Assembly (NCBI GenBank): GCA_049840815.1
Contig: JASGJI010000019.1
Location: forward strand, 401,407-465,406
From: Thermomicrobiales bacterium
GTDB lineage: Bacteria; Chloroflexota; Chloroflexia; Thermomicrobiales; UBA6265
DNA length: 64,000 nucleotides
Direction of reading: 5' to 3'
Shown: positions 1-64,000 of the stretch, piece by piece
Numbering within the stretch: position 1 is the stretch's first letter
How the letters are laid out: every line of letters starts with the position of its first letter
The notes under the pieces: generated by a model
Seen by the model: only the letters and a program-made list of their open reading frames with translations
What the model was told of the DNA's origin: nothing
Database searches by the model: none
Made by a program: the position numbers and the translations under genes

Positions 1-297
1 GACGTTCTGGGCGGCCGCCGTGCCGCTGGCGTAGGAGAGCGCCCAGTTCGCCTCTTCCAGCGAGGCGAGCAGGTCTTCCAGCGCCGTGCGGGTGGGGTTG
101 CCCGTCCGCCCGTATTCGTACCCCTTGAACTGGCCGAGCGCATCGTGACGATACGTGCTGGCCATGTTGATCGGGATGACGACGGAGCCGGTGGTGGCAT
201 CCGGGTCCTGACCACTTCGGATTGCCCGGGTCTCGAAGTGACGGTCGCTCCAGTCGGTGGGCTGGGGACGTTGATTCGGCTTGGACGGGTCGAACAT
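1..297 (-). CDS. Cys/Met-metabolism PLP-dependent enzyme (cystathionine gamma-lyase/synthase family), first 99 codons; gene runs off the window start
   Basis: Own translation of the minus strand from ATG at 297 (GGAG about 12 nt upstream): MFDPSKPNQRPQPTDWSDRHFETRAIRSGQDPDATTGSVVIPINMASTYRHDALGQFKGYEYGRTGNPTRTALEDLLASLEEANWALSYASGTAAAQNV. The TRAI.SGQ, YEYGR.GNPTR and ASG.AA motifs are typical of this family. It is absent from the ORF track because it is open at the window edge. Confidence 0.75.
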   Translation of the reverse strand, partial: MFDPSKPNQRPQPTDWSDRHFETRAIRSGQDPDATTGSVVIPINMASTYRHDALGQFKGYEYGRTGNPTRTALEDLLASLEEANWALSYASGTAAAQNV

Positions 298-668
298 GAG
301 AAACGATCACTCCTGCGAAGCGCGGCGAGGGGGTGGCGCATGAGGTTCCGGGTCCGGGCCGGAACGACGTGCGACGTCCATGCTGTTGTACCAAGTTCCA
401 CGAATATGGGCAATTCCGACCCGAAACTCACGCACCTGATCATCTTGAACGACGGTCAGGCCCTCCATGCAAAGCCCATCGACCGAAGGTCGACGTGCGG
501 AGCGGACATCCCACCGAATGACCTGTCTACACCACCCTTGGTGGCGAGGATTCGTGCAAGAGAGCACCAATTTCCGGCTTCGCCGGAAGCGCTTCGCGCG
601 GGGGTGTTTCGCTGCGCTCAACATGACATGGATTGTTGAGTTCGTCCGAAGTTGGGTCCCACCGGGAC

Positions 669-2141
669 TCAGCGGGCCTGTCGTTGCCGCGCGACGTAGT
701 CCAGCAGATCGGCGCGGGTGATGACGCCGATCAGGATGCCGTCGCGCTGAACAGTTACCGCGGGAATGGTCGCAGCCAGCATCGGGATCACGGCTTCGAC
801 CTCTTCGCTCGCGTCTACCAGGGCGAACGGCTCGTCCATCACGCTGCGAACGGTCGCGTTCAACACCTCCGGGTCGCGGAAGATGTGATCGAGCAGCGTC
901 CGCTCCTGCAATGAACCGATGATGCCCTCAACATGAACCGCCTCGCCGGGTTGCGGTCCGAGGCAGTCGCGCGTGCGGTCGTCACCGGCCTCGCGGACGA
1001 CGGGGAGCTGGCTGACCTCATACTCCCGAAGGAGTTCGATCGCCTCGCGCACTGTCTGGTCGCAGCCGACCGCGACCACGCGGGGGACGCCGCCGGTACG
1101 CGCCTCGACGAGGCCTCCCATCAGCATGGTGGCCGCGAAGCGGTGGAGATAGCCGTTCTCCCGCATCCAGTCATCGTTGTAGATCTTGGAGAGGTAGCCG
1201 CGTCCGCTGTCTGGCAGGATGACGACGATACGCGCGTCCGGATCGTCCAGCTCCTGCGCGAGCGCGACGGCGGCGTGTGCGGCCATGCCGGACGAACCGC
1301 CGGCGAGGATGCCCTCCTCGCGGGTCAGGCGGCGGGCCATCTGGAACGAATCGCCATCGGCGACGCGCATCCAGCGATCGATCAGCGTGCGTTCGAGCGT
1401 GCCTGGCCAGAACTCCTCGCCGGCACCTTCGACCTGGTAGTGATGCGTCTCGCCGTCGCCTGCGGTGTAGATCGAGCCGTCCGGATCGGCGCCGACGATC
1501 TGAACGGCGGGGTTGCGCTCCTTCAGGAAGCGCCCGACGCCGGTGATGGTGCCGCCGGTGCCGACGCCAGCGACCATGTGCGTCACGCGACCCTCCGTCT
1601 GCTCCCAGATCTCGGGGCCGGTGGTGTCGAAGTGCGCGCGGTAGTTCTGGGGATTGAAGAACTGGTTGGGCTGGAAGGCGTTCGGGATCTCCCGCGTCAG
1701 GCGGTCGGCGACGGCGTAGTAGCTCTGGGGGGAGTCGCGGTCCGCCGACGACGGAGTGGTGACGACTTCCGCGCCATATGCCCGGAGCAGCGCGATCTTT
1801 TCGCTGGAGACCTTGTCCGGCAGCACGAAGACGGTGCGATAGCCCTTCACCGCCGCCGCCATCGCGAGGGCCACACCGGTATTGCCGGTCGTCGGCTCGA
1901 CGATGGTGCCACCGGGTCGCAGCCAGCCGCGCCGCTCGGCCTCCTCCAGCATGCGGAGCCCGATGCGGTCCTTGACCGATCCGCCCGGATTCAGCATTTC
2001 GAGCTTGGCCCAGACCGGCGTCTGCGTGCCCTTCGCGACCCGGCGCAGGCGAACGAGCGGGGTGTTGCCGATGGCATCCAGGATGGTGTCGTGGACGTGG
2101 GTCGCAGACGGGGATGCGGCGAGCGGGCCGGGCTGACTCAT
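669..2141 (-). CDS. cystathionine beta-synthase-type PLP enzyme with C-terminal CBS-domain pair
   Basis: ORF 669..2729 trimmed to ATG 2141 (MSQPGPLAAS...). It has LEMLNPGGSVKDRIG, TTGNTGVALA and GVGTGGTITG beta-replacement motifs, then two CBS repeats (VREAIELLREYEVSQLPVV, GVITRADLLDYV). The upstream part of the long ORF looks like non-coding noise. Confidence 0.9.
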   Translation of the reverse strand: MSQPGPLAASPSATHVHDTILDAIGNTPLVRLRRVAKGTQTPVWAKLEMLNPGGSVKDRIGLRMLEEAERRGWLRPGGTIVEPTTGNTGVALAMAAAVKGYRTVFVLPDKVSSEKIALLRAYGAEVVTTPSSADRDSPQSYYAVADRLTREIPNAFQPNQFFNPQNYRAHFDTTGPEIWEQTEGRVTHMVAGVGTGGTITGVGRFLKERNPAVQIVGADPDGSIYTAGDGETHHYQVEGAGEEFWPGTLERTLIDRWMRVADGDSFQMARRLTREEGILAGGSSGMAAHAAVALAQELDDPDARIVVILPDSGRGYLSKIYNDDWMRENGYLHRFAATMLMGGLVEARTGGVPRVVAVGCDQTVREAIELLREYEVSQLPVVREAGDDRTRDCLGPQPGEAVHVEGIIGSLQERTLLDHIFRDPEVLNATVRSVMDEPFALVDASEEVEAVIPMLAATIPAVTVQRDGILIGVITRADLLDYVARQRQAR

Positions 2142-2234
2142 GGCGGCGTCCTTGTGCGTGGCTCGGGGGTGGCGGGCGGAGGCGTTCGGGGCCGGATCGC
2201 CGCGCGGTTTCAGTATGCTTCCCATTCTACAGGA

Positions 2235-2735
2235 ATGGCACGTACCATCCGGAGGAACATCATGCAGGACTGGCGAAACGACAGGCTCGGGGCTGCGGAG
2301 CGCGGAGAGAACCCGATGATTCTTGTCCGCATGCCGAGTGGTTTTGCCTTCATCGGGGATACACAGTTCCTGCCGGGGTACTGTGTCCTCGCCGCCGTTC
2401 CGGAATGCAATCATCTGACCGATCTGGCACCGGATGGCCGAGCGCGGTTCCTGCTCGACATGGCGCTGATCGGCGAGGCGATCATGGAGGTCTGCGCGGA
2501 CAACGATCTGCTGCGAATCAACTACGAGATCCAGGGGAATACCCTGCCAATGCTGCATGCGCACATCTGGCCTCGCTACACCTGGGAACCGGACGAACGG
2601 CGTCCCCTTCCCGTCGGACGCTACCCGCTCGATCGCTGGAGCGACCCTGCGTACGCCTACGACGAGGCGACCCACGGCCCGCTGCGACAAGCATTGACCG
2701 TCGCGATCACCCGTCGGATGCGCGAGCAAGGGTGA
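2235..2735 (+). CDS. HIT-like nucleotide hydrolase/transferase family protein
   Basis: C-terminal 166 codons of ORF 933..2735, starting at ATG 2235 (MARTIRRNIMQDW...). It contains a ...GNTLPMLHAHIWPRY histidine-triad-like motif and is divergent from the CBS gene. The N-terminal 430 codons of the ORF are antisense to the CBS gene. Confidence 0.65.
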   Translation: MARTIRRNIMQDWRNDRLGAAERGENPMILVRMPSGFAFIGDTQFLPGYCVLAAVPECNHLTDLAPDGRARFLLDMALIGEAIMEVCADNDLLRINYEIQGNTLPMLHAHIWPRYTWEPDERRPLPVGRYPLDRWSDPAYAYDEATHGPLRQALTVAITRRMREQG

Positions 2736-2753
2736 TCGGCCATCAACCCTTCC

Positions 2754-3623
2754 CTACGAGACGTTGAGCAGGTCGGCGCGGAGGCGTTCGCGAATCTCCC
2801 CCCAGCGGCGGCTGAGCGTGCGGCGGCTGCATCCCAGCCGGGCGGCGACGGTCAGCAGTGATGCCCCCTCCCCGATGTGCCAACGGATGATGTCGGCGTA
2901 GGGCGGCCCGAAGGAGTCGGCGAGCGCGTCCAGCAGCATCCGGGATTCGAGCGCGGCGGCGGAATCATCGGCGAGCCATTCCCGCCCTTCGATCGTGACA
3001 GGCACCGATCCCGGTGGCACGGATGGGCGGGCGACACCGCGGTAGACGAGGTCGCGCAGTCGCCACGGAAAATGGGCGAGGAGATAGGGGCCAAACGGGA
3101 TGGGATCTTCCCAGGTCGCCAGGACATCGAGGAAGGCGAGATACGCCTCCTGCACGACATCGTCGCGGTCCCAGCGATCGACTGCTCCGGCGGGCGCCCA
3201 TGGGACGCGGATGCCTCGGGCGAAGCGCATCAGCTTCGGCTCGAACGCGGCATAGAGGGCATCCCGCGCGATGCGGTCGCCTGTGGCGGCGCGGGCCACG
3301 ATGGGGGCGATGGCGCGTTCCCAGGCAGGGGTGAGTTCGTCGTTGACGCCGATGACGGGGAGCAACACGCGGCCGGGGTGGGGCGTCGGGGCGAACGGCG
3401 CGAGAGGGTTCCGGAAGCCCGGCTCAGGAGCCGTGTCATGCAGGGGCACAGGCGCGGGCATGCTGGACGCCTCCGTGGCGCGCGTGAGGTTGCGGGCGCG
3501 GAGGGCGCGTCCGAGCCGGGAGTGTCCCGCGCGCTCAAGCCGGGACACGGTCGCACCGGTTTGCCGGGACGTGGCCGGGGTGAGCGCGACGGTGAAGAGG
3601 GGAGTCGTGGTGGTGGTTCGCAT
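2754..3623 (-). CDS. sigma-70-like (ECF-like region 2 / region 4 HTH) transcription factor
   Basis: ORF 2754..4544 trimmed to ATG 3623, with GGAGG 7 nt upstream. VVQEAYLAFLDVLATW resembles sigma region 2. The C-terminal LTVAARLGCSRRTLSRRWGEIRERL is a region-4-type HTH. Confidence 0.6.
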   Translation of the reverse strand: MRTTTTTPLFTVALTPATSRQTGATVSRLERAGHSRLGRALRARNLTRATEASSMPAPVPLHDTAPEPGFRNPLAPFAPTPHPGRVLLPVIGVNDELTPAWERAIAPIVARAATGDRIARDALYAAFEPKLMRFARGIRVPWAPAGAVDRWDRDDVVQEAYLAFLDVLATWEDPIPFGPYLLAHFPWRLRDLVYRGVARPSVPPGSVPVTIEGREWLADDSAAALESRMLLDALADSFGPPYADIIRWHIGEGASLLTVAARLGCSRRTLSRRWGEIRERLRADLLNVS

Positions 3624-3861
3624 GATCGGCCTCCGCCGGGATCGACGCCTTCCGCTCCCCGGTGACGCGAGGTCGCGATCCACCGGGGGAGGGCATGACG
3701 CACGGGATGAACGGGAAGGCTCTTCGGAGCTCTGGGGATGCGCACAGTCCGGGGATTCCGGTCTGCGCTGGACGAGATCGATGCCGAGGGCGGGCTCGGC
3801 CACCGCCGACCCCGCGTCGGTCCGGACGCCATACCGCGTCAAGTCAGGCGAGATGAACCAC

Positions 3862-4341
3862 TCAGGACGACCGGCGCATGGGAGTCGGCTCCTCGCCGGA
3901 CTCCAGGGCGCGGTGCAGGTGACGCAGGTCGAGGACGTGTTCGGCGGCGCAGCGCGGGCAGATCGCCTCCACCATGCCGAAGCCGTGCAGGTGCCAGTAG
4001 CGGTCGCGGACCTTGATGTTGATTCGCGCGTTCGGACCGTAGGTGGCGAGCAGGACGGGCGGGTTCTGGCAGGGGCAGACCCAACGGTAGACGGCGGGGG
4101 TGGAGCGAATGGTCCGGTCGGCGGATCGCGGGACACGCTCGATATTCCTTGTCGCCTCCGTTGTGGTCTCCCCGGTCGGCGCTTCGGCGCTCGGGTCGAT
4201 GATTTCCAGGTACGCAGCTGCAGTGGTCGGATGCGTGCTGCCATCGTCGGGTCGCCGGTGGGATCGTCGATGGGAGGAGGGTGTCGGTCGTTCGGCCGCC
4301 GGGACGACTGGATTCTGGTCCTCGCGAGCCTTGTCAGCCAT
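3862..4341 (-). CDS. hypothetical protein with Com-like CxC...CPRC zinc ribbon
   Basis: ORF 3862..4341. The C-terminal half, VCPCQNPPVLLATYGPNARINIKV...EAICPRCAAEHVLDL, has the four-Cys ribbon pattern of phage Mu Com-type regulators. The N-terminal half is low complexity. Confidence 0.5.
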   Translation of the reverse strand: MADKAREDQNPVVPAAERPTPSSHRRSHRRPDDGSTHPTTAAAYLEIIDPSAEAPTGETTTEATRNIERVPRSADRTIRSTPAVYRWVCPCQNPPVLLATYGPNARINIKVRDRYWHLHGFGMVEAICPRCAAEHVLDLRHLHRALESGEEPTPMRRSS

Positions 4342-4537
4342 GAGATGGGTTCCCTTTCAAGTGACGAATCCAGACGGCGTGGGCGCGGAGGCCGACGTTC
4401 CGGGCCGTGGGCAACGGGGCACCGATCCCCCGGGTTGGTCCGGGGGTGTCGCGTTGCCGGTGGCCGGGATCGCCGGTGGTGCGACGGGGTGCCGAGGTCC
4501 ATACCACACCCTGTCGTCCGGTCGTTGCCGCCGAAAC

Positions 4538-4551
4538 AGAACATTTGTTCT
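4538..4551. promoter_or_regulatory. LexA (SOS) box-like palindrome AGAACATTTGTTCT
   Basis: Perfect GAAC-N4-GTTC core in the divergent intergenic region between the zinc-ribbon/sigma-like pair (minus) and the PQQ-propeller gene (plus). Confidence 0.35.
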
Positions 4552-4767
4552 ATTTCGTTCGTATTCTAGGGATGCCGGGGGCCGGTGTCAACCGGTTCCG
4601 GTGTGTCACGGGGTACTGAACGCGATGGCGTGTGGGGATTCCCAGCCGGTCGGTTCGCGGCGTATACTCCCGGCAGGACATCCTTACGAGAAGACACGGC
4701 GTGACGTCACGGACATGGCAGATGGGACAGCCCTTCCACGACGCGAGCCGCTACAGGAGCGCTTGCC

Positions 4768-6336
4768 ATGACATCCTCACGCTTCGGACGCATCGACCGC
4801 CGCCGCCTTGTCGCCTCCTCCGTGGTCGGGGGCGCGGCCATCCTCGCGACCGGCCAGCCGTCGCTTGCCGGTACGAGGGCCGACACACCGATATTGGTGT
4901 CGGCGCAGGATGGCTCCTCGGATGTGCCGATGTTCCGAGGGAATGCCGCGCGTACGGGCGTGATGCCGGGGCCAGGTCCGGACGCATCAAAGGGAATTGA
5001 GCCCATCTGGAAGTTTAGTGTGGCCCCATACATTTCCTCCTCTCCGGCGGTGACCAATGGTGTGGTTTACTTAGGATTCAACAGAGTTAATCAATCAACA
5101 AACTTGCCCAGCGAAGCCACATTGTTTGCTTTGAATGCTAATGACGGAAGCGAAAGGTGGCGTTTTGTGATCGGAGACACCGAGCTATATGCGTCCCCAG
5201 CCGTTATCGATGGGGTGGCATACTTGGGCGCTGGCAACGGAGTTCTGTACGCAATTGACACCGCGAACGGAGTAGAGCGTTGGAGGTTCACAACCGGGAA
5301 GCAGTTTCTGACTTCACCGGCGGTCTCGGACGGAATGGTCTTTGTAGGAAGTATGCAGAAGACTCTCTATGCGATCGATTCCAGCAGTGGCGGTGAGTTG
5401 TGGAGCTTTCATGCGGACGGATTCGTCAACGCAGCAGCGGTAGCTAACGGCACTGTATATTTCCTGGCGGGGCGGTCAGCAGATCTGCGCAACACTGGAA
5501 ACGACCTTATAGCAGTCGACGCCAAGAGCGGTCTGGAGAAGTGGCGTTTTGCTATGGGAGGCTTTCCTGGGGGAAGTAGTTATCCTTTCGTCGCTCCCTC
5601 GCCGGCGGTTGCTGATGGAATGGTCTATATTCTCGGCCCCCAGCCATACGGGAACCTCTATGCTATTAACGCAGATGATGGTACAGAGTTTTGGCGCTTT
5701 AGCGTTGATGGAGATTCTTCGCCTGTCGTCTCAGATGGAGTAGTCTATGTGGGAAGTTCTAGTCGAACGATCTATGCCCTCAATGCAGCAGATGGTACCG
5801 AACGATGGAGTCTTGAACTGGATGGATCCTTCTATTCGTCGCCGTCTGTTTCAGGCGGTTATCTGTACGCCAGCTATAAGTCTGGAAGTATCAGAGACGA
5901 AATACCAACTGCCGTGAATGTCATTGCATTGGACAAAGAGACAGGAATTGAGGAGTGGAAATTTACTGACGATCGGACTTCAAGTGATATTCACTCGTCG
6001 CCGGTAATCTCTAGCGGGACGATTTATGTTAGTGGTGGATCAAAAGACGGCATAGGGTACTTGTATGCACTGGGAGCGCGAGTTTCACGACTTAGCATCG
6101 GTGGCACCGCACGGGTGACGGAGAAGGCTTCCCTTCGCGGCGGCCCGGCACCAACAGCGGTTGAACGAAAAGAACTGAAGAAGGACACGACCGTAACGAT
6201 CACGGGCGAATCGGTCAGGACGAACGATGTCGTCTGGTGGCCGGTGACGGTGGACGAGACCGGCGATCAGGGGTGGGTCGAGGCGTCGAAGTTGGAGCCG
6301 CTGACCAGCGGGCCGGAGCCGACGGCCACCGCGTAG
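4768..6336 (+). CDS. secreted PQQ-like beta-propeller repeat protein with C-terminal SH3b domain
   Basis: ORF 4768..6336. It has a Tat-type signal (SRFGRIDRRRLVASSVVGGAAILATG). It has repeated A.dG...W.f....i.SSPAV.dG.VY.G units, and a C-terminal SH3b (VVWWPVTVDETGDQGWVEASKL). Confidence 0.85.
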   Translation: MTSSRFGRIDRRRLVASSVVGGAAILATGQPSLAGTRADTPILVSAQDGSSDVPMFRGNAARTGVMPGPGPDASKGIEPIWKFSVAPYISSSPAVTNGVVYLGFNRVNQSTNLPSEATLFALNANDGSERWRFVIGDTELYASPAVIDGVAYLGAGNGVLYAIDTANGVERWRFTTGKQFLTSPAVSDGMVFVGSMQKTLYAIDSSSGGELWSFHADGFVNAAAVANGTVYFLAGRSADLRNTGNDLIAVDAKSGLEKWRFAMGGFPGGSSYPFVAPSPAVADGMVYILGPQPYGNLYAINADDGTEFWRFSVDGDSSPVVSDGVVYVGSSSRTIYALNAADGTERWSLELDGSFYSSPSVSGGYLYASYKSGSIRDEIPTAVNVIALDKETGIEEWKFTDDRTSSDIHSSPVISSGTIYVSGGSKDGIGYLYALGARVSRLSIGGTARVTEKASLRGGPAPTAVERKELKKDTTVTITGESVRTNDVVWWPVTVDETGDQGWVEASKLEPLTSGPEPTATA

Positions 6337-6360
6337 GCTTGCGGGAGCATACCCATCCTC

Positions 6361-6385
6361 GGACCGACACGGGGTCGGTCCCTAC
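6361..6385. repeat. palindromic repeat unit GGACCGACACGGGGTCGGTCCCTAC
   Basis: An 8-bp stem (GGACCGAC/GTCGGTCC) followed by CCCTAC. Closely related units occur at 31641-31666 and 49758-49787. Confidence 0.6.
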
Positions 6386-6452
6386 GGAAGGACGTAATCC
6401 CCGTGTTGGCCCGGTTACGCAACGCCCAAGAACACCGAGGAGACGACTGCCG

Positions 6453-6863
6453 ATGAACGGAAACGACGTCCGGGTAGGTGCCTGCGTCTACGCCGCCGAC
6501 ATGGACATCATGGTCCCCTTCTACCGGGACATCCTGGGACTCAGGACCGATTGGGACGGCGGCGATTTCGCCGAGTTCGAGACGGCCAGCGGTGCCCTCG
6601 CCCTGTTCATGTACAGCCGGAAGCGGTTCGCCGAGGCGATCGGCGAGGCTTACATCCCGCCGCAGGGCATCAACCAGACGTTCGAGATCGCCCTCTGGCT
6701 GCCCAGCTTCGCCGATGTGGATGCGGAATACGCGCGGCTCTCGACGCTGGATGTCCGGTTCCCGACCGGCGAACCCATCACCTACCCGTTCGGCATCCGT
6801 AACTTCTACGTCGCCGATCCCGAGGGCAACCTGCTCGAAATCGGCAGCACCCGCGAGACGTAA
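6453..6863 (+). CDS. VOC/glyoxalase-bleomycin-resistance family protein
   Basis: ORF 6237..6863 trimmed to ATG 6453 (GAGGAG upstream): MNGNDVRVGACVYAADMDIMVPFYRDILGL...FYVADPEGNLLEIG. Confidence 0.8.
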   Translation: MNGNDVRVGACVYAADMDIMVPFYRDILGLRTDWDGGDFAEFETASGALALFMYSRKRFAEAIGEAYIPPQGINQTFEIALWLPSFADVDAEYARLSTLDVRFPTGEPITYPFGIRNFYVADPEGNLLEIGSTRET

Positions 6864-7252
6864 TCCGGCACCAGATTGATCGCGTCCAGCGCCTCCCGCG
6901 TCACCGGGATGCGCACCACCTCGTACGTCCCACGCGCCGGGTCGGGATCGTCCAGTTCCGGGCCGTGACGGAGCGAGCGGTCCATCGAGACCAACGTCGC
7001 GGCGAACAGGTGCGTCGTCACGCCGTCATCCGTCCATGTCGCGACGACCTCCCCGAGCGTCGCTTCCGCACCCAGCTCCTCGCGCAGTTCGCGACGGAGC
7101 GCGTCCTCCAGCGAGGCGTCGTCGGACTCCAGGCCGCCGCCGGGCGTCACCCAGTACGGCGCGCGTCCGGGGCGTTCCCGACGGATGAGGACGAGGCAGC
7201 CGTCCGCATCGCGGAGCAGCGCCCGCACTGAGACGTTTGTTCGCGTTCCCAT
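6806..7252 (-). CDS. NUDIX hydrolase
   Basis: ORF 6806..7273 trimmed to ATG 7252 (GGAGGGG upstream). It has the Nudix box GGGLESDDASLEDALRRELREELG. Its 3' end overlaps the convergent VOC gene by 58 nt. Confidence 0.85.
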   Translation of the reverse strand: MGTRTNVSVRALLRDADGCLVLIRRERPGRAPYWVTPGGGLESDDASLEDALRRELREELGAEATLGEVVATWTDDGVTTHLFAATLVSMDRSLRHGPELDDPDPARGTYEVVRIPVTREALDAINLVPDYVSRVLPISSRLPSGSAT

Positions 7253-7402
7253 CAATCCCCTCCGCCTGTCCACCCGGCCCCGACCGTCCGGGCATGCGCA
7301 ACGGCGGCCAGTATCGCAGGCCGCCGTTGTGACGTGTCGGTCCGGAGGACGGACGACGCATCGCGATCGACGCGCCGTCCGTGGCTCTCGTTCGAAGCTC
7401 CG

Positions 7403-9226
7403 CTACTGGACCGGCTTGATCGTGTTGATCCAGAGCGGCGAGCACCGGTGCCAGAACGCCGTATTGATGTACGGGTTGTTCTCGTCCGGGAAGTTCGTCC
7501 AGTACGTCGAGTTCGTCGGGATGCGGTGGAACCACTGCGCGAGCTGCACGTCTGGCAAGTCCTTCACCCAGATCGTCATCGCCTCCTTGAAGAGTTCGGC
7601 AACCTTGTCCGAACCTTCCTCGGTGACGGCCATCTCGTCGACGAGCTTGTCGTAGTCCGCATTCACCCAACGATAGGGCTGTTGGGCGCGTTGGCCGGTC
7701 GGCAGCGAGTAGCGGCTGTGGTAGAGGTTCAGGGTGAAGTAGGGGTCGCGGACGGAGCCGCCGTGACCGAAGATGAAGGCGTCGATGTCGCCGGTGTAGA
7801 CCGTATCGGCGAATTCGTTGCCGATCGCGTTCTTGAACGAGGCATCGAATCCGGCCTGGATCAGCAACTGGGTCAGGATTGGCGCGATGTCCTGGAAGAG
7901 CGTCAGGCTGGTGATGACCATTGTGAACTTCTGGCCATCCTTCTCCCAGAAGCCATCGCCATTCTTCGCCCAACCCTTGCCCTGCATCTTCTCGTCGACC
8001 TTGTCCTGGCCGGATTCGCTGATCTGGTCCTGCAGGTCCTTGATCTGGTCCATGTAGGCGACCAGCGACGGGAAGTTCGGATACGGCAGCAACGACTTCT
8101 CGCTCGCGCCCTTGTAGGCGAACTGGATCAGCTTGTCGCGGTCGATCGCGTAGTTGATCGCCCAGCGGATGTCCGGATCGTCATACGGGGCCTTCATGCA
8201 GTTGAAGCCGAGGCCGATCGGCCACCAGTCACGATAGCCATATGGCGGGTTCGTGCCCGTCCAGGTCTTGATGGCCGGGTTCTGCTTCTGGATGGCCTGG
8301 ATGTTGTCCGGCCGGAGGTCGATGGAGAGGTCGTCCTCGTTCGCGATGGCGAGCTGGACCATCTTCGTCTCGTCCGCGCCGGGGATGATGAGGATGCGCT
8401 GCGGTTCCGGCAGCGCGTGGAAGCCGGTCTTGGCCGCCCACCAGTCATCGTTGCGGTCGTAGATGCGCTGCTCGCCGGAGGTCTGCACCATCTTCCATGC
8501 GCCGGTCGTGACCGGCAGGCCCTTCGCGATGTCGAGGAAGGTGTAGGTGGTGGGGTCTTCCTTCTCCCAGATGTGCTTCGGCACAATGATCATGCCGATG
8601 TCGAAGTGGTAGGTGAAGAACTGGGTGAGGAAGCGCGGATTCGGCTCGTTGAGCGTGATCGTGGTGGTGAGCTTGTCGGTGGAGACCGCTTCCTTCACCC
8701 ACTTGGTCATGTCGATCGACCAGCTCAGTTGCGGTGCGTACTTCTTCAGCATGTCGATCGTGAAGACGACATCATCGGAGGTGTACGGCTGGCCATCGTT
8801 CCAGGTGACGCCGTCGCGCCAGTTGATGACGACCTCGGTGAAGTCGTCGTTGTACTTGAAGGCCGTTGCCAGCCACGGGATCAGCCCGTTCTCGCAGTCC
8901 ATGCCCTCCGGACCGCAGACGGAATCGGTGTTGTAGGCGTTGTAGTAGAACGCCGGCTCGAAGTTGTAGGGGAAGCCGGTGCTGGTGGAGATGCCCGGCA
9001 CATAGGGGTTGAAGGTGGTGGCATCGGTGATCTGGACGGCGGTGATGCCGAAGATCAGCGTGCGGTTGCGTGGCACGTCCTTCAGCTGGCCGCTGTCCTG
9101 GGCGGCGATGACCGAGGCGGGCAGCGGGATGTCGAGCAGCATGCCGCCGACGGCCGCGCCAGCGGCCCCCTTCAGCAGGTTGCGGCGGGAGAAAGGCGCG
9201 TTGAACTTTTCAGCGATGTCGGTCAC
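7403..9226 (-). CDS. ABC transporter substrate-binding protein, family 5 (peptide/nickel type)
   Basis: ORF 7403..9226. It has a Tat signal (FSRRNLLKGAAGAAVGG) and a ~600-aa SBP_bac_5-like body. It is the last gene of the permease/ATPase operon. Confidence 0.9.
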   Translation of the reverse strand: MTDIAEKFNAPFSRRNLLKGAAGAAVGGMLLDIPLPASVIAAQDSGQLKDVPRNRTLIFGITAVQITDATTFNPYVPGISTSTGFPYNFEPAFYYNAYNTDSVCGPEGMDCENGLIPWLATAFKYNDDFTEVVINWRDGVTWNDGQPYTSDDVVFTIDMLKKYAPQLSWSIDMTKWVKEAVSTDKLTTTITLNEPNPRFLTQFFTYHFDIGMIIVPKHIWEKEDPTTYTFLDIAKGLPVTTGAWKMVQTSGEQRIYDRNDDWWAAKTGFHALPEPQRILIIPGADETKMVQLAIANEDDLSIDLRPDNIQAIQKQNPAIKTWTGTNPPYGYRDWWPIGLGFNCMKAPYDDPDIRWAINYAIDRDKLIQFAYKGASEKSLLPYPNFPSLVAYMDQIKDLQDQISESGQDKVDEKMQGKGWAKNGDGFWEKDGQKFTMVITSLTLFQDIAPILTQLLIQAGFDASFKNAIGNEFADTVYTGDIDAFIFGHGGSVRDPYFTLNLYHSRYSLPTGQRAQQPYRWVNADYDKLVDEMAVTEEGSDKVAELFKEAMTIWVKDLPDVQLAQWFHRIPTNSTYWTNFPDENNPYINTAFWHRCSPLWINTIKPVQ

Positions 9227-9444
9227 GGTTCAATCCTCGTACCGTCGTGGGACGGGATGCGACGTGGGGCACGTCGTTCATGAACGGTTGGTCACTGGTC
9301 CCGGTTCTCTCCGTGCGGGCTCTGCGCTGCGTCGCCATTCCTCCCTTCGCGTTGGTGTCCCGGATTGCTCCGCGGACGATTCCGGATGAGGCGATCACCG
9401 GTGGGGTTACGGTCCGGAACGGAGTTCCCATCGCTGGCCGCTGC

Positions 9445-10353
9445 TCATGAGGCGCTCGGGGCCGATTCCCGGCGATTGAGGATGGGCGGCATCGTGAAGG
9501 TGGCGGGATCGGGCGGGGTCTCGTCGCCCCAGCGCATGGATGGGTCCGGCCAGGGGATCGAGGAGACGAGCAGCTTCGTGTAGGGGTGTTGCGGGTCCTT
9601 GATCACCGGCACGACATCGCCCGATTCCACGACGTTGCCCTTGTAGAGCACCAGGATGTCGTCGCTCACCTGATAGGCGGTGGTCAGGTCGTGGGTGATG
9701 TAGAGGAAGGAGATGCCGTAGCTGTCGTGCAGATCGCGCAGGGTGCCGAGGATCGACGCGCGGAGGGAGGCATCGACCATCGAGACCGGCTCGTCCGCAA
9801 TGATGACTTTCGGCTTGAGCAGCAACGCGCGGGCGACCGTGATACGTTGGCGTTGGCCACCGGAGAGTTGATGCGGATAGCGCCCGAGCGTGACGCGCGG
9901 ATCGAGTCCGACGGCGACGAGGGCTTCCTCCATCATGGCGTGGGCCTGCGCCTTCGACGTGGCGAGCTTAAACTTCCGGATCGGCACGTCCAGCAGGTGA
10001 TCGACTTTGTAGAACGGGTTGTAGACCTCGAAGGGGTCCTGGAAGACGGCCTGCACATCATGCCGATAGGCACGGGATTCCGCGCCTCCGAGCGAGGCGA
10101 TGTTCTGGCCGCGATACAGGATCTCCCCCTGCGTCGGGTGCTGGAATCCCAGCAGCAGGCGGGCGAACGTCGTCTTGCCGCTGCCGCTCTCCCCGACGAG
10201 GGAGGTGAAGATCGGCTTGTCCTCCGGAATCGCGAAGGTCATGTCGTTGAGCGCGATCGTGCCGCCCTTCTCCGGATTGCCGAAGATCTGGCTGACGTTG
10301 CGCATCTCCAGCAGGTTCGCTCCGGATCGCGCCGGTTGGGCGTGTTGGCTCAT
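9445..10353 (-). CDS. oligopeptide/dipeptide ABC transporter ATP-binding protein (DppF/OppF-like)
   Basis: Walker A GESGSGKTT, signature LSGGQRQR, Walker B IIADEP. Its start overlaps the upstream stop (ATGA). Confidence 0.9.
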   Translation of the reverse strand: MSQHAQPARSGANLLEMRNVSQIFGNPEKGGTIALNDMTFAIPEDKPIFTSLVGESGSGKTTFARLLLGFQHPTQGEILYRGQNIASLGGAESRAYRHDVQAVFQDPFEVYNPFYKVDHLLDVPIRKFKLATSKAQAHAMMEEALVAVGLDPRVTLGRYPHQLSGGQRQRITVARALLLKPKVIIADEPVSMVDASLRASILGTLRDLHDSYGISFLYITHDLTTAYQVSDDILVLYKGNVVESGDVVPVIKDPQHPYTKLLVSSIPWPDPSMRWGDETPPDPATFTMPPILNRRESAPSAS

Positions 10354-11303
10354 GAGGTCGCCTCCTGGGCTTCGGTGGCGGCGATGTTCGCGGCGGTGGC
10401 GGCATCGGAGGCCGATCGCGCCTTGCGGAATGCGCCGCGCTCGGTCAGCGTCGGCAGGCTGGAGATCAGCATCTGGGTATAGGGGTGTTTCGGCGCGGTG
10501 AAGATGTTCTGGATGGTATCGACCTCCACGAGCTTGCCGCGATACATCACCCCGACGCGATCGACGAACTGGGCGAGCAGGCCCATGTCGTGCCCGACGA
10601 AGAGGACGCTGGCGCCGATCAGGTCCTGCACGTGTCCCAGTGTCTCCATGACCCGCCGTTGCACCACCACGTCGAGCGCCGAGGTCGGCTCGTCGGCGAT
10701 GATCAGGTTCGGGGCGAGTGTGATGGAGAGCGCGATGCAGACGCGCTGCTTCATGCCGCCACTGAGTTCATGCGGGTAGAGCTTCGCGGCGGAGACTGGC
10801 AGGCCGACCATCGTCAGCAGCTCGTTCATGCGCTCCGCGATCTCCGCCTTGGTCGCCTTCTCGTTGTGGGCGAGGATGCTGTCCTCGAAGTGGTCGCGCA
10901 CGCGGCGGACCGGGTTCAGCGAATTCATCGACCCTTGCGGGATCATCGAGACGGCGGAGAGGCGCATCTCCCGCATCTGCTCGGTTGAGAGCGTCGCCAT
11001 GTCGATGGTGCCGCCATCCCGGTGGAGCAGGATGCGGCCGGAAACGATCTTCCCCGGCGGCTTGATCATCCGCATGATCGCCAGCGCGGTGGTCGACTTG
11101 CCGGAGCCGGATTCGCCGACGAGCCCGAAGCGCTCGCCCTTGTTCAACGTGAAGGAGACGCCGTTCACGGCATTGAAGTCGCCACGGTCGGTGGGGAACT
11201 GCACGCGCAGGTCCTCGACGGTGAGCACCGGTTCGTTCGTGAGCGAGCGGCGCGGCGTGCTGCCGGTCGCTGCGGGAGTGGGTGCGGTTGGCACTGCGCT
11301 CAT
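10350..11303 (-). CDS. oligopeptide/dipeptide ABC transporter ATP-binding protein (DppD/OppD-like)
   Basis: ORF 10350..11414 trimmed to ATG 11303, which forms an ATGA overlap with the permease stop. Motifs: GESGSGKST, LSGGMKQR, IIADEP. Confidence 0.9.
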   Translation of the reverse strand: MSAVPTAPTPAATGSTPRRSLTNEPVLTVEDLRVQFPTDRGDFNAVNGVSFTLNKGERFGLVGESGSGKSTTALAIMRMIKPPGKIVSGRILLHRDGGTIDMATLSTEQMREMRLSAVSMIPQGSMNSLNPVRRVRDHFEDSILAHNEKATKAEIAERMNELLTMVGLPVSAAKLYPHELSGGMKQRVCIALSITLAPNLIIADEPTSALDVVVQRRVMETLGHVQDLIGASVLFVGHDMGLLAQFVDRVGVMYRGKLVEVDTIQNIFTAPKHPYTQMLISSLPTLTERGAFRKARSASDAATAANIAATEAQEATS

Positions 11304-12214
11304 GCGTCGGCCTTTCGGAGGCGGGGATTCGCGATTTCGTCGAGTCCGGCGCTCATCAGGAAGAGGCTGAGGAAGAGGATGATGATCAGGGCGATCGGCA
11401 TCACGATCCACCACCAGAGTCCCCGGATGACGGCGTTGTAGGTGATGCTCCAGTAGATCGTCATGCCCAGGGTCGGTTCGTTCTGCGGCCCGAGTCCGAG
11501 GGCTTCAAGACCGATGGAGGCGAGGATCGCCGCGGAGACGGAGCCGACGAAACTTGCCGCGAGGAAGGGCAGCAGGTTCGGCATGATCTCGCGGAAGATG
11601 ATCTCCGGGGTGCGCATGCCGGAGAGCTTCGCCATCTGGATGTAGGCGCGTTCCCGCAGGCTGAGTACTTGCGACCGGATGGTGCGTGCTGGCCACATCC
11701 ACGCCAGCGCCGCGACGACGAGGCCCATCGTCTGCACGCTGATCGAGCCCTTGATCGATGCGGCGACGGTGATGAGCACGACGAGTCCCGGCACCGTGAG
11801 CAGGATGTCGCAGATGCCGCGAATCAGCAGGTCCACCCAACCACCCAGATACCCGGCGGTGAGGCCGAGAATGGTGCCGATGAAAATGGCGACCACCCCG
11901 GCGATCAACCCGACCTGCAATGTCAGCGGCAACCCGACGACCGCCACGGCGAGCAGGTTGCGTCCCTGGTCGTCGGTGCCGAAGGGGTACTCGCGGGAGG
12001 GTGCGGAGACCGGCATCGCGGACATCGGGGCGGCGTCCTTGGTGTTCACGAAGAGTGGCCCGAGGAACGAGAACGCCAGGAGTGAGAGGAACATCAACGC
12101 CCCGACCACGAGTTTCGGATTGCGCCGGAGGTACTTGATCGTGGTTCGTCGCCGGATTTCCGAATCGGGCGGCGCGTTGACGAGTTGTTCCTCAACCTGC
12201 ATTGCCAGATCCAT
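11300..12214 (-). CDS. ABC transporter permease (DppC/OppC-like)
   Basis: ORF 11300..12214; multi-TM BPD_transp_1-type sequence. Confidence 0.9.
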   Translation of the reverse strand: MDLAMQVEEQLVNAPPDSEIRRRTTIKYLRRNPKLVVGALMFLSLLAFSFLGPLFVNTKDAAPMSAMPVSAPSREYPFGTDDQGRNLLAVAVVGLPLTLQVGLIAGVVAIFIGTILGLTAGYLGGWVDLLIRGICDILLTVPGLVVLITVAASIKGSISVQTMGLVVAALAWMWPARTIRSQVLSLRERAYIQMAKLSGMRTPEIIFREIMPNLLPFLAASFVGSVSAAILASIGLEALGLGPQNEPTLGMTIYWSITYNAVIRGLWWWIVMPIALIIILFLSLFLMSAGLDEIANPRLRKADA

Positions 12215-12287
12215 GAATCTTCACCTCCGGGAGTCGCAGGCGCCGCGTTTCGGCGCGCGGATGAACGAAACCGAGCGTGCGATGGGG

Positions 12288-13283
12288 TCAGACGCGGATG
12301 CGCGGGTCGAGCAGCGGATACATGAGGTCGACCACGAGCGTGGCGAGCGCAATGGTGAGGATGACCATGAAGACGACGCCATAGATGATGAAATAGTCGG
12401 CGGTCTGGATGGCGTTGTAGAGGAGCGACCCGACACCGGGGTAGGTGAAGACGACCTCCACGATCAGGGCGCCGGAGACGACGTGCCCGAGGGAGAGCGC
12501 CAGCGCCGTCACCTGCGGCAGCATGGCGTTGCGGAGGGCGTAGCGGCTGAAGATCGTCTTGTCCTTCAGGCCGCGTGCCTCGGCGAAGGTCATGTAGTCT
12601 TCGCCGCTGGTGGTCACCATCATGGCGCGGATGCCGATCGCCCAGGAGCCGATGGCCGCGAGGATGATGGAAAGCGCTGGCAGGATCGAGTGCCGGATGA
12701 CATCCCACGCGAAGTGCCACGACCATTGCGGCAGTGTCCCGGCCTGGTAGCCGCCGGAGAGGGGGAACCACTTCAGGGTGAAGGCGAAGATATAGACGAG
12801 GATGAGCGCGAGCAGGTAGTAGGGGATCGCCGCGAGGGTGAGCATCGGGGCGAGGAACCATTCGAGGATCTTCGGCGACTTTGGCCAGGCGATGAGTGCG
12901 CCGAGGATGGTGCCGATCGCGAATGAAAGGATCGTCGTGACCGTGAGCAGGCCGATGGTCCATGGCAGGGCGCGCATGATGAGATCAATCGCGCGGTTCG
13001 GGAAGAAGGAAAGCGAGTATCCGAAGTCGAAATGGATGGTATCCCAGAGGTAGTTGAGATATTGCTGCCACAGGGGCTTGTCCAGGCCGAATTTCGCCTG
13101 GTAGGCCTTCACCATTTCCTCGACGCCGGATTGCTGGAAGCCACCCTGGGTCATCATGGCGAAGAGCCGGGAGCGGACGGGATCGCCGGGGGCGAGGCGG
13201 GGGAGGAAGAAGTTGAGCGTCGCCGCTCCCCACACCACGACAAAGAACAGCCCAATACGCTGCAAGACGTACTTGAGGTTCAT
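12288..13283 (-). CDS. ABC transporter permease (DppB/OppB-like)
   Basis: ORF 12288..13361 trimmed to ATG 13283 (GGAGGG upstream): MNLKYVLQRIGLFFVVVWGAATLNFFLPRLAPGDP. Confidence 0.9.
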   Translation of the reverse strand: MNLKYVLQRIGLFFVVVWGAATLNFFLPRLAPGDPVRSRLFAMMTQGGFQQSGVEEMVKAYQAKFGLDKPLWQQYLNYLWDTIHFDFGYSLSFFPNRAIDLIMRALPWTIGLLTVTTILSFAIGTILGALIAWPKSPKILEWFLAPMLTLAAIPYYLLALILVYIFAFTLKWFPLSGGYQAGTLPQWSWHFAWDVIRHSILPALSIILAAIGSWAIGIRAMMVTTSGEDYMTFAEARGLKDKTIFSRYALRNAMLPQVTALALSLGHVVSGALIVEVVFTYPGVGSLLYNAIQTADYFIIYGVVFMVILTIALATLVVDLMYPLLDPRIRV

Positions 13284-13589
13284 GATCCCTCCGGAATGGC
13301 GGCGCACCCGAATCCCCGTCGACGCGGTGTCGCGCGGGAGAGCCGGGAACGCCATGCGCAACGCGCGAACGCGATCCGTGCTGGAAGTCCTCTATGCGAT
13401 TTCGATAGTGGCATGATGCTAGCACATGGAACCCACTGACCACAATGAGCCAGCGGGCATCCGGGTATCCCGCGGATGGGGCAATGGGGGTGCCCAGGAG
13501 ACCGCGTCTCCCAATCCCGGAGGCGCGGTCCGTGTGGCACCGCCTCTGTCTGCGAGAACGCGCCGAGGCGGTCACGGAGACGGGCGGAC

Positions 13590-13635
13590 ACACACGACAG
13601 GGCGGCCATCGTGCGATGGCCGCCCTGTCGTGTGT
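13590..13635 (-). terminator. 21-bp perfect hairpin downstream of clpX
   Basis: 13590-13610 pairs perfectly with 13615-13635, with a 4-nt loop, 24 nt after the clpX stop. There is no clear U-tract. Confidence 0.55.
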
Positions 13636-13658
13636 CGTGTCCGGGTTGGGGTGAGGCG

Positions 13659-14942
<1,284 letters not shown>

Positions 14943-15020
14943 ATCGTGCCCGCCGCTGGTCGAGGCGATGCCTGGGAATCCGGCGCGGAGGGGATTGCGC
15001 GCCCTCCGCGCCGCGAATCG

Positions 15021-15665
15021 TCAGGATCGCGAACCGTTGAGACCGGAGCCGCCGGGAATGGCAAGCTCGGCGGGATACAGCACTTCGTCGATCAGGCCGT
15101 AGTCCCGGGCCTCCTCGGCGGTCATGTAGTAGTCGCGCTGGGTGTCGGCCTTCACCTTCTCGAAGGTCTGGCCGGAGTGGACGGCGAGGATCTCGGTGAG
15201 GGTGTTGATGACCGCGAAGGTCTCCTTTGCCTGCACTTCGAGATCGGGGATGTTGCCCCGGAAGCCGCCGGACCCCTGATGGATCATGATGCGGGAATTC
15301 GGCAGGGCGTAGCGCTTGCCATGCTCACCGGCGGCGAGGAGGACGGCGGCCATGCTGGCGCCCATGCCCATGCAGAAGGTCTGGACATTGGCGCGGACCA
15401 TCCGCATGGTGTCGTAGATGGCGAGACCGGCGTAGACGGCACCGCCCGGGGAGTTGATGTAGAGCTTGATGTCCTGTTCGGGATCGTCGTGGTCGAGGAA
15501 GAGCATCTGGGCAATGATGAGGTTGGCGACCTGGTCGTCAACCGGGGTGCCGAGGAAGATGATGCGATCCTTGAGCAGCCGGGAGTAGATGTCGAAGGCG
15601 CGTTCGCCGCGATTCGTGCTCTCGACGACCATCGGCACGAGATTCTCGATCTTCGGGATTTCCAT
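15021..15665 (-). CDS. clpP: ATP-dependent Clp protease proteolytic subunit ClpP
   Basis: ORF 15021..15875 trimmed to ATG 15665 ([17 protein letters not shown]...). It has RIIFLG, INSPGG and GMGASMAA (catalytic Ser context). Confidence 0.95.
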
Positions 15666-16140
15666 TCGTGTGTACCCTTTTCGTCGTTGGGCGGCTGGAC
15701 GATGCTCGCATGTGGAGCGCTTGCATGGTGGTGTTCGCGACCGGGGCGAGCGTGCGTCGGATGCGTGACATCGACGTGCCATACGTCTGGTTGGGAGGAA
15801 CGTCCCACCGCACCGAGAACGAATGCAATGATAATGCGTGCGTCGAGGCGGATACCTGCCCAAAGGGCGTATCAACGAACCATGAACGGGCGGATTCTAG
15901 CATGCCTTCCGTATTCCGGCGGGCGGGAACTGGCTTCGCGCGGGCATTCCACGCAGCGAGATCGACCGGCCCGTTGCTCGCCGTTCGCGACACCAGCGGA
16001 TGGATTCCGTCCGAACCCGGAATAGGAATCCGTTCCCGTAGCGGGTCAGTTTGTCTGACCCATCCGGCGAAGCCGGATCCTTGCACCTGCCGTTGCCGGA
16101 TATTGGCTTGGTGGTTGCCTCCGACGGTATCGAACCCGGC

Positions 16141-16174
16141 CCTTGTGGCCGCCGTTTTCAGGGCGGCCACAAGG
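16141..16174 (-). terminator. 13-bp perfect hairpin immediately downstream of the methyltransferase gene
   Basis: CCTTGTGGCCGCC (16141-16153) pairs with GGCGGCCACAAGG (16162-16174). Confidence 0.45.
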
Positions 16175-16196
16175 ACCGCTTCTACGGACAGGGATT

Positions 16197-17492
16197 TCAG
16201 TCGCCGCGCTGGCGCGCGCTGGGAACGTCCTCACAGATGATGGCCCATGGGCGATCGGCGGAGCGAGTCATCGCGATCCAGTATGCATTCCGACCCTGCT
16301 TCGCCAATCTCTTGCGCAGGCGCTTTGCGATTGCATCGACGTCCCCCGCGAGTCCGCGCCGCCGAATGTCGATCGCCCCGGCGTCAAGCTCCGTCAGCGT
16401 TCGGCGGAGCGCCTTCTCGTCCCACGGCAGCGATGCCACGATGCGGTGGGAACGTGCGAAGGGGGAACCCGCCGGTCGCGCACCGACGAGGAAGGCGATC
16501 TGGCGGTCGATCGGCGTCGCATCGAGGGTGGTGGCCAGCGACTGGACGAGTCCGGCGCGGGTGATGGCGGGATTCGGGTCATGCAGCCACAGGCCGACTT
16601 CGGGGGTGACGAGTGGACGGGTCTCGGCGTCCTGCGGATCGTCCCCGAGGCCGGTCATGCTGTGGGCCACGCCATCCACGATCACCGTCGCCCGGCGAGG
16701 CGCCGTGGCGAGCGCGGGCGACCAGAGTACGGCTTCCTTCAGGTCGGCATCAACGGCGATCAGCTCGAGTTCCCATCCCGCTGGAATCGTCTCGTGGTCG
16801 ATGCCGGGCGCGAGCTTGATCCCGACCTTCGGAACGCGATCCGCCAGGCCGACGCACCAGTCCAGCGGTGGCTCGGTCTCGCCGTATGCGAACCGGCCTC
16901 CGGTATCGCGGCGTGCGGGGTCGATGAAGACGCCGTCGGCATCTCCCAGGTTGGCTGTGCGGACATCCGCGAGACCCCAGGCAAGCGAGCCGTCCGAAGC
17001 GACGAGCCGTGCATTCGTGAGCGCCATCGCCAGGTGATCCGGATCGAGGTCGACGGCGGTCAGCTGATGCACCCCAGGCACGGCAGCCAGCGCCATCAGG
17101 TCACCGCCGATCCCGCAGCAGAGGTCGACGATCGAGTTGCACCCGGTGAAGCGTTCGGCACGCCAGCGGGCGACCGCTTCGGAGCTCGCCTGTTCGTACC
17201 CGGCGCGGGTGAAGAGCATCCCCCCTGCCTGCGAGAACCGGGATGATGCCCGCGTCCGCAACTCGTGCAGTGTCATCGCCGCCGCGACGACCTCCGGCGC
17301 GAACCGCTTGCGCAGATGTGTGGCCGTGGACACGGGATCTCCGGGCGACAGGTCCGCAAGCGCAGCGAGTGCGTCCAAAGCCTCCGGACTGGCGAGCAGG
17401 GAGACGAGGTCGGATGTGGGCGTGGCGTCGGGCACCGGGGTTCCTTGCAGGCACGAGGAAGGGCCGGGGATATGCTCACCCGACCCTTCCAC
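16197..17492 (-). CDS. class I SAM-dependent methyltransferase (about 430 aa, THUMP-like-type family)
   Basis: ORF 16197..17492 (GTG start). It has the SAM-binding motif VDLCCGIGGDLMALA. The start is uncertain. Confidence 0.7.
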   Translation of the reverse strand: MEGSGEHIPGPSSCLQGTPVPDATPTSDLVSLLASPEALDALAALADLSPGDPVSTATHLRKRFAPEVVAAAMTLHELRTRASSRFSQAGGMLFTRAGYEQASSEAVARWRAERFTGCNSIVDLCCGIGGDLMALAAVPGVHQLTAVDLDPDHLAMALTNARLVASDGSLAWGLADVRTANLGDADGVFIDPARRDTGGRFAYGETEPPLDWCVGLADRVPKVGIKLAPGIDHETIPAGWELELIAVDADLKEAVLWSPALATAPRRATVIVDGVAHSMTGLGDDPQDAETRPLVTPEVGLWLHDPNPAITRAGLVQSLATTLDATPIDRQIAFLVGARPAGSPFARSHRIVASLPWDEKALRRTLTELDAGAIDIRRRGLAGDVDAIAKRLRKRLAKQGRNAYWIAMTRSADRPWAIICEDVPSARQRGD

Positions 17493-17529
17493 TGGACCGT
17501 TCGAACGATGACGGGCAGTGTACCCGCCG

Positions 17530-20067
17530 CTAGTCCTCGTTGTCCGTCTTCACGGCGTCGGCAGCCTTCTCGGCAGCATCCTTCGCCGCATCCGCAGCGG
17601 CGGAGCCGACATGATGCGCCGTGCGTGGGGCGCGGTACCCGGAGCGCTCGGCGGCTTCGGCGTCCGGGAACCAGACCTCGGCGATGGTTCGCTCGTACGA
17701 CGAGGATTCGGGCGTGTGGTAGATGCCGGAGTTTGCGTTGCCCTTCACCAGCCAACCGTTCGGCGCATCTTCACCTTCGACGGCGGCGATCCAGTCAACT
17801 CCCTCCGTCTCGTCGGGACCGTGTCCTGTCGCGTGATGGGCCTCGGCTTCCTCGCGAATCACGTCCTCTGGCTCATCGGACACAGCGGCAACGGCGGCTT
17901 CCGCTGCATCCTGCGCGTATGCGACTGCCTGCGCCCCGGCATGATGGGCCGTGTGGGGGGCGCGGTACCCGGATCGCTCGGCAGCTTCGGCATCCGGGAA
18001 CCAGACCTCAGCGTGAGTGCGTTCGTAGGATGCCGATTCCGGGGTGTGATAGATGCCGGAGTCGGCGTTGCCCTTCACGACCCAGCCGTTCGGCGCATCC
18101 TCGCCCTCGACGTCAGCGGCCCAGTCGACGCCCTCGGTCTCGGCGGGTCCATGTCCCTTAGTTGGACGATCGTCGGAGGTGTCCTGCGTCGTGGCGCTGG
18201 TGGGGGCCTCCGCTGTCAGCGGTGTTGCGCCCTCGATGGTCGGGGGGACGCCATCGATCGCGGCCTGGGCGTTGGCTGCCGTCGACTCGACATCGCCCGA
18301 TGTCCATGCGCGGGCCAGATCGCCAGCTCCCGCCAGCTTGCCGGTCAGGGCGTTCCCGGCAATGGTGCGATCCGGATTGGTGGCATCCGCAACGACCTCG
18401 TCGGCATCTGACAGCGAGCCGGAGACGGCGTTCTCGGCGATCGATGCATCGCCGGAGAGCGGAGCCGGCGTCATGGCCTGGACAGCGTCGTCGCCTGAAA
18501 CACCCTCATCGGCGGACCCATCCTGCACGACCTCATCGGCTTCGTCAAGGTTGTCCGAAACGGCGTCGGCGGCGATGGTTGCGTCCCCGGCGTCCGTCGC
18601 GCCATCGAGGTCGGGAGCAGTGAGGTCCACGTCGCCCGTATCGCCAGGCGCGTCTGGCGAGTCGACGATTTCCTCCGCATCGACCAGGGCCTCCTCGGCG
18701 GCAGATTCGTCGATGACGTCGATGCGGGTGTCCCGCGATTCCCCGATCGTATCAGGGGTGGGGGAGTCGGCAGTTGGCAACTCGGCCATCACGGCGTCGT
18801 CAGAGGCGGGCGTGAAGCTGGCGATTGATGCGTCGTCGTCCTGGTCCGCAGGGGAATCCACCACGGGGTGTTCCGCCGGCGTGCCAAAGGCGTCGATGTC
18901 GGTCGCGTCGGTGGCATCCACGAGGGCGGCGAAGAGGTCGGATTCGGCCTGTTCGCCGTCATCGCCCGCAGGCTCCTCAGCCACGGCGTCCGCGGCGGAA
19001 TCCAGCGGCATGGCGGCGGATTCGTCTACCTCATAGTCGAGATCGGCGATCGTCTCCTCGTCGGCCAGGCCTTCGAAGGTGTCGCTCGCACCCTCGATCG
19101 TGACGTCGGAGGCATAGATCTCGGCCGGAAGCAGCGCGTCGTCGTCCGGGATGCTGTCGAAGAGATCGTCATCCTCATCGTCGTGGCCGGCAACGACGAC
19201 GAACCGTGACGCCGCGAGGTCGGTGGAGTCGGCTGGCGTCTCGGACGCCTCGGCGACGGGCTCTGCCGGTATGGTGTCGGCTTCACTGGTCGTGTCAGCG
19301 GCTTCGGGGTTGTCAAGGAAATGCTCCACCTTCGCGCGGAGATCCTCGAAGAAGCCTTCCCGGTGCTCCGCATGCGGTGTCTCGACATCGGGGGCCAGCT
19401 CACTGCGGTCATCCAGGCCCGGTGTCACGACGACCTCTGGCGTGAATTCGGAGTCGCTGGTTCCTGACTCCGAACGCGGCTCGTTCAGCAGCGGGGACGT
19501 CGCCATCTCGGCGGACCCGGCCAGCGGAAGGTCCGCGCTGGCCTCCGGCTCGATGGCCGGGCTGACCGTGCGGACGACACCGTTGATGTCTGGATCGGAG
19601 ACGTACAGCTCCTGCGCGAAGGCCTCTGCTTCCAGCGCCTCCGGGGATTCGTCGGCGGCCTCGTCGAGGAACGCGGCATCCTCCGCCTCGACGGACGCAC
19701 GCTCGTCGTCGCTCATGATGGCGTCGGCATCAGTATCGACATCCGGTGCATCGGCGTCGGGCACGATGCCGTCTTCAGCGTGAATGGAGGCCATCTCCTC
19801 GTCGCTGAGAACCGGGTCAGCGGCGGGTGTCGCGTCCTGCGGTGCATCGAGGAAGGCGTCCACGCGCTCCTTCATGTCATGGAAGAAGCCTTTGCCCCCG
19901 GCAGGCTCCTGGGTGGTCTCCGTGGCAAGGTCGGCATCGGGCAGGTCCGCAACGGGGGTGTTGATGCCGTCGTGTTCCTGGGTGGTCGTCTCCGCGACAG
20001 GTGCCGCCGGGACATCGGGGATCGTGGCGTTGACCTCGACGTCGGGCTGCGTCGCGTCGACGTCCAC
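17530..20067 (-). CDS. large acidic repeat protein, downstream (C-terminal) reading-frame segment
   Basis: ORF 17530..20067. It is extremely D/E/A/T-rich, has two amphipathic GFF.D.+.+V..FLD.P motifs and two C-terminal ~72-aa KGN..SGIYH...GYR modules. Its frame stays protein-like upstream to about 20290 without any ATG/GTG/TTG, so it is probably the continuation of the 19872..21620 ORF. Confidence 0.7.
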   Translation of the reverse strand: MDVDATQPDVEVNATIPDVPAAPVAETTTQEHDGINTPVADLPDADLATETTQEPAGGKGFFHDMKERVDAFLDAPQDATPAADPVLSDEEMASIHAEDGIVPDADAPDVDTDADAIMSDDERASVEAEDAAFLDEAADESPEALEAEAFAQELYVSDPDINGVVRTVSPAIEPEASADLPLAGSAEMATSPLLNEPRSESGTSDSEFTPEVVVTPGLDDRSELAPDVETPHAEHREGFFEDLRAKVEHFLDNPEAADTTSEADTIPAEPVAEASETPADSTDLAASRFVVVAGHDDEDDDLFDSIPDDDALLPAEIYASDVTIEGASDTFEGLADEETIADLDYEVDESAAMPLDSAADAVAEEPAGDDGEQAESDLFAALVDATDATDIDAFGTPAEHPVVDSPADQDDDASIASFTPASDDAVMAELPTADSPTPDTIGESRDTRIDVIDESAAEEALVDAEEIVDSPDAPGDTGDVDLTAPDLDGATDAGDATIAADAVSDNLDEADEVVQDGSADEGVSGDDAVQAMTPAPLSGDASIAENAVSGSLSDADEVVADATNPDRTIAGNALTGKLAGAGDLARAWTSGDVESTAANAQAAIDGVPPTIEGATPLTAEAPTSATTQDTSDDRPTKGHGPAETEGVDWAADVEGEDAPNGWVVKGNADSGIYHTPESASYERTHAEVWFPDAEAAERSGYRAPHTAHHAGAQAVAYAQDAAEAAVAAVSDEPEDVIREEAEAHHATGHGPDETEGVDWIAAVEGEDAPNGWLVKGNANSGIYHTPESSSYERTIAEVWFPDAEAAERSGYRAPRTAHHVGSAAADAAKDAAEKAADAVKTDNED
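17611..17826 (-). repeat. coding repeat, copy 3 of the KGN..SGIYH...AGYR module
   Basis: GHGPDETEGVDWIAAVEGEDAPNGWLVKGNANSGIYHTPESSSYERTIAEVWFPDAEAAERSGYRAPRTAHH. By hand alignment it has 37 mismatches in 216 nt, ungapped, against copy 2. Confidence 0.9.
17941..18156 (-). repeat. coding repeat, copy 2 of the KGN..SGIYH...AGYR module
   Basis: GHGPAETEGVDWAADVEGEDAPNGWVVKGNADSGIYHTPESASYERTHAEVWFPDAEAAERSGYRAPHTAHH. Confidence 0.9.
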
Positions 20068-21620
20068 CGTCGTTGGCGTGTCGGTCCTGGATGCGACAGC
20101 AGCGGCTCCCGCGATGGCTGCGCCCGTGGCGACGGTCGTGGTCGCGTCGGGGGTTGCGTTCTCGTCCGCCGGCTTGTCGAAGAAGGTGGTGAGGCGATTA
20201 CGCAGTTGGCCGAAGACGCCTGCCTTCGCTGCCGTCGCCGCTGGAGAGGCCGAATCCGTGCCGGAGTCGGCAGGGGCAGGGTACTCGCCGGTTCGTTGGC
20301 AGGAGTTGCCCCGAGTGTCGTGGCCGCGAAGGCCGGAGCGGCCGGAATTGCCGGCGTTGTCGTCTCAGGGGCTGCGGAGGGGACGGTGTCGGGCTCGGTA
20401 GCGACGACGTCCGAGGGCTCAGTCAGATTGAAAGAGTCGTCGCTGCTGAGATCGCCCGGCAGTTCGACAGGAGGCGCGGCATACTCCTCGTCCGCATCTT
20501 CGGATGCCTCCTCGGCGGCGTTGGCAAGCACGTCCCCGTCCTCTGGCTCGTCGCCGTCATCCTCGAAGCCTTCGAAGGAGTCAGATGGGAGGTCGGTGTA
20601 GCCGTGATCGTCGTACTCCTCCGCTTGCGCGGCGACTTCGGCGGCCTCGGCAGCGAGATCGGGGTCGGGCGAGTCGCCGATGGCGGCGGCGTCGCTGAGT
20701 GCCGTGGTGTCGGCGGCCCCTGAAGCCTCCGCCGACGTCGATTCGGTGGCGTCGCTCTCAGGCATCACGACGATGCCCCCTTCGCTGGCGGCGGGGATAC
20801 CTGCGTCAGAGAGGTCGAGGCCGGGCACCTCGGCGGCGATGGCGGGTGTTTCGATCGTCTCGTCCGGAGCATCGGACGCCGCGATCGCCGTGGTTGCGAT
20901 CGTGGCCGCAACCGGCGCGGCGGGCGGTGTGTACGGCGTCTCCCCGGTGGGCGGGGTGATGGGGAGTTCCGGATCAGGTTGGCCGAAATCGACCGCTGGT
21001 GTGCTGGCGTCCAGATCCGCCTGCGTGCCGCTCCAGGCGTTGGTCACACGTCCCTGAAGATCGGTGAAGGGGGTTTCGGAGGCAGCGACTCCCTGTCCGA
21101 GGTCGTTCTTTGTGGCGGAGACATGAACGGCGTCACCACGCACATCGACGATCTGGGCGGCCATGATGGCGATGGTCTTCGAGAAGAAGCGGCCGACGCG
21201 GACAGTGAGGACCTCATCGGTCCCATCCTCGACCTCGCCGATGCGCTCCCCATCAGCGCCGATCACGGCCATGCCCTCGGCGATGGTCCAGGAGTCGGTG
21301 CTCCCACTCGTCGCTGCGGCCGTCGCCGCCGGTGTGGCATCGGCTGCGACGTTCGGGACGATGGCCGCACCTTCGGGCAGGCTGCTCCAGGTGTCGCTGG
21401 TGGCGACATCCGACGTGACGTTGAGATGCACGGCCCCGCTGTCGATCCCCGCGATGGCGGAGACCGGCACGTAGTACTCCTTCGTCATGAAGAGGAACCC
21501 GTGCTTTACGATGAGGGCGCTTCCGGCGGACCCGGTGACTTCGCCGATCTTCTTGCCGTCGCTGCCGAGGACCTCCTGGCCCTCACGCACGACCCACGCT
21601 GTGGTGTCCGCGTCTGACAT
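19872..21620 (-). CDS. large acidic repeat protein, upstream (N-terminal) segment with two PRC-barrel/DUF2171-like domains
   Basis: ORF 19872..21908 trimmed to ATG 21620 (GGGGAGG 6 nt upstream). It has two copies of V.EG..V.G.DG..IGEV......L.V......K...V....I..... .VH(L/V). The sequence after about 20285 turns R/P/S-rich (out-of-frame look), consistent with a frameshift into the next ORF. Confidence 0.7.
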   Translation of the reverse strand: MSDADTTAWVVREGQEVLGSDGKKIGEVTGSAGSALIVKHGFLFMTKEYYVPVSAIAGIDSGAVHLNVTSDVATSDTWSSLPEGAAIVPNVAADATPAATAAATSGSTDSWTIAEGMAVIGADGERIGEVEDGTDEVLTVRVGRFFSKTIAIMAAQIVDVRGDAVHVSATKNDLGQGVAASETPFTDLQGRVTNAWSGTQADLDASTPAVDFGQPDPELPITPPTGETPYTPPAAPVAATIATTAIAASDAPDETIETPAIAAEVPGLDLSDAGIPAASEGGIVVMPESDATESTSAEASGAADTTALSDAAAIGDSPDPDLAAEAAEVAAQAEEYDDHGYTDLPSDSFEGFEDDGDEPEDGDVLANAAEEASEDADEEYAAPPVELPGDLSSDDSFNLTEPSDVVATEPDTVPSAAPETTTPAIPAAPAFAATTLGATPANEPASTLPLPTPARIRPLQRRRQRRQASSANCVIASPPSSTSRRTRTQPPTRPRPSPRAQPSREPLLSHPGPTRQRRWTSTRRSPTSRSTPRSPMSRRHLSRRRPPRNTTASTPPLRTCPMPTLPRRPPRSLPGAKASSMT

Positions 21621-21982
21621 TGCTCGCCTCCCCTGATGCCGGGCGCCGATGGCGCATAGTCCCGAACGACGTGTTTGCGAACGATCCGGATACCGAATCC
21701 CCTCCGGTGCGTGGTGTTCCGGGTGAACTGGAACCGTCGTCGCGCCGGCACGGGTATTGCCTGCTTCTACTCTACCTGAGCCATGGCGTTTTCGATAATC
21801 ACCGGAAGCGAAATCCATGAGCTTTTCGCGGAGATCGTCGGCGTGAGTGGCCGAATGATGGCCTGATCCCTTGCATTTCATGGGCCACGCCTCCTTTGCC
21901 TCGCACAAACAACGACCGCACCCGGAAGTCCCGGATGCGGTCGTCTTTTGTCGTAGTTGCCGTGGCCAGGAAGGCGCGAGGA

Positions 21983-23719
21983 TTACTCCTCGGAGACGGC
22001 AGCCTCGGCGGCGGCCTTCGCAGCGCTTGCTGCGGTCTCGCCCACCTTCGGCATGTTCTTCGGCGCGCGGTAGCCAGCGCGCTCGGCAGCCTCGGCGTCC
22101 GGGAACCAGACCTCAGCGACGGTGTTCTCGTACGCCGGGGATTCCGGGGTGTGATAGATGCCGGAATCGGCGTTGCCCTTCACCACCCAGCCGTTCGGCG
22201 CATCCTCGCCCTCGACGGCGGCGACCCAGTCGTTGCCCTCGGACTCGGACGGGCCGGCGGACTTGGCCTTGCGGGCGGGCTTCGCGGCGGGGGCCTCTTC
22301 GGTCTCGGCGGACGCATCGGAGACGATCTCGGCATCGACGATGCCGTCGTTCTCGGTCTCGATCGCGACCGGCTCCGGAGCGACCCAGCCGTTGATGACC
22401 GCGCCCTTGCCCTCGGTGGCCTGCTCGATCAGGTGATCCTGGAGCTTGCGGTCGAACAGCTCGCTCTGGAGCATGTTCTTGAAGTAGTCGGACTTGTAGA
22501 TCTCGCGGAGGCGCTGGGCCTGGGCCTCGCCTTCCTCCCCGGAGACGGCGCCGGCGTTCGCCCCGATCAGGCGTTCGATCTCGGCGTCGATGTCCTCGTC
22601 CGTGACCTCAACGCCTTCCTTCGTCGCGTACTCGCGCAGCAGGAGGGAGTTGCGCAGGCGGCGCTCCGACTCCGGGAAGAGGGAGTCGTGCAGGCTGGCC
22701 TCGGTCTGGCCACGGGATGCGAGGAAGGCCTCGAACGGCATGCCGTTACGGGCGGCGTCCTGCTTGAGGTGCTCCAGCTGGTGGTGCACTTCGTCGTGGA
22801 TCATCTCGTGAGGCAGGTCGATCGGAGAGGTCTCCGCCAGCTTCTCGATGATCTGGTTCACGATGTCGTTGCGGGCGTCGTTGGTCTTGCCCTGGTGGAT
22901 GTCATCGCGGATCTGCTGGATGAGATCGTCCAGCGACTCGGCGTCCGCGACATCCTTCGCGAACTCATCGTCCAGCGCCAGGAGCTCGCGCTCCTTGATG
23001 CCCTTCAGGGTCACGGTATAGGAGAGGGTCTTGCCGCGGATGGAGGAATCGGCGGTCTCGTCGTCCTCCCCGAAGGCGATATCGAAGCTGGCGGACTCAC
23101 CGACGTGCAGCTTCTCGATCTCTGCCTTCAGCTGCGCAAGCAGGTTCGTCTCGCCGAGCACGAAGACCGCGTCCTCGATCGGCTCCTGGAACGGCTCGCC
23201 GTCATCCGTCACGGCGTAGTCGACCGTCACCTGGTCACCATCGACCGGGGTGCGCTCTTCCTTGGGATCGGCCCACGGGCTCTGGGAGCGCTGCAGGCGG
23301 TCGATGACCTCCTGCACGTCCTCGTCGCTGACGGCGGCATCGACCGGCTCGACGCGAATACCGGCGTAGTCGCCCAACTCGACCGTCGGGTAGACGGCGA
23401 CGGTGACGACGAAGTTGAGCGGCTCGAAGTCCTTGATCTCGACCTGAGGATCACCGACCGGCACCAGGCTCTCCTGGGAGAGGGCTGCGCGGTAGAGCTT
23501 CTCCATCAGTTCGTCGGCGGCCTCGCGGGCGAAGACATCCGGCCCGTACATGCGCTCGATCATCGCGCGCGGGGCCTTGCCCTTCCGGAAGCCCGGAACC
23601 TGGATGTCCTTGCTCACCTTGCGGACGGCGACCTGCAACGCCTCCTGGTACTCGGCGTCTTCGGAGGTAATGTCGAGCACGGCGATGCTGCCGCTATTCC
23701 GTTCAACCGAAAGTTTCAC
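21983..23719 (-). CDS. tig: trigger factor (peptidyl-prolyl isomerase) with non-canonical C-terminal extension
   Basis: ORF 21983..23854. The likely start is GTG 23719 (VKLSVERNSGSIAVLDI...), which matches the canonical Tig N-terminus. PGFRKGKAPR is the ribosome-binding signature. ATG 23779 is an alternative start. Confidence 0.9.
   Translation of the reverse strand: MKLSVERNSGSIAVLDITSEDAEYQEALQVAVRKVSKDIQVPGFRKGKAPRAMIERMYGPDVFAREAADELMEKLYRAALSQESLVPVGDPQVEIKDFEPLNFVVTVAVYPTVELGDYAGIRVEPVDAAVSDEDVQEVIDRLQRSQSPWADPKEERTPVDGDQVTVDYAVTDDGEPFQEPIEDAVFVLGETNLLAQLKAEIEKLHVGESASFDIAFGEDDETADSSIRGKTLSYTVTLKGIKERELLALDDEFAKDVADAESLDDLIQQIRDDIHQGKTNDARNDIVNQIIEKLAETSPIDLPHEMIHDEVHHQLEHLKQDAARNGMPFEAFLASRGQTEASLHDSLFPESERRLRNSLLLREYATKEGVEVTDEDIDAEIERLIGANAGAVSGEEGEAQAQRLREIYKSDYFKNMLQSELFDRKLQDHLIEQATEGKGAVINGWVAPEPVAIETENDGIVDAEIVSDASAETEEAPAAKPARKAKSAGPSESEGNDWVAAVEGEDAPNGWVVKGNADSGIYHTPESPAYENTVAEVWFPDAEAAERAGYRAPKNMPKVGETAASAAKAAAEAAVSEE
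22058..22240 (-). repeat. coding repeat, copy 1 of the same module, at the C-terminus of trigger factor
   Basis: EGNDWVAAVEGEDAPNGWVVKGNADSGIYHTPESPAYENTVAEVWFPDAEAAERAGYRAPK. Positions 22140-22217 are 76/78 identical to 18035-18112. Confidence 0.9.
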
Positions 23720-24533
23720 GCTGGACGCATCCCTTCTCGTGGTGGTGCTCTGTGCTTGCGACCAGGAGCGGCGAATCATCGCCGGCCTGGCTGCTTCGCT
23801 GTCCGCTTGACGGGGGAGCCACCCGGCTCCCGGCGATGACGTCAAGCGGAGCATGCATGCCCGATGCTGGTTGGCTGGATGACGTGACGGGATCGTAGAG
23901 CGTTCGACGCGAAGTCGTCCGTCCGTGACCGCTCAGTCACGGCGTCGAATCGGGAGCGATCCGGACTGTCATGCCGTGGTCACAATGAATGTCCGCCAGC
24001 CAGCGGCATTTCCAAAGGCGGAGTATACCACTCGACGGAATGTGCGCACCGGACTGTTCCGGCCAGTCAAAAGCCGGGAATGGCGGGCATTCTCTCCATG
24101 ATCGGAGATGCAATGATTGCATGTACGGAGTGCCCGAACAAAGCGTACGTTCACATTGTCACCCCCATACTTGGATGGTATCGTCGGTGCAGGCATCGAT
24201 CCGGAGCGTTGAGGACCCAATGAGGGGCTCCTCGCTGGTGGATGTACGGACGATCTTTACACCGGCGGGCTGACGCGGCATTCGACCGAGCGCCGCGATT
24301 CCGGTGGAAGCGTTTCGGCGGGATGACTGTTCGATCACTTTCAGGATGTTCGGGATCGGTGGCAAGCGGGTCGATGGTCCGTCTTGCCCATGTGGTGCCT
24401 TCGGATGGACACGGTTGCGGAGGATGGAGCTCCCCGATCGTGCGAGGGCCTGCATGCGGGAGTGGCTGCCACTGCGGTGGTTGTCGCTCCGGTCGGTTTC
24501 GGACATCACGGTTGCATCAGGAGGGAAGGCGCG

Positions 24534-26696
24534 GTGTCTACCGCTTTCAATCGCCCGTCCATGTGGAAGCGGGTTGGCGCGCTCGCGCTTGCCGGCACGA
24601 TCGCGCTGGGGACACTCATGCCTGGGAACGGGTTGGTGTCCGCCGACAGCGGAGCCACCGTTACTCCCACACCATCGTCCACGTTCGACGTGCCGGCTGG
24701 GTCCGGACTTGCCGGGCTGACGGCAGTGGTCGTCGGCGGTGGCACGGACCTGTTCGCGGATCCGGCGGCGGATTCGACGGTCCTCGCCCATCTGGACGAG
24801 GGCACGGTCGTCGATCTGCGGATCGATGAGGCCGACACCGTTACCGACGCGAGCGGCGTGCGCTGGTGGCCCGTCGCCGTGAGTGGGCAGGATGGATGGA
24901 TCGCCGGGAACTTCCTGGCCGATGCTTCTGCCATCACCCCAACGGCAACTGCTACCTCGGCGGTGACGCCGACCGGCACCGTGTCCGGTGGCAGCGCGGA
25001 CGCGGAGTTCGACTACACCGGCGAGATCGTTGCCGGGATTCAGGCGATGGTCGCAGGTGACGGCAGCGCCGTGAACATGCGCTCAGCGGCGACCGCGAGC
25101 AGCGATATCGTCGCCGAGGTGCCGGATGGCGCGACGGTCACGCTTCGCATCGACACGACCGATACCGTGACCGATGTCAACGGCACGCGCTGGTGGCCGG
25201 TGAACTACGCCGGCAAGGACGGCTGGATTGCTGGCGCGTACCTCCGTGCCATCGTCACCCCGACGCCCACCGTGACGACGACGGTCTCTCCGACCGCGCC
25301 CGCGACTTCTGGTGAGACGGAGTTTGTCGCGGGGGCCTACGTCCGGGTGAAGACTGATGACGGCACCGGCGCGGTGCTCCGCTCGGAGCCGATCCCGACG
25401 GGCGGCCAGGTCGCCTCGTGGCAGGAAGGGCAGGTCGCCCAAATCATTTCCGGACCGCTTTCCTATGCAGGAAGCACGCGCGGCTGGTTCAAAGTCTCCA
25501 ACGGCGCCGTGACCGGCTACATCGATGGCGATCTGCTGGTGCTGGCCGGAGCAGCCCCGACGACGGGCACGACGACGCCAACGTCGGAATCGACAGGGGT
25601 CTTCGCACCGGGCGATAGCGCGATGGTCCAGACGGAGCGGGGGACGGGCGCGAACCTTCGGACGAGTGGAGACCCTGGTGCGGAGAGCATCAGTGTCGTG
25701 CCGGAGGGCGCGACGGTCGCGATCGTGAGCGGCCCGAGCTCGTTCACCGAGAGCACGAATGGGTGGTTCGAGGTTTCCTACAACGGCCAGACGGGCTTCG
25801 TCGATGGCGACCTGCTCGTGAAGCTCGCCTCCGCGACCGTCACGCCGACGACGGTCCCCGTGACGCCCGACACGACGGTGGTCGCCGGGCAGACGGGTGA
25901 GGACGGTAGCCTGCGCAAGGGCGATACGGTGACGGTGGCCTCGGGCAGTGGAGGGGTGAATGTCCGCCAGTCTCCTGCCGATGACTCGAGCATCGCGGGC
26001 TACCTGAACGACGGGGTCACGGCGACCATCATCGACGGCCCGATCAAGGACGAGGCAAATGCCTACTGGTACAAGGTCAGCAATGGCAGTGACGTCCAGG
26101 GGTGGGTGGCTGGACGCCTGATTACGACGGGTGGATCGGCGCCCGCCCCGACGCAGGCTCCCGTGACGGTGGCACCGACCGAGGCCGCGACGACTCCGGC
26201 TGAGACGGTGCCACCCGCACCGACGACGACTGCTCCGCCGACCGCCGCCCCGACGGCCACGACCGGACCGGCAGTTTCCGCACAAGGATTCATCATTCCG
26301 CTGGATTCCTACACGGTCACGCAGGAGTTCGGGTGCAGCTACCTCGGTTTCTACACCTACGATCCGGCGATGGGCTGCCCGGTTCATGACGGAATCGACC
26401 TCGCGGCACCGGAGGGCACGCCGATCCATGCCGCCAAGGCGGGCACTGTGGTCGCGGCTGGCTGGTGCGACTGCGGGCTGGGCTACTACGTCGAGATCGA
26501 CCATGGCAATGGTGTCCACACGCTGTATGGTCACATGCAGAGCCAGCCGTGGGTGACGGTCGGGCAGCAGGTCGCCCAGGGCGAGGAGATCGGGCCGCTC
26601 GGCAGCACGGGTCTCTCGACCGGACCGCACACGCACTTCATGGTCACGGTCGATGGTGTGGCGCAGAACCCGCGGAATTTCCTGCCCCCCACCTGA
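24534..26696 (+). CDS. secreted peptidoglycan hydrolase: five SH3b repeats plus C-terminal M23 metallopeptidase
   Basis: ORF 24384..26696 trimmed to GTG 24534 (GGAGGGAAGG upstream). It has a signal peptide (MWKRVGALALAGTIALG). It has repeated ...RWWPV...GKDGWIAG.YL SH3b units and an M23 core (HDGIDLAAPEGTPIHAA...GYYVEIDHGNG..TLYGHM...GSTG.STGPHTHF). Confidence 0.85.
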   Translation: MSTAFNRPSMWKRVGALALAGTIALGTLMPGNGLVSADSGATVTPTPSSTFDVPAGSGLAGLTAVVVGGGTDLFADPAADSTVLAHLDEGTVVDLRIDEADTVTDASGVRWWPVAVSGQDGWIAGNFLADASAITPTATATSAVTPTGTVSGGSADAEFDYTGEIVAGIQAMVAGDGSAVNMRSAATASSDIVAEVPDGATVTLRIDTTDTVTDVNGTRWWPVNYAGKDGWIAGAYLRAIVTPTPTVTTTVSPTAPATSGETEFVAGAYVRVKTDDGTGAVLRSEPIPTGGQVASWQEGQVAQIISGPLSYAGSTRGWFKVSNGAVTGYIDGDLLVLAGAAPTTGTTTPTSESTGVFAPGDSAMVQTERGTGANLRTSGDPGAESISVVPEGATVAIVSGPSSFTESTNGWFEVSYNGQTGFVDGDLLVKLASATVTPTTVPVTPDTTVVAGQTGEDGSLRKGDTVTVASGSGGVNVRQSPADDSSIAGYLNDGVTATIIDGPIKDEANAYWYKVSNGSDVQGWVAGRLITTGGSAPAPTQAPVTVAPTEAATTPAETVPPAPTTTAPPTAAPTATTGPAVSAQGFIIPLDSYTVTQEFGCSYLGFYTYDPAMGCPVHDGIDLAAPEGTPIHAAKAGTVVAAGWCDCGLGYYVEIDHGNGVHTLYGHMQSQPWVTVGQQVAQGEEIGPLGSTGLSTGPHTHFMVTVDGVAQNPRNFLPPT

Positions 26697-26706
26697 GCAT
26701 GAGTCG

Positions 26707-26752
26707 AACGGGAACGGGGAGCATGGTTCATGCCATGCTCCCCGTTCCCGTT
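26707..26752 (+). terminator. 20-bp perfect hairpin after the M23 gene
   Basis: AACGGGAACGGGGAGCATGG (26707-26726) pairs with CCATGCTCCCCGTTCCCGTT (26733-26752). Confidence 0.6.
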
Positions 26753-26843
26753 TGGGGCGTCGTGACGAGTCCCCGCCCTTCTACCATGTACAATAACGCC
26801 GATCGAGCAATAATTGCGTGTCGGCGTGGAGTCGGGGCAGCGG

Positions 26844-28142
26844 ATGGCACAAGGGCGCAGCGGCAGTCGAAATACCCGTACGACACGACGAGCCGCGCTC
26901 GACGCGCGCCGATCGGCGCGTCTGGTGGTTGCCGTGTTGCTCGGGGTGATGCTTGCCGCGCCGTTCTCCGCCATGTCGCTCGCGGCTGAAGCGGGTGGTG
27001 CTGGTCTGCAGCGCATATCCCCACACCTCACGCAGGAGACGGACGATCCTGACGGGGCGGCGGACCCTACAGAAGCCGTGCCGACTGACGTTCCTCCGAC
27101 GGAGATCCCCCCGACCGAGATTCCGCCGACCGATGTGCCCCCCACGGAACTTCCTACCGAGACCCTCGTGCCGACCGAGACCGCGACGGCCGAGCCGACG
27201 GCACCATCAACCCCATCCCCGACCACTACCGCCTCCCCGACGATCATGCCTTCGCCTGCGGTGGCCTGGTCGTTGTCGCCCGATCTCGTCTGCGAGACCG
27301 AGGCCGATGCGGTGGTCTCGGGCGGTTCGATTGTCTACGTATGCAGGGTGGCTGCGACCGTCGTGGCCGGGGCCGCCCCGAACCTTGCATTGGAGCTTCA
27401 GTGGGATGTCACGACCGACGGACGCTCCGATGACTGGTCGATCGAGGTGCGTCCATCCGACGCGGAGGCGTGGTCGGATGCCGGAGATGGAACCCCGCTC
27501 GAGATCGTCGATGCGTTCACGACCGGGTCCGGTACGAGCACGCAGACGCTGGCCCGACCGCTGACGTTCGACCTGCAACTTACCCGTGCGTCGTGCGTGA
27601 CGACCGATCCTCCCATCGCCGTCAGGATATCCGCCAGCATCACGGCACCACACGCATCGACGATGCCGATCGCGGCGACGGGGAGCACGACGCGCGACGC
27701 GACGGTGACGCCTGTTCTCGCGGCGATTCCAGAGCCGTCGATCTCGTTCCTGGGGCCATTGACGTTCGGGCAGGTGAGCCTGCCATCGAACGAGCAGGTC
27801 GCGGTTCAGGCTTCGACGGCGGTGTTGCTGATCGACGGACTCGACCAGAGTTGCGGCATCTGGACCATCGCGGTGGAAGGCGGATCGCTTTCCGCAGGAG
27901 GTGGCCGGGTGCTGGAGGCGGCGAATGTCCAGCTCATTTCGGTGAACGGGCAGCTCGCGCCATCAAGTCCGTGCGGCCTCGATGAGGCCTGCGTCGTTGC
28001 CGTGATCGCTGCCGGACCGAATAGCCTGTCCTCGCTGCAACTCACATTGGGGTTTCAGGTGATCGTGCCAGCTGATGCACCATTGGGCGCGCTCCAGGCC
28101 CTGGTGACGGCAACGATCTTCAGGGGGACCGCATTACCATGA
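26844..28142 (+). CDS. secreted protein with PT-rich tandem repeats and a C-terminal WxL-like domain
   Basis: ORF 26814..28142; ATG 26844 is preferred over TTG 26814. It has a signal peptide (ARLVVAVLLGVMLAAPFSAMSLAAEA) and PTDVPPTEIPPTEIPPTDVPPTELPTE repeats. The C-terminal LTFGQVSL...LLIDGLDQSCGIWTIAVEGGSLS...LQALVTATIF resembles the WxL-domain layout. Confidence 0.6.
   Translation: MAQGRSGSRNTRTTRRAALDARRSARLVVAVLLGVMLAAPFSAMSLAAEAGGAGLQRISPHLTQETDDPDGAADPTEAVPTDVPPTEIPPTEIPPTDVPPTELPTETLVPTETATAEPTAPSTPSPTTTASPTIMPSPAVAWSLSPDLVCETEADAVVSGGSIVYVCRVAATVVAGAAPNLALELQWDVTTDGRSDDWSIEVRPSDAEAWSDAGDGTPLEIVDAFTTGSGTSTQTLARPLTFDLQLTRASCVTTDPPIAVRISASITAPHASTMPIAATGSTTRDATVTPVLAAIPEPSISFLGPLTFGQVSLPSNEQVAVQASTAVLLIDGLDQSCGIWTIAVEGGSLSAGGGRVLEAANVQLISVNGQLAPSSPCGLDEACVVAVIAAGPNSLSSLQLTLGFQVIVPADAPLGALQALVTATIFRGTALP
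27081..27155 (+). repeat. five tandem 15-nt (PTxxP) coding repeats
   Basis: ccgactgacgttcct / ccgacggagatcccc / ccgaccgagattccg / ccgaccgatgtgccc / cccacggaacttcct. The repeats degenerate further downstream. Confidence 0.8.
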
Positions 28143-28711
28143 GGGATCGGTGCCTCGGAGCGATGGCGGTCGTGCGGACGCTTGTCGTCGTGCTTCTGGT
28201 GCTTGGCTCGGTCGGTGGGGAGCGGGTGTTCGCCGACACGTCCGCCTCCACCACGGCAAGCCTGAATGTCGGGCCGACGAGCGACACGACGTTCGCCGTC
28301 GCCGTTTCCGGGTCGACGTTCAGCGCGGTGACGTACCGGACCGGCAGCAGCTTCCAGAACGCGAGCGGGTCGGTTGTCATCACCGTCGTGGATGCCCGGG
28401 GAACGGGTGCGGGATGGACCGTCTCACTGGCGGCGAGCGGGGACTTGAAGTCCGGGGCGTCCAGCATCCCCATCAATGCCCTGTCGTTTCAGCCGGCATC
28501 GGTTCAGGGGCAGAATGGTGCGAACCCGAACGGGATCAACCGCTATGCGTTGACGATGTCCGCGCAATCCCAGCGTGTGCTGGTGGCGACGAACGGAAGC
28601 GGTAAAGGCACCTTCGTCTGCGCCCTGCAAGGGACGATCCGCGTCCCCGACCGGACGGCCGCCGGTACCTACACGACCACGCTGACGGTGACGCTGGTCT
28701 CCGGTTCCTGA
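28139..28711 (+). CDS. small secreted WxL-like domain protein
   Basis: ORF 28139..28711, with an ATGA overlap with the upstream stop. It has a signal peptide. VVDARGTGAGWTVSLAASGDL matches the proximal D.RG...GW.[LV] motif. The C-terminal AGTYTTTLTVTLVSGS matches the distal motif, with Trp replaced by Val. Confidence 0.6.
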   Translation: MRDRCLGAMAVVRTLVVVLLVLGSVGGERVFADTSASTTASLNVGPTSDTTFAVAVSGSTFSAVTYRTGSSFQNASGSVVITVVDARGTGAGWTVSLAASGDLKSGASSIPINALSFQPASVQGQNGANPNGINRYALTMSAQSQRVLVATNGSGKGTFVCALQGTIRVPDRTAAGTYTTTLTVTLVSGS

Positions 28712-28781
28712 CGCATTCGCGAATCGTCCTGTGTCATCCCATCACCTATGGATACAATGACCATGTGGCATTATTGTCCAT

Positions 28782-30077
28782 GTGGCATCTATGTTGGTTG
28801 GTGGGGGAGTGGGTACGGTGACACGATCAATGTTGGGGCGATTGGTCAGGGAACGGGTGCTTGCGGCAGGCATGGCGATGATGCTCCTGCTCTCGCTCTG
28901 CTCGCCGATGCAGGCAATCGCCCAGGATTCGACGCCTCCCGCCTCGCCGGCGGCATCGACGACCGGCGTCCTCTTCTCGGTGAATCCGAAGGGTCAGGTG
29001 GATGGATCGTTCTTCGAGCTGAAGGCGAAGCCGGGCGACACCCTGGAACTCACCGTTCAGTTCGGGAACCTTGGGGCTGAGGCAATCGACCTGCGAACCT
29101 ATGTTGCCGACGTCGTGACGCTGATCAATGGCGGGATGGGCATCACCGCCGAGGGCACCGCTGCGCAAGCGCCGACGACCTGGATCACGTATCCCGCCCA
29201 GACCTACTCGCTGAACCCCAACGACGGACGGGAAATCACCTTCAAGGTGGTCGTGCCGACGGACGCGGCACCGGGGAACTACGTGAGCGCCCTGGTGGTG
29301 CAGACGGCGGACCCGGTTCCGGTGGAGGGCACGCCGCTCTTCGACCAGATCATCCAGAAGGCGGTGGCGATCGACATTACGGTCGAGGGTGATGCCCAGC
29401 CGAAGCTGGAGATCGGCACGGCGACCTACGACGCATCGGGATCGTCCCCGACCTTGAGCGTCGAGATCAGGAACACGGGTGCGCTGCGTCTTCGACCAGC
29501 CGGCAAGATCTCCGTGAAGGACGCTTCCGGCGAGGAGATTCTCAGCGCCGACGTGGCAATGGGCAGCGTCTATGCCCGGACGGACACGCGCCTGCAGTTC
29601 GTGCTGCAACAGCCACTCCCTGCCGGGCACTACACCATCGACCTGACGCTCGCGGATGCGGATACGAAGGCGGAAGCCTCGGTGACGGACCTCGCGTTCG
29701 AGGCGATGGCACCGGTGGCACCGATCCAGACGACCATCATCTTCCAGGACATCGCCATCGCGGCTGGTCCGGACGCGACCGCGCCGCAGTTCGCCACGGT
29801 GACGGGCACGATCGTCAACAATGGCACGGCCCTGCCGAACGCGCAGCTCTCGATCACGGCCTCCCTCGATGGCAAGGAAGTCGAGACGTTCCAGCTGTTG
29901 CCGTCGGTCTCGCTGGCTACCGGCAACACCCCGATCCAGCAGCGGTACATTCCGGGTACTGGCTTCACCAAGGGAACATGGACCTTCGTCCTCACGCTCG
30001 AAAGCGTCGACCCATCCACTGGTGTCGCGTCCAAGCTGATCGAGCAGCCGGTGGAAACGCAGGTCGTCGTGCCATAA
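28782..30077 (+). CDS. secreted DUF916-like (WxL-interacting/CscA-like) protein, no C-terminal anchor
   Basis: ORF 28782..30077; GTG 28818 or ATG 28830 are alternative starts. It has a signal peptide. LFSVNPKGQVDGSFFELKAKPGDTLELTVQFGNLG...TWITYPAQTYSLNPNDGREITFKVVVPTDAAPGNYVSALVV fits the DUF916 N-terminal pattern. Ig-like repeats follow. Confidence 0.55.
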   Translation: MASMLVGGGVGTVTRSMLGRLVRERVLAAGMAMMLLLSLCSPMQAIAQDSTPPASPAASTTGVLFSVNPKGQVDGSFFELKAKPGDTLELTVQFGNLGAEAIDLRTYVADVVTLINGGMGITAEGTAAQAPTTWITYPAQTYSLNPNDGREITFKVVVPTDAAPGNYVSALVVQTADPVPVEGTPLFDQIIQKAVAIDITVEGDAQPKLEIGTATYDASGSSPTLSVEIRNTGALRLRPAGKISVKDASGEEILSADVAMGSVYARTDTRLQFVLQQPLPAGHYTIDLTLADADTKAEASVTDLAFEAMAPVAPIQTTIIFQDIAIAAGPDATAPQFATVTGTIVNNGTALPNAQLSITASLDGKEVETFQLLPSVSLATGNTPIQQRYIPGTGFTKGTWTFVLTLESVDPSTGVASKLIEQPVETQVVVP

Positions 30078-30230
30078 CGACGCCCGTGCCGATTCTGGCG
30101 CCGGTCGTCTCCGTCTCCGATCGATCCACGATGACGTGGTTCGACTGGGGACGGTTCGCGTTTCAGGGGATGATGACGCGGTACAGTTGCACGATGGTAT
30201 GGCAGCGGATCGGTGAAGGGAAGTGGCAGG

Positions 30231-31292
30231 ATGTCGCGTGGGTGGGTTGCGAAGGCGGTCGAGGAACTGGAGCGCGATGCGCGGCGATCAGCGGATACGC
30301 ACCTGATCCGGCTCGACGTGCCGGGTGCTCCGGGGATCACCATCTACCTGAAGGATGAATCGACCCACCTCACGGGCAGCCTGAAGCATCGCCTCGCGCG
30401 GTCGCTCTTCCTCTATGGCCTCTGCAACGGGGCGATTGTCGAAGGCACGACGCTGGTGGAGGCGTCGTCCGGGAGTACCGCCGTCTCCGAGGCGTACTTC
30501 GCGCGGCTGCTGGGACTGCCGTTTGTCGCGGTGATTCCGGCGGGGACGTCGCAGGCGAAAACCGACCAGATCGCCTTCTACGGCGGGCGCTGCCATTTCG
30601 TCGAGGATGGGGCGATGGTCTACGACGAGGCGGCGCGGCTGGCGGTGGAGACGAACGGCTATTACCTCGACCAGTTCACGAATGCCGCCACGGCGACGGA
30701 CTGGCGTGGGAACAACAACATCGCGGAGTCGATCTTCACGCAGATGCGCTCCGAGCCGCACGCGGAGCCGACATGGATCGTGGTTGGGGCGGGGACGGGC
30801 GGCACGTCGTCCACCATCGGGCGTTACTTGCGCTATCGCGGGCATGACACGCGCCTGTGCGTGGTCGATCCGGATAACTCCGTCTTCTACGATCACTTCA
30901 TGGGTGTAGATCGTGGAGACAAGCGCTGCCCTGGGTCCGGGATCGAGGGGATCGGGCGACCGCGGGTGGAGCCATCGTTCAACCCATGCGTGATCGACCG
31001 CATGATCCGGGTCGCGAACTGCGAGTCCTACGCGGGCATGCATTTCCTAGCGGAGGCGATTGGGCGGCGCTATGGCGGATCGACGGGCACGAACATGGTC
31101 GGCGTCTTCGCATTGGCCGCCGAGATGCAGGCGGCGGGGGAATCCGGCGCCATCGTGACGCTGGCGTGTGATCCGGGCGAGCGGTATCTGGACTCGTACT
31201 ACAACCCGGCGTGGCTGGAGGCGAACGGCTATGACCTGGAGCCGAAGATCGCGCGCTTCCGCCGCTTCTTCCACGAGGGCATCTGGGAGTAG
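30231..31292 (+). CDS. PLP-dependent cysteine synthase family protein
   Basis: ORF 30213..31292 trimmed to ATG 30231. Motifs: [15 protein letters not shown] (PLP Lys context), [23 protein letters not shown]. Confidence 0.8.
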
Positions 31293-31293
31293 G

Positions 31294-31758
31294 GGCGAGG
31301 CGAGAGACGGTCGGAGTGAGAACGAGGCGGTGGACCTGCGTCGGACTCCGTGGATCAAGTGTCGGGTTGAGCGAATCAATCCCTGTAGGGGCGATCCTTG
31401 TGATCGCCCAGGGTCCTGCGGCAAAACCTCGGGCGATCACCGGCCACAGCTGCGAGGATCGCCCCTACGAGACGTATGACACTTTGGCCTTGACGATCTA
31501 CTCAGTGTCGTTCCCTCCGAAACTCCGTCGGTGTGGCTTCGTCGCGATGTGGACCTGTGCCGGTCGAGGGAGACATAACGCCTGATTCGGCTGTTCCAGG
31601 AGTGCATGAACGGCGGAGGCGGTAGGGGCCAACAGCGGACGGACCCCGTGTCGGTCCCTACGTACGGACGCCCTGCCAGTAGGGACCGATCGCGCATTGA
31701 TCCGATGCGAGGAGCCTCCCGTCTCTCACTTCTCACTCCTCTTACCTCTCCCCTCGCC
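31294..31758. repeat. 465-bp non-coding segment bounded by imperfect 29-nt inverted repeats, packed with palindromes
   Basis: 31294-31322 matches the reverse complement of 31730-31758 at 22/29 positions (GGCGAGG ... GGAGTGAGAA blocks identical). Inside are GTAGGGGCGATC...GATCGCCCCTAC (31385-31468) and a GTAGGG/GGACC..GGTCCCTAC unit (31622-31690). Confidence 0.5.
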
Positions 31759-31865
31759 GGAGTGGGTTGCGAGTCCGGTGGCTTCGGGGGAAGATGCGGG
31801 CAGATCGTATCGCCGGCAGCGTCAGGTCTGGCAGTGTCGCCGGGCCGCCGTATCAGGAGGACTCC

Positions 31866-33452
31866 GTGAGCGAATCCGTCTCCCTCACCGCACCCGTCGC
31901 CCCCGAGCTGGAATCGTTCGTCTCGCCGGAGGCGCTCGCCTTCGTGGCCGACCTGCATCGGCGGTTCAACCCGCGCCGGCAGGAGTTGCTGGTTGCGCGC
32001 GGCGTGCGGCAGGAGCGCATCCTGAGTGGCGAGGAGCTCGGATTCCTCGAGGAGACGGCGGCGATCCGCAACGATCCCTCGTGGAAGGTTGCGTCCGCGC
32101 CCGCTGACTTGAACGACCGCCGTGCCGAGATCACCGGGCCATGCGACCGCAAGATGGTCATCAACGCGCTCAACTCCGGGGCGAAGGTCTTCATGGCCGA
32201 CCTGGAGGACGCATCGTCCCCAACCTGGCACAACGTGGTCGATGGGCAGCGCAACCTCCACGATGCCGTGCGCCGCACCATCACCTTCGCAAACCCGGAC
32301 GGCCGCACGTATCAGCTGAACGAGGAGACCGCGACGTTGCTGGTGCGCCCGCGTGGATGGCACCTGAATGAGGCGCACATTCTCGTCGATGGAGGCGAGG
32401 CGTCCGGAAGCCTCGTCGATTTCGGTCTCTATTTCTTCCACAACGGCAAGGAGCTGGTCGAGCGCGGGAGCGGGCCGTACTTCTACCTGCCGAAGATGGA
32501 GAGCCACCTCGAAGCGCGGCTCTGGAACGATGTCTTCACCTACGCGCAGGAGCAACTGGACATTCCGCACGGCACCATCCGGGCGACGGTGCTGATCGAG
32601 ACCTTCCCGGCGGCGTTCGAGATGGAGGAGATCCTCTACGAACTGCGCGACCACGCGGCAGGACTGAATGCCGGGCGCTGGGACTACATCTTCAGCGCGA
32701 TCAAGACGTACCGGAACCGCCCGGACAAGCTGCTGCCGGATCGAGCGCAGGTGACGATGGCGGTGCCGTTCATGCGGGCCTATACGCAGTTGCTGGTGAA
32801 GACCTGCCACACCCGAGGGGCACATGCGATCGGCGGCATGGCGGCCTTCATCCCCACGCGCCGCGATCCGGAGGCGAACGAGATCGCGATGGCGAACGTC
32901 CACAAGGACAAGGAGCGCGAGGCCAACGACGGCTTCGATGGCTCGTGGGTGGCGCATCCGGGACTGGTGCCGATCGCGATCGAGGAGTTCACAAAGGTCC
33001 TCGGCGAGCGGCCGAACCAGAAGGAGAAGCTGCGCGAGGACGTGATCCCCGATCCGGTCGCGCTGACAACCTTCGACGTGCCGGGTGGCAAGATCACGGA
33101 GGCCGGGTTGCGCCTGAACGTGAATGTCGCCTTGCAGTACATCGACTCGTGGCTGAACGGGGTTGGCGCGGCGGCGATCAACAACCTGATGGAGGACGCC
33201 GCGACGGCCGAGATCTCCCGCGCGCAGGTCTGGCAGTGGATTCGCCACAACGCATCCACGGACGATGGCGAGCCGATCACCCGCGAGCGGTACGCGACGA
33301 TCCGCGAGGAGGAGTTGGCGAAGCTGACGGCCCAGCGCGAAAGCCGGTTCGCCGATGCGGCGGCGATTCTCGACCTGCTGGTGCTCAACGACGAGTTCCT
33401 GTCGTTCCTGACGTTGCCGGCCTACCAGACGCTCGACCGGGATGCCGCCTGA
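31866..33452 (+). CDS. aceB: malate synthase A
   Basis: ORF 31767..33452 trimmed to GTG 31866 (CAGGAGG 5 nt upstream), giving 528 aa. Motifs: [33 protein letters not shown] and [10 protein letters not shown]. Confidence 0.9.
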
Positions 33453-33483
33453 CACCTGGTCCGATGCTGCCTTCGGAGAATCC

Positions 33484-34767
33484 ATGACTGACCGCTCCCT
33501 GAGCGACGCCGATGCCCGCGCCGCCCTGCTGATGACGCGCTGCGATGAGCTTGCCCGCTGCACCGAGGGGCAGGGCGAGTTGACGCGCACCTACGCCTCC
33601 GCCGCCCTCCGGGACGCGACCGCGCTCGTGGCCGGGTGGATGGCCGAGGCGGGGATGACGACGCGCACCGATGTCGTCGGGAACCTGGTCGGGCGTTATG
33701 AGGCCGATCCCGCCGTGCCGCATCCCCGGACATTCCTGATCGGCGGACATCTCGATTCGGTGCGCAACGCAGGCCGCTACGATGGTCCGCTCGGGGTACT
33801 CACTGGCATTGCGTTCGTGCAGCGACTGCATGCCGAGGGCCGGCGGCTGCCGTTCGCGGTCGAGGTCATCGGGTTCGCGGACGAGGAGGGTGTGCGCTTC
33901 CACACGACCTACATTGGGTCGGGGACCGTTGCCGGGACGTTCGCGCCGGAGTCGTTGACCCACACCGATCCGGATGGCATCACGCTCGCCGAGGCAATGC
34001 GCGGGTTCGGGCTCGATCCCGATCGCCTGGCCGATGGGCGGCGCGATCCCGGCGATCTGCTTGGGTTCGTGGAGGTGCATATCGAGCAGGGACCGGTGCT
34101 GGAGCGGCGCGGACTCCCGGTGGGCGTCGTCACGGGGATCGCCGGGGCGACGCGAGCGAGTGTCGTCTTCACCGGGATGGCCGGGCACGCGGGGACGGTG
34201 CCGATGCCGTTGCGGCGTGATGCGCTGGCGGCGGCATCCGAATTCATCCTGGCCGTGGAGCGGATCGCGAACGAGGTGGAGCAGCTCGTCGGGACGGTCG
34301 GGCAGGTCTCGGTGCTGCCGGGCGCGAGCAACGTGATTCCGGGCCGGGTCGAGTTGACACTCGATGTTCGGCATCAGAACACCGCCGTGCGGGAGGCTGC
34401 TGTGGGACGGATGCGGGATGCGTTGGCCGAACTCGCGGCGCGGCGGCGTGTCGAGGCCGAATGGATCGACGTGCCGGGCTATCCGACCGTCGAATGCGAT
34501 CTCGACCTGATGAGCCGCCTCATCGACGCGATTGCGGACGAGGGGATCGAGCCGCTGCGGCTGCCGAGCGGAGCGGGGCACGACGCGGTGCCGCTCTCGA
34601 CGATCACGCCGGTTTCCATGCTCTTCGTGCGGTGCAAGGATGGGATCAGCCACAACCCGGCGGAATCGATCGTCGGGGAGGACGTGGCGGTGGCGATCCG
34701 CGTCCTCGACCGGTTCATGCTCGGGATCGCGCTGGCGGTCGCGACCAGTTTCCAGCTCGAGGATTGA
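33484..34767 (+). CDS. M20-family amidohydrolase (allantoate amidohydrolase / N-carbamoyl-amino-acid hydrolase type)
   Basis: ORF 33442..34767 trimmed to ATG 33484 (GGAGAA upstream). Motifs: GGHLDSVRNAGRYDGPLGV and GFADEEGVRF. Confidence 0.85.
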   Translation: MTDRSLSDADARAALLMTRCDELARCTEGQGELTRTYASAALRDATALVAGWMAEAGMTTRTDVVGNLVGRYEADPAVPHPRTFLIGGHLDSVRNAGRYDGPLGVLTGIAFVQRLHAEGRRLPFAVEVIGFADEEGVRFHTTYIGSGTVAGTFAPESLTHTDPDGITLAEAMRGFGLDPDRLADGRRDPGDLLGFVEVHIEQGPVLERRGLPVGVVTGIAGATRASVVFTGMAGHAGTVPMPLRRDALAAASEFILAVERIANEVEQLVGTVGQVSVLPGASNVIPGRVELTLDVRHQNTAVREAAVGRMRDALAELAARRRVEAEWIDVPGYPTVECDLDLMSRLIDAIADEGIEPLRLPSGAGHDAVPLSTITPVSMLFVRCKDGISHNPAESIVGEDVAVAIRVLDRFMLGIALAVATSFQLED

Positions 34768-35009
34768 CGATCCGGTCGGGTGGGTGGAAGGGTGCTCCGC
34801 CTGGCTATCCCTCAATGCATCATACCGAAGCCGTCTCCGGGAGTCCAGTGGCTTCTTTAAGCCAGTAGCGATGGCCGACGGTGTCGGCGTGCCGAGGTGG
34901 TCCATCCTGATTGGGGGCCATGGAGCAGGTCGGCTGTTGCGCCGATGTGTCCCGTACAATGCCCTCCCAAGGAATGCCGTGCGGTGTTGCGCCAGAGGAG
35001 GAGATGTCC

Positions 35010-36371
35010 ATGCCCCGATACGACCTGATCGTGCGCAACGGAACGGTCGTGAGCGAGTGGGAGGCGACTCCAGCCGATATCGCGATCGCCGACGGCGTCT
35101 TCGCGGCGATCGGGCCGGACCTGGATGGCGAGGCGGGCGAGGAAATCGTGCTGCCTAACGGCTCGATCGTGCTGCCGGGTCTGATCGATCCCCATGTGCA
35201 TTTCAACGAGCCGGGTCGGGGCGACTGGGAAGGTTGGCGGACGGGGAGCGCGGCGCTGGCCGCGGGAGGGGGCACGACCTGCTTCGACATGCCGCTGAAC
35301 GCGCACCCACCGACGCTGGACGCTGCCTCATTCGACCAGAAGCGCCGGGTCGCGGAGGCCACCTCGTGCGTGGATTTCGGGTTGTGGGGTGGACTGACAC
35401 CGGCGAACCTCGGCGAGATGGAGGCGCTGGCGGCGAGCGGGGTGATCGGGTTCAAGGCGTTCATGTCCTCCGCCGGGACCGATGATTTCCAGCACGCCGA
35501 CGACCTCACCCTCCTACGCGGCATGGAGATTGCCGCCGGGCTCGACCTGCCGGTGGCCGTCCACGCCGAGAACGACACGCTGACCCGCGAACTGGCGGCG
35601 CGGGCAAGGCGCGAGGGGAGCGTCCTGTGGATCGACTACCTGCGGAGCCGCCCCGTCGTTGCTGAACTCGAGGCGATCGGGCGGGCCATCGCCTTCGCCG
35701 AGGAGACGGGATGCCGCCTGCACATCGTCCACGTCAGCACCGGGCGTGGGGTCGCGATGGTGGCATCCGCGCGGGAGCGTGGGGTCGACGTGACCTGCGA
35801 GACATGCCCGCACTATCTTGCCTTCACGGAAGACGATGTCGAGCGGATCGGGGCGCTGGCGAAATGCGCGCCACCGATTCGGGACGAGGCAACGCGAGAG
35901 GATCTCTGGTCGGCGTTGCTGGCCGGGGAGATCGACATGCTGGCATCGGATCATTCGCCCGCGCCGCCGGAGATGAAGACCGGAGAGGACTACTTCGCGA
36001 TCTGGGGTGGGATTTCCGGCTGTCAGCATGCCTTGCCGGTCGTACTGACCGAGGGAGACCGGCGTGGTCTCGCCCTTTCACGGATCGCGACGCTGACTGC
36101 CGTGAATGCTGCCGAACGATTTCGTATCCCGAACAAGGGGCGGATAGCGGCCGGGTACGATGCGGACCTCTCGTGGGTGATGCGCGTCGATGGCTGGCAT
36201 CCGATTCCGGCGGCGGGCATTCGCTATCGGCATCCGGCTTCGGCATGGGACGATGTGCCGCTCGGGTATCGCGTGCTGGGGACGATTCGCCGGGGCGAGC
36301 CGATCTTCCGTGACGGTGTGGTGACGATTCGCGCGGGCGGGCGGTTGCTGACGCCCGGTGCATTCTCATAG
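35010..36371 (+). CDS. allB: allantoinase
   Basis: ORF 34911..36371 trimmed to ATG 35010 (GAGGAGGAG upstream). DPHVHFNEPGRGDWEGWRTGSAALAAGGGTTCFDMPLN, CRLHIVHVS, CETCPHYL and LASDHSPAPPEMK align along the whole length with enterobacterial allantoinase as I recall it. Confidence 0.85.
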   Translation: MPRYDLIVRNGTVVSEWEATPADIAIADGVFAAIGPDLDGEAGEEIVLPNGSIVLPGLIDPHVHFNEPGRGDWEGWRTGSAALAAGGGTTCFDMPLNAHPPTLDAASFDQKRRVAEATSCVDFGLWGGLTPANLGEMEALAASGVIGFKAFMSSAGTDDFQHADDLTLLRGMEIAAGLDLPVAVHAENDTLTRELAARARREGSVLWIDYLRSRPVVAELEAIGRAIAFAEETGCRLHIVHVSTGRGVAMVASARERGVDVTCETCPHYLAFTEDDVERIGALAKCAPPIRDEATREDLWSALLAGEIDMLASDHSPAPPEMKTGEDYFAIWGGISGCQHALPVVLTEGDRRGLALSRIATLTAVNAAERFRIPNKGRIAAGYDADLSWVMRVDGWHPIPAAGIRYRHPASAWDDVPLGYRVLGTIRRGEPIFRDGVVTIRAGGRLLTPGAFS

Positions 36372-36498
36372 ACGCGGCCCATAGGGCTGCCGATTGGGGT
36401 GGCAGACGGCGGTCACGAGGCGACTGGGGGATAGCCCTACCGCCAGAAGGCAGGTGATCCGGCTGCTCTCCGTCGTTGCTGGAGGCGATACTCTGGTC

Positions 36499-38139
36499 AT
36501 GACACGGCATCGCGCTGGTGCGAGCCGTTCGCCGGACTGGGTGCGCGCAGACATGGACCGAATGACCGATCTTCCGTCAACCAATCATCCTCCCCCGTCG
36601 GGATCTCCTCCGTCCGGCCCGAGTCCGGAGCGGACGTACTGGGAGCGCCAGCCGCGCCGCGTTGTCCTTCCAGCGGATGAATCGCGGGACGACTTGCCTC
36701 CCTCCGGACGCGCGGCGGACGGCGCCTTCTTCAGCAAGGCAGGAATGCTTGCCAAGGGATGGGCGAAGGAGGCGATGGCCTCCGCGAGTGGCGGTTCCGC
36801 TCCGGTCGTACCGGGTGCGCGCGGAGCGGCGGCCCGCCCGGATTTCGCCGATGACCTGACGCCGATGAGTCCCCGCCTGAACTCGGGGTTCGACCACATG
36901 TGGGCGAGCCTGCGCACGCTGCCCGGTATCGCGTCGTGGAAGATCCTGAACGACAGCCTCTTCCTCTCGCTCAGCTTCGTGATCGGGCTGGTCTGGTTCA
37001 TCGTCGGGGTGACGATGATGAGCATCGGGGTTGGCCTGCTTGTGGTGTGGGTCGGCGCGCCGATCCTGGCCGCCCTCTTCGGGATCGCGATCTGGACCGC
37101 CCAGTTGGAGCGGAGCCGGATCAAGGTCTTCATGGGTGTGGAGATTTCCAGCCCATACCAGTACTTCCCGCGCGAGGGCAAACCGTGGAAGCGGGCGTGG
37201 GGCTTCGTGCGCAACAAGCAATTGTGGCGCGATATCGCCTATCTCTTCCTGCTCTTTCCTGTGGGATGCGCGGAACTGATCGTGGTGTGGTTGCCGGTGC
37301 CGTTCTTCCTGGCGCCCCTGATTGTCCTCGCCGGTGGCGAGGCGAGCGTCTACGGGGTCGGCGTCGGGTCGTTCTTCGGCGCGGCCTTCACCCTGATCCT
37401 CGGGGTCGTCCTGCTGCTGCCGCTGAGCATGCTCATCAACTTCGTGGCCCTGATGCATGTCGAGTTCGGGAAATGGTTGCTCGCGCCATCGGTGCAGGAA
37501 CGCCTGACGGAACGGGTCGAGGAACTGACCGAGAGCCGGAACGCCGTGATGCGGGCCATGCATCTGGAACGGCGGCGGATCGAGCGCGACCTGCACGATG
37601 GCGCGCAGCAACGACTGGTCAACCTGGCGATGGAGCTGGGGTTGGCGCGTGAGAAGATGAATACCGATGTCGAGGCAGCGCGGAAGCTGCTCGATGAGTC
37701 GCACGAGGATGCGAAACTGGTGCTGACCGAGCTTCGCGAACTCGTCCGGGGCATTCATCCGGCGGTGCTGACCGACCGTGGGCTGGATGCGGCGATCTCC
37801 GCGATTGCCGGGCGCTCGCCGATCCCGGTTGGGGTCGATATCGACCTGCCGGGCCGGGAACTGGAGGAAGTCGAAGGCACGGCGTACTTCGTCGTGGTCG
37901 AGGCGCTGACGAACATTGCGAAGCACAGCGGGGCGACGGAGGCGAATGTCTCCATCCGCAAGGTCGGGAACTGGCTACGGATCGTGGTTTCGGACAACGG
38001 GAAGGGTGGGGCGGACTTGATGGCGGGCACGGGTCTGCGTGGATTGCAGGACCGGATCGCCGCGCTGGATGGACGTTTCGCGATCGAGAGCCCGACGGGT
38101 GTGGGGACGAGCATCATGGTGGTGATTCCATGCGGGTGA
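36499..38139 (+). CDS. membrane sensor histidine kinase (HisKA_3/NarX-LiaS type)
   Basis: ORF 36394..38139. The start is uncertain (ATG 36499 or 36553). It has several TM segments, the H-box RRRIERDLHDGAQQ, the N-box EALTNIAKH and DNGKGG. Confidence 0.85.
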   Translation: MTRHRAGASRSPDWVRADMDRMTDLPSTNHPPPSGSPPSGPSPERTYWERQPRRVVLPADESRDDLPPSGRAADGAFFSKAGMLAKGWAKEAMASASGGSAPVVPGARGAAARPDFADDLTPMSPRLNSGFDHMWASLRTLPGIASWKILNDSLFLSLSFVIGLVWFIVGVTMMSIGVGLLVVWVGAPILAALFGIAIWTAQLERSRIKVFMGVEISSPYQYFPREGKPWKRAWGFVRNKQLWRDIAYLFLLFPVGCAELIVVWLPVPFFLAPLIVLAGGEASVYGVGVGSFFGAAFTLILGVVLLLPLSMLINFVALMHVEFGKWLLAPSVQERLTERVEELTESRNAVMRAMHLERRRIERDLHDGAQQRLVNLAMELGLAREKMNTDVEAARKLLDESHEDAKLVLTELRELVRGIHPAVLTDRGLDAAISAIAGRSPIPVGVDIDLPGRELEEVEGTAYFVVVEALTNIAKHSGATEANVSIRKVGNWLRIVVSDNGKGGADLMAGTGLRGLQDRIAALDGRFAIESPTGVGTSIMVVIPCG

Positions 38140-38804
38140 CGATAGCGGAAGATGCAGTGCTGCTCCGAGAGGGGCTGGTGCGGTTGCTGACCGAATCGGA
38201 TGCGGAGATCGTGGCGGCGGTGGGCGATGGTGATGCCCTCGTCGTCGCTCTGGAGCGGGAGCGGCCGGACATCGCGATCGTCGATGTGCGGATGCCACCG
38301 ACGTTTCGCGATGAGGGGCTGCGTGCGGCGATCGAGATTCGCCGTCGTTGGCCGGGCCAGCCGATCCTGGTTTTCTCGCAGTACGTCGAGGAGCGGTACG
38401 CCGCTGAGTTGCTCGAAGGTGGCACCAGCGGGATCGGGTATTTGCTGAAGGACCGGGTGGCGGATGTCCGCGAATTCATCGTCGCGGTGCGGCGGGTGGC
38501 GGCGGGCGGGACGGTGCTGGATCCGGAGGTCGTCGCGCAGTTGGTGACCCGGCGGCGGCGAGACGAACGCCTGTCCTCGCTGACGCAACGCGAGCACGAG
38601 GTGCTGGCGCTGATGGCAGAGGGCCGCACGAACAACGCGATTGCCGACTCGTTGTACGTGAGCGAAGGCACCGTCGAAAAGCACATCCGGAGCATCTTCA
38701 TGAAGCTCGGACTGGAGGACACGGAGTCTGTGCACCGGCGTGTGCTGGCGGTGTTGACCTACCTCCGGCTCGGCGAGGAAGACCAGCACGGCACCGTGCA
38801 CTGA
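38130..38804 (+). CDS. NarL/LuxR-family response regulator
   Basis: ORF 38130..38804. REC domain (DIAIVDVRMPP), then LTQREHEVLALMAEGRTNNAIADSLYVSEGTVEKHI. Confidence 0.9.
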   Translation: MRVTIAEDAVLLREGLVRLLTESDAEIVAAVGDGDALVVALERERPDIAIVDVRMPPTFRDEGLRAAIEIRRRWPGQPILVFSQYVEERYAAELLEGGTSGIGYLLKDRVADVREFIVAVRRVAAGGTVLDPEVVAQLVTRRRRDERLSSLTQREHEVLALMAEGRTNNAIADSLYVSEGTVEKHIRSIFMKLGLEDTESVHRRVLAVLTYLRLGEEDQHGTVH

Positions 38805-39175
38805 TCGGCGCTTTCGCGGGCGGTGCGCGTTCATGTGAGGGTGTAGTGCACGCTCTGTGATTGGGCCGGTGGCCGGTGTGCCTCCGCGAAAGGATCTCAG
38901 CATCCCCGAAGAGGGAAGCCGTCTTTTGTCATGACAATCCTTCATGGAGCCGACTGGTAGTTCGACGCCGTAGCGGAGCCTACACATCCACCCTCGCGCG
39001 TCACGCGCGGGGGTTCGTTGTGTCCGGGGAATGGTCGTCCGTCCCCCAGGCCGGGTGGGGGATAACCGGCGGGTGGAATCTCCGGATCGCCGCGTTCGCC
39101 CGCGGAGCGTTTCTCCCGAGAATCAGGTCATGACCAGATGCGGTCTGCGATCACGACCACGCATGGGAGAGAGAC

Positions 39176-39787
39176 ATGGAGTCCTCGGCATCGTTCACGG
39201 CTCACGCGAGCCCCCGCCCCTTCACCCCGCCCCCGTTGAGCGACGCGGATACTGCCCGCATCATCGCAGAGCAGCTTTCGGTTCACGAACGCGAGATGCG
39301 GCGAATCGCCTCCGAACTGGACGCCATTCGCGATCTCAAGGATTCGTTCGGCGTGATGCGGCGGGAGGCCTACGCAAGCGTGCGCGACCTCACCGAACCC
39401 ACCCCGACCATCGAATCGGCCTGGGCTGAGGTCGCGGTCGGGCTGGCGGCAAACCGCAATCCGGAGATGCCGCTCGACCCCGCGACGAAGGCGCTCATTA
39501 CCGACATCCTCGATTCAACGCTCACGAACGTCGCGCAGCACGCGACCGCAAGCGAGACGAACCTGAGTGTGAAAGTGGAGGGCCGCTGGATCTTCGTCTC
39601 CGTCTTCGATGACGGATGTGGTGGCGCGGCCGTGCGGCCAGGGCATTCGCTGGCGATGCTCCAGGCGCGGGTAAATGCGATGCAGGGGCACTTCTCCATC
39701 AGCAGCCCCGTCGAGCGCGGAACGTTGCTGACCGTCGCGCTCCCGGTTGCGTCGGGTGATGACTCCGGAAAGGAGGCGGTCCGATGA
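39176..39787 (+). CDS. soluble histidine-kinase-like ATPase lacking the phospho-acceptor His
   Basis: ORF 39176..39787. The DHp-like helix reads MRRIASELDAIRD where the neighbouring kinase has RRIERDLHDGAQQ. The N-box TLTNVAQH, DDGCGG and GHSLAMLQAR are retained. There is no TM segment. Its stop overlaps the MMPL start (ATGA). Confidence 0.65.
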   Translation: MESSASFTAHASPRPFTPPPLSDADTARIIAEQLSVHEREMRRIASELDAIRDLKDSFGVMRREAYASVRDLTEPTPTIESAWAEVAVGLAANRNPEMPLDPATKALITDILDSTLTNVAQHATASETNLSVKVEGRWIFVSVFDDGCGGAAVRPGHSLAMLQARVNAMQGHFSISSPVERGTLLTVALPVASGDDSGKEAVR

Positions 39788-42084
39788 TGTTGTCGCCTCG
39801 CACCCTCGCCGGCGCCAGCGCGCGCCATCCGTGGCGAACCCTGGGGATCTGGGTCGCGACGATCCTCCTCCTGCTCCTGGGTTCGTCCCTCTTCGCCGGG
39901 AGCCAGAGTCAGGATGGTGCTGGCTTCACGAATCGTCCTGAGTCCCAGGTCGCGCAGGAGCTGATCGACACGCACTTCGGGAAAGATGATCGCGCCTCGG
40001 ACACCATCGTCTTCCACTCCGACACGCTGACCGTCGATGACCCGGCGTTCCGCCAGGTGGTCGAGCAGACGGCCTCGGACGTGTCGGCTGGCTGGAGTGC
40101 CGACATCGCTGCCAGCACGAACTACTACGCCACGAACGGCGCGCCGGAAGGCGAAGCACTCGTTTCGGCGGATCGCCACTCGCTGCTGATGCCGATCACG
40201 TTCGCCAAGGATGTGGATGCCTACGCGGGGCGCGAGGAAGGCTTCCTCAAACTGGCGGAAGGCGCGGCCACCGGCGATGTGGAGGTGCACGCGGTCGGGG
40301 ACCTCAGCGGGAGCTGGACGTTCGGCAAGATCGCCGATGAGGACACCGGAAAGGACATTTCGATCGGCCTTCCCGCCGCGGGCATCGTGCTGGTCGTTGT
40401 CTTCGGGGCGCTGGTGGCGGCCTTCCTGCCGTTGCTGCTCGGTGTTGTCGCCATCGTTGGGACGAGCGCGGTGGTCGCGCTCCTGGCGAACGTGCTGCAG
40501 GTCGGCTCGACCACCATGATCCTCGCCACGATGATCGGGCTGGCAGTCGGCATCGATTACGCGCTCTTCTTCATGGAGCGCTATCGCGAGGAGCGGCGCA
40601 AGGGCGCACTCAAGGTCGACGCGATCGAGCGGGCGGGTGGTACCGCCGGCAAGGCGCTCATCTTCTCCGGCCTGACGGTGATCCTGGCGCTCTCTGGCCT
40701 GATGCTGATTCCGGTGACGATCTTTCAGGGTATGGCGCTCGGGGCCATCGTGACGGTGATCTTCGCGGTGACGGCGGCGATCACGCTGTTGCCGGCGCTG
40801 CTGCGGCTGATCGGAGACTGGATCAACTTCCCGCGGCTCGGCATGATGCGGGCGCTGAAGCGGCAGGATGAGACGGGCGACCTGGTGCTCGCCGAACGGA
40901 CGCAGGGACGCGGCCTGTGGGGACGTGTCGCGGCAGGCGTGATGCATCATCCGACGGCCTCCGCCATCGTCGCGAGTGGGTTGCTGGTCGTGGCGGCGTT
41001 GCCGGTGTTCACGATGGAGATCGGCGAGCAGTCGTATGCATCGTTGCCGGAAACCTCGTTCACGAAGGGGTACGACATCCTGGCCCGCGACTTCGCCGCG
41101 GGCATGCAGTTTCCGGTCAGCATCGTCATCGAGGGTGACGCGACGTCCGAGGCGGTGAAGGTGAACGCCGACGCGCTGGTTGCCGCGCTCGGTGCCGACG
41201 ACCGCCTGGCGAACCCGAGCGTCCATGTCGCTCCGGACGGTCAGCTGACGCTGGTGCAGGCGGTGATGAAGGTCGATCCGTCCTCGAAGGAGGCGGAGGC
41301 GCTGGTCGGATCGCTCCGGAGTGACGTGGTGCCTGCCGTCTTCGGGAGCGATGCATCCACGGTACACGTCGGCGGCGACACGGCGATGATCCACGACTTC
41401 GACGATGCGCTGACGAACCGGTTGCCGCTGGTATTCGCCTTCGTGCTGGGCCTGAGCTTCATCCTGCTGATGGTGGCGTTCCGGTCGGTGCTGGTGCCGG
41501 TGATGTCGATCGCGCTGAACATGCTCTCGGTTGGTGCGGCGTATGGGCTGCTGGTGGCGGTTTTCCAGCATGGCTGGGGCGCGAATCTCTTCGGGTTCAC
41601 CCAGGTGGACGTCATCACGAACTGGCTGCCGGTGCTGATCTTCTGCATCCTCTTCGGCCTGAGCATGGACTACCACGTCTTCCTGCTCAGCCGCATCCGG
41701 GAGCGGTGGGATGAGACAGCGGACGTCAACGACTCGATCATCTTCGGGGTGCGTTCGACGGGCCGGATCATCACCGGCGCGGCGGCGATCATGGTGGCGG
41801 TCTTCGCGGCCTTTGCGATGGGGCGGCTGGTGGAGATCCAGCAGATGGGCTTCGGCCTGGGGATCGCGGTGCTGGTGGACGCGACGATCATCCGCACGGT
41901 CCTGGTCCCGGCGCTGATGAAGCTGATGGGTGAGCGGGCGTGGTGGTTCCCGCGCTGGTTGGCGTGGATTCCGGACCCGAAGATCGAGGGCGACCTGCCG
42001 CCGATCGTACGGCGGGTGCGTCCGGGCCGCCCCGTCGTGTCCCCGCTGCCGGTGGCGCGGTGGGAGAGTGCCGCCGGGGAGTAG
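39784..42084 (+). CDS. MMPL-family (RND superfamily) membrane transporter
   Basis: ORF 39784..42084, 766 aa. It has two 6-TM bundles with large extracytoplasmic loops and GIDYALFF / GLSMDYHVFLLSRIRE motifs. Confidence 0.9.
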   Translation: MMLSPRTLAGASARHPWRTLGIWVATILLLLLGSSLFAGSQSQDGAGFTNRPESQVAQELIDTHFGKDDRASDTIVFHSDTLTVDDPAFRQVVEQTASDVSAGWSADIAASTNYYATNGAPEGEALVSADRHSLLMPITFAKDVDAYAGREEGFLKLAEGAATGDVEVHAVGDLSGSWTFGKIADEDTGKDISIGLPAAGIVLVVVFGALVAAFLPLLLGVVAIVGTSAVVALLANVLQVGSTTMILATMIGLAVGIDYALFFMERYREERRKGALKVDAIERAGGTAGKALIFSGLTVILALSGLMLIPVTIFQGMALGAIVTVIFAVTAAITLLPALLRLIGDWINFPRLGMMRALKRQDETGDLVLAERTQGRGLWGRVAAGVMHHPTASAIVASGLLVVAALPVFTMEIGEQSYASLPETSFTKGYDILARDFAAGMQFPVSIVIEGDATSEAVKVNADALVAALGADDRLANPSVHVAPDGQLTLVQAVMKVDPSSKEAEALVGSLRSDVVPAVFGSDASTVHVGGDTAMIHDFDDALTNRLPLVFAFVLGLSFILLMVAFRSVLVPVMSIALNMLSVGAAYGLLVAVFQHGWGANLFGFTQVDVITNWLPVLIFCILFGLSMDYHVFLLSRIRERWDETADVNDSIIFGVRSTGRIITGAAAIMVAVFAAFAMGRLVEIQQMGFGLGIAVLVDATIIRTVLVPALMKLMGERAWWFPRWLAWIPDPKIEGDLPPIVRRVRPGRPVVSPLPVARWESAAGE

Positions 42085-42160
42085 CAGGAGCGTGATACAT
42101 GCAGAACAGCCCGGTCCCTCGACTCCGAGGGACCGGGCTGCTTCGTGTGCTGGGGATGGG

Positions 42161-42577
42161 CTACGCCGCGTGGGAGGCGATGACCTTTGCCTGCGCCGGG
42201 TTGACGATCTCCGCAACGTGGCGGACGCCCTTCCAGCCGCCGATCAGGATCGCGTCGTTGCCGCGCAGGCGTATCTGGGCGACGGTCTGCATCACGGCAG
42301 GGCTGAGGCGGATGTCGAGCGAAGCGAAGAGGGCCGTGGTGCCAGCAGCGACGAAGGTGCCATCGATACGGGCCGTCATGCCAAGTCCGGCGAGCGTCGC
42401 GACGTTGTCGGCGTGGGAGAACTCGACGCCATAGGCGTGGGCGGAGGCATTGACCGCGTCGGCCAGCGTCGATCCGGTGAGGAAGGACGCGGCGGTCGGG
42501 ACATCGATGCGCCAGGCGAGGCAATCGGTGGCGTAGTCGCGAGCGGACGTGGAGTCGGGGCGGGTGGGGTGGATCAT
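42161..42577 (-). CDS. hypothetical protein
   Basis: ORF 42161..42616 trimmed to ATG 42577 (AGGAG 7 nt upstream). I recognise no family. Confidence 0.5.
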   Translation of the reverse strand: MIHPTRPDSTSARDYATDCLAWRIDVPTAASFLTGSTLADAVNASAHAYGVEFSHADNVATLAGLGMTARIDGTFVAAGTTALFASLDIRLSPAVMQTVAQIRLRGNDAILIGGWKGVRHVAEIVNPAQAKVIASHAA

Positions 42578-42641
42578 GGTCGCGCTCCTAGGATGGGTCC
42601 GTATGGACTGGCTCATGATTCCCGAGTCACCGCGTCGGTAA

Positions 42642-42656
42642 TGAGAATCATTCTCA
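42642..42656. promoter_or_regulatory. Fur-family-like 7-1-7 palindrome TGAGAATCATTCTCA
   Basis: Perfect 7-1-7 inverted repeat in the divergent intergenic region. Confidence 0.4.
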
Positions 42657-42703
42657 ACAATGGATTCATTGTAGCAGTCCCGGTCCTCGCTGTGAAGCCC
42701 TTT

Positions 42704-42718
42704 TGCGAATGATTCTCA
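42704..42718. promoter_or_regulatory. second Fur-family-like 7-1-7 site TGCGAATGATTCTCA
   Basis: 6/7 arm symmetry. It is the mirror image of the first site within a ~120-bp larger palindrome (42620-42739). Confidence 0.35.
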
Positions 42719-42953
42719 TGTTGATGTGGTGACTCGGGATTGCGCGCGCTGGCATTCTGTGTGTGGATTCATTGGTATCCCGATTGGGCATTGTGCCCAC
42801 ACCCTTCGGCAGAACACCGCTTGGCGTTCCCTCGATTGGGACGGGCGATGTGCGACAATTCGCATCAGGAACACGCCGTCCGTGCGGTCGATACAACGGA
42901 TTTCACGGTTCGGCGACGGATGGGTTCGACTGAGGGTGAGGGATCGGGGAGCG

Positions 42954-43364
42954 ATGCTCAGGATACGGGTGGGAGACCTCGCGTTCACGGCGCGGTATGA
43001 AGCGGGTGCGCCGTTGACGGTGGCAGCCTTCGAGGCGGTCCTTCCGTTTCGCCAGAAGCTGATCCAGGCACGCTGGAGCGGCGAATCGGCGTGGGTGCCG
43101 CTGGGTGAGTACCAGCTCGGCGTGGGCTTCGAGAACGCCACCAGCTATCCATCGCCGGGGGAAATCCTGTTCTATCCCGGTGGCTACAGCGAAACCGAGA
43201 TTCTCTTCCCGTATGGAAGAACCTGCTTCGCCAGCACCTTGGGGCAGCTCGCGGGGAACCACTTCCTGACCATCGTCGAAGGCCGCGACCTCCTGAAGGA
43301 AGTGGGGCGTCGCGTGGTGTGGGAAGGGGCGCAGGAGATCGTCTTCGAACGGATCGATGACTGA
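42954..43364 (+). CDS. DUF3830-like (cyclophilin-like fold) protein
   Basis: ORF 42726..43364 trimmed to ATG 42954 (GGGGAG upstream). ARWSGESAWVPLG...ENATSYPSPGEILFYPGGYSETEILFPYG...GNHFLTIVEG fits the DUF3830 pattern as I recall it. Confidence 0.6.
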   Translation: MLRIRVGDLAFTARYEAGAPLTVAAFEAVLPFRQKLIQARWSGESAWVPLGEYQLGVGFENATSYPSPGEILFYPGGYSETEILFPYGRTCFASTLGQLAGNHFLTIVEGRDLLKEVGRRVVWEGAQEIVFERIDD

Positions 43365-43440
43365 TCGACGGCGTCAGGCACGGCATCGGCAACGATTGGC
43401 CGCATCGGGCGGCCCATTCAGTAGGGGAGAGGGATTCGGG

Positions 43441-44631
43441 ATGACCTTTTCGGCGGACAAGACGGGGTCCAACTACGTGGAACTGACCGAGAGCCGGTTT
43501 GGACGACGCACCTTCACGGTCTCCGCGACGGCGGCTGCCGCGGCGGTGGCGTCTGGCGCATTCGGGATGGGGGCGTTCGCGCAGGAGGCGACGCCGGGCG
43601 CTTCCCCGATCGCCTCGGGTGATGGCTTCAAGGTCGCGTTCATCTACGTTGGCCCGGTCGGCGACCTCGGCTGGACCTACGCGCACGATCAGGGGCGGCT
43701 CTATCTGGAGCAGGTCTTCCCCGGTATCGAGGCTTCGTATTCGGAGAGCGTGCCGGAGACCGGCGCGGATGCCGAGCGCGTGATCCGCGACTATGCGCAG
43801 AAGGGATACAACCTCATCGTCGCGACGTCGTTCGGATTCATGGACGCGACGGTGAACGTGGCGAAGCAGTTCCCGGACACGCAGTTCATCCATATCTCCG
43901 GCTACAAGACGGCCGAGAACCTGAGCACCGCCTTCGGCAAGATCGAGGAGCCGCGGTACGTTTCCGGTCAGTTGGCGGCGACGCTGGCACCGTCTGGCAA
44001 GCTCGGCTATGTCGCGGCCTTCCCGATTCCGGAAGTCATTCGTGGCATCAATGCCTTCACGCTCGGCGTGCGCAAGATCAACCCGGAAGCGACTGTGCAG
44101 GTGGTGTGGACCAACACCTGGTACGACCCGCAGAAGGAGCGGCAGGCGGCAGAGGCGCTGCTGGATGGCGGGGCGGACGTGATCGCCCAGCACCAGGACA
44201 CCGCTGGCCCGCAGCAGGCCGCCGAGGCTGCCGGCAAGTATGGGGTCGGGTACAACGCGGACATGGCGCCGTTGGCCCCGAAGGCGGTCATCACCTGTGC
44301 GATCTGGCATTGGGGTGTCTACTACGCGGGGGCCGTGAAGAGCATCATGGACGGCACCTGGCAGTCAAACTCCTTCTGGGGCGGCTGGAAGGATGGGCTC
44401 GTCGACCTCTCGCCGATCGCCGACTTCGTGGAAGCGACCGAGAAGGAGAATGCGATCGCCGAGGAGCAGTCCTTCAAGGCGGGCGATCAGGACATCTTCA
44501 CGATCTTCACCGGCCCGCTGAACGGGCAGGATGGCTCCGAGAAGGTCGCCGAGGGCACCGCGATGTCGGCCGAGGATCTGCTGGGGATGAACTGGTTCGT
44601 CGAAGGCGTCCAAGGCGAGCTGCCGAGCTAG
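43441..44631 (+). CDS. BMP-family (PnrA-like) ABC transporter substrate-binding protein
   Basis: ORF 43357..44631 trimmed to ATG 43441. It has a Tat-like signal (SRFGRRTFTVSATAAAAAVASG) and FKVAFIYVGPVGDLGWTYAHD. Confidence 0.85.
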   Translation: MTFSADKTGSNYVELTESRFGRRTFTVSATAAAAAVASGAFGMGAFAQEATPGASPIASGDGFKVAFIYVGPVGDLGWTYAHDQGRLYLEQVFPGIEASYSESVPETGADAERVIRDYAQKGYNLIVATSFGFMDATVNVAKQFPDTQFIHISGYKTAENLSTAFGKIEEPRYVSGQLAATLAPSGKLGYVAAFPIPEVIRGINAFTLGVRKINPEATVQVVWTNTWYDPQKERQAAEALLDGGADVIAQHQDTAGPQQAAEAAGKYGVGYNADMAPLAPKAVITCAIWHWGVYYAGAVKSIMDGTWQSNSFWGGWKDGLVDLSPIADFVEATEKENAIAEEQSFKAGDQDIFTIFTGPLNGQDGSEKVAEGTAMSAEDLLGMNWFVEGVQGELPS

Positions 44632-44860
44632 GCCGGGACCGCGCGTCGGGATGTCGTCGCGCGGGCCGTCGGCCAGATGCGGCGGTCGCGTCAGGCAGAT
44701 TGGTTCGGTGGGCCACGTCGGGCGGCCACAAGTGCCGCATCTACGAGGGTGATTGCCGTCGTCGTGAAGGCGGTGACACGGACGGTCGCGGGAATCGATT
44801 CCCGGCGACCGTCCGCCGTTCCGGGGGATTGGCTGGCGGCAACGTCAGGGAGAGGTGAGG

Positions 44861-46480
44861 ATGGCGGGTGCGCCAGCAGCGTCCGACGCGTCGGGCGGCG
44901 AGGCGATCGGACTTTATGGCGTGACGAAGCGGTTCGGCCCGGTGGTGGCGAACCGCGATGTCACGTTCTCGGCGAGCTGGGGCGAGGTTCACGCGCTGGT
45001 TGGCGAGAACGGAGCCGGCAAATCGACCCTGATGAGCATCCTGGCCGGGCTGTACCGTCCCGATGCCGGGGTGGTGCGCATCGATGGCGCGCCGGTCGAG
45101 TTCCGATCGCCGGGCGATGCGCGCGCGGCGGGGGTGGGGATGGTCTACCAGCACTTCATGCTGGTGGAATCGTTCACCGTTACCGAGAACGTGATGCTTG
45201 GCGATGCTGCCTCCGGGTTGCGACTCGATACGGCGGCGGTCGAGGCCGACCTGCGTCGGCTGAGCGTCGAATACGGGCTGGACATCGATCCGCGAGCCCA
45301 TATCTGGCAGCTTTCCGTGGGAGAGCGACAGCGTGTGGAGATCGTGCGCTCGCTGCACCAGGGGGCGCGCATCCTCGTGCTGGACGAGCCGACCGCCGTG
45401 CTGACGCCGGGCGAATCCGACCAGCTGATCGCAACCTTGCGGGGGATGGCCGCCCGAGGGTTCTGCATCATCTTCATCTCCCACAAGCTGGATGAGGTGT
45501 TGACCGTTGCCGATCGCATCTCCGTGCTCCGGCGTGGCGAACTGATCGGGACGGTTGCCAGCGCCGTGACGACGCGCCGCGATCTTGCCCGGATGATGGT
45601 CGGGCGCGAACTTGCGGCGTCGTTGCTTGATGAGGGGGAGGCGCCGCCACATCCCACCGGGCCGGTCGTGCTCGCGGTGGAAGACCTCTCGGCGAATGGC
45701 GACAAGGGCCTGTCCGCGCTGCGGCATGTCTCCTTCGCGATCCGGTCCGGGGAGACGTTGGGCGTTGCAGGTGTGGCCGGAAACGGTCAGCGCGAGCTCG
45801 GCGAGGTGATCGCCGGCATGCGGAAGGCCACCACCGGACAGGTTCGCCTCGGGGAGCGTGACCTGACGAACCGCCATCCGCGCGAGGTCGCGGCGGCGGG
45901 GGTCGCGCATGTCCCGGAGGATCGTCTCGGCACTGGCCTCGCGCCGACGCTGGAGGTGGAGCAGAACGCGATCCTCCGGGCGTATGAGGCGAAGCCGCTC
46001 GCCCGTGGCTCGTTCCTCGTGTCCACGGCCATCGGTCGCTTTACCGACGACCTGGTGGAGCAGTACGACGTGAAGACGCCGAGCCGCTCGACGCCGGTGC
46101 GCGATCTCTCGGGAGGCAATCAGCAGAAGTTGCTGATTGCGCGGGAGCTGGCGGGCGAGCCGGCGGCCATCGTCGCGGTGCATCCGACGCGGGGAGTCGA
46201 CGTCGGGGCGGCGGAACTGATCCACAATGTGCTGCGAGCCCAGCGGGAGCGCGGCGCGGCGACGTTGCTCGTCTCGGAGGATCTGGAGGAACTGCTTGCC
46301 CTTTGCGATCGTATCCTCGTGCTGTCGGAGGGACAGGTGATGGGGGTCGTGCGGGCGCATGGGGCGGATATCGAGGTGATCGGGGAAATGATGGCGGGCA
46401 CATCGCTGGCGACGATCGAGGCGACCAGCGGCGCCGTTGGTGAGGCCTCTGCGGCGAAGGGGGCGGATGCGAATGGCTAG
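44861..46480 (+). CDS. ABC transporter ATP-binding protein, duplicated ATPase (sugar/nucleoside type)
   Basis: ORF 44855..46480. It has two NBDs (GENGAGKST, LSVGERQR; LSGGNQQK). Confidence 0.9.
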   Translation: MAGAPAASDASGGEAIGLYGVTKRFGPVVANRDVTFSASWGEVHALVGENGAGKSTLMSILAGLYRPDAGVVRIDGAPVEFRSPGDARAAGVGMVYQHFMLVESFTVTENVMLGDAASGLRLDTAAVEADLRRLSVEYGLDIDPRAHIWQLSVGERQRVEIVRSLHQGARILVLDEPTAVLTPGESDQLIATLRGMAARGFCIIFISHKLDEVLTVADRISVLRRGELIGTVASAVTTRRDLARMMVGRELAASLLDEGEAPPHPTGPVVLAVEDLSANGDKGLSALRHVSFAIRSGETLGVAGVAGNGQRELGEVIAGMRKATTGQVRLGERDLTNRHPREVAAAGVAHVPEDRLGTGLAPTLEVEQNAILRAYEAKPLARGSFLVSTAIGRFTDDLVEQYDVKTPSRSTPVRDLSGGNQQKLLIARELAGEPAAIVAVHPTRGVDVGAAELIHNVLRAQRERGAATLLVSEDLEELLALCDRILVLSEGQVMGVVRAHGADIEVIGEMMAGTSLATIEATSGAVGEASAAKGADANG

Positions 46481-47612
46481 GGCAACGGCGCCGCTCGCGT
46501 CGCGGGGGCCGTCGCGGCGGTGGAAGCTGGAGCGCGTGCAGCGTCCGACCGTGCTGGCGCAGGCGGTGGTGACGGTTGCGAGTGTCCTGCTTGGGCTGGT
46601 GCTCGGAGGGATCATCATGATCCTCGCCGGGGAGAACCCGATCGAGGTGTACAAGGCGATGTACACCGGCGCGTTCTCCGGCGAGTACAACCTCTCCGAG
46701 ACGTTGGTGAAGATGATCCCGCTGCTGCTGACCGGTCTCGGCGTGTCGATCGCCTTCCGGATGCAGCTGTGGAACATCGGCGCGGAGGGACAGTTCTACT
46801 TCGGCGCGATCTTCGCGACCGGGGTGGCGATCTTCTGGCTGCCGAATGCGGGTCCGTGGCTGGTGATTCCCGCGATGATGGTCGCCGGGATGCTCGGCGG
46901 GGCCTTGTGGGCGGCGATTCCGGGCGCGTTGCGCGGGTACCTCGGCGTCAACGAGACGATCACGACGTTGATGATGAACTACATCGCGATCCTGATCTCC
47001 GAATACCTGGTCCATGGGCCATGGCGCGATCCAAAGGGCTTCGGGTTCCCTGGCACCGAGTCGTTCTCCGACGCAACCTACCTGCCGACGTGGGGCACGA
47101 CGCGCGTGCATCTGGGCCTCGTCTTCGGCCTCGTTGCGGCGGTGGTGCTGACGGTCGTCTTCCGGCGCACGCGCTGGGGGTACGAGATCGGCGTCACTGG
47201 GGCCAGCGAGCGGGTCGCGAAGTATGCCGGGATGCGGACTGCCCGCAATATCGTGCTGGTGCTGGCTTTCAGCGGCGCGTTGGCAGGCCTCGCGGGCATG
47301 GCGGAAGTCGCCGGGATCAATCATTCGCTGCAACGCGGTCTTTCACCGGGTTACGGCTACACGGCGATCATCGTGGCGTGGCTGGGGCGGCTGAATCCGT
47401 TCGGGATCGTGGTCGTCTCGTTCCTGCTGGCCGGACTGCTGGTTGGTGGCGATCAGTTGCAGATCACGCTCGGGCTGCCCTCGGCGATCGCGCCGATGTT
47501 GCAGGGCGTGATCCTCTTCTGCCTGCTGGCGGGGGACTTCTTCACGCGCTATCGTGTCGCCCGCGTCCAGCCGGTTGTGCCCGCGTCGACCGCTGGGGAG
47601 GTGGCGGCATGA
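46467..47612 (+). CDS. ABC transporter permease
   Basis: ORF 46437..47612, multi-TM. The start is ATG 46467 or 46473; either overlaps the ATPase gene end. Confidence 0.85.
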   Translation: MRMARATAPLASRGPSRRWKLERVQRPTVLAQAVVTVASVLLGLVLGGIIMILAGENPIEVYKAMYTGAFSGEYNLSETLVKMIPLLLTGLGVSIAFRMQLWNIGAEGQFYFGAIFATGVAIFWLPNAGPWLVIPAMMVAGMLGGALWAAIPGALRGYLGVNETITTLMMNYIAILISEYLVHGPWRDPKGFGFPGTESFSDATYLPTWGTTRVHLGLVFGLVAAVVLTVVFRRTRWGYEIGVTGASERVAKYAGMRTARNIVLVLAFSGALAGLAGMAEVAGINHSLQRGLSPGYGYTAIIVAWLGRLNPFGIVVVSFLLAGLLVGGDQLQITLGLPSAIAPMLQGVILFCLLAGDFFTRYRVARVQPVVPASTAGEVAA

Positions 47613-48553
47613 GCGAGGTTCTGACGCTCGGCTTCATCACCTCGGTGCTGGCGGCGGCGGTCGCGTCTGGCGCGGCCCTGCTCTATGCGGCGCTCGGGGA
47701 GACGCTGGCCGAACGCTCCGGCGTGCTCAATCTCGGTGTCGAGGGCATGATGCTGATGGGGGCGCTGGCCGGATTCGCGGCCTGCACCTGGTCCGGTAGC
47801 GCCTGGATCGGCGTCCTCGGGGCGATCGTGGCGGGCGGCGCGATGGCGCTGATTCACGCGGTGCTGACGGTCTCATTCCAGGCGAATCAGGTGGTGAGCG
47901 GTCTGGCCCTGACGCTGTTCGGACAGGGGCTTACGGCCTATCTTGGCTCCTCCTCCGTGGGGAAGGCGCCGCCGGAATCCTTCACGAAGCTGGCGATTCC
48001 GGTGCTGAGCGACATTCCGCGACTTGGCACGATCCTGTTCAGGCAAGATGCGCTGGTCTATCTCGGCTACGTGACGGTGCCGCTGATCTGGTGGTTCGTC
48101 TACCGGACGCGACCGGGGCTGAAGCTTCGAGCGGTGGGAGAGAACCCCGCGACGGCTGATGCGATGGGCATCGACGTGGCGCGCATGCGATATGCCTATG
48201 TCGTGATCGGTGGCGCGTTCGCCGGGCTGGGTGGTGCGGTGATCTCGCTGGCGACGAATCCCGGCTGGTCGGAGAACATGACTGCCGGACGCGGCTGGAT
48301 CGCGGTGGCGCTGGTGATCTTCGGCATGTGGAATCCGGCCCGGGTGGCCGCCGGGGCGCTGCTCTTCGGGGCGGTGGAGGCCGCGCAGTTCCGCCTGCAG
48401 GGGGTGAACGTGCCGATCTCGTCATTCTTCCTGAACATGCTGCCCTATGTCTTTACGATCGTTGTCCTGGTCTTCGCGACGCAGCAGTCGCGGGCGAAGC
48501 GGCTCGGTTCACCCGCGGCGCTTGGCAAGCCCTACGTCCGCGAGGAACGCTGA
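47609..48553 (+). CDS. ABC transporter permease
   Basis: C-terminal 314 codons of ORF 46520..48553, from ATG 47609 (ATGA overlap with the previous stop; GGAGG upstream): MSEVLTLGFITSVLAAAV... Confidence 0.85.
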   Translation: MSEVLTLGFITSVLAAAVASGAALLYAALGETLAERSGVLNLGVEGMMLMGALAGFAACTWSGSAWIGVLGAIVAGGAMALIHAVLTVSFQANQVVSGLALTLFGQGLTAYLGSSSVGKAPPESFTKLAIPVLSDIPRLGTILFRQDALVYLGYVTVPLIWWFVYRTRPGLKLRAVGENPATADAMGIDVARMRYAYVVIGGAFAGLGGAVISLATNPGWSENMTAGRGWIAVALVIFGMWNPARVAAGALLFGAVEAAQFRLQGVNVPISSFFLNMLPYVFTIVVLVFATQQSRAKRLGSPAALGKPYVREER

Positions 48554-48599
48554 CCGCGCCCTGACCCTGGCCGACGACGGATCGAGTCTAGTCCCTCTC

Positions 48600-49511
48600 A
48601 TGAATGGAATCGCTGGCATGCCCGAATCGCTCCCCCGTTACGAACGTCCGAAAGAGGCTCCTCCCGCTCCGGTCGTGCTCGATCCCGATACCGTGATTCC
48701 GGCATCCTCGCTCGAGGATGCGCTCGCCGACTCGACGCTTTCGGAGGGCGGCAAGGCCCTGACACGCGGGTTGATCCAGCTCGGACGCACGGCGATCTTT
48801 GGTGGCGGTGGCGCGGGCATCGAATACGGGAGCCTGCTGAAGACGGCGGCGCGACCCGACTACATCGCGGCACACGTGCACGAGGTGGGAGAGCACCTGC
48901 GCGAGCGGCAGGTGGACATGCTGATGGTGCCGGGGATGTCCGGCTATCCAGTCGGGGCCATGTATTCGGTGGTCTCGGGAGTGCCAGCGGTGTTGCTCAA
49001 GAAGCAGCGGCATGAGCGGACGGTGCCGGAGGGAGGGTACCCGCCGGGGGCATTCGTGATCCCCTCGTACACGGGCGATGCCGATGTGCTGATCAGTGCG
49101 GACCTCGCCTCCGTGCAGGATATCGTCGATACCGTTCTCCGGGCGCAACTGGAGGCCCAGCGGGAAGGGGATCACCTCGCATTCTCGCTGCGGGTGGCCG
49201 GGGCGGACGACATCATCGACAAGGCGACTATGAGCCAGGCGGTGAGCGATAGCGCGTTGATCGTCGGGAAGGCGGCGATCCGGGACTTCGTGGAGCGGTA
49301 TCGGCAGGAGTCCGGTGACGGACGACCTGTCTCGGACACGGTGGACGTGGTCGCCTGGGTGACGCCGCTGATCAAGGGGTACAACCGCCCGCACGAGCAG
49401 CTCCAGCGCTGGTTCGGGATCACGCCATTCGCCGGGGTGAACGTGACCAGCGTCCATCTCGATCCGCCCGCGATCGGCATCGAGGGATTGGGGATCGTCG
49501 CCTTCCGGTGA
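48600..49511 (+). CDS. hypothetical protein, weak phosphoribosyltransferase-like features
   Basis: ORF 48447..49511 trimmed to ATG 48600. VDMLMVPGMSGYPVGAMYSVVSGVPAVLLKK resembles the PRTase hood/flexible-loop region. There is no clear acidic PRPP motif. Confidence 0.5.
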   Translation: MNGIAGMPESLPRYERPKEAPPAPVVLDPDTVIPASSLEDALADSTLSEGGKALTRGLIQLGRTAIFGGGGAGIEYGSLLKTAARPDYIAAHVHEVGEHLRERQVDMLMVPGMSGYPVGAMYSVVSGVPAVLLKKQRHERTVPEGGYPPGAFVIPSYTGDADVLISADLASVQDIVDTVLRAQLEAQREGDHLAFSLRVAGADDIIDKATMSQAVSDSALIVGKAAIRDFVERYRQESGDGRPVSDTVDVVAWVTPLIKGYNRPHEQLQRWFGITPFAGVNVTSVHLDPPAIGIEGLGIVAFR

Positions 49512-49636
49512 CGCCTCGCGGGCTTGCGTGATGCCGAATCCAGATGGCCAGCGGGTGACTGGATGCCGGGCTTGTCGGGCGGTGAGACTGGCCCGCGACA
49601 CGATCGTTCAGCGTTGCTTGGTGGATCACCTCGCCT

Positions 49637-49841
49637 ACCTTGACGCTGCATGGCGGCCCGCTTCCCGGGAGCGATCTCCGATCCAAAGAGACTTGGCGAG
49701 AGAACCGCGCAGTGGATCGTCTCGCTCTGCCTGGCATGAGGGATGGATGCTTGGGCCGGACCGACACGGGGTCGGTCTCTACGTACGCACGCTTGTAGGG
49801 GCCGACATCGTGTCGGTCCGGCCGCCATGCAGCATCAAGGT
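49637..49841. repeat. 205-bp element bounded by 22-nt inverted repeats (21/22) and containing two GGACCGAC/GTAGGG palindromic units
   Basis: ACCTTGACGCTGCATGGCGGCC (49637-49658) matches the reverse complement of 49820-49841. The internal units lie at 49758-49819. Confidence 0.55.
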
Positions 49842-50002
49842 ATGCGAAACGGGCCGTTCCTGCTCGGTTGCGGAGCAGAATCCCTGCACGGAGCGATCCC
49901 CCTTCCGGCGAAGCCGGAACCCGGTGTCGGCATGGACGACGCCTGAACTGCCGCATCGTTTGGCGGAGTTGTGAGACGAACGCCGGTCGCGCGGGGACTG
50001 AA

Positions 50003-51277
50003 CTACGCCGTGCTTTCGATGATCTCGCGTACCAGCTCATCCGCTGCTTCGATGCCCGACTTGCCGCCGATGGTGCCTTCCACGGCGACGAAGATTGCGA
50101 TGCCTGGACCGCGCATCTGACAACTCGTGGAGCCGGCCGGGAGCGTGGAGAGTTTCGTCAGGCCCGCCGTGCGATTCACGATGTCGCAACCGGGCGGGTT
50201 CGGGAGTGATGAGTAGGCGGTATTGGCCGAGTAATCCGTGTCCCAACTTCCCATGAACGCCGTCTGTACGGCGAACATGCCGTCCTCCACCTGGTTGGTA
50301 GGGACGTTGGAGACGACGAGCGGCAGCAGGATCACGATTGCCCGCGAGCCGTCCGGTCCGACGTAGATGGCGCTGCGACCGTCGCCGGGAAAGATGCGGG
50401 CATCGATCGCGTTCAGCCCCGGGGAGACCGCTTGTGCATCCCCATGCCGAACCTCGGACCAGCCGGTGCCAAGCGCATCCGGTGCCGGCATCATGGCCAG
50501 CAGGTCGCGGTCGGAGACGACGGTGCCGGAACTGTTGATCGTGCCATCGGGCGCGGTAGACCCCGCCTCGACGGTGATGCTTCCCTGCATGCCTTTGTCC
50601 CGATGACCGGGAACCGAGCAGTAGAAGGTGAAGGTGCTGCCTGGCTCGATGTTGCCGGGGACGCGGACGATCGTTGTCTCACCGGGAGCGACCGTAACAT
50701 TCATGTTCCATTCGTCCACGACGAAGTGATGTTCCAGCACGCCGGTATTGACGAGCTGGAGAAAGGACCCCGCCGGTGCTGTCAGCGTCGCCGGGGTGAA
50801 GGTGAAATCGTCGCTGAGCGTGAGGGTTGCCGAGTCGCGCGATGCCGTTGGGGTGGCATCGGCGATGGCATCATCGGGCGAGACGATGGTGATGGTGCCC
50901 TGTTGACCCTGCCGTCGATGATTCCCGACGGAACAGAAGAAGGTGAAGGTATCGCCGATCTCGACATCATCGGGGACGGTGACGGTCACCGTCTCCAGGC
51001 TTGGCAGATCGACGGATATGCCCCATTCGGCGACGGTGAAGGTATGCGGATCGATTCCTCGGTTGGTGACGTCGATGGTCTGTCCCGGCGCGAGCCGGAG
51101 CGAGGAGAGCGACCACTGGGCGGGGTCGAGGGCATCCAGTTGGACCACCGGCAGCGCGGACGATGCTGCGCGTGCCATCGACGGAGCGCTGGGGAGGCTG
51201 AGCGGGAGCAAGGAGAGAAGCAGCGCGACCAGCAGGGCGATCCGGGAATGCGTCGGCGTGGTGGGAGATTGGGGCAT
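50003..51277 (-). CDS. secreted two-domain cupredoxin (type-1 copper) protein with unknown C-terminal domain
   Basis: ORF 50003..51277, with a signal peptide. It has two FTF[FY]CSV..H....[QM]QG.IT[IV] copper-site motifs. Confidence 0.8.
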   Translation of the reverse strand: MPQSPTTPTHSRIALLVALLLSLLPLSLPSAPSMARAASSALPVVQLDALDPAQWSLSSLRLAPGQTIDVTNRGIDPHTFTVAEWGISVDLPSLETVTVTVPDDVEIGDTFTFFCSVGNHRRQGQQGTITIVSPDDAIADATPTASRDSATLTLSDDFTFTPATLTAPAGSFLQLVNTGVLEHHFVVDEWNMNVTVAPGETTIVRVPGNIEPGSTFTFYCSVPGHRDKGMQGSITVEAGSTAPDGTINSSGTVVSDRDLLAMMPAPDALGTGWSEVRHGDAQAVSPGLNAIDARIFPGDGRSAIYVGPDGSRAIVILLPLVVSNVPTNQVEDGMFAVQTAFMGSWDTDYSANTAYSSLPNPPGCDIVNRTAGLTKLSTLPAGSTSCQMRGPGIAIFVAVEGTIGGKSGIEAADELVREIIESTA

Positions 51278-51352
51278 GAATCATGTCCTGGCCGGAACGC
51301 GGGGCGTCGCAGGCGGCCCGGCATGAGCGCGGTGGTGGCTATCCGGCGGCGA

Positions 51353-51805
51353 TCAGTAGGTATCGAGGCGCTGGAGCTTGCAGTAGGCGATGGCCATGCG
51401 GAGGACGGTGCGGACCTCATTCTTGGCGGCGGCGGAGAGCCGGGTATCGCCAAGGATCTGCGCCAGCTCGACGAGCAGGGGATCATCCCACAGTTCGGAG
51501 CGGAATCCGGCGGAGGCCAGCAGGCGGTCGCGATCGGAGACGGGGAGCGCCATGGCGTTCGCCAGCTGGATAACCGTATCGCGCTCCGGGGTGCGTGCTC
51601 CCTGCTCGAAGCGGGTGATGGAACTGGGGTCGAAGTGAGCGCGCTTGGCGAGATCGGCCTTGGTCCAGCCGCGCTCGATCCGGAGGCGTTGCAGAAGCTC
51701 GGCGAAGGAGAGATCCCCGGATGCAGGCGTGCCGCCGGGGATGTCGATCTCGGGCATCACCTGGCGTTCGACGATGTCCCTCTGGCTCAGTACGCGGTCG
51801 TCCAT
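51353..51805 (-). CDS. XRE-family helix-turn-helix transcriptional regulator
   Basis: ORF 51353..51805. FAELLQRLRIERGWTKADLAKRAHFDPSSITRFEQGARTP is an HTH_3-type motif. Confidence 0.8.
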   Translation of the reverse strand: MDDRVLSQRDIVERQVMPEIDIPGGTPASGDLSFAELLQRLRIERGWTKADLAKRAHFDPSSITRFEQGARTPERDTVIQLANAMALPVSDRDRLLASAGFRSELWDDPLLVELAQILGDTRLSAAAKNEVRTVLRMAIAYCKLQRLDTY

Positions 51806-52217
51806 GGCGCGGCGGTTCCCCTGCGGTAGTCGGTCGTGGCGATTGTCCAGTGACGCGGCGGGCGTGGAGTCGAATCGGGCGTCGGTGGCGAGTCGTGTGG
51901 AGTTGCCTTGCCGTCAAGATACCCCATCGCGTCGCATTCGGCACGGATGGGGAGTGAGCCGGCAGCAAAGAGGAAAGAGCGGCACGCGCGGACCGAGCGT
52001 TTCGGAGAGATCACCGATTCCATTCGTCCCTCCTCTTTTCCCATTTCTTTCGGCTCTTTTCTCGTGGAGGGGGTGTGTCGAAAAGGCACGCGTTGCGCGG
52101 ACGATGCCGGGGCCGCACAATGAATCGAATCGAGTCGCATTCCTGTCAGGATGGGTGGCAGCGAGTTCCGGGGGGACCTCTGGTCACAGGGCCGGGCCGC
52201 GGGGGAGCAGAACGACA

Positions 52218-54134
52218 ATGCGGAGAAACGCGCCACAGGTTCAGCAAGTGATCCTGGATCAAGTGATGAACCTGTTCTCTTGGCGGGAGAAGCGATCGGG
52301 CGTGATCATGCCCGACGAGCGGCTCCCTTGGGGCACCACGGTCACGCTGGGCATGCAACATGTGCTGGCGATGTTCGGGTCCACGGTCATCGCGCCGGTG
52401 CTGATGGGGTTCGATCCGAACCTGGCGATCCTGTTCTCGGGTATCGGCACGCTGATCTTCTTCGCCTTCACGCTGGGCAAGGTTCCGAGCTATCTCGGGT
52501 CGAGCTTCGCGTTCATCGCGCCAGTTGCCGCGGTGACGGCCGGTGGAGGCGGCGTGAAGGAGGCGCTCGGCGGGATCGTGATCGCTGGATTGATCTATGT
52601 GTTGATCGGCGTCGCAGTCGAGCTCAGCGGATCGGCGTGGATCGACGCGCTGATGCCGCCGTTGGTGACTGGCGCCGTCGTCACGATCATCGGACTCAAC
52701 CTCGCGGGTGCCGCCCGTGGCATGGCTCAGGTGAGCATGCCGCTGGCCATCATCACGATCCTCGCCGTGATGGCGGTGGCGATCATTGGCAAGGGGTTGA
52801 TCGGTCGCTTGCCGATCCTGATCGGAACCGTGTTCGGCTACCTCGTGGCGCTGATCCTCGGCGGGACAAACGAGGCCGGGCGCACGATCGGGCCGTTGCA
52901 CATCTCCGGTGTGGACTTCCAGCCGGTGCGGGATGCTGCGTGGATCGGCTGGCCGAACTTCACGGCGCCCAGCTTCAACTGGCATGCGATCACGCTGATC
53001 GCCCCGGTGGCGATCGTGCTGGTGGCGGAGAATACGGGCCACATCAAGGCCGTCTCCGAGATGACCGGCCGCAATATGATGCCGTTCCTCGGGCGTGGGT
53101 TCATCGGTGATGGTGCGGCGACGATGGTCGCCGGGTTCGGCGGCGGCACAGGGGTCACCACCTACGCGGAGAATATCGGCGTGATGGCGGTGACGAAGGT
53201 CTTCTCCACCGCGATGTTCGTGGTGGCCGCCTGCACGGCGATCCTGCTCGGCTTCGTGCCGAAGTTCGGGGCGCTGATCGGCTCGATTCCGCAGGGGGTG
53301 CTTGGCGGGGTCTCGACGGTACTCTTCGGGCTGATCGCGGTGACCGGTATCCGGATCTGGGTGGAGAATCAGGTCGACTTCTCGAAGACGACGAATCTCT
53401 TCATCGCAGCGGTTTCGATCATCGTCGGGGCGGCCGACTACACGCTCCACTTCGGTGACTTCGCGCTGGCCGGGATCGGTCTTGGCACGTTCGGCGCGAT
53501 CATTCTCTACCAGGTCTTCAAGGCGCTGGGCTACACCGACGCCGTGCTGGCCGCCGATGCGGAGCCGGAAGTCTATGCGGAACGGCGTCCTGCCGCGCGT
53601 GGCGGTCGCGGCGGCATGGGCGGTGGCTGGGCATCCTCGCTCGGGCGGCGCGGCGATGCGCAGACGGGGCGAGGTCGTGGGCAGCAGCGAGCAGCGGCTC
53701 CCGTGGAGGAAGACGATTTCTGGGAATACGATGAGGTCGATGTGATCGAGGATGAGGAGCTCTTCGAGCCCGATCCTCGCGAGCGGCGGTCCTCGGCGTC
53801 CGTGCAGCAGCGGCAACCCCAGCAGCGTCCGCAGCAGCCTCCGCGTGCGTCGCAGCAGGCGACCCGGAACCCGGCGCAGCGTCCGCCGCAACGGCAGGCC
53901 CCGGTCGAAGGGGACTACCTTGATGACTGGGCGTTCGATGAGCCGGCCCAGCCAGAGCCACGCGCTACCCAGCCACCGCAGCGAGCGCCTCAGCAGCAGC
54001 AACCGGCCCAGCGCCGTCCGCAGCAGGGACAGGCACAGGGGCAGCCACAACCTCGCCGCCAGCGTCCGCTGACTGGGCAGGAGCGTGCGTTGCTCGAATC
54101 GCAAGGTCTGCTTCCGAAGGATGACGAGCGGTAG
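52218..54134 (+). CDS. NCS2-family nucleobase (uracil/xanthine-type) permease with ~200-aa Q/P/R-rich C-terminal tail
   Basis: ORF 51645..54134 trimmed to ATG 52218 (GGGGGAG upstream); ATG 52308 is an alternative. Motifs: LGMQHVLAMFGSTVIAPVLMG and ENIGVMAVT. Confidence 0.85.
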   Translation: MRRNAPQVQQVILDQVMNLFSWREKRSGVIMPDERLPWGTTVTLGMQHVLAMFGSTVIAPVLMGFDPNLAILFSGIGTLIFFAFTLGKVPSYLGSSFAFIAPVAAVTAGGGGVKEALGGIVIAGLIYVLIGVAVELSGSAWIDALMPPLVTGAVVTIIGLNLAGAARGMAQVSMPLAIITILAVMAVAIIGKGLIGRLPILIGTVFGYLVALILGGTNEAGRTIGPLHISGVDFQPVRDAAWIGWPNFTAPSFNWHAITLIAPVAIVLVAENTGHIKAVSEMTGRNMMPFLGRGFIGDGAATMVAGFGGGTGVTTYAENIGVMAVTKVFSTAMFVVAACTAILLGFVPKFGALIGSIPQGVLGGVSTVLFGLIAVTGIRIWVENQVDFSKTTNLFIAAVSIIVGAADYTLHFGDFALAGIGLGTFGAIILYQVFKALGYTDAVLAADAEPEVYAERRPAARGGRGGMGGGWASSLGRRGDAQTGRGRGQQRAAAPVEEDDFWEYDEVDVIEDEELFEPDPRERRSSASVQQRQPQQRPQQPPRASQQATRNPAQRPPQRQAPVEGDYLDDWAFDEPAQPEPRATQPPQRAPQQQQPAQRRPQQGQAQGQPQPRRQRPLTGQERALLESQGLLPKDDER

Positions 54135-54152
54135 CTCGTTGCCCCTGTTCCC

Positions 54153-54211
54153 GCTGAAAACGCACCAAGCCCCCGGCGCTTCTTCCGTCGGGGGCTTGGT
54201 GCGTTTTCAGC
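54153..54211. terminator. 23-bp perfect hairpin, bidirectional terminator between convergent genes
   Basis: GCTGAAAACGCACCAAGCCCCCG (54153-54175) pairs with 54189-54211. A/T runs sit inside both arms. Confidence 0.7.
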
Positions 54212-54219
54212 GCGGGGGA

Positions 54220-55140
54220 CTATCCGAGAGGAGCCGCGACATTCGAGCGGAAGGGCGGAACCCCCTTCACGCCCAGATCGACCGAGAAGAGCGAACCGGC
54301 GAGGACGCCTTCGAACTCGTCACGGCCGCTGGCGGCGGCGGTGGTGATGAAGGCGGTTGCGAAGTCGGGGCCGCCGAACGCGATGCTGGAGACCTTGCGC
54401 GCGGGGAACTTCACGCGCCCGATGGAGGCACCCTCCGGCGTGTAGGCGTAGAGCGCGCGGCCATCCCAGCGGGCGGACCAGAGCGTGCCCTCGGCGTCCA
54501 CAGTCATGCCGTCCGGGTAGCCCTCACCGGCCGGATCGCCGATCAGGATGCGGCGGTTGCTGATCTCGGCGGTCTCGGGGTTGTAGTCCAGCGCGTAGAT
54601 GCGGCGAGTACTGGTGTCGGAGTGGTACATCGTGCGGCGGTCGGGGCTGAAGCCGATGCCGTTCGAGAGGCCGATGTCATCGAAGAGCAGGGTCAGGCTG
54701 CCGTCCGGGAAGAGCCGGTAAAGACGTCCGACGTGATCCTGCGAGGGCATGGTGCCGCAGAGGACGCTGCCATCCGGAGCGGCTTCGACGTCGTTGAAGC
54801 GGCTGTCGGCCTCGGCATCGATGCGCTCGATAACGGTGGAGACGTCGCCGGTGTCCGGGTCGAGCCGGAGGATGGTGCCGAAGGAGCAGAAGAGCAGCAG
54901 CGAGCCGTCCTCCTGCAACGTGCTGCCGCCGACTTCGTGCGCATGCTGGTAGACGAGGTCGTTCGCACCGGTGGCGGGATCGTAGCGGAAGATGCGGCCG
55001 GGCGGGATGTCGGTCCAGAAAAGGACATTGCGGCGGTCGTCCCAGATCGGTCCCTCGCCGGTCTTGCAGGGGAGATCGACCAGCAGGTCCGGGCCGGATT
55101 CGGGTTCGAGGAACGGTGTGGCGTCGTGGGTCTCGGTCAT
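54220..55140 (-). CDS. SMP-30/gluconolactonase/LRE-family protein
   Basis: ORF 54220..55464 trimmed to ATG 55140 (GGAGGG 8 nt upstream). Motifs: GEGPIWDDRRNVLFWTDI, SNGIGFSPD, PDGMTVDAEG. Confidence 0.85.
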   Translation of the reverse strand: MTETHDATPFLEPESGPDLLVDLPCKTGEGPIWDDRRNVLFWTDIPPGRIFRYDPATGANDLVYQHAHEVGGSTLQEDGSLLLFCSFGTILRLDPDTGDVSTVIERIDAEADSRFNDVEAAPDGSVLCGTMPSQDHVGRLYRLFPDGSLTLLFDDIGLSNGIGFSPDRRTMYHSDTSTRRIYALDYNPETAEISNRRILIGDPAGEGYPDGMTVDAEGTLWSARWDGRALYAYTPEGASIGRVKFPARKVSSIAFGGPDFATAFITTAAASGRDEFEGVLAGSLFSVDLGVKGVPPFRSNVAAPLG

Positions 55141-55488
55141 GATTTGGCCCTCCGTGGGTAAGGTGGCGATCCTGTGGCAGGGGATTTCCGGCTCCGCTTG
55201 AAGGTGGATCGCTTCGCTCCGTTGTGTGCTCATCCTACCCGGACACGGGGTTGGGATTTCGGAGAACCAGCGGTACGAAACGGCTTTCGTGACGAGGCCG
55301 TGTGTATGGCGGGACCGACGTGTCCCGCCCCTTTGGGCTGGCGATGGGGAGGTTCGTGTAAGCGACGCATGGATGGACATCCCATGTAACGCGGAGGCAT
55401 TCTTCGGGCCGCACCGCTCGGGATGACGGTTCGTTCGTGCTGGCGAAGCGGCTTGCCTCATCACGTCGCTTGTGCCCCGTCACACGTC

Positions 55489-56439
55489 CTACGCCCAGCG
55501 AAGGATGAGCGCATCGCGACGCCGGGCGTGGGCGATGATGCCTTCCGCGAGAGGTGGGTTCAGCTGGCCGAACGGTGCGCGGGAGCGATCGGAGGCGATG
55601 ATGCCGCCTTCCTTCATCAGGACCTTGGTCGCGCGGAGATTGCACTGCCGGTTTTCGTAGTGAATCATCGGCAGCCAGTGCTCCCAGGTCGCGGTGGCCT
55701 GCTCGTGGTTGCCGGCCAGCCAGTCGCGCACGATGCTACCGAGGACATCGGGGATGGCCGCGCTCGGCATCGTTCCGGTCGCACCCGCTTCGAGGTCGGG
55801 GATGAGCGTGATGCTCTCCTCGCCATCGAACGGGCCGGGGAGGCTCTCGCCGGCGAGCGCGATCAGCTGGCGCAGCTTGGCGGCGGCATTCGCGGATTCC
55901 ACCTTCACGTACTGGACGTGCGGGATCTCCTGCGCGAGGCGGGCGAGGAAGGCCGCGGAGAGCGGTGTGCCGCTCATTGGGGCGTCCTGGATCATGATCG
56001 GGATGTCGATGGCATCGGCGATGGCGTGGAAATACTCCACCAGCCCACCTTCCTCCACGCGGAGCGTCGCGCCATGGTAGGGCGGCATGATCATCACCAT
56101 CGCAGCCCCCTCGTCCTGAGCGCGACGGCTGCGCTCGGCGGCGATGGCCGTGCCGTAGTGGCTGGTGGTGACGATCACCGGGACGCGGCCATCGACCCGT
56201 TTCAGGATGCGCGACTGGAGTTGTTGCCGCTCGTCGTCGGTGAGGGCGAATTGCTCCGAGTAGTTGGCGAGGATGCAGATACCATCGACCCCGGCGTCGA
56301 TCAGGTAGTCGATGACGCGGTCCTGGCTCTCGAAGTCGATCGCCTCATCGTCGCGAAACGGGGTGGGGGCGATGGGAAAGACCCCGGTGAGTGGCGCGAA
56401 GGGTTCCACGGCACCGGAGGCAGTCGTTTGTGCGCACAT
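55489..56439 (-). CDS. dihydrodipicolinate synthase (DapA/NAL aldolase) family protein
   Basis: ORF 55489..56466 trimmed to ATG 56439 (GGAGA upstream). Motifs: GVDGICILANYSEQFALTDDER and the VKVES Schiff-base Lys context. Confidence 0.8.
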   Translation of the reverse strand: MCAQTTASGAVEPFAPLTGVFPIAPTPFRDDEAIDFESQDRVIDYLIDAGVDGICILANYSEQFALTDDERQQLQSRILKRVDGRVPVIVTTSHYGTAIAAERSRRAQDEGAAMVMIMPPYHGATLRVEEGGLVEYFHAIADAIDIPIMIQDAPMSGTPLSAAFLARLAQEIPHVQYVKVESANAAAKLRQLIALAGESLPGPFDGEESITLIPDLEAGATGTMPSAAIPDVLGSIVRDWLAGNHEQATATWEHWLPMIHYENRQCNLRATKVLMKEGGIIASDRSRAPFGQLNPPLAEGIIAHARRRDALILRWA

Positions 56440-56738
56440 ACCATCTCCTTTGGGGACATCTGACAAGTGGGGTGCTGATTGTTGCGCTCAGCATACCCGC
56501 ATCGAGCCAGTTGCCGGGCCATTCTCGGTAGGAGAAGCCATGAATAGGTCATTATGACCAAAAAACATGGGCACATTCGGTCGTCTTGTATCTTTGCCCA
56601 TTCGGGATGGATTTCTAGACTACTGACATGCAGCACGATGATGTGTGTTTTTGTGCAATGTGCGCACTGGATGCGGCGTTTCGGGGGAGCAATCGCGGCG
56701 TCGCGCGTTCAGCATCGTGGTGGGAGTGAGGACGGTCT

Positions 56739-57950
56739 ATGGATTCAGGGAATACCGCATTTGTCCTGATCTGTGCGGCGATGGTCATGCTGATGACCCC
56801 TGCGCTTGGGTTCTTCTATGGTGGGCTCGTCAATCGGAAGAATGTGCTCTCCACGCTGATGCACAGCTTCTTCATTCTCGCGCTGATCAGCGTCGTGTGG
56901 GTCCTGTGGGGCTACACGTTGGCGTTCGGCGCGGACAAGGGCGGCATCATCGGCGGGCTGGACTACATCGGCCTCAAGGGGATCGGCACCGACTCCGTGA
57001 TGGAGGACTACGGTATTCCGACCCTGGCCTTCGTCGGCTTCCAGATGATGTTCGCGGCAATCACCCCGGCCCTCATCTCGGGTGCGTTCGCGGAGCGCAA
57101 GAACTTCAAGTCCTTCGTGCTCTTCAGCCTTCTGTGGTCCACGCTGATCTATGCTCCGCTCGCCCATTGGGTGTGGGGCGGTGGCTGGCTGTACAAACTC
57201 GGCGCACTGGACTTCGCCGGTGGCACCGTCATCCACATCTCCTCCGGCGTCGCGGCGCTGGTCTGCGCGATCGTCCTCGGCAAGCGGAAGAGCTTCGGTA
57301 CGCCGGATGCCGATCCGCACAACCTGACACTGACCGTGCTTGGCGCGGGACTCCTCTGGTTCGGTTGGTTCGGTTTCAACGCGGGTAGCGCGCTGGCCGC
57401 GACCGGGCAGGCGGCGAACGCCTTCGTCGTCACCCACATTGCCGCCGCCGCTGGCGCGCTGGCCTGGATGTCGGTCGCCTGGATTCGCCACGGTCATCCG
57501 AGCGTGCTCGGCGCGGCGGCAGGAGCAGTTGCCGGGCTCGTCGGCATTACCCCGGCGGCGGGGTTCGTCGGTCCAGCTGCGGCGATCATCATCGGCGTCG
57601 GCGCGGGCGTCTTCTGCCCGCTGGCCCTCGACCTGGTGAAGGAGCGCTTCGGGATTGACGACGCGCTGGATGTCTTCGCCGTCCACGGTGTCGGTGGGAT
57701 CTGGGGCGCGCTGGCCACCGGCCTCTTCGCCCAGGAGTCGATCGGTGGGGTCGACGGCCTTTTCTTCGGCAATCCGGGCCAGTTCTGGAACCAGATCGTC
57801 GCGACGGTTGCCGCGATTGTCTTCGCTGCGATCGGCACCTTCATTCTCCTGAAGCTCGTGAACGCGATCTTCCCGCTCCGCGTCCAGGAGGACGTCGAAG
57901 TGCTCGGTCTCGATGCGTCCCTGCATGGTGAGACCGCCTACCAACTCTAG
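56739..57950 (+). CDS. amt: ammonium transporter
   Basis: ORF 56739..57950. Motifs: DSGNTAFVLICAAMVMLMTPALGFFYGGL, DFAGGTVIHISSG, VHGVGGIWG. Confidence 0.95.
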   Translation: MDSGNTAFVLICAAMVMLMTPALGFFYGGLVNRKNVLSTLMHSFFILALISVVWVLWGYTLAFGADKGGIIGGLDYIGLKGIGTDSVMEDYGIPTLAFVGFQMMFAAITPALISGAFAERKNFKSFVLFSLLWSTLIYAPLAHWVWGGGWLYKLGALDFAGGTVIHISSGVAALVCAIVLGKRKSFGTPDADPHNLTLTVLGAGLLWFGWFGFNAGSALAATGQAANAFVVTHIAAAAGALAWMSVAWIRHGHPSVLGAAAGAVAGLVGITPAAGFVGPAAAIIIGVGAGVFCPLALDLVKERFGIDDALDVFAVHGVGGIWGALATGLFAQESIGGVDGLFFGNPGQFWNQIVATVAAIVFAAIGTFILLKLVNAIFPLRVQEDVEVLGLDASLHGETAYQL

Positions 57951-58049
57951 TAGTCCTGCGGCTTGAGGTTGGGGGCGGGCGTGCCCGCTCCCAACCGGGG
58001 TCCAGACCAACATCGATCTGTTGTCCACCAACCAGAAGGGATATCCGCC

Positions 58050-58187
58050 ATGCTCCTCGTCATCGCCTTCGCCCTCTTCGCCCTGATGCTCGTTTCGTGG
58101 TTCGTCGCCCCGTCCGCCGAGAAGTCGGTCACGGTCGCCAAGGATGCCCCGACGGTTTCTCCGGTTGGCACCGCGATGCAGCACTAG
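58050..58187 (+). CDS. possible small membrane protein (45 aa)
   Basis: In-frame ATG 58050 within ORF 57963..58187, with GAAGGGA upstream: MLLVIAFALFALMLVSWFVAPSAEK... There is one TM helix and no recognisable homology. Confidence 0.3.
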   Translation: MLLVIAFALFALMLVSWFVAPSAEKSVTVAKDAPTVSPVGTAMQH

Positions 58188-58254
58188 GTTTCTTGATGGC
58201 GCCGGCTAGGGCCGGACGCCGTTGGTATGTGGATGACCTGAATCTGGTCGCTGT

Positions 58255-58288
58255 GAGGCGAGGGCTGGCATGATGCCGTCCTCGCCTC
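58255..58288 (+). terminator. hairpin after the amt/small-ORF unit
   Basis: GAGGCGAGG...CCTCGCCTC (9 bp) enclosing GGCAT-G-ATGCC, followed by TTGTG. Confidence 0.4.
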
Positions 58289-58588
58289 TTGTGCTGAGTG
58301 GGGTGTGATGCTTTCCTTCTCCTAGGGACATCGCGTCTTGCTCGTCTTGTGGTTCTCGGGTGCAATCCAGTCCGGCAGTGGCAGCGATGGAGCGTGCAGA
58401 CCCGTCTCCCTCCCGCATCTGCGAAGGCCGTGGCTGCCGGGATGCTGCGATCGCCTCGTGGACGAGCACCAGCCCTGACGGTGAGCGGCGGCCCCGCCAT
58501 GGAACGTGTGCGACACCCGGAGCTCAGTGCTCACTTTTTTCGCCTCTGTCGTACACTGCCGGGGTAGATCCTTGGCGCGTTCGAACCC

Positions 58589-59647
58589 GTGATACTGAAG
58601 CCTGCCGCGACAGCCCCTGCCCGTTGGGGACCGACCTGGCAATGGAGGGACCCCTTGGCAGCCACGAGTCAGCAGATCGACGTAGCGGAAGGTCCGGCGT
58701 ACGTTCAGGCAGTCGCGAATCGTCTGGCGGATGAGGTCGAGCGCGTCATCATCGGCAAGCGTGCCGTGATCGACCAGGTGATCGTCGCCATGCTGTGTGA
58801 AGGGCATGTCCTGCTGGAGGATGTCCCTGGCATCGGCAAGACGATGATGGCGCGATCGGTGGCGACGGCGCTGGGAGGGTCCTTCGGCCGCGTTCAGTTC
58901 ACGCCTGATCTCCTGCCATCGGACATCACCGGGGCGATGGTCTTCGATCCGCGTTCGGCGGAGTTCACCTATCGCGAGGGGCCGGTCCTCGTGAACATCC
59001 TGCTCGCGGACGAAATCAACCGCGCCGGGCCGCGAACGCAGAGCGCGCTGCTGGAAGCGATGGAAGAGCGCCAGGTCTCGGTCGAGCGCGAGCGGATCGA
59101 TCTTCCTCGTCCGTTTGTGGTCCTCGCGACGCAGAACCCGGTCGAACTGGAAGGTACGTTCCCGCTGCCGGAAGCGCAGCTCGACCGATTCATGATCCGC
59201 ACGTCCATCGGCTATCCGGAGCTGGATGAGGAGCGGATGATGCTCCGTCGCTTCCGGACGGGCACGCCGTTGGCCGCCGTGCGACCCGTGACGAGTCCGG
59301 AGGAGATGCGGAATCTCATCGCGATCGTGCGCGAGGTCCATATCGGGGTCGCCGTGGAAGACTACCTGTTGGCGCTGGTGCGCGGCACGCGGGATGCCAA
59401 TGCCATCGAGGTCGGTGCCAGTCCACGAGCGGCGCTTTCGCTGGCACGGGCGGCACAGGCGAATGCCGCGATCCACGGACGGAGCTACGTCATCCCGGAC
59501 GATGTGCGCGATCTGGCGGTGCCGGTGCTTGCCCACCGCGTCCTGCCGACTGCTCAGGCCGATCTGCGCGGCACGACGGCGGCGGACCTTGTGGCGGAGG
59601 TGATCGCCGCGACCCCGGTTCCGGTTGAGAATGTCACCTCGGTCTAG
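58589..59647 (+). CDS. MoxR-family AAA+ ATPase
   Basis: ORF 58589..59647 (GTG start). Motifs: EDVPGIGKT, LLADEINRAGPRTQSALLEAMEE, LATQNP. Confidence 0.9.
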   Translation: MILKPAATAPARWGPTWQWRDPLAATSQQIDVAEGPAYVQAVANRLADEVERVIIGKRAVIDQVIVAMLCEGHVLLEDVPGIGKTMMARSVATALGGSFGRVQFTPDLLPSDITGAMVFDPRSAEFTYREGPVLVNILLADEINRAGPRTQSALLEAMEERQVSVERERIDLPRPFVVLATQNPVELEGTFPLPEAQLDRFMIRTSIGYPELDEERMMLRRFRTGTPLAAVRPVTSPEEMRNLIAIVREVHIGVAVEDYLLALVRGTRDANAIEVGASPRAALSLARAAQANAAIHGRSYVIPDDVRDLAVPVLAHRVLPTAQADLRGTTAADLVAEVIAATPVPVENVTSV

Positions 59648-59667
59648 GGGCAGGAGGTGATGGCGTC

Positions 59668-61014
59668 GTGGCGACGGTGGGCGAACGGTTGACGGCACGG
59701 GTTCCTGCGGCAATACCGCTGAGCCGGCGGCAGCGGTTTCTGGCATGGTGGAACAATCCGGCGGCGGATGTTGACATTCGCCGGTGGGCCGCCATTGCCG
59801 GGGTGATCGGCGTGGCCGGGGCTCTCCTGCGCGAACCAATCCTGTTGCTGCTGGCGATTTCGATCTTCCTCGCCGGGCTGATCGCACGATTGTGGTGGGA
59901 CCATTCGTTCACCAACCTGACGATCGCGCATGCCTTTTCCTCCGAACGCGCCTTCTTCGGAGACGAGGTGACGCTGACCATTACGGTGAGAAACGAGAAA
60001 CCGCTTCCGATCACGCGCTTCGACGTTGCCGAGGAGGTGACGACGAATGTGGAGCTGGTCGGGCATGAGACGTCGCGGTCCGAGCGGTCCGATCGACGGG
60101 TGATGCGATCGGTCTTCAGCCTGGGGATGTACGAGCGCGTTGCGCACCGCTATCGCATTCCCGCGCACAAGCGGGGATGGTATCGCTTCGGTCCGGCGAG
60201 CCTTGCGGCGGTTGATCCGTTCGGGATCGTCACCCGACGTCAGGTGCTGGACGAGACGCATGGCTTCCTGACCTATCCGCGCATGGTGCCAATCTCGACG
60301 CTGGTGGTGCCTGCGCGGCAGCCGTATGGCGATCATCGCCCGCAGCAGCAGGTGATCGAGGACCCGATGCGGTTCGCCGGGGTGCGGCCCTACGTGCCCG
60401 GCGATAGCCCCCGGCGCATCCATTGGCGGGCGTCGGCGCGGATGGGCGAGCTGCAAACGCGGACGTTCGAGCCGACTGCCTCGCCGGTGGCAGCGATCTT
60501 CCTCGACACGATTACCTTCTCCTACCTCTGGGAGGGGCAGGACGCCGATCTGCTCGAACTCGCCATCACGGTCGCGGCGTCGCTCTCCAATCAAATGCTT
60601 CTCGAACGGAATCAGGTCGGGATCTACATCAACGCGCCGATTCCGGGGCGGACGCGTGTCGTTCGCGTGCCCCCGGGACGCCGTCCTGGCCAGCTGACAC
60701 GCATCCTGGAATCGTTGGCGATGCTGACCCCGGCCTTCGGGGATCGTATCGAGCAGGTGATTGTCGATGAGCTGCCCCGGCTCCCCTGGGGCGCGGCCAT
60801 CGTCATCGTGACATGCAAGGTCACCGAGTCTCTGCAACGGTCGCTGTTGCGCATCGCGCGGTCCAGCGGTTCCCAGCGCTGCGTGCTCGTGGTGGTCGGC
60901 GATGAGGAACTGGAACTGGTCGCCGAAGTGCGGAAGCGGGTCGCGATCTATCGGGTCAGCGGAAAGGAGGCGTGGGATGTCATCGAACACATCGCCCTGG
61001 ACCGCGTTCACTAG
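59668..61014 (+). CDS. DUF58-domain (vWA-like) protein
   Basis: ORF 59668..61014 (GTG start). It has two N-terminal TM helices and the FAGVRPYVPGDSPRRIHWRASAR signature. Confidence 0.85.
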   Translation: MATVGERLTARVPAAIPLSRRQRFLAWWNNPAADVDIRRWAAIAGVIGVAGALLREPILLLLAISIFLAGLIARLWWDHSFTNLTIAHAFSSERAFFGDEVTLTITVRNEKPLPITRFDVAEEVTTNVELVGHETSRSERSDRRVMRSVFSLGMYERVAHRYRIPAHKRGWYRFGPASLAAVDPFGIVTRRQVLDETHGFLTYPRMVPISTLVVPARQPYGDHRPQQQVIEDPMRFAGVRPYVPGDSPRRIHWRASARMGELQTRTFEPTASPVAAIFLDTITFSYLWEGQDADLLELAITVAASLSNQMLLERNQVGIYINAPIPGRTRVVRVPPGRRPGQLTRILESLAMLTPAFGDRIEQVIVDELPRLPWGAAIVIVTCKVTESLQRSLLRIARSSGSQRCVLVVVGDEELELVAEVRKRVAIYRVSGKEAWDVIEHIALDRVH

Positions 61015-61699
61015 TCCGGAGCGTGGTGGTGGTGCCTCCGATCCGGATGACCGGCGGGGGACGCCATTCCGGGTGTGGCAAACGGCGATTGCCTTTCCCA
61101 TCCTGCTGGCGATGCTGGTCACGTCGGCGGTCGCACCATTCCTCCATCTCTTCCTGAACCCGGACTTCGGCCTCACCGCCGGGCGTCCCGCGCCGTCGAT
61201 GCTGGGATTTGCCTTCGTCGGCCTGGTCGGGTGCTGGTCGGCGCGGTGGATCGCGCCGCGCATCCCGAACAAGGTCGCTTGGTCGGTCGCGTCGGTCGTG
61301 CTGTGGGCGGCCAGCTTCTCGGTCTGGATGCTGGTACAGCCGCACTACGATTTCCTGGCTTTCCTGCGTGATCCGGGGTCGCTGGTCCGCGGGCAAGGCT
61401 ATTTCGTCGTGCCGATGTTCCTGGCGTTTGGAGCGTGGTGGCTGGGATCGCGGTATGGATTCGATTCTGGCCGCTTCATGCCGGAGGAGATCCGTGGATT
61501 GGTCCAGCGTTGCTGGTTGATCCTGATCGGCTCGATCATCCTGGCGGCGCTGGTCCACGGCGATGCCGGGCAATCGGCCATCGATGCGGCGCGGTTCGCG
61601 GTGCCGTTCGCGATGATTGCCAGCGTGGCGCTGGTAGCCGGGACGGAAGTCGAGGCGACGCGGCGGGTTGCGCGAAGGCGGGGCGGGGTTCGAGCCTGA
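60977..61699 (+). CDS. polytopic membrane protein resembling only the N-terminal TM region of TgpA-type transglutaminase-like proteins (truncated)
   Basis: ORF 60902..61699 trimmed to ATG 60977 (GGAGG 6 nt upstream), giving 240 aa. It has about 6 TM helices and no transglutaminase core. It ends exactly where the GC content drops. Confidence 0.6.
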   Translation: MSSNTSPWTAFTSPERGGGASDPDDRRGTPFRVWQTAIAFPILLAMLVTSAVAPFLHLFLNPDFGLTAGRPAPSMLGFAFVGLVGCWSARWIAPRIPNKVAWSVASVVLWAASFSVWMLVQPHYDFLAFLRDPGSLVRGQGYFVVPMFLAFGAWWLGSRYGFDSGRFMPEEIRGLVQRCWLILIGSIILAALVHGDAGQSAIDAARFAVPFAMIASVALVAGTEVEATRRVARRRGGVRA

Positions 61700-61976
61700 C
61701 GTTCGTCATTTCGTAATCGGAGGACCGGCGCACACGCGCCCCTTCGGAATCCGTTATAGGTTCATCAACGACTCGGCTGCTGGCGCGGACGATCCCGAGC
61801 TCCGCTATTACCTCAGCATTAACGGACTTGAGTCGTTCCTCATCGTTCGCGCCGGGCGCCGAAGGAGCTGCCTCGAAGCAGCTGCTAGCAACAGGGACAG
61901 CTAAGCCGGCCTCGCCGTTGAAAATCCACCTTGCCATCGTCACATTGGCGTCCATGTACGCTCCGGCTATTAGGAT

Positions 61977-62290
61977 CTAGCCGATAAAATTCGAAGTGAT
62001 CCTTTCCGGTTTTGGCGACGATGACGTATGGCCCCCAAGGCGTATCAAGTTCGCCGTACCTCGACCCCGCGAGTCGCGGAAGTATCGAGCAGTAACAGAG
62101 CTCGTCCGAATCGTCCCATCGGGATGCTGATCTCGAATTGTCGTCGTGACATCCGCTACGAACGGAGCGTTGATCATCGGCTGACGCGAGATATGGTCCA
62201 CCGAGTTGAGCCGCATACTGTGCGTTGACAAGAGGCAGGCAACCAGAGTATAAGCGCCAGAAATCCGAAGATACGACAAACAGTCGCCAT
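61977..62290 (-). pseudogene. remnant of a small secreted protein gene readable only across three frames
   Basis: ATG 62290 with AGGTGGAG upstream gives a signal-like MATVCRIFGFLALILWLPASC, then a stop after 38 codons. Protein-like continuations appear in the other two frames (..NAPFVADVTTTIRDQHPDGTIRTSSVTARYFRD.. and ..ELDTPWGPYVIVAKTGKDHFEFYRLD..). Confidence 0.3.
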
Positions 62291-62470
62291 GACTCCACCT
62301 CTCATCAATTCATACACTGATCGACGTGATTCGGAACGGGCGCATCTCATCAGTCGCAAACTGCAATGGACGTTTGGGATGTCACCGTCATTGAACTCGG
62401 CTTCTCAAAATGACTTGGTCCGATGAAATACGTTGAGTTGAGTCAATGAGCACGCATTTACAGGGAAGCC

Positions 62471-62720
62471 TCAACCTGCGACGCATCCGAAGTTTCCTCC
62501 CCCGCCAGGGCACCAGCACCACACGTTGCAAATCTCGCGATCCCAGCGGTAGTCGTACTGGCAGTCAACGGGGCCATCAGGATCGCAACCCATCGACAGA
62601 CGAATTCGAAATGTAAAAGTTGCACTCGTTTTGGACTGCCCGCACGTTAACTTGTGGGTATACAAACGCCGCCCAAATGAGAATTCCAGCTACGAGACAT
62701 TCCTGACGTATTCTTGCCAT
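62471..62720 (-). other. small Cys-rich secreted peptide locus (two overlapping frames, or one frameshifted gene)
   Basis: ATG 62720 (AGGAG 9 nt upstream) gives MARIRQECLVAGILIWAAFVYPQVNVRAVQNECNFYISNSSVDGLRS, with its stop at 62577. The overlapping frame from ATG 62593 gives MGCDPDGPVDCQYDYRWDREICNVWCWCPGGGGNFGCVAG, with its stop at 62471. Confidence 0.35.
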
Positions 62721-62865
62721 CGTTGTGCGCTCCTTCACAAAAGAGTTTCTTTCAAGAAGAGACGAAAAAGATTAGAACGACTACTTTCATCTAACACCGC
62801 TGGCTAATGTAACTAAGAACGTGCCTTCGAGGGCGCGACGCGCGACTGAAGGTCGAATCGACGAT

Positions 62866-63673
62866 CTAATCGACGATGGGCGGTAGGCCGGGCCAGTTGA
62901 GTTTCGATTCAAACTTCCTAAGATCAGCATAAGGAACAGCACCGCCGATTCGTGTATTTAGTCGAATCGAGCCAATCGTCTGAATCGTCCCCAGAAAAAA
63001 TGTCGGTGTTCCGCTCACTCCCAGTCGTCGCCCCTACGTTTACGTCACTGTCGATATCGGCGGAACGTCCATCCGCTAAACATCGAGAAAAATCTTCGCC
63101 CTGAAGTCCCAGGCGAACTGCCGCTGCAGCTATTGACTCGTCACTTAGAGGCCCTTCGTTCCGAAAGAGGCCATCGTGCAGTTCCCAAAACCTGCCCTGT
63201 CCGTGACACAATCACCGCGACACTCGCTTGGCGAGCGTGTCGATGAATCTCTTCGAGAGGAAAATTAAGATTACTTGTCGAATGAGCCCCTGTTTTATGA
63301 AATTCTCGTAAATGAGAGGCGCCGTCTGTCTCTCGTACGCGCCGCAAAAAGGACACTCGTAGTCAGTGAACTCGACCGGGAATACATTTGCACCGCTCCC
63401 ACGAAGGTGCCTGATTTTCTCAGTAGGTATGGTTAATCCTGAGACGGGCAAGGATACCGGCTTCGTCGAGACCGAGCGCGACTGTGCGAGCGACCATAGC
63501 AAATACCCTGCAGCGACAATTACGAGGGTGGTAGAAGCTGCGTCAAGTGCAGACTTGGTATTCGCATGGAATAGGCTCCTTCCGCGGCGAGAGCACTCTT
63601 TCTGCGGGAGTCGTATCAGAGGGCTGTAACTCTGAAAGTGATATTTGCCCTCTGTACGACATGTGTGCCACAT
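62866..63673 (-). pseudogene. DsbA/thioredoxin-fold oxidoreductase, disrupted by an in-frame TGA and a frameshift
   Basis: ORF 63212..63673 has a TM anchor and VEFTDYECPFCG (CPFC active site). A TGA at 63212-63214 is followed in the same frame by LCHGQGRFWELHDGLF (ORF 62924..63211). The canonical C-terminus GVSGTPTFFLG...GAVPYADL is readable only in another frame (62989-63021, stop 62866). Confidence 0.7.
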
Positions 63674-63951
63674 GCGCGAGCTGAGGGGGCCTGGCTCAGC
63701 CTGATTATTCGACCGGGAACACAGGCGATCTCAGCATCGAGAGCGCTCGCTGGAATTAGGTAGTCGAGGTCAATTCATCTCTTTGTGTCGGTGTTAAATT
63801 ACGGATCACTCAGGCGCGACGAATGCGCGCGAGATTACTGCAGACCGTCGACCGTTGCACGGCCGCTGTTCAGGGAGCGCTCCTACCTCGACGTTGAACC
63901 GGTGCCCGACTTGAGGCATGATCCGCGGCCACTGCCGTCAGGAGGGCTAAC

Positions 63952-64000
63952 GTGTCGAACATCAACAGACGATTCATCAGTGCGTGCGCCGTCGGTCTCG
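63952..64000 (+). CDS. start of a secreted protein gene (partial)
   Basis: GTG 63952 with AGGAGGG 6 nt upstream gives VSNINRRFISACAVGL.... Only 16 codons lie within the window. Confidence 0.3.
   Translation, partial: MSNINRRFISACAVGL

Follow-up and report, generated by a model that had tools for sequence, protein, structure and literature searches.

Two overlapping frames between tig and clpPX in a Thermomicrobiales bacterium are halves of one gene for a giant polyanionic protein

The 64,000-nucleotide stretch of Thermomicrobiales DNA analysed here (the window) contains two long minus-strand ORFs that overlap in different frames, 17530..20067 (845 aa, ORF B) and 19872..21908 (678 aa), raising the question of whether they encode two proteins or one, and what such a product would do. 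An earlier note had read both as a single giant protein.

17530..21620, minus strand: whole gene, restored product of 1,363 aa, with two barrels, a polyanionic disordered region and two sunset modules; one frameshift in the assembly
20273..20276, minus strand: likeliest frameshift site, a C4 run; C5 would restore ...EPASTLPPADSGTDS...

The start codon is ATG 21620, preceded by a GGGAGG Shine-Dalgarno sequence, both of which were kept in five relatives. ORF B was open as far as a stop at 20365-20367, and no ATG, GTG or TTG was found upstream of 20067 within its open frame. This startless stretch of 297 nt, inside which the first of three amphipathic motifs sits, was the longest among the 35 coding-like ORFs of the window, the others reaching at most 129 nt. 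Related Thermomicrobiales MAGs carried intact single-ORF orthologues of 932 to 1703 aa (P0002, P0003, P0004, P0005 and P0007), whose alignment ran through the junction, with P0005 covering 100% of the joined query. Identity to the orthologues was comparable in the C-terminal (61 to 72%) and N-terminal (66 to 72%) domains, indicating no decay past the frameshift, and the window copy differed from all of them by one missing base. Thus, the two ORFs are halves of one gene with one base missing between them. The earlier joining was right in this respect, but it had silently repaired the 1-nt frameshift of the window copy. Contrary to both findings that the note had said would overturn it, neighbours were kept in at least seven genomes and the orthologues showed no stops.

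The frame-B stop at 20365-20367 and motif 1, at about 20226, bound the interval in which the frame must shift. Within this interval the C run at 20273-20276 is most likely the place of the missing base, and the restored 'TLPPADSG' matched 'TLPPADTG' in P0004. The base was either dropped in assembly or lost very recently by mutation. It is unlikely that the frameshift is real and that this strain has a split or newly inactivated gene. The products would then be a PRC-barrel protein of 582 aa, ending in an out-of-frame basic tail of 135 aa, and at best also a C-terminal fragment of 845 aa that restarts at GTG 20067. The assembled DNA does encode exactly this split form, the 582-aa ORF A (P0009; NCBI MGC4108581.1) is annotated by NCBI as a protein and not as a pseudogene, and no second frameshift was evident in about 35 window ORFs, including eight neighbours compared with L001, which gives no obvious sign of an assembly full of errors. 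However, every orthologue was intact at the site, the conserved motif 1 would be untranslatable, and the 916 stop-free codons downstream were conserved as well as the N terminus. For its part, the Arg/Pro-rich out-of-frame tail of P0009 had no homologue; in the restored frame the peptide across the junction would read ...EPASTLPPADSGTDSASPAATAAK. The site is, moreover, a homopolymer run, and the 471-kb MAG contig may be a long-read assembly, where such errors are typical.

The gene occupies a fixed slot in the order tig(+sunset), slot gene, THUMP-like methyltransferase, clpP and clpX, a synteny conserved in L001-L004, L008 and L010-L012.

21983..23719, minus strand: tig, 578 aa, with a C-terminal sunset module (DNA at 22041-22261)
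21904..21943, minus strand: intrinsic terminator-like hairpin and U-tract, 40 nt past the tig stop
21621..21776, minus strand: conserved upstream region, with a -10-like GGTAGAGTAGAAGCAG at 21761-21776, a leader of about 140 nt and GGGAGG
16197-17492, minus strand: THUMP-like class I methyltransferase, conserved downstream neighbour
15021-15665, minus strand: clpP, conserved downstream neighbour
13659-14903, minus strand: clpX, conserved downstream neighbour

The window tig was 100% identical to the NCBI entry 'MAG: trigger factor [Thermomicrobiales bacterium]'. The hairpin after it (-32 kcal/mol, z = -6.6) showed compensatory changes in L002 and L003, and with a terminator-like element at this position the giant gene appears, from its sequence, to have its own promoter and leader. 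We infer that these are formed by the conserved upstream region, whose leader includes a hairpin, GCGCC-AUC-GGCGC, at 21643-21655. Terminator-like and long intergenic regions separate the genes of the locus, so any co-regulation with tig and clpPX is only putative. Co-occurrence with the extended tig, to which the note had drawn attention, was found in one direction only, tig with sunset being far more widespread than the giant gene.

The joined protein has a pI of about 4.05, a net charge of about -253 and no Cys. Its net charge per residue was -0.186, compared with -0.021 +/- 0.031 for 29 other window ORFs. The top 19-aa Kyte-Doolittle window reached only 1.3, so the protein has neither a transmembrane segment nor a signal peptide, as the note had said.

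21411..21599, minus strand: DUF2171/PRC barrel 1, residues 8-70 (Pfam DUF2171 at residues 11-73), with invariant alignment columns
21105..21293, minus strand: DUF2171/PRC barrel 2, residues 110-172 (Pfam PRC at residues 115-172)
21033..21074, minus strand: conserved helix TPFTDLQGRVTNAW after barrel 2, with invariant T-P..DLQG...NAW; predicted helix at residues 182-195 of P0004
18172..21032, minus strand: polyanionic low-complexity region, residues 197-1150; charge -210, 24% D+E, 2.2% K+R

Two DUF2171 matches (46 bits; cutoff, 25) and one PRC match (31.6 bits; cutoff, 21.2) were obtained with Pfam at the N terminus. In the AF2 model of P0004 the barrel 2 region reached a pLDDT of 81 to 89, and the best Foldseek matches of the predicted barrel were the PRC H subunit, 3htr and RimM, in agreement with the two units recognised in the note. 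The acidic middle, first put at some 900 aa, measured about 950 aa, was placed among disordered sequences by the charge-hydropathy boundary and contained over 20 short islands of conserved sequence. Because the AF2 models were of low quality (mean pLDDT, 40 and 43), the prediction of disorder rests on composition and shallow-alignment models.

20164..20226, minus strand: amphipathic motif 1, KAGVFGQLRNRLTTFFDKPAD; net charge +2, upstream of every ORF B start codon
19834..19896, minus strand: amphipathic motif 2, GKGFFHDMKERVDAFLDAPQD
19300..19362, minus strand: amphipathic motif 3, REGFFEDLRAKVEHFLDNPEA; counterpart helix in P0004 with a pLDDT of about 79
19570..19629, minus strand: best-conserved island of the disordered region, AEAFAQELYVSDPDINGVVR, recognisable as REIAQEVFGSNDPDLPDV in the 533-aa positional orthologue P0018
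18304..18588, minus strand: repeats of about 22 aa, 'GD.TIA.NA..G.L..A.D..', ending in ..DLARAW; predicted helical

The three motif copies that interrupt this region were found exactly where the note had placed them. A loose pattern matched three times in the real protein and 0.0 times per shuffled protein (2000 shuffles), and each orthologue of at least 932 aa contained two to four copies. All six of the hydrophobic residues of the motif helix fell inside an arc of 120 degrees that basic residues border on either side; 10 of the 21 K/R of the disordered region lie in or adjoin the motifs.

17944..18141, minus strand: sunset module 1, residues 1161-1226 (NF051437)
17614..17811, minus strand: sunset module 2, residues 1271-1336 (NF051437)

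The C-terminal 'KGN..SGIYH' module corresponds to the 'sunset' domain (NCBIfam NF051437; Pfam PF27542 'ArfC'), detected twice at the giant C terminus (137.7 bits; cutoff, 27) and once on tig (75.1 bits). It is also visible as a 221-nt DNA repeat at 17606-17826, 17936-18156 (83%) and, in tig, 22041-22261 (76%), and the tig module was 79 to 80% identical to the two of the giant protein. The sharing of this module with tig was thus corroborated. The note could name no family for the architecture; the combination is indeed uncharacterised, but its terminal module was already curated. No paper in the literature searched mentions the term 'sunset domain', and DUF2171 appears there only within gene lists. 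NCBIfam has sunset variants for L17, L4, L20, S2 and ArfC. Among 66 sunset proteins surveyed, 13 had ArfC N-terminal TM anchors and 4 were L22, with single cases of L4, S3, S6, tig and PntA, and coiled-coil proteins also present. The domain was nearly always C-terminal, in tandem arrays of one to five. The sole solved chain with a sunset domain is C. acnes uL4, whose extension lacks EM density, indicating that the domain has no stable docking position on the ribosome. The modules of the giant protein are acidic (net -7 to -10 per 66 aa), which makes unspecific binding to nucleic acids less likely.

Only eight matches below 1e-30 emerged when 1.84e9 representative proteins were scanned exhaustively with HMMER, and only two GTDB species representatives, both Thermomicrobiales, had the gene. 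It is a small lineage-restricted family consisting of one or two DUF2171/PRC barrels, a motif-studded disordered region of about 350 to 1400 aa and one or two sunset modules. Across relatives the slot was empty (L016 and L017) or held proteins of 305 to 426 aa with barrel and disordered region but without sunset, of 533 aa (P0018 in L008), of 932 aa or of 1151 to 1703 aa, a series that represents stepwise inflation. The sunset-less form was found in L013 and L014; its barrel shared 35% identity with the P0004 barrel (E 3e-13), its repeat region likewise aligned, and the 22-aa repeats were present in the L013 protein too. The sunset of the giant protein probably originated as a copy of the neighbouring tig 3' end, judging from the 73 to 83% identity of tig and giant modules compared with about 35 to 50% for sunset domains generally. 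The giant protein is a new combination of already known domains, lineage-specific and unstudied.

As to function, we tentatively favour, at somewhat less than even confidence, one gene of this family whose product is a cytoplasmic polyanionic tether or scaffold sharing the docking module of trigger factor. The long chain would be self-repelling. Its two sunset modules would bring it to a target common to trigger factor and the sunset-tagged ribosomal proteins, most plausibly near translating ribosomes, and the barrels together with two to four amphipathic helices (hydrophobic face, rare K/R flanks) would bind one or more partner proteins. The chain of about -210 could hold the two ends tens of nm apart and may also, as a 'bristle' close to nascent chains, have a solubilising, holdase-like effect. 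With the ribosome as target, a sunset module on already ribosomal proteins would be redundant.

A scaffold in which sunset modules are stickers that bind one another or some multivalent partner, with the acidic linkers as spacers, would account for these ribosomal carriers, and is distinctly unlikely. Sunset-tagged ribosomal proteins, trigger factor, ArfC-type anchors and the giant protein, as a bivalent cross-linker, would then co-assemble into clusters or condensates. This agrees with the tandem arrays on carriers as unrelated as ribosomal proteins, tig and TM anchors (P0011 and P0019, for example), with their low-complexity, often acidic linkers, and with the flexible, undocked uL4 copy; net-negative modules, however, disfavour homotypic binding without counter-ions.

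Other sunset proteins carry membrane anchors, and the amphipathic helices might target the membrane, as in MinD, FtsA and SepF, so that the protein hangs from its inner face and offers barrels or sunset modules to the cytoplasm. We regard such a membrane-to-ribosome tether as improbable. The hydrophobic face and K/R flanks suit it, as does motif 1, net +2 with acidic residues downstream of it, resembling the SepF N terminus. Nevertheless, motifs 2 and 3 carry a negative net charge and an acidic polar face, hydrophobic moments are only modest (0.35 to 0.42), an anionic membrane should repel the surrounding chain, and the 533-aa orthologue P0018 has no motif. An envelope or division role, suggested by the archaeal division proteins CdpB1 and CdpB2 (PRC barrels, Foldseek rank 43) and by a conserved divergent SH3-M23 peptidoglycan endopeptidase gene, is very improbable, since the Foldseek match is weak (E 0.81), the protein has no secretion signal and the M23-tig arrangement remains in L016 and L017, so that M23 adjacency belongs to tig.

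Among known systems, the giant protein recalls protective proteins that are highly charged and disordered ('entropic bristle' or Hero-like) and polyanionic chaperones. The likeness lies in extreme charge, low complexity and predicted disorder, here in a proteostasis neighbourhood (tig, clpP and clpX); those proteins lack terminal docking domains and sequence kinship, and the analogy is functional only. The N terminus resembles DUF2171/PRC-barrel proteins (PF09939 and PF05239; the RimM C-terminal domain, R. palustris 3HTR and the reaction-centre H subunit), with Pfam matches above gathering thresholds and a barrel match, although typical DUF2171 proteins are small and single-domain whereas this one is multi-part. 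The RimM barrel binds ribosomal protein uS19, only an analogy for the giant protein, which lacks the RimM N-terminal domain. Sunset is weakly similar to the Ada N-terminal Zn(Cys)4 domain (PF02805; Pfam 27 bits, cutoff 23; hhalign E 4.8e-4, probability 32%), sharing ..G[IL][FY].[RT]P......F....EA..AG[FY]R. However, all four Cys ligands are missing in the giant protein, with His opposite Ada Cys38 and Ser opposite Cys42, and the module is acidic; the name 'methylphosphotriester-DNA methyltransferase', which JGI gives to P0008, a stand-alone sunset protein, is probably an over-annotation. With the sunset fusion proteins (L4, L17, L20, S2, ArfC and the trigger factor of many Chloroflexota) the giant protein shares the same module of about 42 to 65 aa, P..[WYF].[IV]KGN..S..[YF]H.P.S..Y..T.AE.WF....A..AG[FY], in tandem, C-terminal and behind a low-complexity linker. 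It differs in its N-terminal partner, a pair of PRC barrels instead of a ribosomal protein, trigger factor or TM anchor, and in a linker of about 950 aa with a charge of about -210 and conserved motifs of its own.

As assembled, the giant gene is represented in the ORF listing by two overlapping minus-strand ORFs in different frames.

Features of the giant gene and its surroundings (window positions)
17530..20067, minus strand: downstream ORF, 845 aa
19872..21908, minus strand: upstream ORF, 678 aa
21620, minus strand: ATG, the true start of the upstream ORF
20365-20367: stop that bounds the open downstream frame
20273-20276: C4 run, best candidate for the site of a missing base
20164-20223, 19834-19896 and 19300-19362, minus strand: amphipathic motifs 1 to 3
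17606-17826 and 17936-18156: copies of a 221-nt repeat encoding the sunset module, in the giant gene
22041-22261: third copy of this repeat, in tig
21904-21943, minus strand: hairpin plus U-tract, probable intrinsic terminator of tig
21621-21776, minus strand: conserved upstream region, with the -10-like element GGTAGAGTAGAAGCAG (21761-21776) and a leader of ~140 nt
21643-21655, minus strand: leader hairpin, GCGCC-NNN-GGCGC

The ATG is preceded by a GGGAGG Shine-Dalgarno sequence, and both are kept in five relatives. The downstream frame lacks any ATG, GTG or TTG before 20067, and the resulting startless stretch of 297 nt, in which motif 1 lies, is the longest among the 35 coding-like ORFs of the window (the rest reach at most 129 nt). 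Past position ~20270 the upstream frame continues only as Arg/Pro/Ser-rich nonsense. The frames of the two halves differ by -1, and therefore one base is missing. When the C4 run was read as C5, the restored protein showed the sequence ...EPASTLPPADSGTDS..., in agreement with the 'TLPPADTG' of the intact orthologue P0004; the segment spanning the junction reads ...EPASTLPPADSGTDSASPAATAAK.

A search of 5.8e9 proteins yielded seven homologues of 932-1703 aa, those bearing names being from Thermomicrobiales MAGs, and all seven were single ORFs with DUF2171 and PF27542. One of them, P0005, covers 100% of the joined protein, and the full alignment of the homologues is continuous through the frameshift junction, which bears out the joining of the two ORFs proposed in the earlier note. 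An exhaustive HMMER search of 1.84e9 cluster representatives gave only 8 matches below 1e-30. Among these was P0009 (NCBI MGC4108581.1, 'MAG: DUF2171 domain-containing protein [Thermomicrobiales bacterium]', on a contig of 471 kb), which is exactly the 582-aa upstream ORF of the window, nonsense tail included. The public record thus splits the gene and retains a product that ends in nonsense, an annotation problem in its own right.

The window copy keeps 916 stop-free codons downstream of the shift, and its C-terminal domains are conserved relative to the orthologues (61-72%) like the N-terminal ones (66-72%). The shift therefore either was introduced by the assembly or happened very recently; a homopolymer error is favored, with a real mutation the less likely of the two. 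Programmed -1 frameshifting was discarded: no slippery heptamer is present, tRNA-Pro in the P site, once paired with CCC, could not re-pair with GCC, and the orthologues are all in frame at this point. The gene model and the architecture derived from it are, in our judgment, very probably correct. Elsewhere, in L016, the locus of a distant relative on a 2.1-Mb metagenome contig, the M23 peptidase gene (L016:4490-6111) and the THUMP-like methyltransferase gene (L016:8854-10033) are each split into two ORFs, which suggests a frameshift-prone long-read assembly and shows that errors of this type do occur in such data.

The restored protein (1,363 aa) has a pI of about 4.05 and a net charge of about -253, with 19% Ala, 22% Asp plus Glu, 3.5% Lys plus Arg and no Cys. 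Its charge per residue is -0.186, versus -0.021 ± 0.031 in 29 other ORFs of the window; these are ordinary in charge, so that a proteome-wide, halophile-like acidity was rejected. A secreted or surface protein was ruled out as well, since neither a signal peptide nor a transmembrane segment was found (the top 19-aa hydropathy window is 1.3). Most of the charge resides in residues 197-1150 (net -210), which the charge-hydropathy boundary classes as disordered. When P0004 was modeled with AF2, the pLDDT of this region was below 50 except for a few helices. That model, of the full orthologue, had a mean pLDDT of 43 and was credible only for the second barrel and the motif helices, while a model of the C-terminal 312 aa, built from a 7-sequence alignment, was unusable (mean pLDDT of 40).

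The acidic region contains more than 20 islands conserved in the full alignment, for example TPLTDLQGRITNAW, GY.DLPSDPF, PVDLPGD, EAFAQELYVSDPDI.G.VR, SRF.VV..HDDDDDL and GEQAESDLFAA.VDAT, together with repeats of the form 'GD.TIA.NA..G.L..A.D'. The coordinates at which the earlier note had placed the three amphipathic motifs proved exact. The motif occurs two to four times in every homologue, and a loose pattern for it matched three times in the real protein and 0.0 times in shuffled versions. On each helix the six hydrophobic residues span an arc of 120 degrees with Lys/Arg on either side; the disordered region has 21 K/R residues, 10 of which fall in or beside the three motifs. Of the features that mark lipid-binding, membrane-targeting helices of the MinD, FtsA and SepF type, the amphipathic geometry was found in all three, and a net positive charge in motif 1 only.

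Both ends of the protein could be assigned to known families. DUF2171/PRC barrels occupy residues 8-70 and 110-172, with scores of 46 bits for DUF2171 (PF09939; cutoff, 25; two stretches) and 31.6 bits for PRC (PF05239; cutoff, 21.2). No sequence match to the N terminus was found in the PDB. The second barrel is modeled in P0004 with a pLDDT of 81-89, and a Foldseek comparison of the predicted barrel with the PDB returned as best hits the H subunit PRC domain of the reaction center, the PRC-barrel protein 3HTR and RimM (probability of ~1.0; E value of 8e-3 or weaker). The C-terminal, tandem modules at residues 1161-1226 and 1271-1336 are sunset domains (NCBIfam NF051437/PF27542; 137.7 bits over two stretches, versus a curated cutoff of 27). 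All the near-invariant columns of a 35-sequence sunset alignment (P, K-G-N, S, H, T, E, F, A and G) are present in them, and PF27542 is also recorded, as a precomputed match, on the orthologues. The neighboring tig gene ends in the same module (75.1 bits), and no further copies were found elsewhere in the 64-kb window.

The gene order is the same in seven distinct genomes: a divergent SH3-M23 peptidase gene, then tig with its sunset module, the giant gene, a gene for a THUMP-like class I methyltransferase, clpP and clpX. The hairpin and U-tract located 40 nt past the tig stop (-32 kcal/mol; z = -6.6) show compensatory substitutions in two related loci, L002 and L003; this probable terminator was found by alignment and folding and had been missed by the pattern scan. 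Together with the conserved -10-like element and leader, it indicates that the giant gene is probably its own transcription unit. The leader hairpin lies ~25 nt ahead of the Shine-Dalgarno sequence; it had no match in Rfam, and its covariation is limited (7 sequences). Rfam, promoter and terminator scans across 13-25 kb gave nothing useful. The intergenic region between the methyltransferase gene and clpP (15666-16196) is unusually long, at 531 nt (359 nt in L001, another relative). A palindrome at 13580-13646, between clpX and the next gene, gave weak matches on both strands to two unrelated miRNA models (E values of 0.046 and 0.88) and in all likelihood is the terminator hairpin of clpX, not an RNA gene. 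Beyond the M23 peptidase, cell surface genes with WxL and WxLIP_PGBD domains are conserved in relatives (L001:1905-4736; L002:1567-4781); their counterparts in the window would lie at ~26800-30100 on the plus strand.

We define here a slot family of tig-adjacent, disordered PRC-barrel proteins of Thermomicrobiales, which begin with a barrel, continue with a long stretch of low complexity and are encoded between tig with its sunset module and the THUMP-like methyltransferase/clpP/clpX genes. Members were found in the window and in the loci L001-L004, L008 and L010-L014. In the most distant loci examined, L016 and L017, the methyltransferase gene directly follows tig and the slot is empty. L013:12626-13906 and L014:11472-12389 encode slot proteins of 305-426 aa that have a single PRC barrel (35% identical; E value of 3e-13), a nonacidic P/E/S/T-rich region and the same 'NA..G.L..A....R.W' repeats but lack a sunset module. 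The product of L008:8001-9602 (533 aa) carries a single barrel and a single sunset module together with ~350 aa of acidic sequence; that of L010:5605-8403 has 932 aa, and those of the window clade range from 1,151 to 1,703 aa. Through this series a single gene inflates step by step, gaining the sunset module midway. In L013 the tig and slot genes are separated by an extra ORF of 283 aa (L013:11230-12081), Cys rich, with a Tat-like signal (RRLSRRQAVTASAG...) and no Pfam match.

The co-occurrence with the extended tig that the earlier note had brought up held in one direction: in the loci examined the giant gene was accompanied by tig with sunset, but not the reverse, the extended tig being far commoner and its module being present on almost every one of the top 120 tig homologues (47-87% identity). 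The sunset modules of the giant protein and those of tig share 73-83% identity, against about 35-50% for sunset domains generally, and the modules of the two proteins group by orthology, not by genome, a clustering on which concerted evolution within genomes was rejected. From the slot series, this identity and the clustering, the simplest history would therefore be a single capture of the 3' module of tig followed by linker inflation. The fixed locus offers a clean natural record of a bacterial disordered protein inflating and capturing a domain of its neighbor.

A literature search on 'sunset domain', DUF2171 and ArfC/Rv0901 returned nothing functional, and 'sunset domain' appeared in none of the papers searched. 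A homologue search with a single 72-aa module returned one candidate only. The exhaustive search collected 66 sunset proteins, including 13 ArfC-type N-terminal transmembrane anchors, 4 L22 proteins and isolated examples of L4, S3, S6, tig, PntA and coiled-coil proteins; dedicated 'sunset variant' models exist in NCBIfam for L4, L17, L20, S2 and ArfC. The module is nearly always C-terminal, in arrays of 1-5 that follow low-complexity, often acidic linkers. Alignment of sunset modules from P0010-P0152 revealed two flavors, one in which two Cys residues are conserved, in 'CP..' ahead of KGN and in 'E.CF' behind it, a pair that could be a disulfide or what is left of a metal site, and another, including the window modules, with Ala and Trp instead ('AP..' and 'EVWF'). 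PDB searches by sequence and by profile gave a sole match, uL4 of Cutibacterium acnes (E value of 3.5e-22), whose extension is unresolved; therefore, the sunset module has no solved structure and is not rigidly docked on the ribosome.

What stays constant across the family is the layout: a barrel at one terminus, sunset at the opposite one and, between them, a long charged linker that can vary four-fold in length. Such a layout is characteristic of a tether or scaffold rather than of an enzyme. The sunset target may lie in the neighborhood of translating ribosomes, because the module is common to trigger factor and to solvent-side ribosomal proteins of both subunits. The barrels and amphipathic helices would be the likely partner-binding elements, and the polyanionic chain, repelled by RNA, DNA and membrane, would stay extended and might double as a solubilizing bristle. 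This mechanism is proposed tentatively, as less likely than not. The flexible uL4 copy, the acidity of the giant protein's own modules (net -7 to -10) and the redundancy of a ribosome tag on proteins that are already ribosomal count against it, and the same three points keep alive two other models, a homotypic one of stickers and spacers and one of a membrane tether. Less probable still is the boldest version of the ribosome-proximal tether, a previously unrecognized proteostasis factor in which a polyanionic 'bristle' of ~950 aa would be brought to translating ribosomes by sunset as a docking module, the module also seen on the trigger factor of Chloroflexota and on many ribosomal proteins of actinobacteria. 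If it were true, sunset would be a general cytoplasmic address tag, and the giant protein and tig could serve as baits for its receptor.

Bacterial cytoplasmic proteins seldom contain long disordered regions, and a conserved polyanionic region of ~950 aa (charge of ~-210) between folded domains is exceptional. The giant protein ties DUF2171 and sunset, both uncharacterized, to the tig-clpPX proteostasis locus, and the shared module and shared locus provide a concrete handle on why ribosomal proteins and trigger factor carry a sunset tag.

The giant protein is not a trigger factor, since Trigger_N, FKBP and Trigger_C are all absent from it and all present on the neighboring gene. It is not ArfC, the Rv0901-type channel accessory protein, lacking a match to NF051455 (N-terminal transmembrane segment) as well as any strongly hydrophobic window. 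Nor is it the 16S rRNA processing protein RimM, no RimM family match being found in Pfam or NCBIfam; the barrel resembles RimM at the fold level only. The N-terminal Zn domain of Ada (PF02805) shows a weak similarity to sunset (27 bits; hhalign E value of 4.8e-4), but all four Ada Cys ligands, which bind Zn and one of which is the methyl acceptor, are missing from the module, with His and Ser at aligned positions. A stand-alone sunset protein of 97 aa (P0008, from JGI) is named 'methylphosphotriester-DNA--protein-cysteine methyltransferase' at its source, probably an over-annotation from this weak similarity, because the Cys ligands are absent. Family members are publicly named 'sunset domain-containing' or 'DUF2171 domain-containing' protein. 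The domains were already known, by name only; new are the way in which they are combined, the linker with its size and charge, and the inflation series at a fixed locus.

Follow-up and report, generated by a model that had tools for sequence, protein, structure and literature searches.

A leash-mounted sunset domain at the C-terminus of a Thermomicrobiales trigger factor, a putative docking module

The window, a stretch of 64,000 nucleotides from a metagenome-assembled genome (MAG) of a Thermomicrobiales bacterium, contains in this order the trigger factor gene tig, a gene with PRC-barrel and sunset domains, a THUMP methyltransferase gene, clpP and clpX. The tig coding sequence (21983..23719, on the minus strand, as are all features of tig given below) encodes 578 residues and ends with a stop codon at 21983-21985. 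We placed its start at GTG 23719, because homologues begin with M/VKLxVER and the 45 codons between ATG 23854 and this GTG are unconserved in one relative; ATG 23854 was rejected as the start on the latter ground. A Shine-Dalgarno-like AAGGGA (23730-23735) lies 10 nt 5' of the GTG. The enclosing open reading frame (21983..23854) is intact and, translated from GTG 23719, gives a product ending in AAEAAVSEE, in agreement with the 578-residue protein proposed by a sequence-only reading of this DNA. The product is identical to the NCBI entry 'MAG: trigger factor [Thermomicrobiales bacterium]' (P0001). Two antisense open reading frames, 21871-22395 and 21896-23839, were rejected as shadow frames of high-GC sequence, their translations being rich in Arg and Pro.

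RNA folding revealed a terminator-like hairpin with a U-rich tract 3' of tig (21905..21951). It consists of a 15-bp stem-loop followed by UUGUUUGU, 34-80 nt past the stop codon, with a folding energy of -38.4 kcal/mol and a z-score of -5.19, and none of 200 shuffled sequences folded equally well. A consensus terminator scan 3' of tig did not pick up this hairpin, and scans of the whole window with Rfam models and for tRNAs returned no matches.

Nascent chains encounter trigger factor before any other chaperone, and the tig product is a housekeeping member of this family, matching the TIGR00115 equivalog model over residues 14-430 with 323 bits (cutoff 180.2). Its ribosome-binding N domain (residues 1-142, 23294..23719; PF05697, E = 2.4e-40) carries the motif GFRKGKAP at residues 43-50, and P42, G43, F44, R45, K46, G47, A49 and P50 are invariant among 87 aligned Tig homologues. 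The FKBP-type PPIase head follows at residues 155-239 (23003..23257; PF00254, 30.6 bits, cutoff 21.1), and then the C-terminal arm domain at residues 262-432 (22424..22936; PF05698, E = 2.3e-27, 96.5 bits, cutoff 22.7), which the AlphaFold2 (AF2) model builds as helical with a pLDDT above 90. The protein therefore shares all three domains with the canonical trigger factor (TIGR00115; E. coli type, about 432 residues), together with an intact GFRxGxxP ribosome-binding signature and a clpP-clpX neighbourhood, the latter differing in that two genes separate tig from clpP in the window. Unlike the canonical protein, it continues for some 146 further residues, which form a leash, a sunset domain and a tail helix.

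The extension had been estimated earlier at about 130 residues. Its existence is confirmed, but its length is closer to 146 residues, because the canonical domain matches stop at residue 432 (Pfam Trigger_C) and residue 430 (TIGR00115); positions 21986-22400, to which the extension had been assigned, correspond to residues 441-578. In order, it consists of a short conserved segment, a leash that is acidic and disordered, the sunset domain and a terminal helix rich in Ala. The first of these four parts, directly after the arms (residues 433-453, ATEGKGAVINGWVAPEP, 22361..22423), emerged as conserved in the lineage from the homologue alignment, where T435, G437, G439, A440, V441 and N443 show little or no variation, and it is modelled with a pLDDT of 82-92 up to about residue 450. 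The leash (residues 454-494, 22238..22360) has an AF2 pLDDT below 50 at residues 454-488 and 492-494. The acidic linker noted in the earlier reading is borne out by a net charge of -12 over residues 444-507, and the stretch that joins the Tig body to the sunset core in 81 homologues has a length of 44-134 residues (median 78), a median net charge of -18 and an abundance of A, E, D, G and T. Finally, beyond the sunset domain, an Ala-rich acidic tail (21986..22051) is predicted to be helical over residues 560-577 with a pLDDT of 65-72. A C-terminal tail of at least 19 residues is found in 64 of the 81 homologues, and bS6 and the neighbouring PRC-barrel protein have comparable tails after their sunset domains.

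The folded module of the extension is the NCBIfam sunset domain, a cysteine-free unit of about 59 residues (NDWVAAVEGEDAPNGWVVKGNADSGIYHTPESPAYENTVAEVWFPDAEAAERAGYRAPK, residues 496-554), as the sequence-only reading had named it. The model NF051437 matches its core (residues 513-554, 22058-22183) over its full length (positions 1-42) with E = 3e-21 and 75.2 bits (cutoff 27), far above chance, and Pfam PF27542 ('ArfC') is precomputed on the identical public protein. The whole ADA_N-like unit (residues 495-556, 22052..22237) is predicted with a pLDDT of 82-90 as short strands plus one helix. The signature residues K, G, N, S, H, Y, T, E, F, A and G are all found in the Tig copy, and each is present in 92-100% of 438 distinct instances of the domain: K514 in 100%, N516 in 95%, S519 in 96%, H523 in 99%, Y530 in 92%, T533 in 97% and E536 in 93%. 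The net charge of the core is negative in 81% of these instances (median -2). The Tig domain ends 24 residues from the stop, and among 265 family proteins, 255 have their last sunset copy ending no more than 40 residues short of the C-terminus. In its K-G-N..S..YH..Y..T.AE..F...A..G signature and its C-terminal place, the Tig copy thus agrees with the family as described (NF051437, PF27542, ECOD ADA_N-like), whereas its conserved N-flanking strand (DWV) and the Ala-rich tail helix set it apart from the known descriptions.

The homology of sunset to the N-terminal domain of Ada has already been published, as the ECOD X-group 'ADA_N-like domains' (Pei et al., Proteins 2025, PMC12353581), in line with the resemblance to an Ada N-terminal fold without its cysteine ligands suggested for this protein. 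The link that can be drawn from the Tig data is weak. The Ada_Zn_binding model PF02805 stays below its cutoff of 23 both on full-length Tig (19.6 bits) and on the extension alone (22.6 bits), but exceeds it on the sunset copies of the neighbouring PRC protein (27.4 bits). The top Foldseek matches in the PDB are the N-Ada structures 1u8b and 1wpk, with 46-49 aligned columns at an rmsd of 2.4-3.2 Å, and no ribosome structure is among the PDB matches to the Tig sunset model. A PDB sequence profile search matched the uL4 protein of C. acnes and did not find Ada. When the profile was aligned with hhalign to an approximate Ada N-terminus, the C-terminal half alone aligned, at a probability of 30%, with P553 and M556 facing Ada Cys69 and Cys72; in an alignment made by eye, His523 appears to sit where Ada has a zinc-ligand cysteine. 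The Tig domain and the E. coli Ada N-terminal zinc domain (PF02805; 1U8B, 1WPK) have the C-terminal motif ..F....A..AG(F/Y)R in common. In contrast to Ada, where the domain is N-terminal, the Tig copy is C-terminal and net acidic, lacks the Cys4 zinc site and the methyl-acceptor cysteine, with no cysteine at all in residues 495-578, and is accompanied by neither HTH nor methyltransferase domains. Zinc sites have likewise deteriorated in the ADA_N-like versions on L4 and ArfC (PMC12353581), which have lost their zinc ligands as has the Tig copy.

The architecture is not rare but lineage-wide in the Thermomicrobiales and related Chloroflexota. PF27542 is present on 113 of the 120 best Tig homologues (MAGs of Thermomicrobiales, Chloroflexota and Chloroflexia), and in 81 of 87 aligned homologues a 47-residue sunset core is free of gaps while the linkers vary; the frame is kept in all 81, with no stop or frameshift before 22400. 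The earlier reading knew of no described trigger factor with such an appendage. Our literature search for a Tig-sunset fusion found no paper describing one, and neither PMC12353581 nor the NCBIfam models that scored mention trigger factor as a sunset host. The architecture is routine in the lineage, and the protein itself is deposited at NCBI as 'trigger factor'. No known function is attached to it, so its commonness does not overturn the sequence-only reading.

Judged by codon comparison, the sunset domain of Tig is under purifying selection. Relative to its counterpart in one relative (L001), it has 16 synonymous and 5 non-synonymous codon changes, with 2, 4 and 18 differences at codon positions 1, 2 and 3. 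Some close Tig relatives (518-residue clusters on contigs of ~200 kb) keep the acidic tail and have no sunset domain, so the domain is dispensable for Tig function. The sunset family amounts to about 4950 representative clusters at 50% identity, and a genome scan with a narrow sunset alignment located seven loci in Thermomicrobiales, Mycobacterium and Propionibacteriaceae. A tblastn search of phages matched only 'membrane' proteins of Clostridium phages, and fold matches in BFVD were to small phage proteins; both were uninformative on function.

Just downstream of tig lies a giant PRC-barrel gene (17530..21620, minus strand), whose product has a DUF2171 and a PRC-barrel at its N-terminus, then an extended acidic region, and at its C-terminus two copies of the sunset domain (17935-18168 and 17605-17841). 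The gene is split in the window by a frameshift near 20265-20300; its orthologue is a single gene of 1151 residues in L001 and is contiguous in L005. The adjacency of tig to a two-copy sunset gene is found in the window and in L001 and is lost in L002. The Tig domain is 85-87% identical in amino acids to the two copies of its neighbour, with a codon identity at conserved residues of only 71-77%, so very recent gene conversion is insufficient to explain the similarity and was rejected as its sole cause.

Besides Tig, the sunset domain occurs on bS6, uL22, uL4, bL17, bL20, uS2 and ArfC-type membrane proteins, usually at the C-terminus after an acidic linker. Among the best 150 sunset-profile matches, a Pfam census counted four uL22 and two bS6. 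In total, 46 bS6-sunset proteins were found, encoded in rpsF-ssb(-rpsR) operons. The domain is borne by bS6 of the order Thermomicrobiales, by uL22 of Acidimicrobiia and by rplQ of Tsukamurella. Curated NCBIfam models describe the sunset variants of L17 (NF051448), L4 (NF051449), L20 (NF051450) and S2 (NF051451). Tig scores 51-68 bits against these four (cutoffs 280-710), with the domain alone matching, and 51-74 bits when the ArfC model NF051433 is included (cutoffs 100-710), with only the C-terminal ~90 residues aligning; a rule for a sunset variant of Tig, S6 or L22 was not among the NCBIfam models that scored. The variant ribosomal proteins resemble Tig in their order of host body, acidic or low-complexity linker and C-terminal sunset domain, in their place at the ribosome surface and in the flexibility of the domain. 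The difference is that Tig is a cycling ribosome-associated chaperone and not a stoichiometric ribosomal protein, and that it comes from Chloroflexota rather than Actinomycetota. The C. acnes uL4 (PDB 8CRX and 8CVM, chain e), whose sunset extension was matched with E = 5e-16, shows no cryo-EM density for this extension (PMC10085706; PMC12353581), so the domain is tethered rather than docked. The hosts also match the earlier expectation of secreted or nucleic-acid-associated proteins: sunset relatives are fused to DNA/RNA non-specific endonuclease, thermonuclease and SNase domains, ComEC is among the ADA_N-like hosts, and the secreted members include nucleases, Cwp27 and an LGFP protein (PMC12353581).

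From these observations we propose that the sunset cassette on Tig is a putative leash-mounted docking module that provides a second attachment near ribosomes, perhaps to an RNA phosphate backbone, a reading to which we assign a probability of roughly 0.4. The known contact between trigger factor and the ribosome is a single weak site, uL23, reached through GFRxGxxP. The fused cassette of acidic disordered leash, zinc-less Ada-N-like sunset domain and Ala-rich tail helix would add a long-reach attachment beside this contact, with the domain recognising one partner common to all its hosts. It would thereby keep Tig concentrated around translating ribosomes and other sunset-bearing components while leaving its chaperone chemistry unchanged. 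An anchoring role, raised before, is plausible: the linker is predicted to be a flexible tether to a well-folded domain, the uL4 copy is invisible by cryo-EM, the hosts centre on the ribosome and the canonical ribosome-binding motif of Tig is intact. The leading candidate for the partner, a guess, is the phosphodiester backbone of rRNA or mRNA, which the near-invariant polar residues K514, N516, S519, H523, Y530 and T533 might contact; homology to the DNA-binding N-Ada and the fusions to nucleases and ComEC would fit a nucleic acid. The acidic core and strongly acidic leash are unfavourable to an RNA partner, and a domain stably docked on its own ribosome would be expected to give density in purified ribosomes, where it is missing. 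The close Tig relatives that do without the domain also speak against this reading.

A possible, though doubtful, alternative is a multivalent protein network, in which the partner of a sunset domain is another sunset domain or a single protein scaffold specific to the lineage. Single-copy clients such as Tig and the ribosomal proteins would then be linked to multi-copy scaffolds (ArfC-type proteins with up to five copies, the PRC-barrel giant with two), and ribosomes and Tig would be spatially organised, for instance by clustering or by being kept at the membrane. Among the family members with the best scores, the majority do carry 2-5 copies on low-complexity linkers, and the ArfC type combines an N-terminal transmembrane helix with five. 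Moreover, the copies appear to group across host proteins and not by host: the best identity of bS6 to Tig copies has a median of 0.78, compared with 0.55 within bS6 and 0.64 within Tig, and a single-linkage cluster at 75% mixes 74 Tig with 24 bS6 copies, although the genome of origin is known for the closest clade alone and the lineage assignment of distant copies is partly circular. Positions beyond the invariant set vary in concert from one host protein to another, which suggests that the domain contacts a protein, or itself, and not an invariant backbone. The similarity of the Tig and neighbour copies, left unexplained by very recent gene conversion, and the position of tig beside a two-copy sunset gene fit the same picture. 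Against it, this adjacency does not extend to L002, and the secreted members would need another partner.

In a broader and rather unlikely form, the cassettes would act as 'stickers' of an unrecognised multivalent system in Chloroflexota and Actinomycetota that organises the translation and chaperone machinery in space. Such a system would network ribosomal proteins of both subunits, Tig, ArfC-type anchors and acidic scaffolds such as the PRC-barrel protein, with ribosome clusters, membrane tethering or condensate-like assemblies as possible outcomes. The lineage-wise co-variation of the copies would then reflect co-evolving sticker surfaces.

The cassette could also be a passive appendage of abundant ribosome-surface proteins, an entropic bristle, solubility tag or guard against proteases or aggregation with no specific ligand. 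The long, acidic and length-variable leash, the relatives that retain the acidic tail alone and the invisibility of the domain in cryo-EM (PMC10085706) would suit such a role, but we consider it improbable given the near-invariant polar residues in about 440 instances and about 4950 representative clusters, the strong purifying selection on the domain and its reuse on nucleases and membrane proteins. Even less probable is a sensor of alkylated nucleic acids, a role that the ECOD curators suggested for ADA_N-like domains (PMC12353581) and that would here consist in reporting RNA or DNA alkylation at the ribosome. The homology to N-Ada speaks for it, but the type found on Tig and ribosomal proteins has no cysteine and therefore neither a zinc site nor a methyl-acceptor thiolate, the zinc sites of the L4 and ArfC versions have decayed (PMC12353581), and no DNA-repair or regulatory output domain is attached. 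An artefact, in which a sequencing or assembly error fused tig to a small downstream open reading frame or the tail is untranslated, might be suspected in a MAG whose very next gene is frameshifted, but is effectively refuted by the in-frame architecture of 113 of the top 120 homologues, which stem from many separate assemblies, the skew of substitutions to third codon positions and the terminator-like hairpin past the stop at 21983.

For experiments on this widespread orphan domain, Tig is a convenient host. It is non-essential and simple to assay, and truncating its cassette offers a tractable route to the binding partners of sunset domains. In annotation resources, rules for sunset variants exist for L4, L17, L20, S2 and ArfC. 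Cutibacterium and Mycobacterium relatives are among the Actinomycetota and Chloroflexota concerned. That an entire bacterial order equips its trigger factor with the leash-mounted domain also found on at least six ribosomal proteins suggests that the ribosomes of Chloroflexota and Actinomycetota are surrounded by a layer of organisation that has so far escaped study.

The window encodes a canonical trigger factor (Tig) bearing a flexible, conserved C-terminal cassette that also occurs on ribosome-surface proteins, in which an acidic leash, a small sunset domain and an Ala-rich tail follow one another. Its minus-strand open reading frame (21983..23854) is intact. The sequence-only reading had derived a 578-residue product from GTG 23719, and we consider this the right start because Tig homologues begin with M/VKLxVER, the 45 codons upstream are unconserved (compared with one relative) and an AAGGGA lies 10 nt upstream. 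Pfam recognizes Trigger_N (residues 1-142), FKBP_C (155-239) and Trigger_C (262-432), the NCBIfam tig equivalog model scores 323 bits (cutoff 180), and the ribosome-binding signature GFRKGKAP is invariant among 87 aligned Tig homologues. On the minus strand, tig is followed by a PRC/sunset gene, a THUMP-like methyltransferase gene, clpP (15021-15665) and clpX (13659-14942); it is the housekeeping copy. The related locus L001 keeps the whole order, and L002 does likewise minus the sunset gene. The methyltransferase gene between the sunset gene and clpP (16197-17492, minus strand) combines THUMP-like and class I methyltransferase regions, and its product is probably an RNA methyltransferase. After the tig stop, a 15-bp, GC-rich hairpin with a U-rich tract (21905-21951, minus strand; dG -38.4 kcal/mol, z -5.2 by folding) was missed by a consensus terminator scan.

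The AlphaFold2 model of Tig, computed with 87 homologues as input, has a mean pLDDT of 86.7. Together with the homologue alignment, it shows a conserved, ordered segment, ATEGKGAVINGWVAPEP (residues 433-453), beyond which come a disordered leash (454-494, pLDDT <50), a small fold (~496-555, pLDDT 82-90) with strands at 498-499, 513-516, 521-523 and 537-539 and a helix at 542-547, and finally an Ala-rich helix (560-577, pLDDT ~65-72). The extension sequence quoted in the sequence-only reading corresponds exactly to residues 496-554. Across 81 Tig homologues the 47-residue sunset core aligns without gaps, the stretch joining the body to the core measures 44-134 residues (median 78, median net charge -18), and the tail has at least 19 residues in 64.

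The suspected sunset identity of this fold was borne out: the NCBIfam 'sunset' model NF051437 aligns over its full length with residues 513-554 (E = 3e-21; 75.2 bits, the cutoff being 27). A precomputed PF27542 match is on record for the identical database protein, P0001 ('MAG: trigger factor [Thermomicrobiales bacterium]'); there the family goes under the name 'ArfC'. Pfam Ada_Zn_binding scores 22.6 on Tig, just under its cutoff of 23, and 27.4 on the neighbouring protein. For a domain-only model (pLDDT 82.6), Foldseek against the PDB ranked the N-Ada structures 1u8b and 1wpk first; both matches are weak, with E = 0.4-0.7 and 46-49 aligned columns at rmsd 2.4-3.2 Å. In hhalign, VWFPDAEAAERAGYRAPK aligned with Ada 53-73, placing P553 and M556 opposite Cys69 and Cys72 (Ada sequence entered by hand). 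The Tig sunset domain lacks cysteine altogether, in line with the proposed likeness to Ada without its Cys ligands, and the Ada homology has been published (PMC12353581). Pei et al. [quoted passage not shown] Neither the domain itself nor its relationship to Ada is new, and it was already known from ribosomal proteins. Sunset-bearing Tig proteins are numerous in public databases, annotated merely as 'trigger factor', and we found no description of one in the searchable literature.

In a search of ~5.8 billion clustered proteins, PF27542 was present on 113 of the 120 best Tig homologues; these 113 are 47-100% identical and 549-690 aa long, and where a name is given it is that of a Thermomicrobiales, Chloroflexota or Chloroflexia MAG. 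A handful of relatives have a shorter acidic tail and no sunset domain, complete genes on ~200-kb contigs among them, which suggests secondary loss or stepwise gain. Among these sunset-free proteins, the P0019 cluster (518 aa; contigs up to 203 kb), P0104 and P0118 have acidic extensions of 33-64 residues. Relative to L001, whose Tig is 83% identical, 16 codons of the domain region differ synonymously and 5 non-synonymously (2/4/18 differences at codon positions 1/2/3), a substitution pattern indicating translation and constraint. Against an orthologue of 62% identity, 27 of 63 domain codons and 139 of 443 body codons are non-synonymous, the domain changing faster than the body. An artefact reading of the extension is excluded.

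The gene following tig (17530-21620, minus strand) encodes a giant acidic protein: DUF2171 and a PRC-barrel form its N-terminus, some 900 residues are acidic and of low complexity, and the C-terminus bears two sunset copies (17935-18168 and 17605-17841, minus strand). In the window a frameshift near 20265-20300 splits the gene into ORFs 19872..21908 and 17530..20067, which overlap. The L001 orthologue is one unbroken gene of 1151 aa, and that of the related locus L005 is contiguous as well; the frameshift is either an assembly error or the mark of a pseudogene. A 16-residue motif, G(F/V)F..(L/M)(R/K)..(V/L)..F(L/F)D, occurs three times in this protein, at 20173-20220, 19843-19890 and 19309-19356 on the minus strand (instances GVFGQLRNRLTTFFDK, GFFHDMKERVDAFLDA and GFFEDLRAKVEHFLDN), and recurs in the L005 orthologue.

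A sunset profile retrieved 4950 representative clusters (50% identity) at E <= 1e-3 and 1578 at E <= 1e-10. Many members carry 2-5 copies, and in 255 of 265 proteins the last copy lies at most 40 residues from the C-terminal end. Curated NCBIfam 'sunset variant' models exist for L17, L4, L20, S2 and ArfC; none scored for Tig, S6 or L22. The best 150 profile matches added uL22 (four, from Acidimicrobiia), bS6 (two) and Tig fragments as hosts, along with DUF2171/PRC, DUF308, fasciclin, SNase and BON proteins. Acidimicrobiia uL22 has two sunset copies. A bS6 search yielded 46 bS6-sunset proteins, one labelled Thermomicrobiales, whose genes sit in canonical rpsF-ssb(-rpsR) operons (L013, 10001-10879; L014, 2336-3244); Chloroflexota bS6 often ends in the complete cassette of acidic leash, sunset domain and Ala-rich tail. 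Annotated hosts also turned up elsewhere: rplQ of Tsukamurella, a DNA/RNA non-specific endonuclease of Enterococcus and a thermonuclease of Sinorhizobium. Sunset-like domains end both nucleases (L011 1027-1683, on a Sinorhizobium fredii plasmid; L010 730-1650, Enterococcus raffinosus), which are probably secreted, the N-terminus being hydrophobic in each. Two cysteines occur in the rhizobial copy (CPIKGN...WFCDE), and the nuclease copies may be transitional forms that link the zinc-binding Ada type with domains lacking cysteine.

Clustering of sunset copies does not follow the host protein. The 46 bS6 copies have a median best identity of 0.78 to a Tig copy, against medians of 0.55 for bS6-bS6 and 0.64 for Tig-Tig pairs, and a 75% single-linkage cluster unites 74 Tig with 24 bS6 copies; in this comparison, the genome of origin is known for the closest clade only. 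DNA similarity among the window's three copies is limited to a ~180-nt cassette with sharp borders. These paralogues are 85-90% identical in protein and use the same codon at 61-77% of conserved residues, near the values for distant (61%) and close (76%) orthologues, so very recent gene conversion is not the whole story. The cross-host likeness may reflect concerted evolution, shuffling of cassettes or co-evolution with a common partner.

The C. acnes uL4 extension contains a clear sunset domain (E = 5e-16) and lacks density in 70S cryo-EM maps (PMC10085706; PMC12353581), from which we conclude that the domain is tethered to the ribosome rather than docked, at least on purified particles. Ribosome chains were absent from the Foldseek matches to the sunset model. 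We propose that the cassette would act as a leash-mounted docking module for one partner common to its hosts, and would provide Tig with an additional, far-reaching attachment in the vicinity of translating ribosomes. The favoured candidate partner is the phosphodiester backbone of RNA, given the domain's homology to Ada, its fusions to nucleases and ComEC, and the invariance of its K/N/S/H/Y/T residues. Against RNA stand the core, net acidic in 81% of instances, the very acidic leash, the absent EM density and the co-variation of non-pocket residues across hosts. The same observations favour a protein-protein or homotypic multivalent network linking ribosomal proteins, Tig, ArfC-type membrane anchors and the PRC scaffold, which we regard as a serious but rather unlikely alternative. 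A purely passive bristle is at odds with the conservation and appears improbable, and an alkylation sensor, for which the required cysteines are absent, is scarcely credible. A docking module is thus our preferred reading. The chief value of the sunset-bearing Tig is as a tractable way into an orphan domain found on the translation machinery of two phyla.
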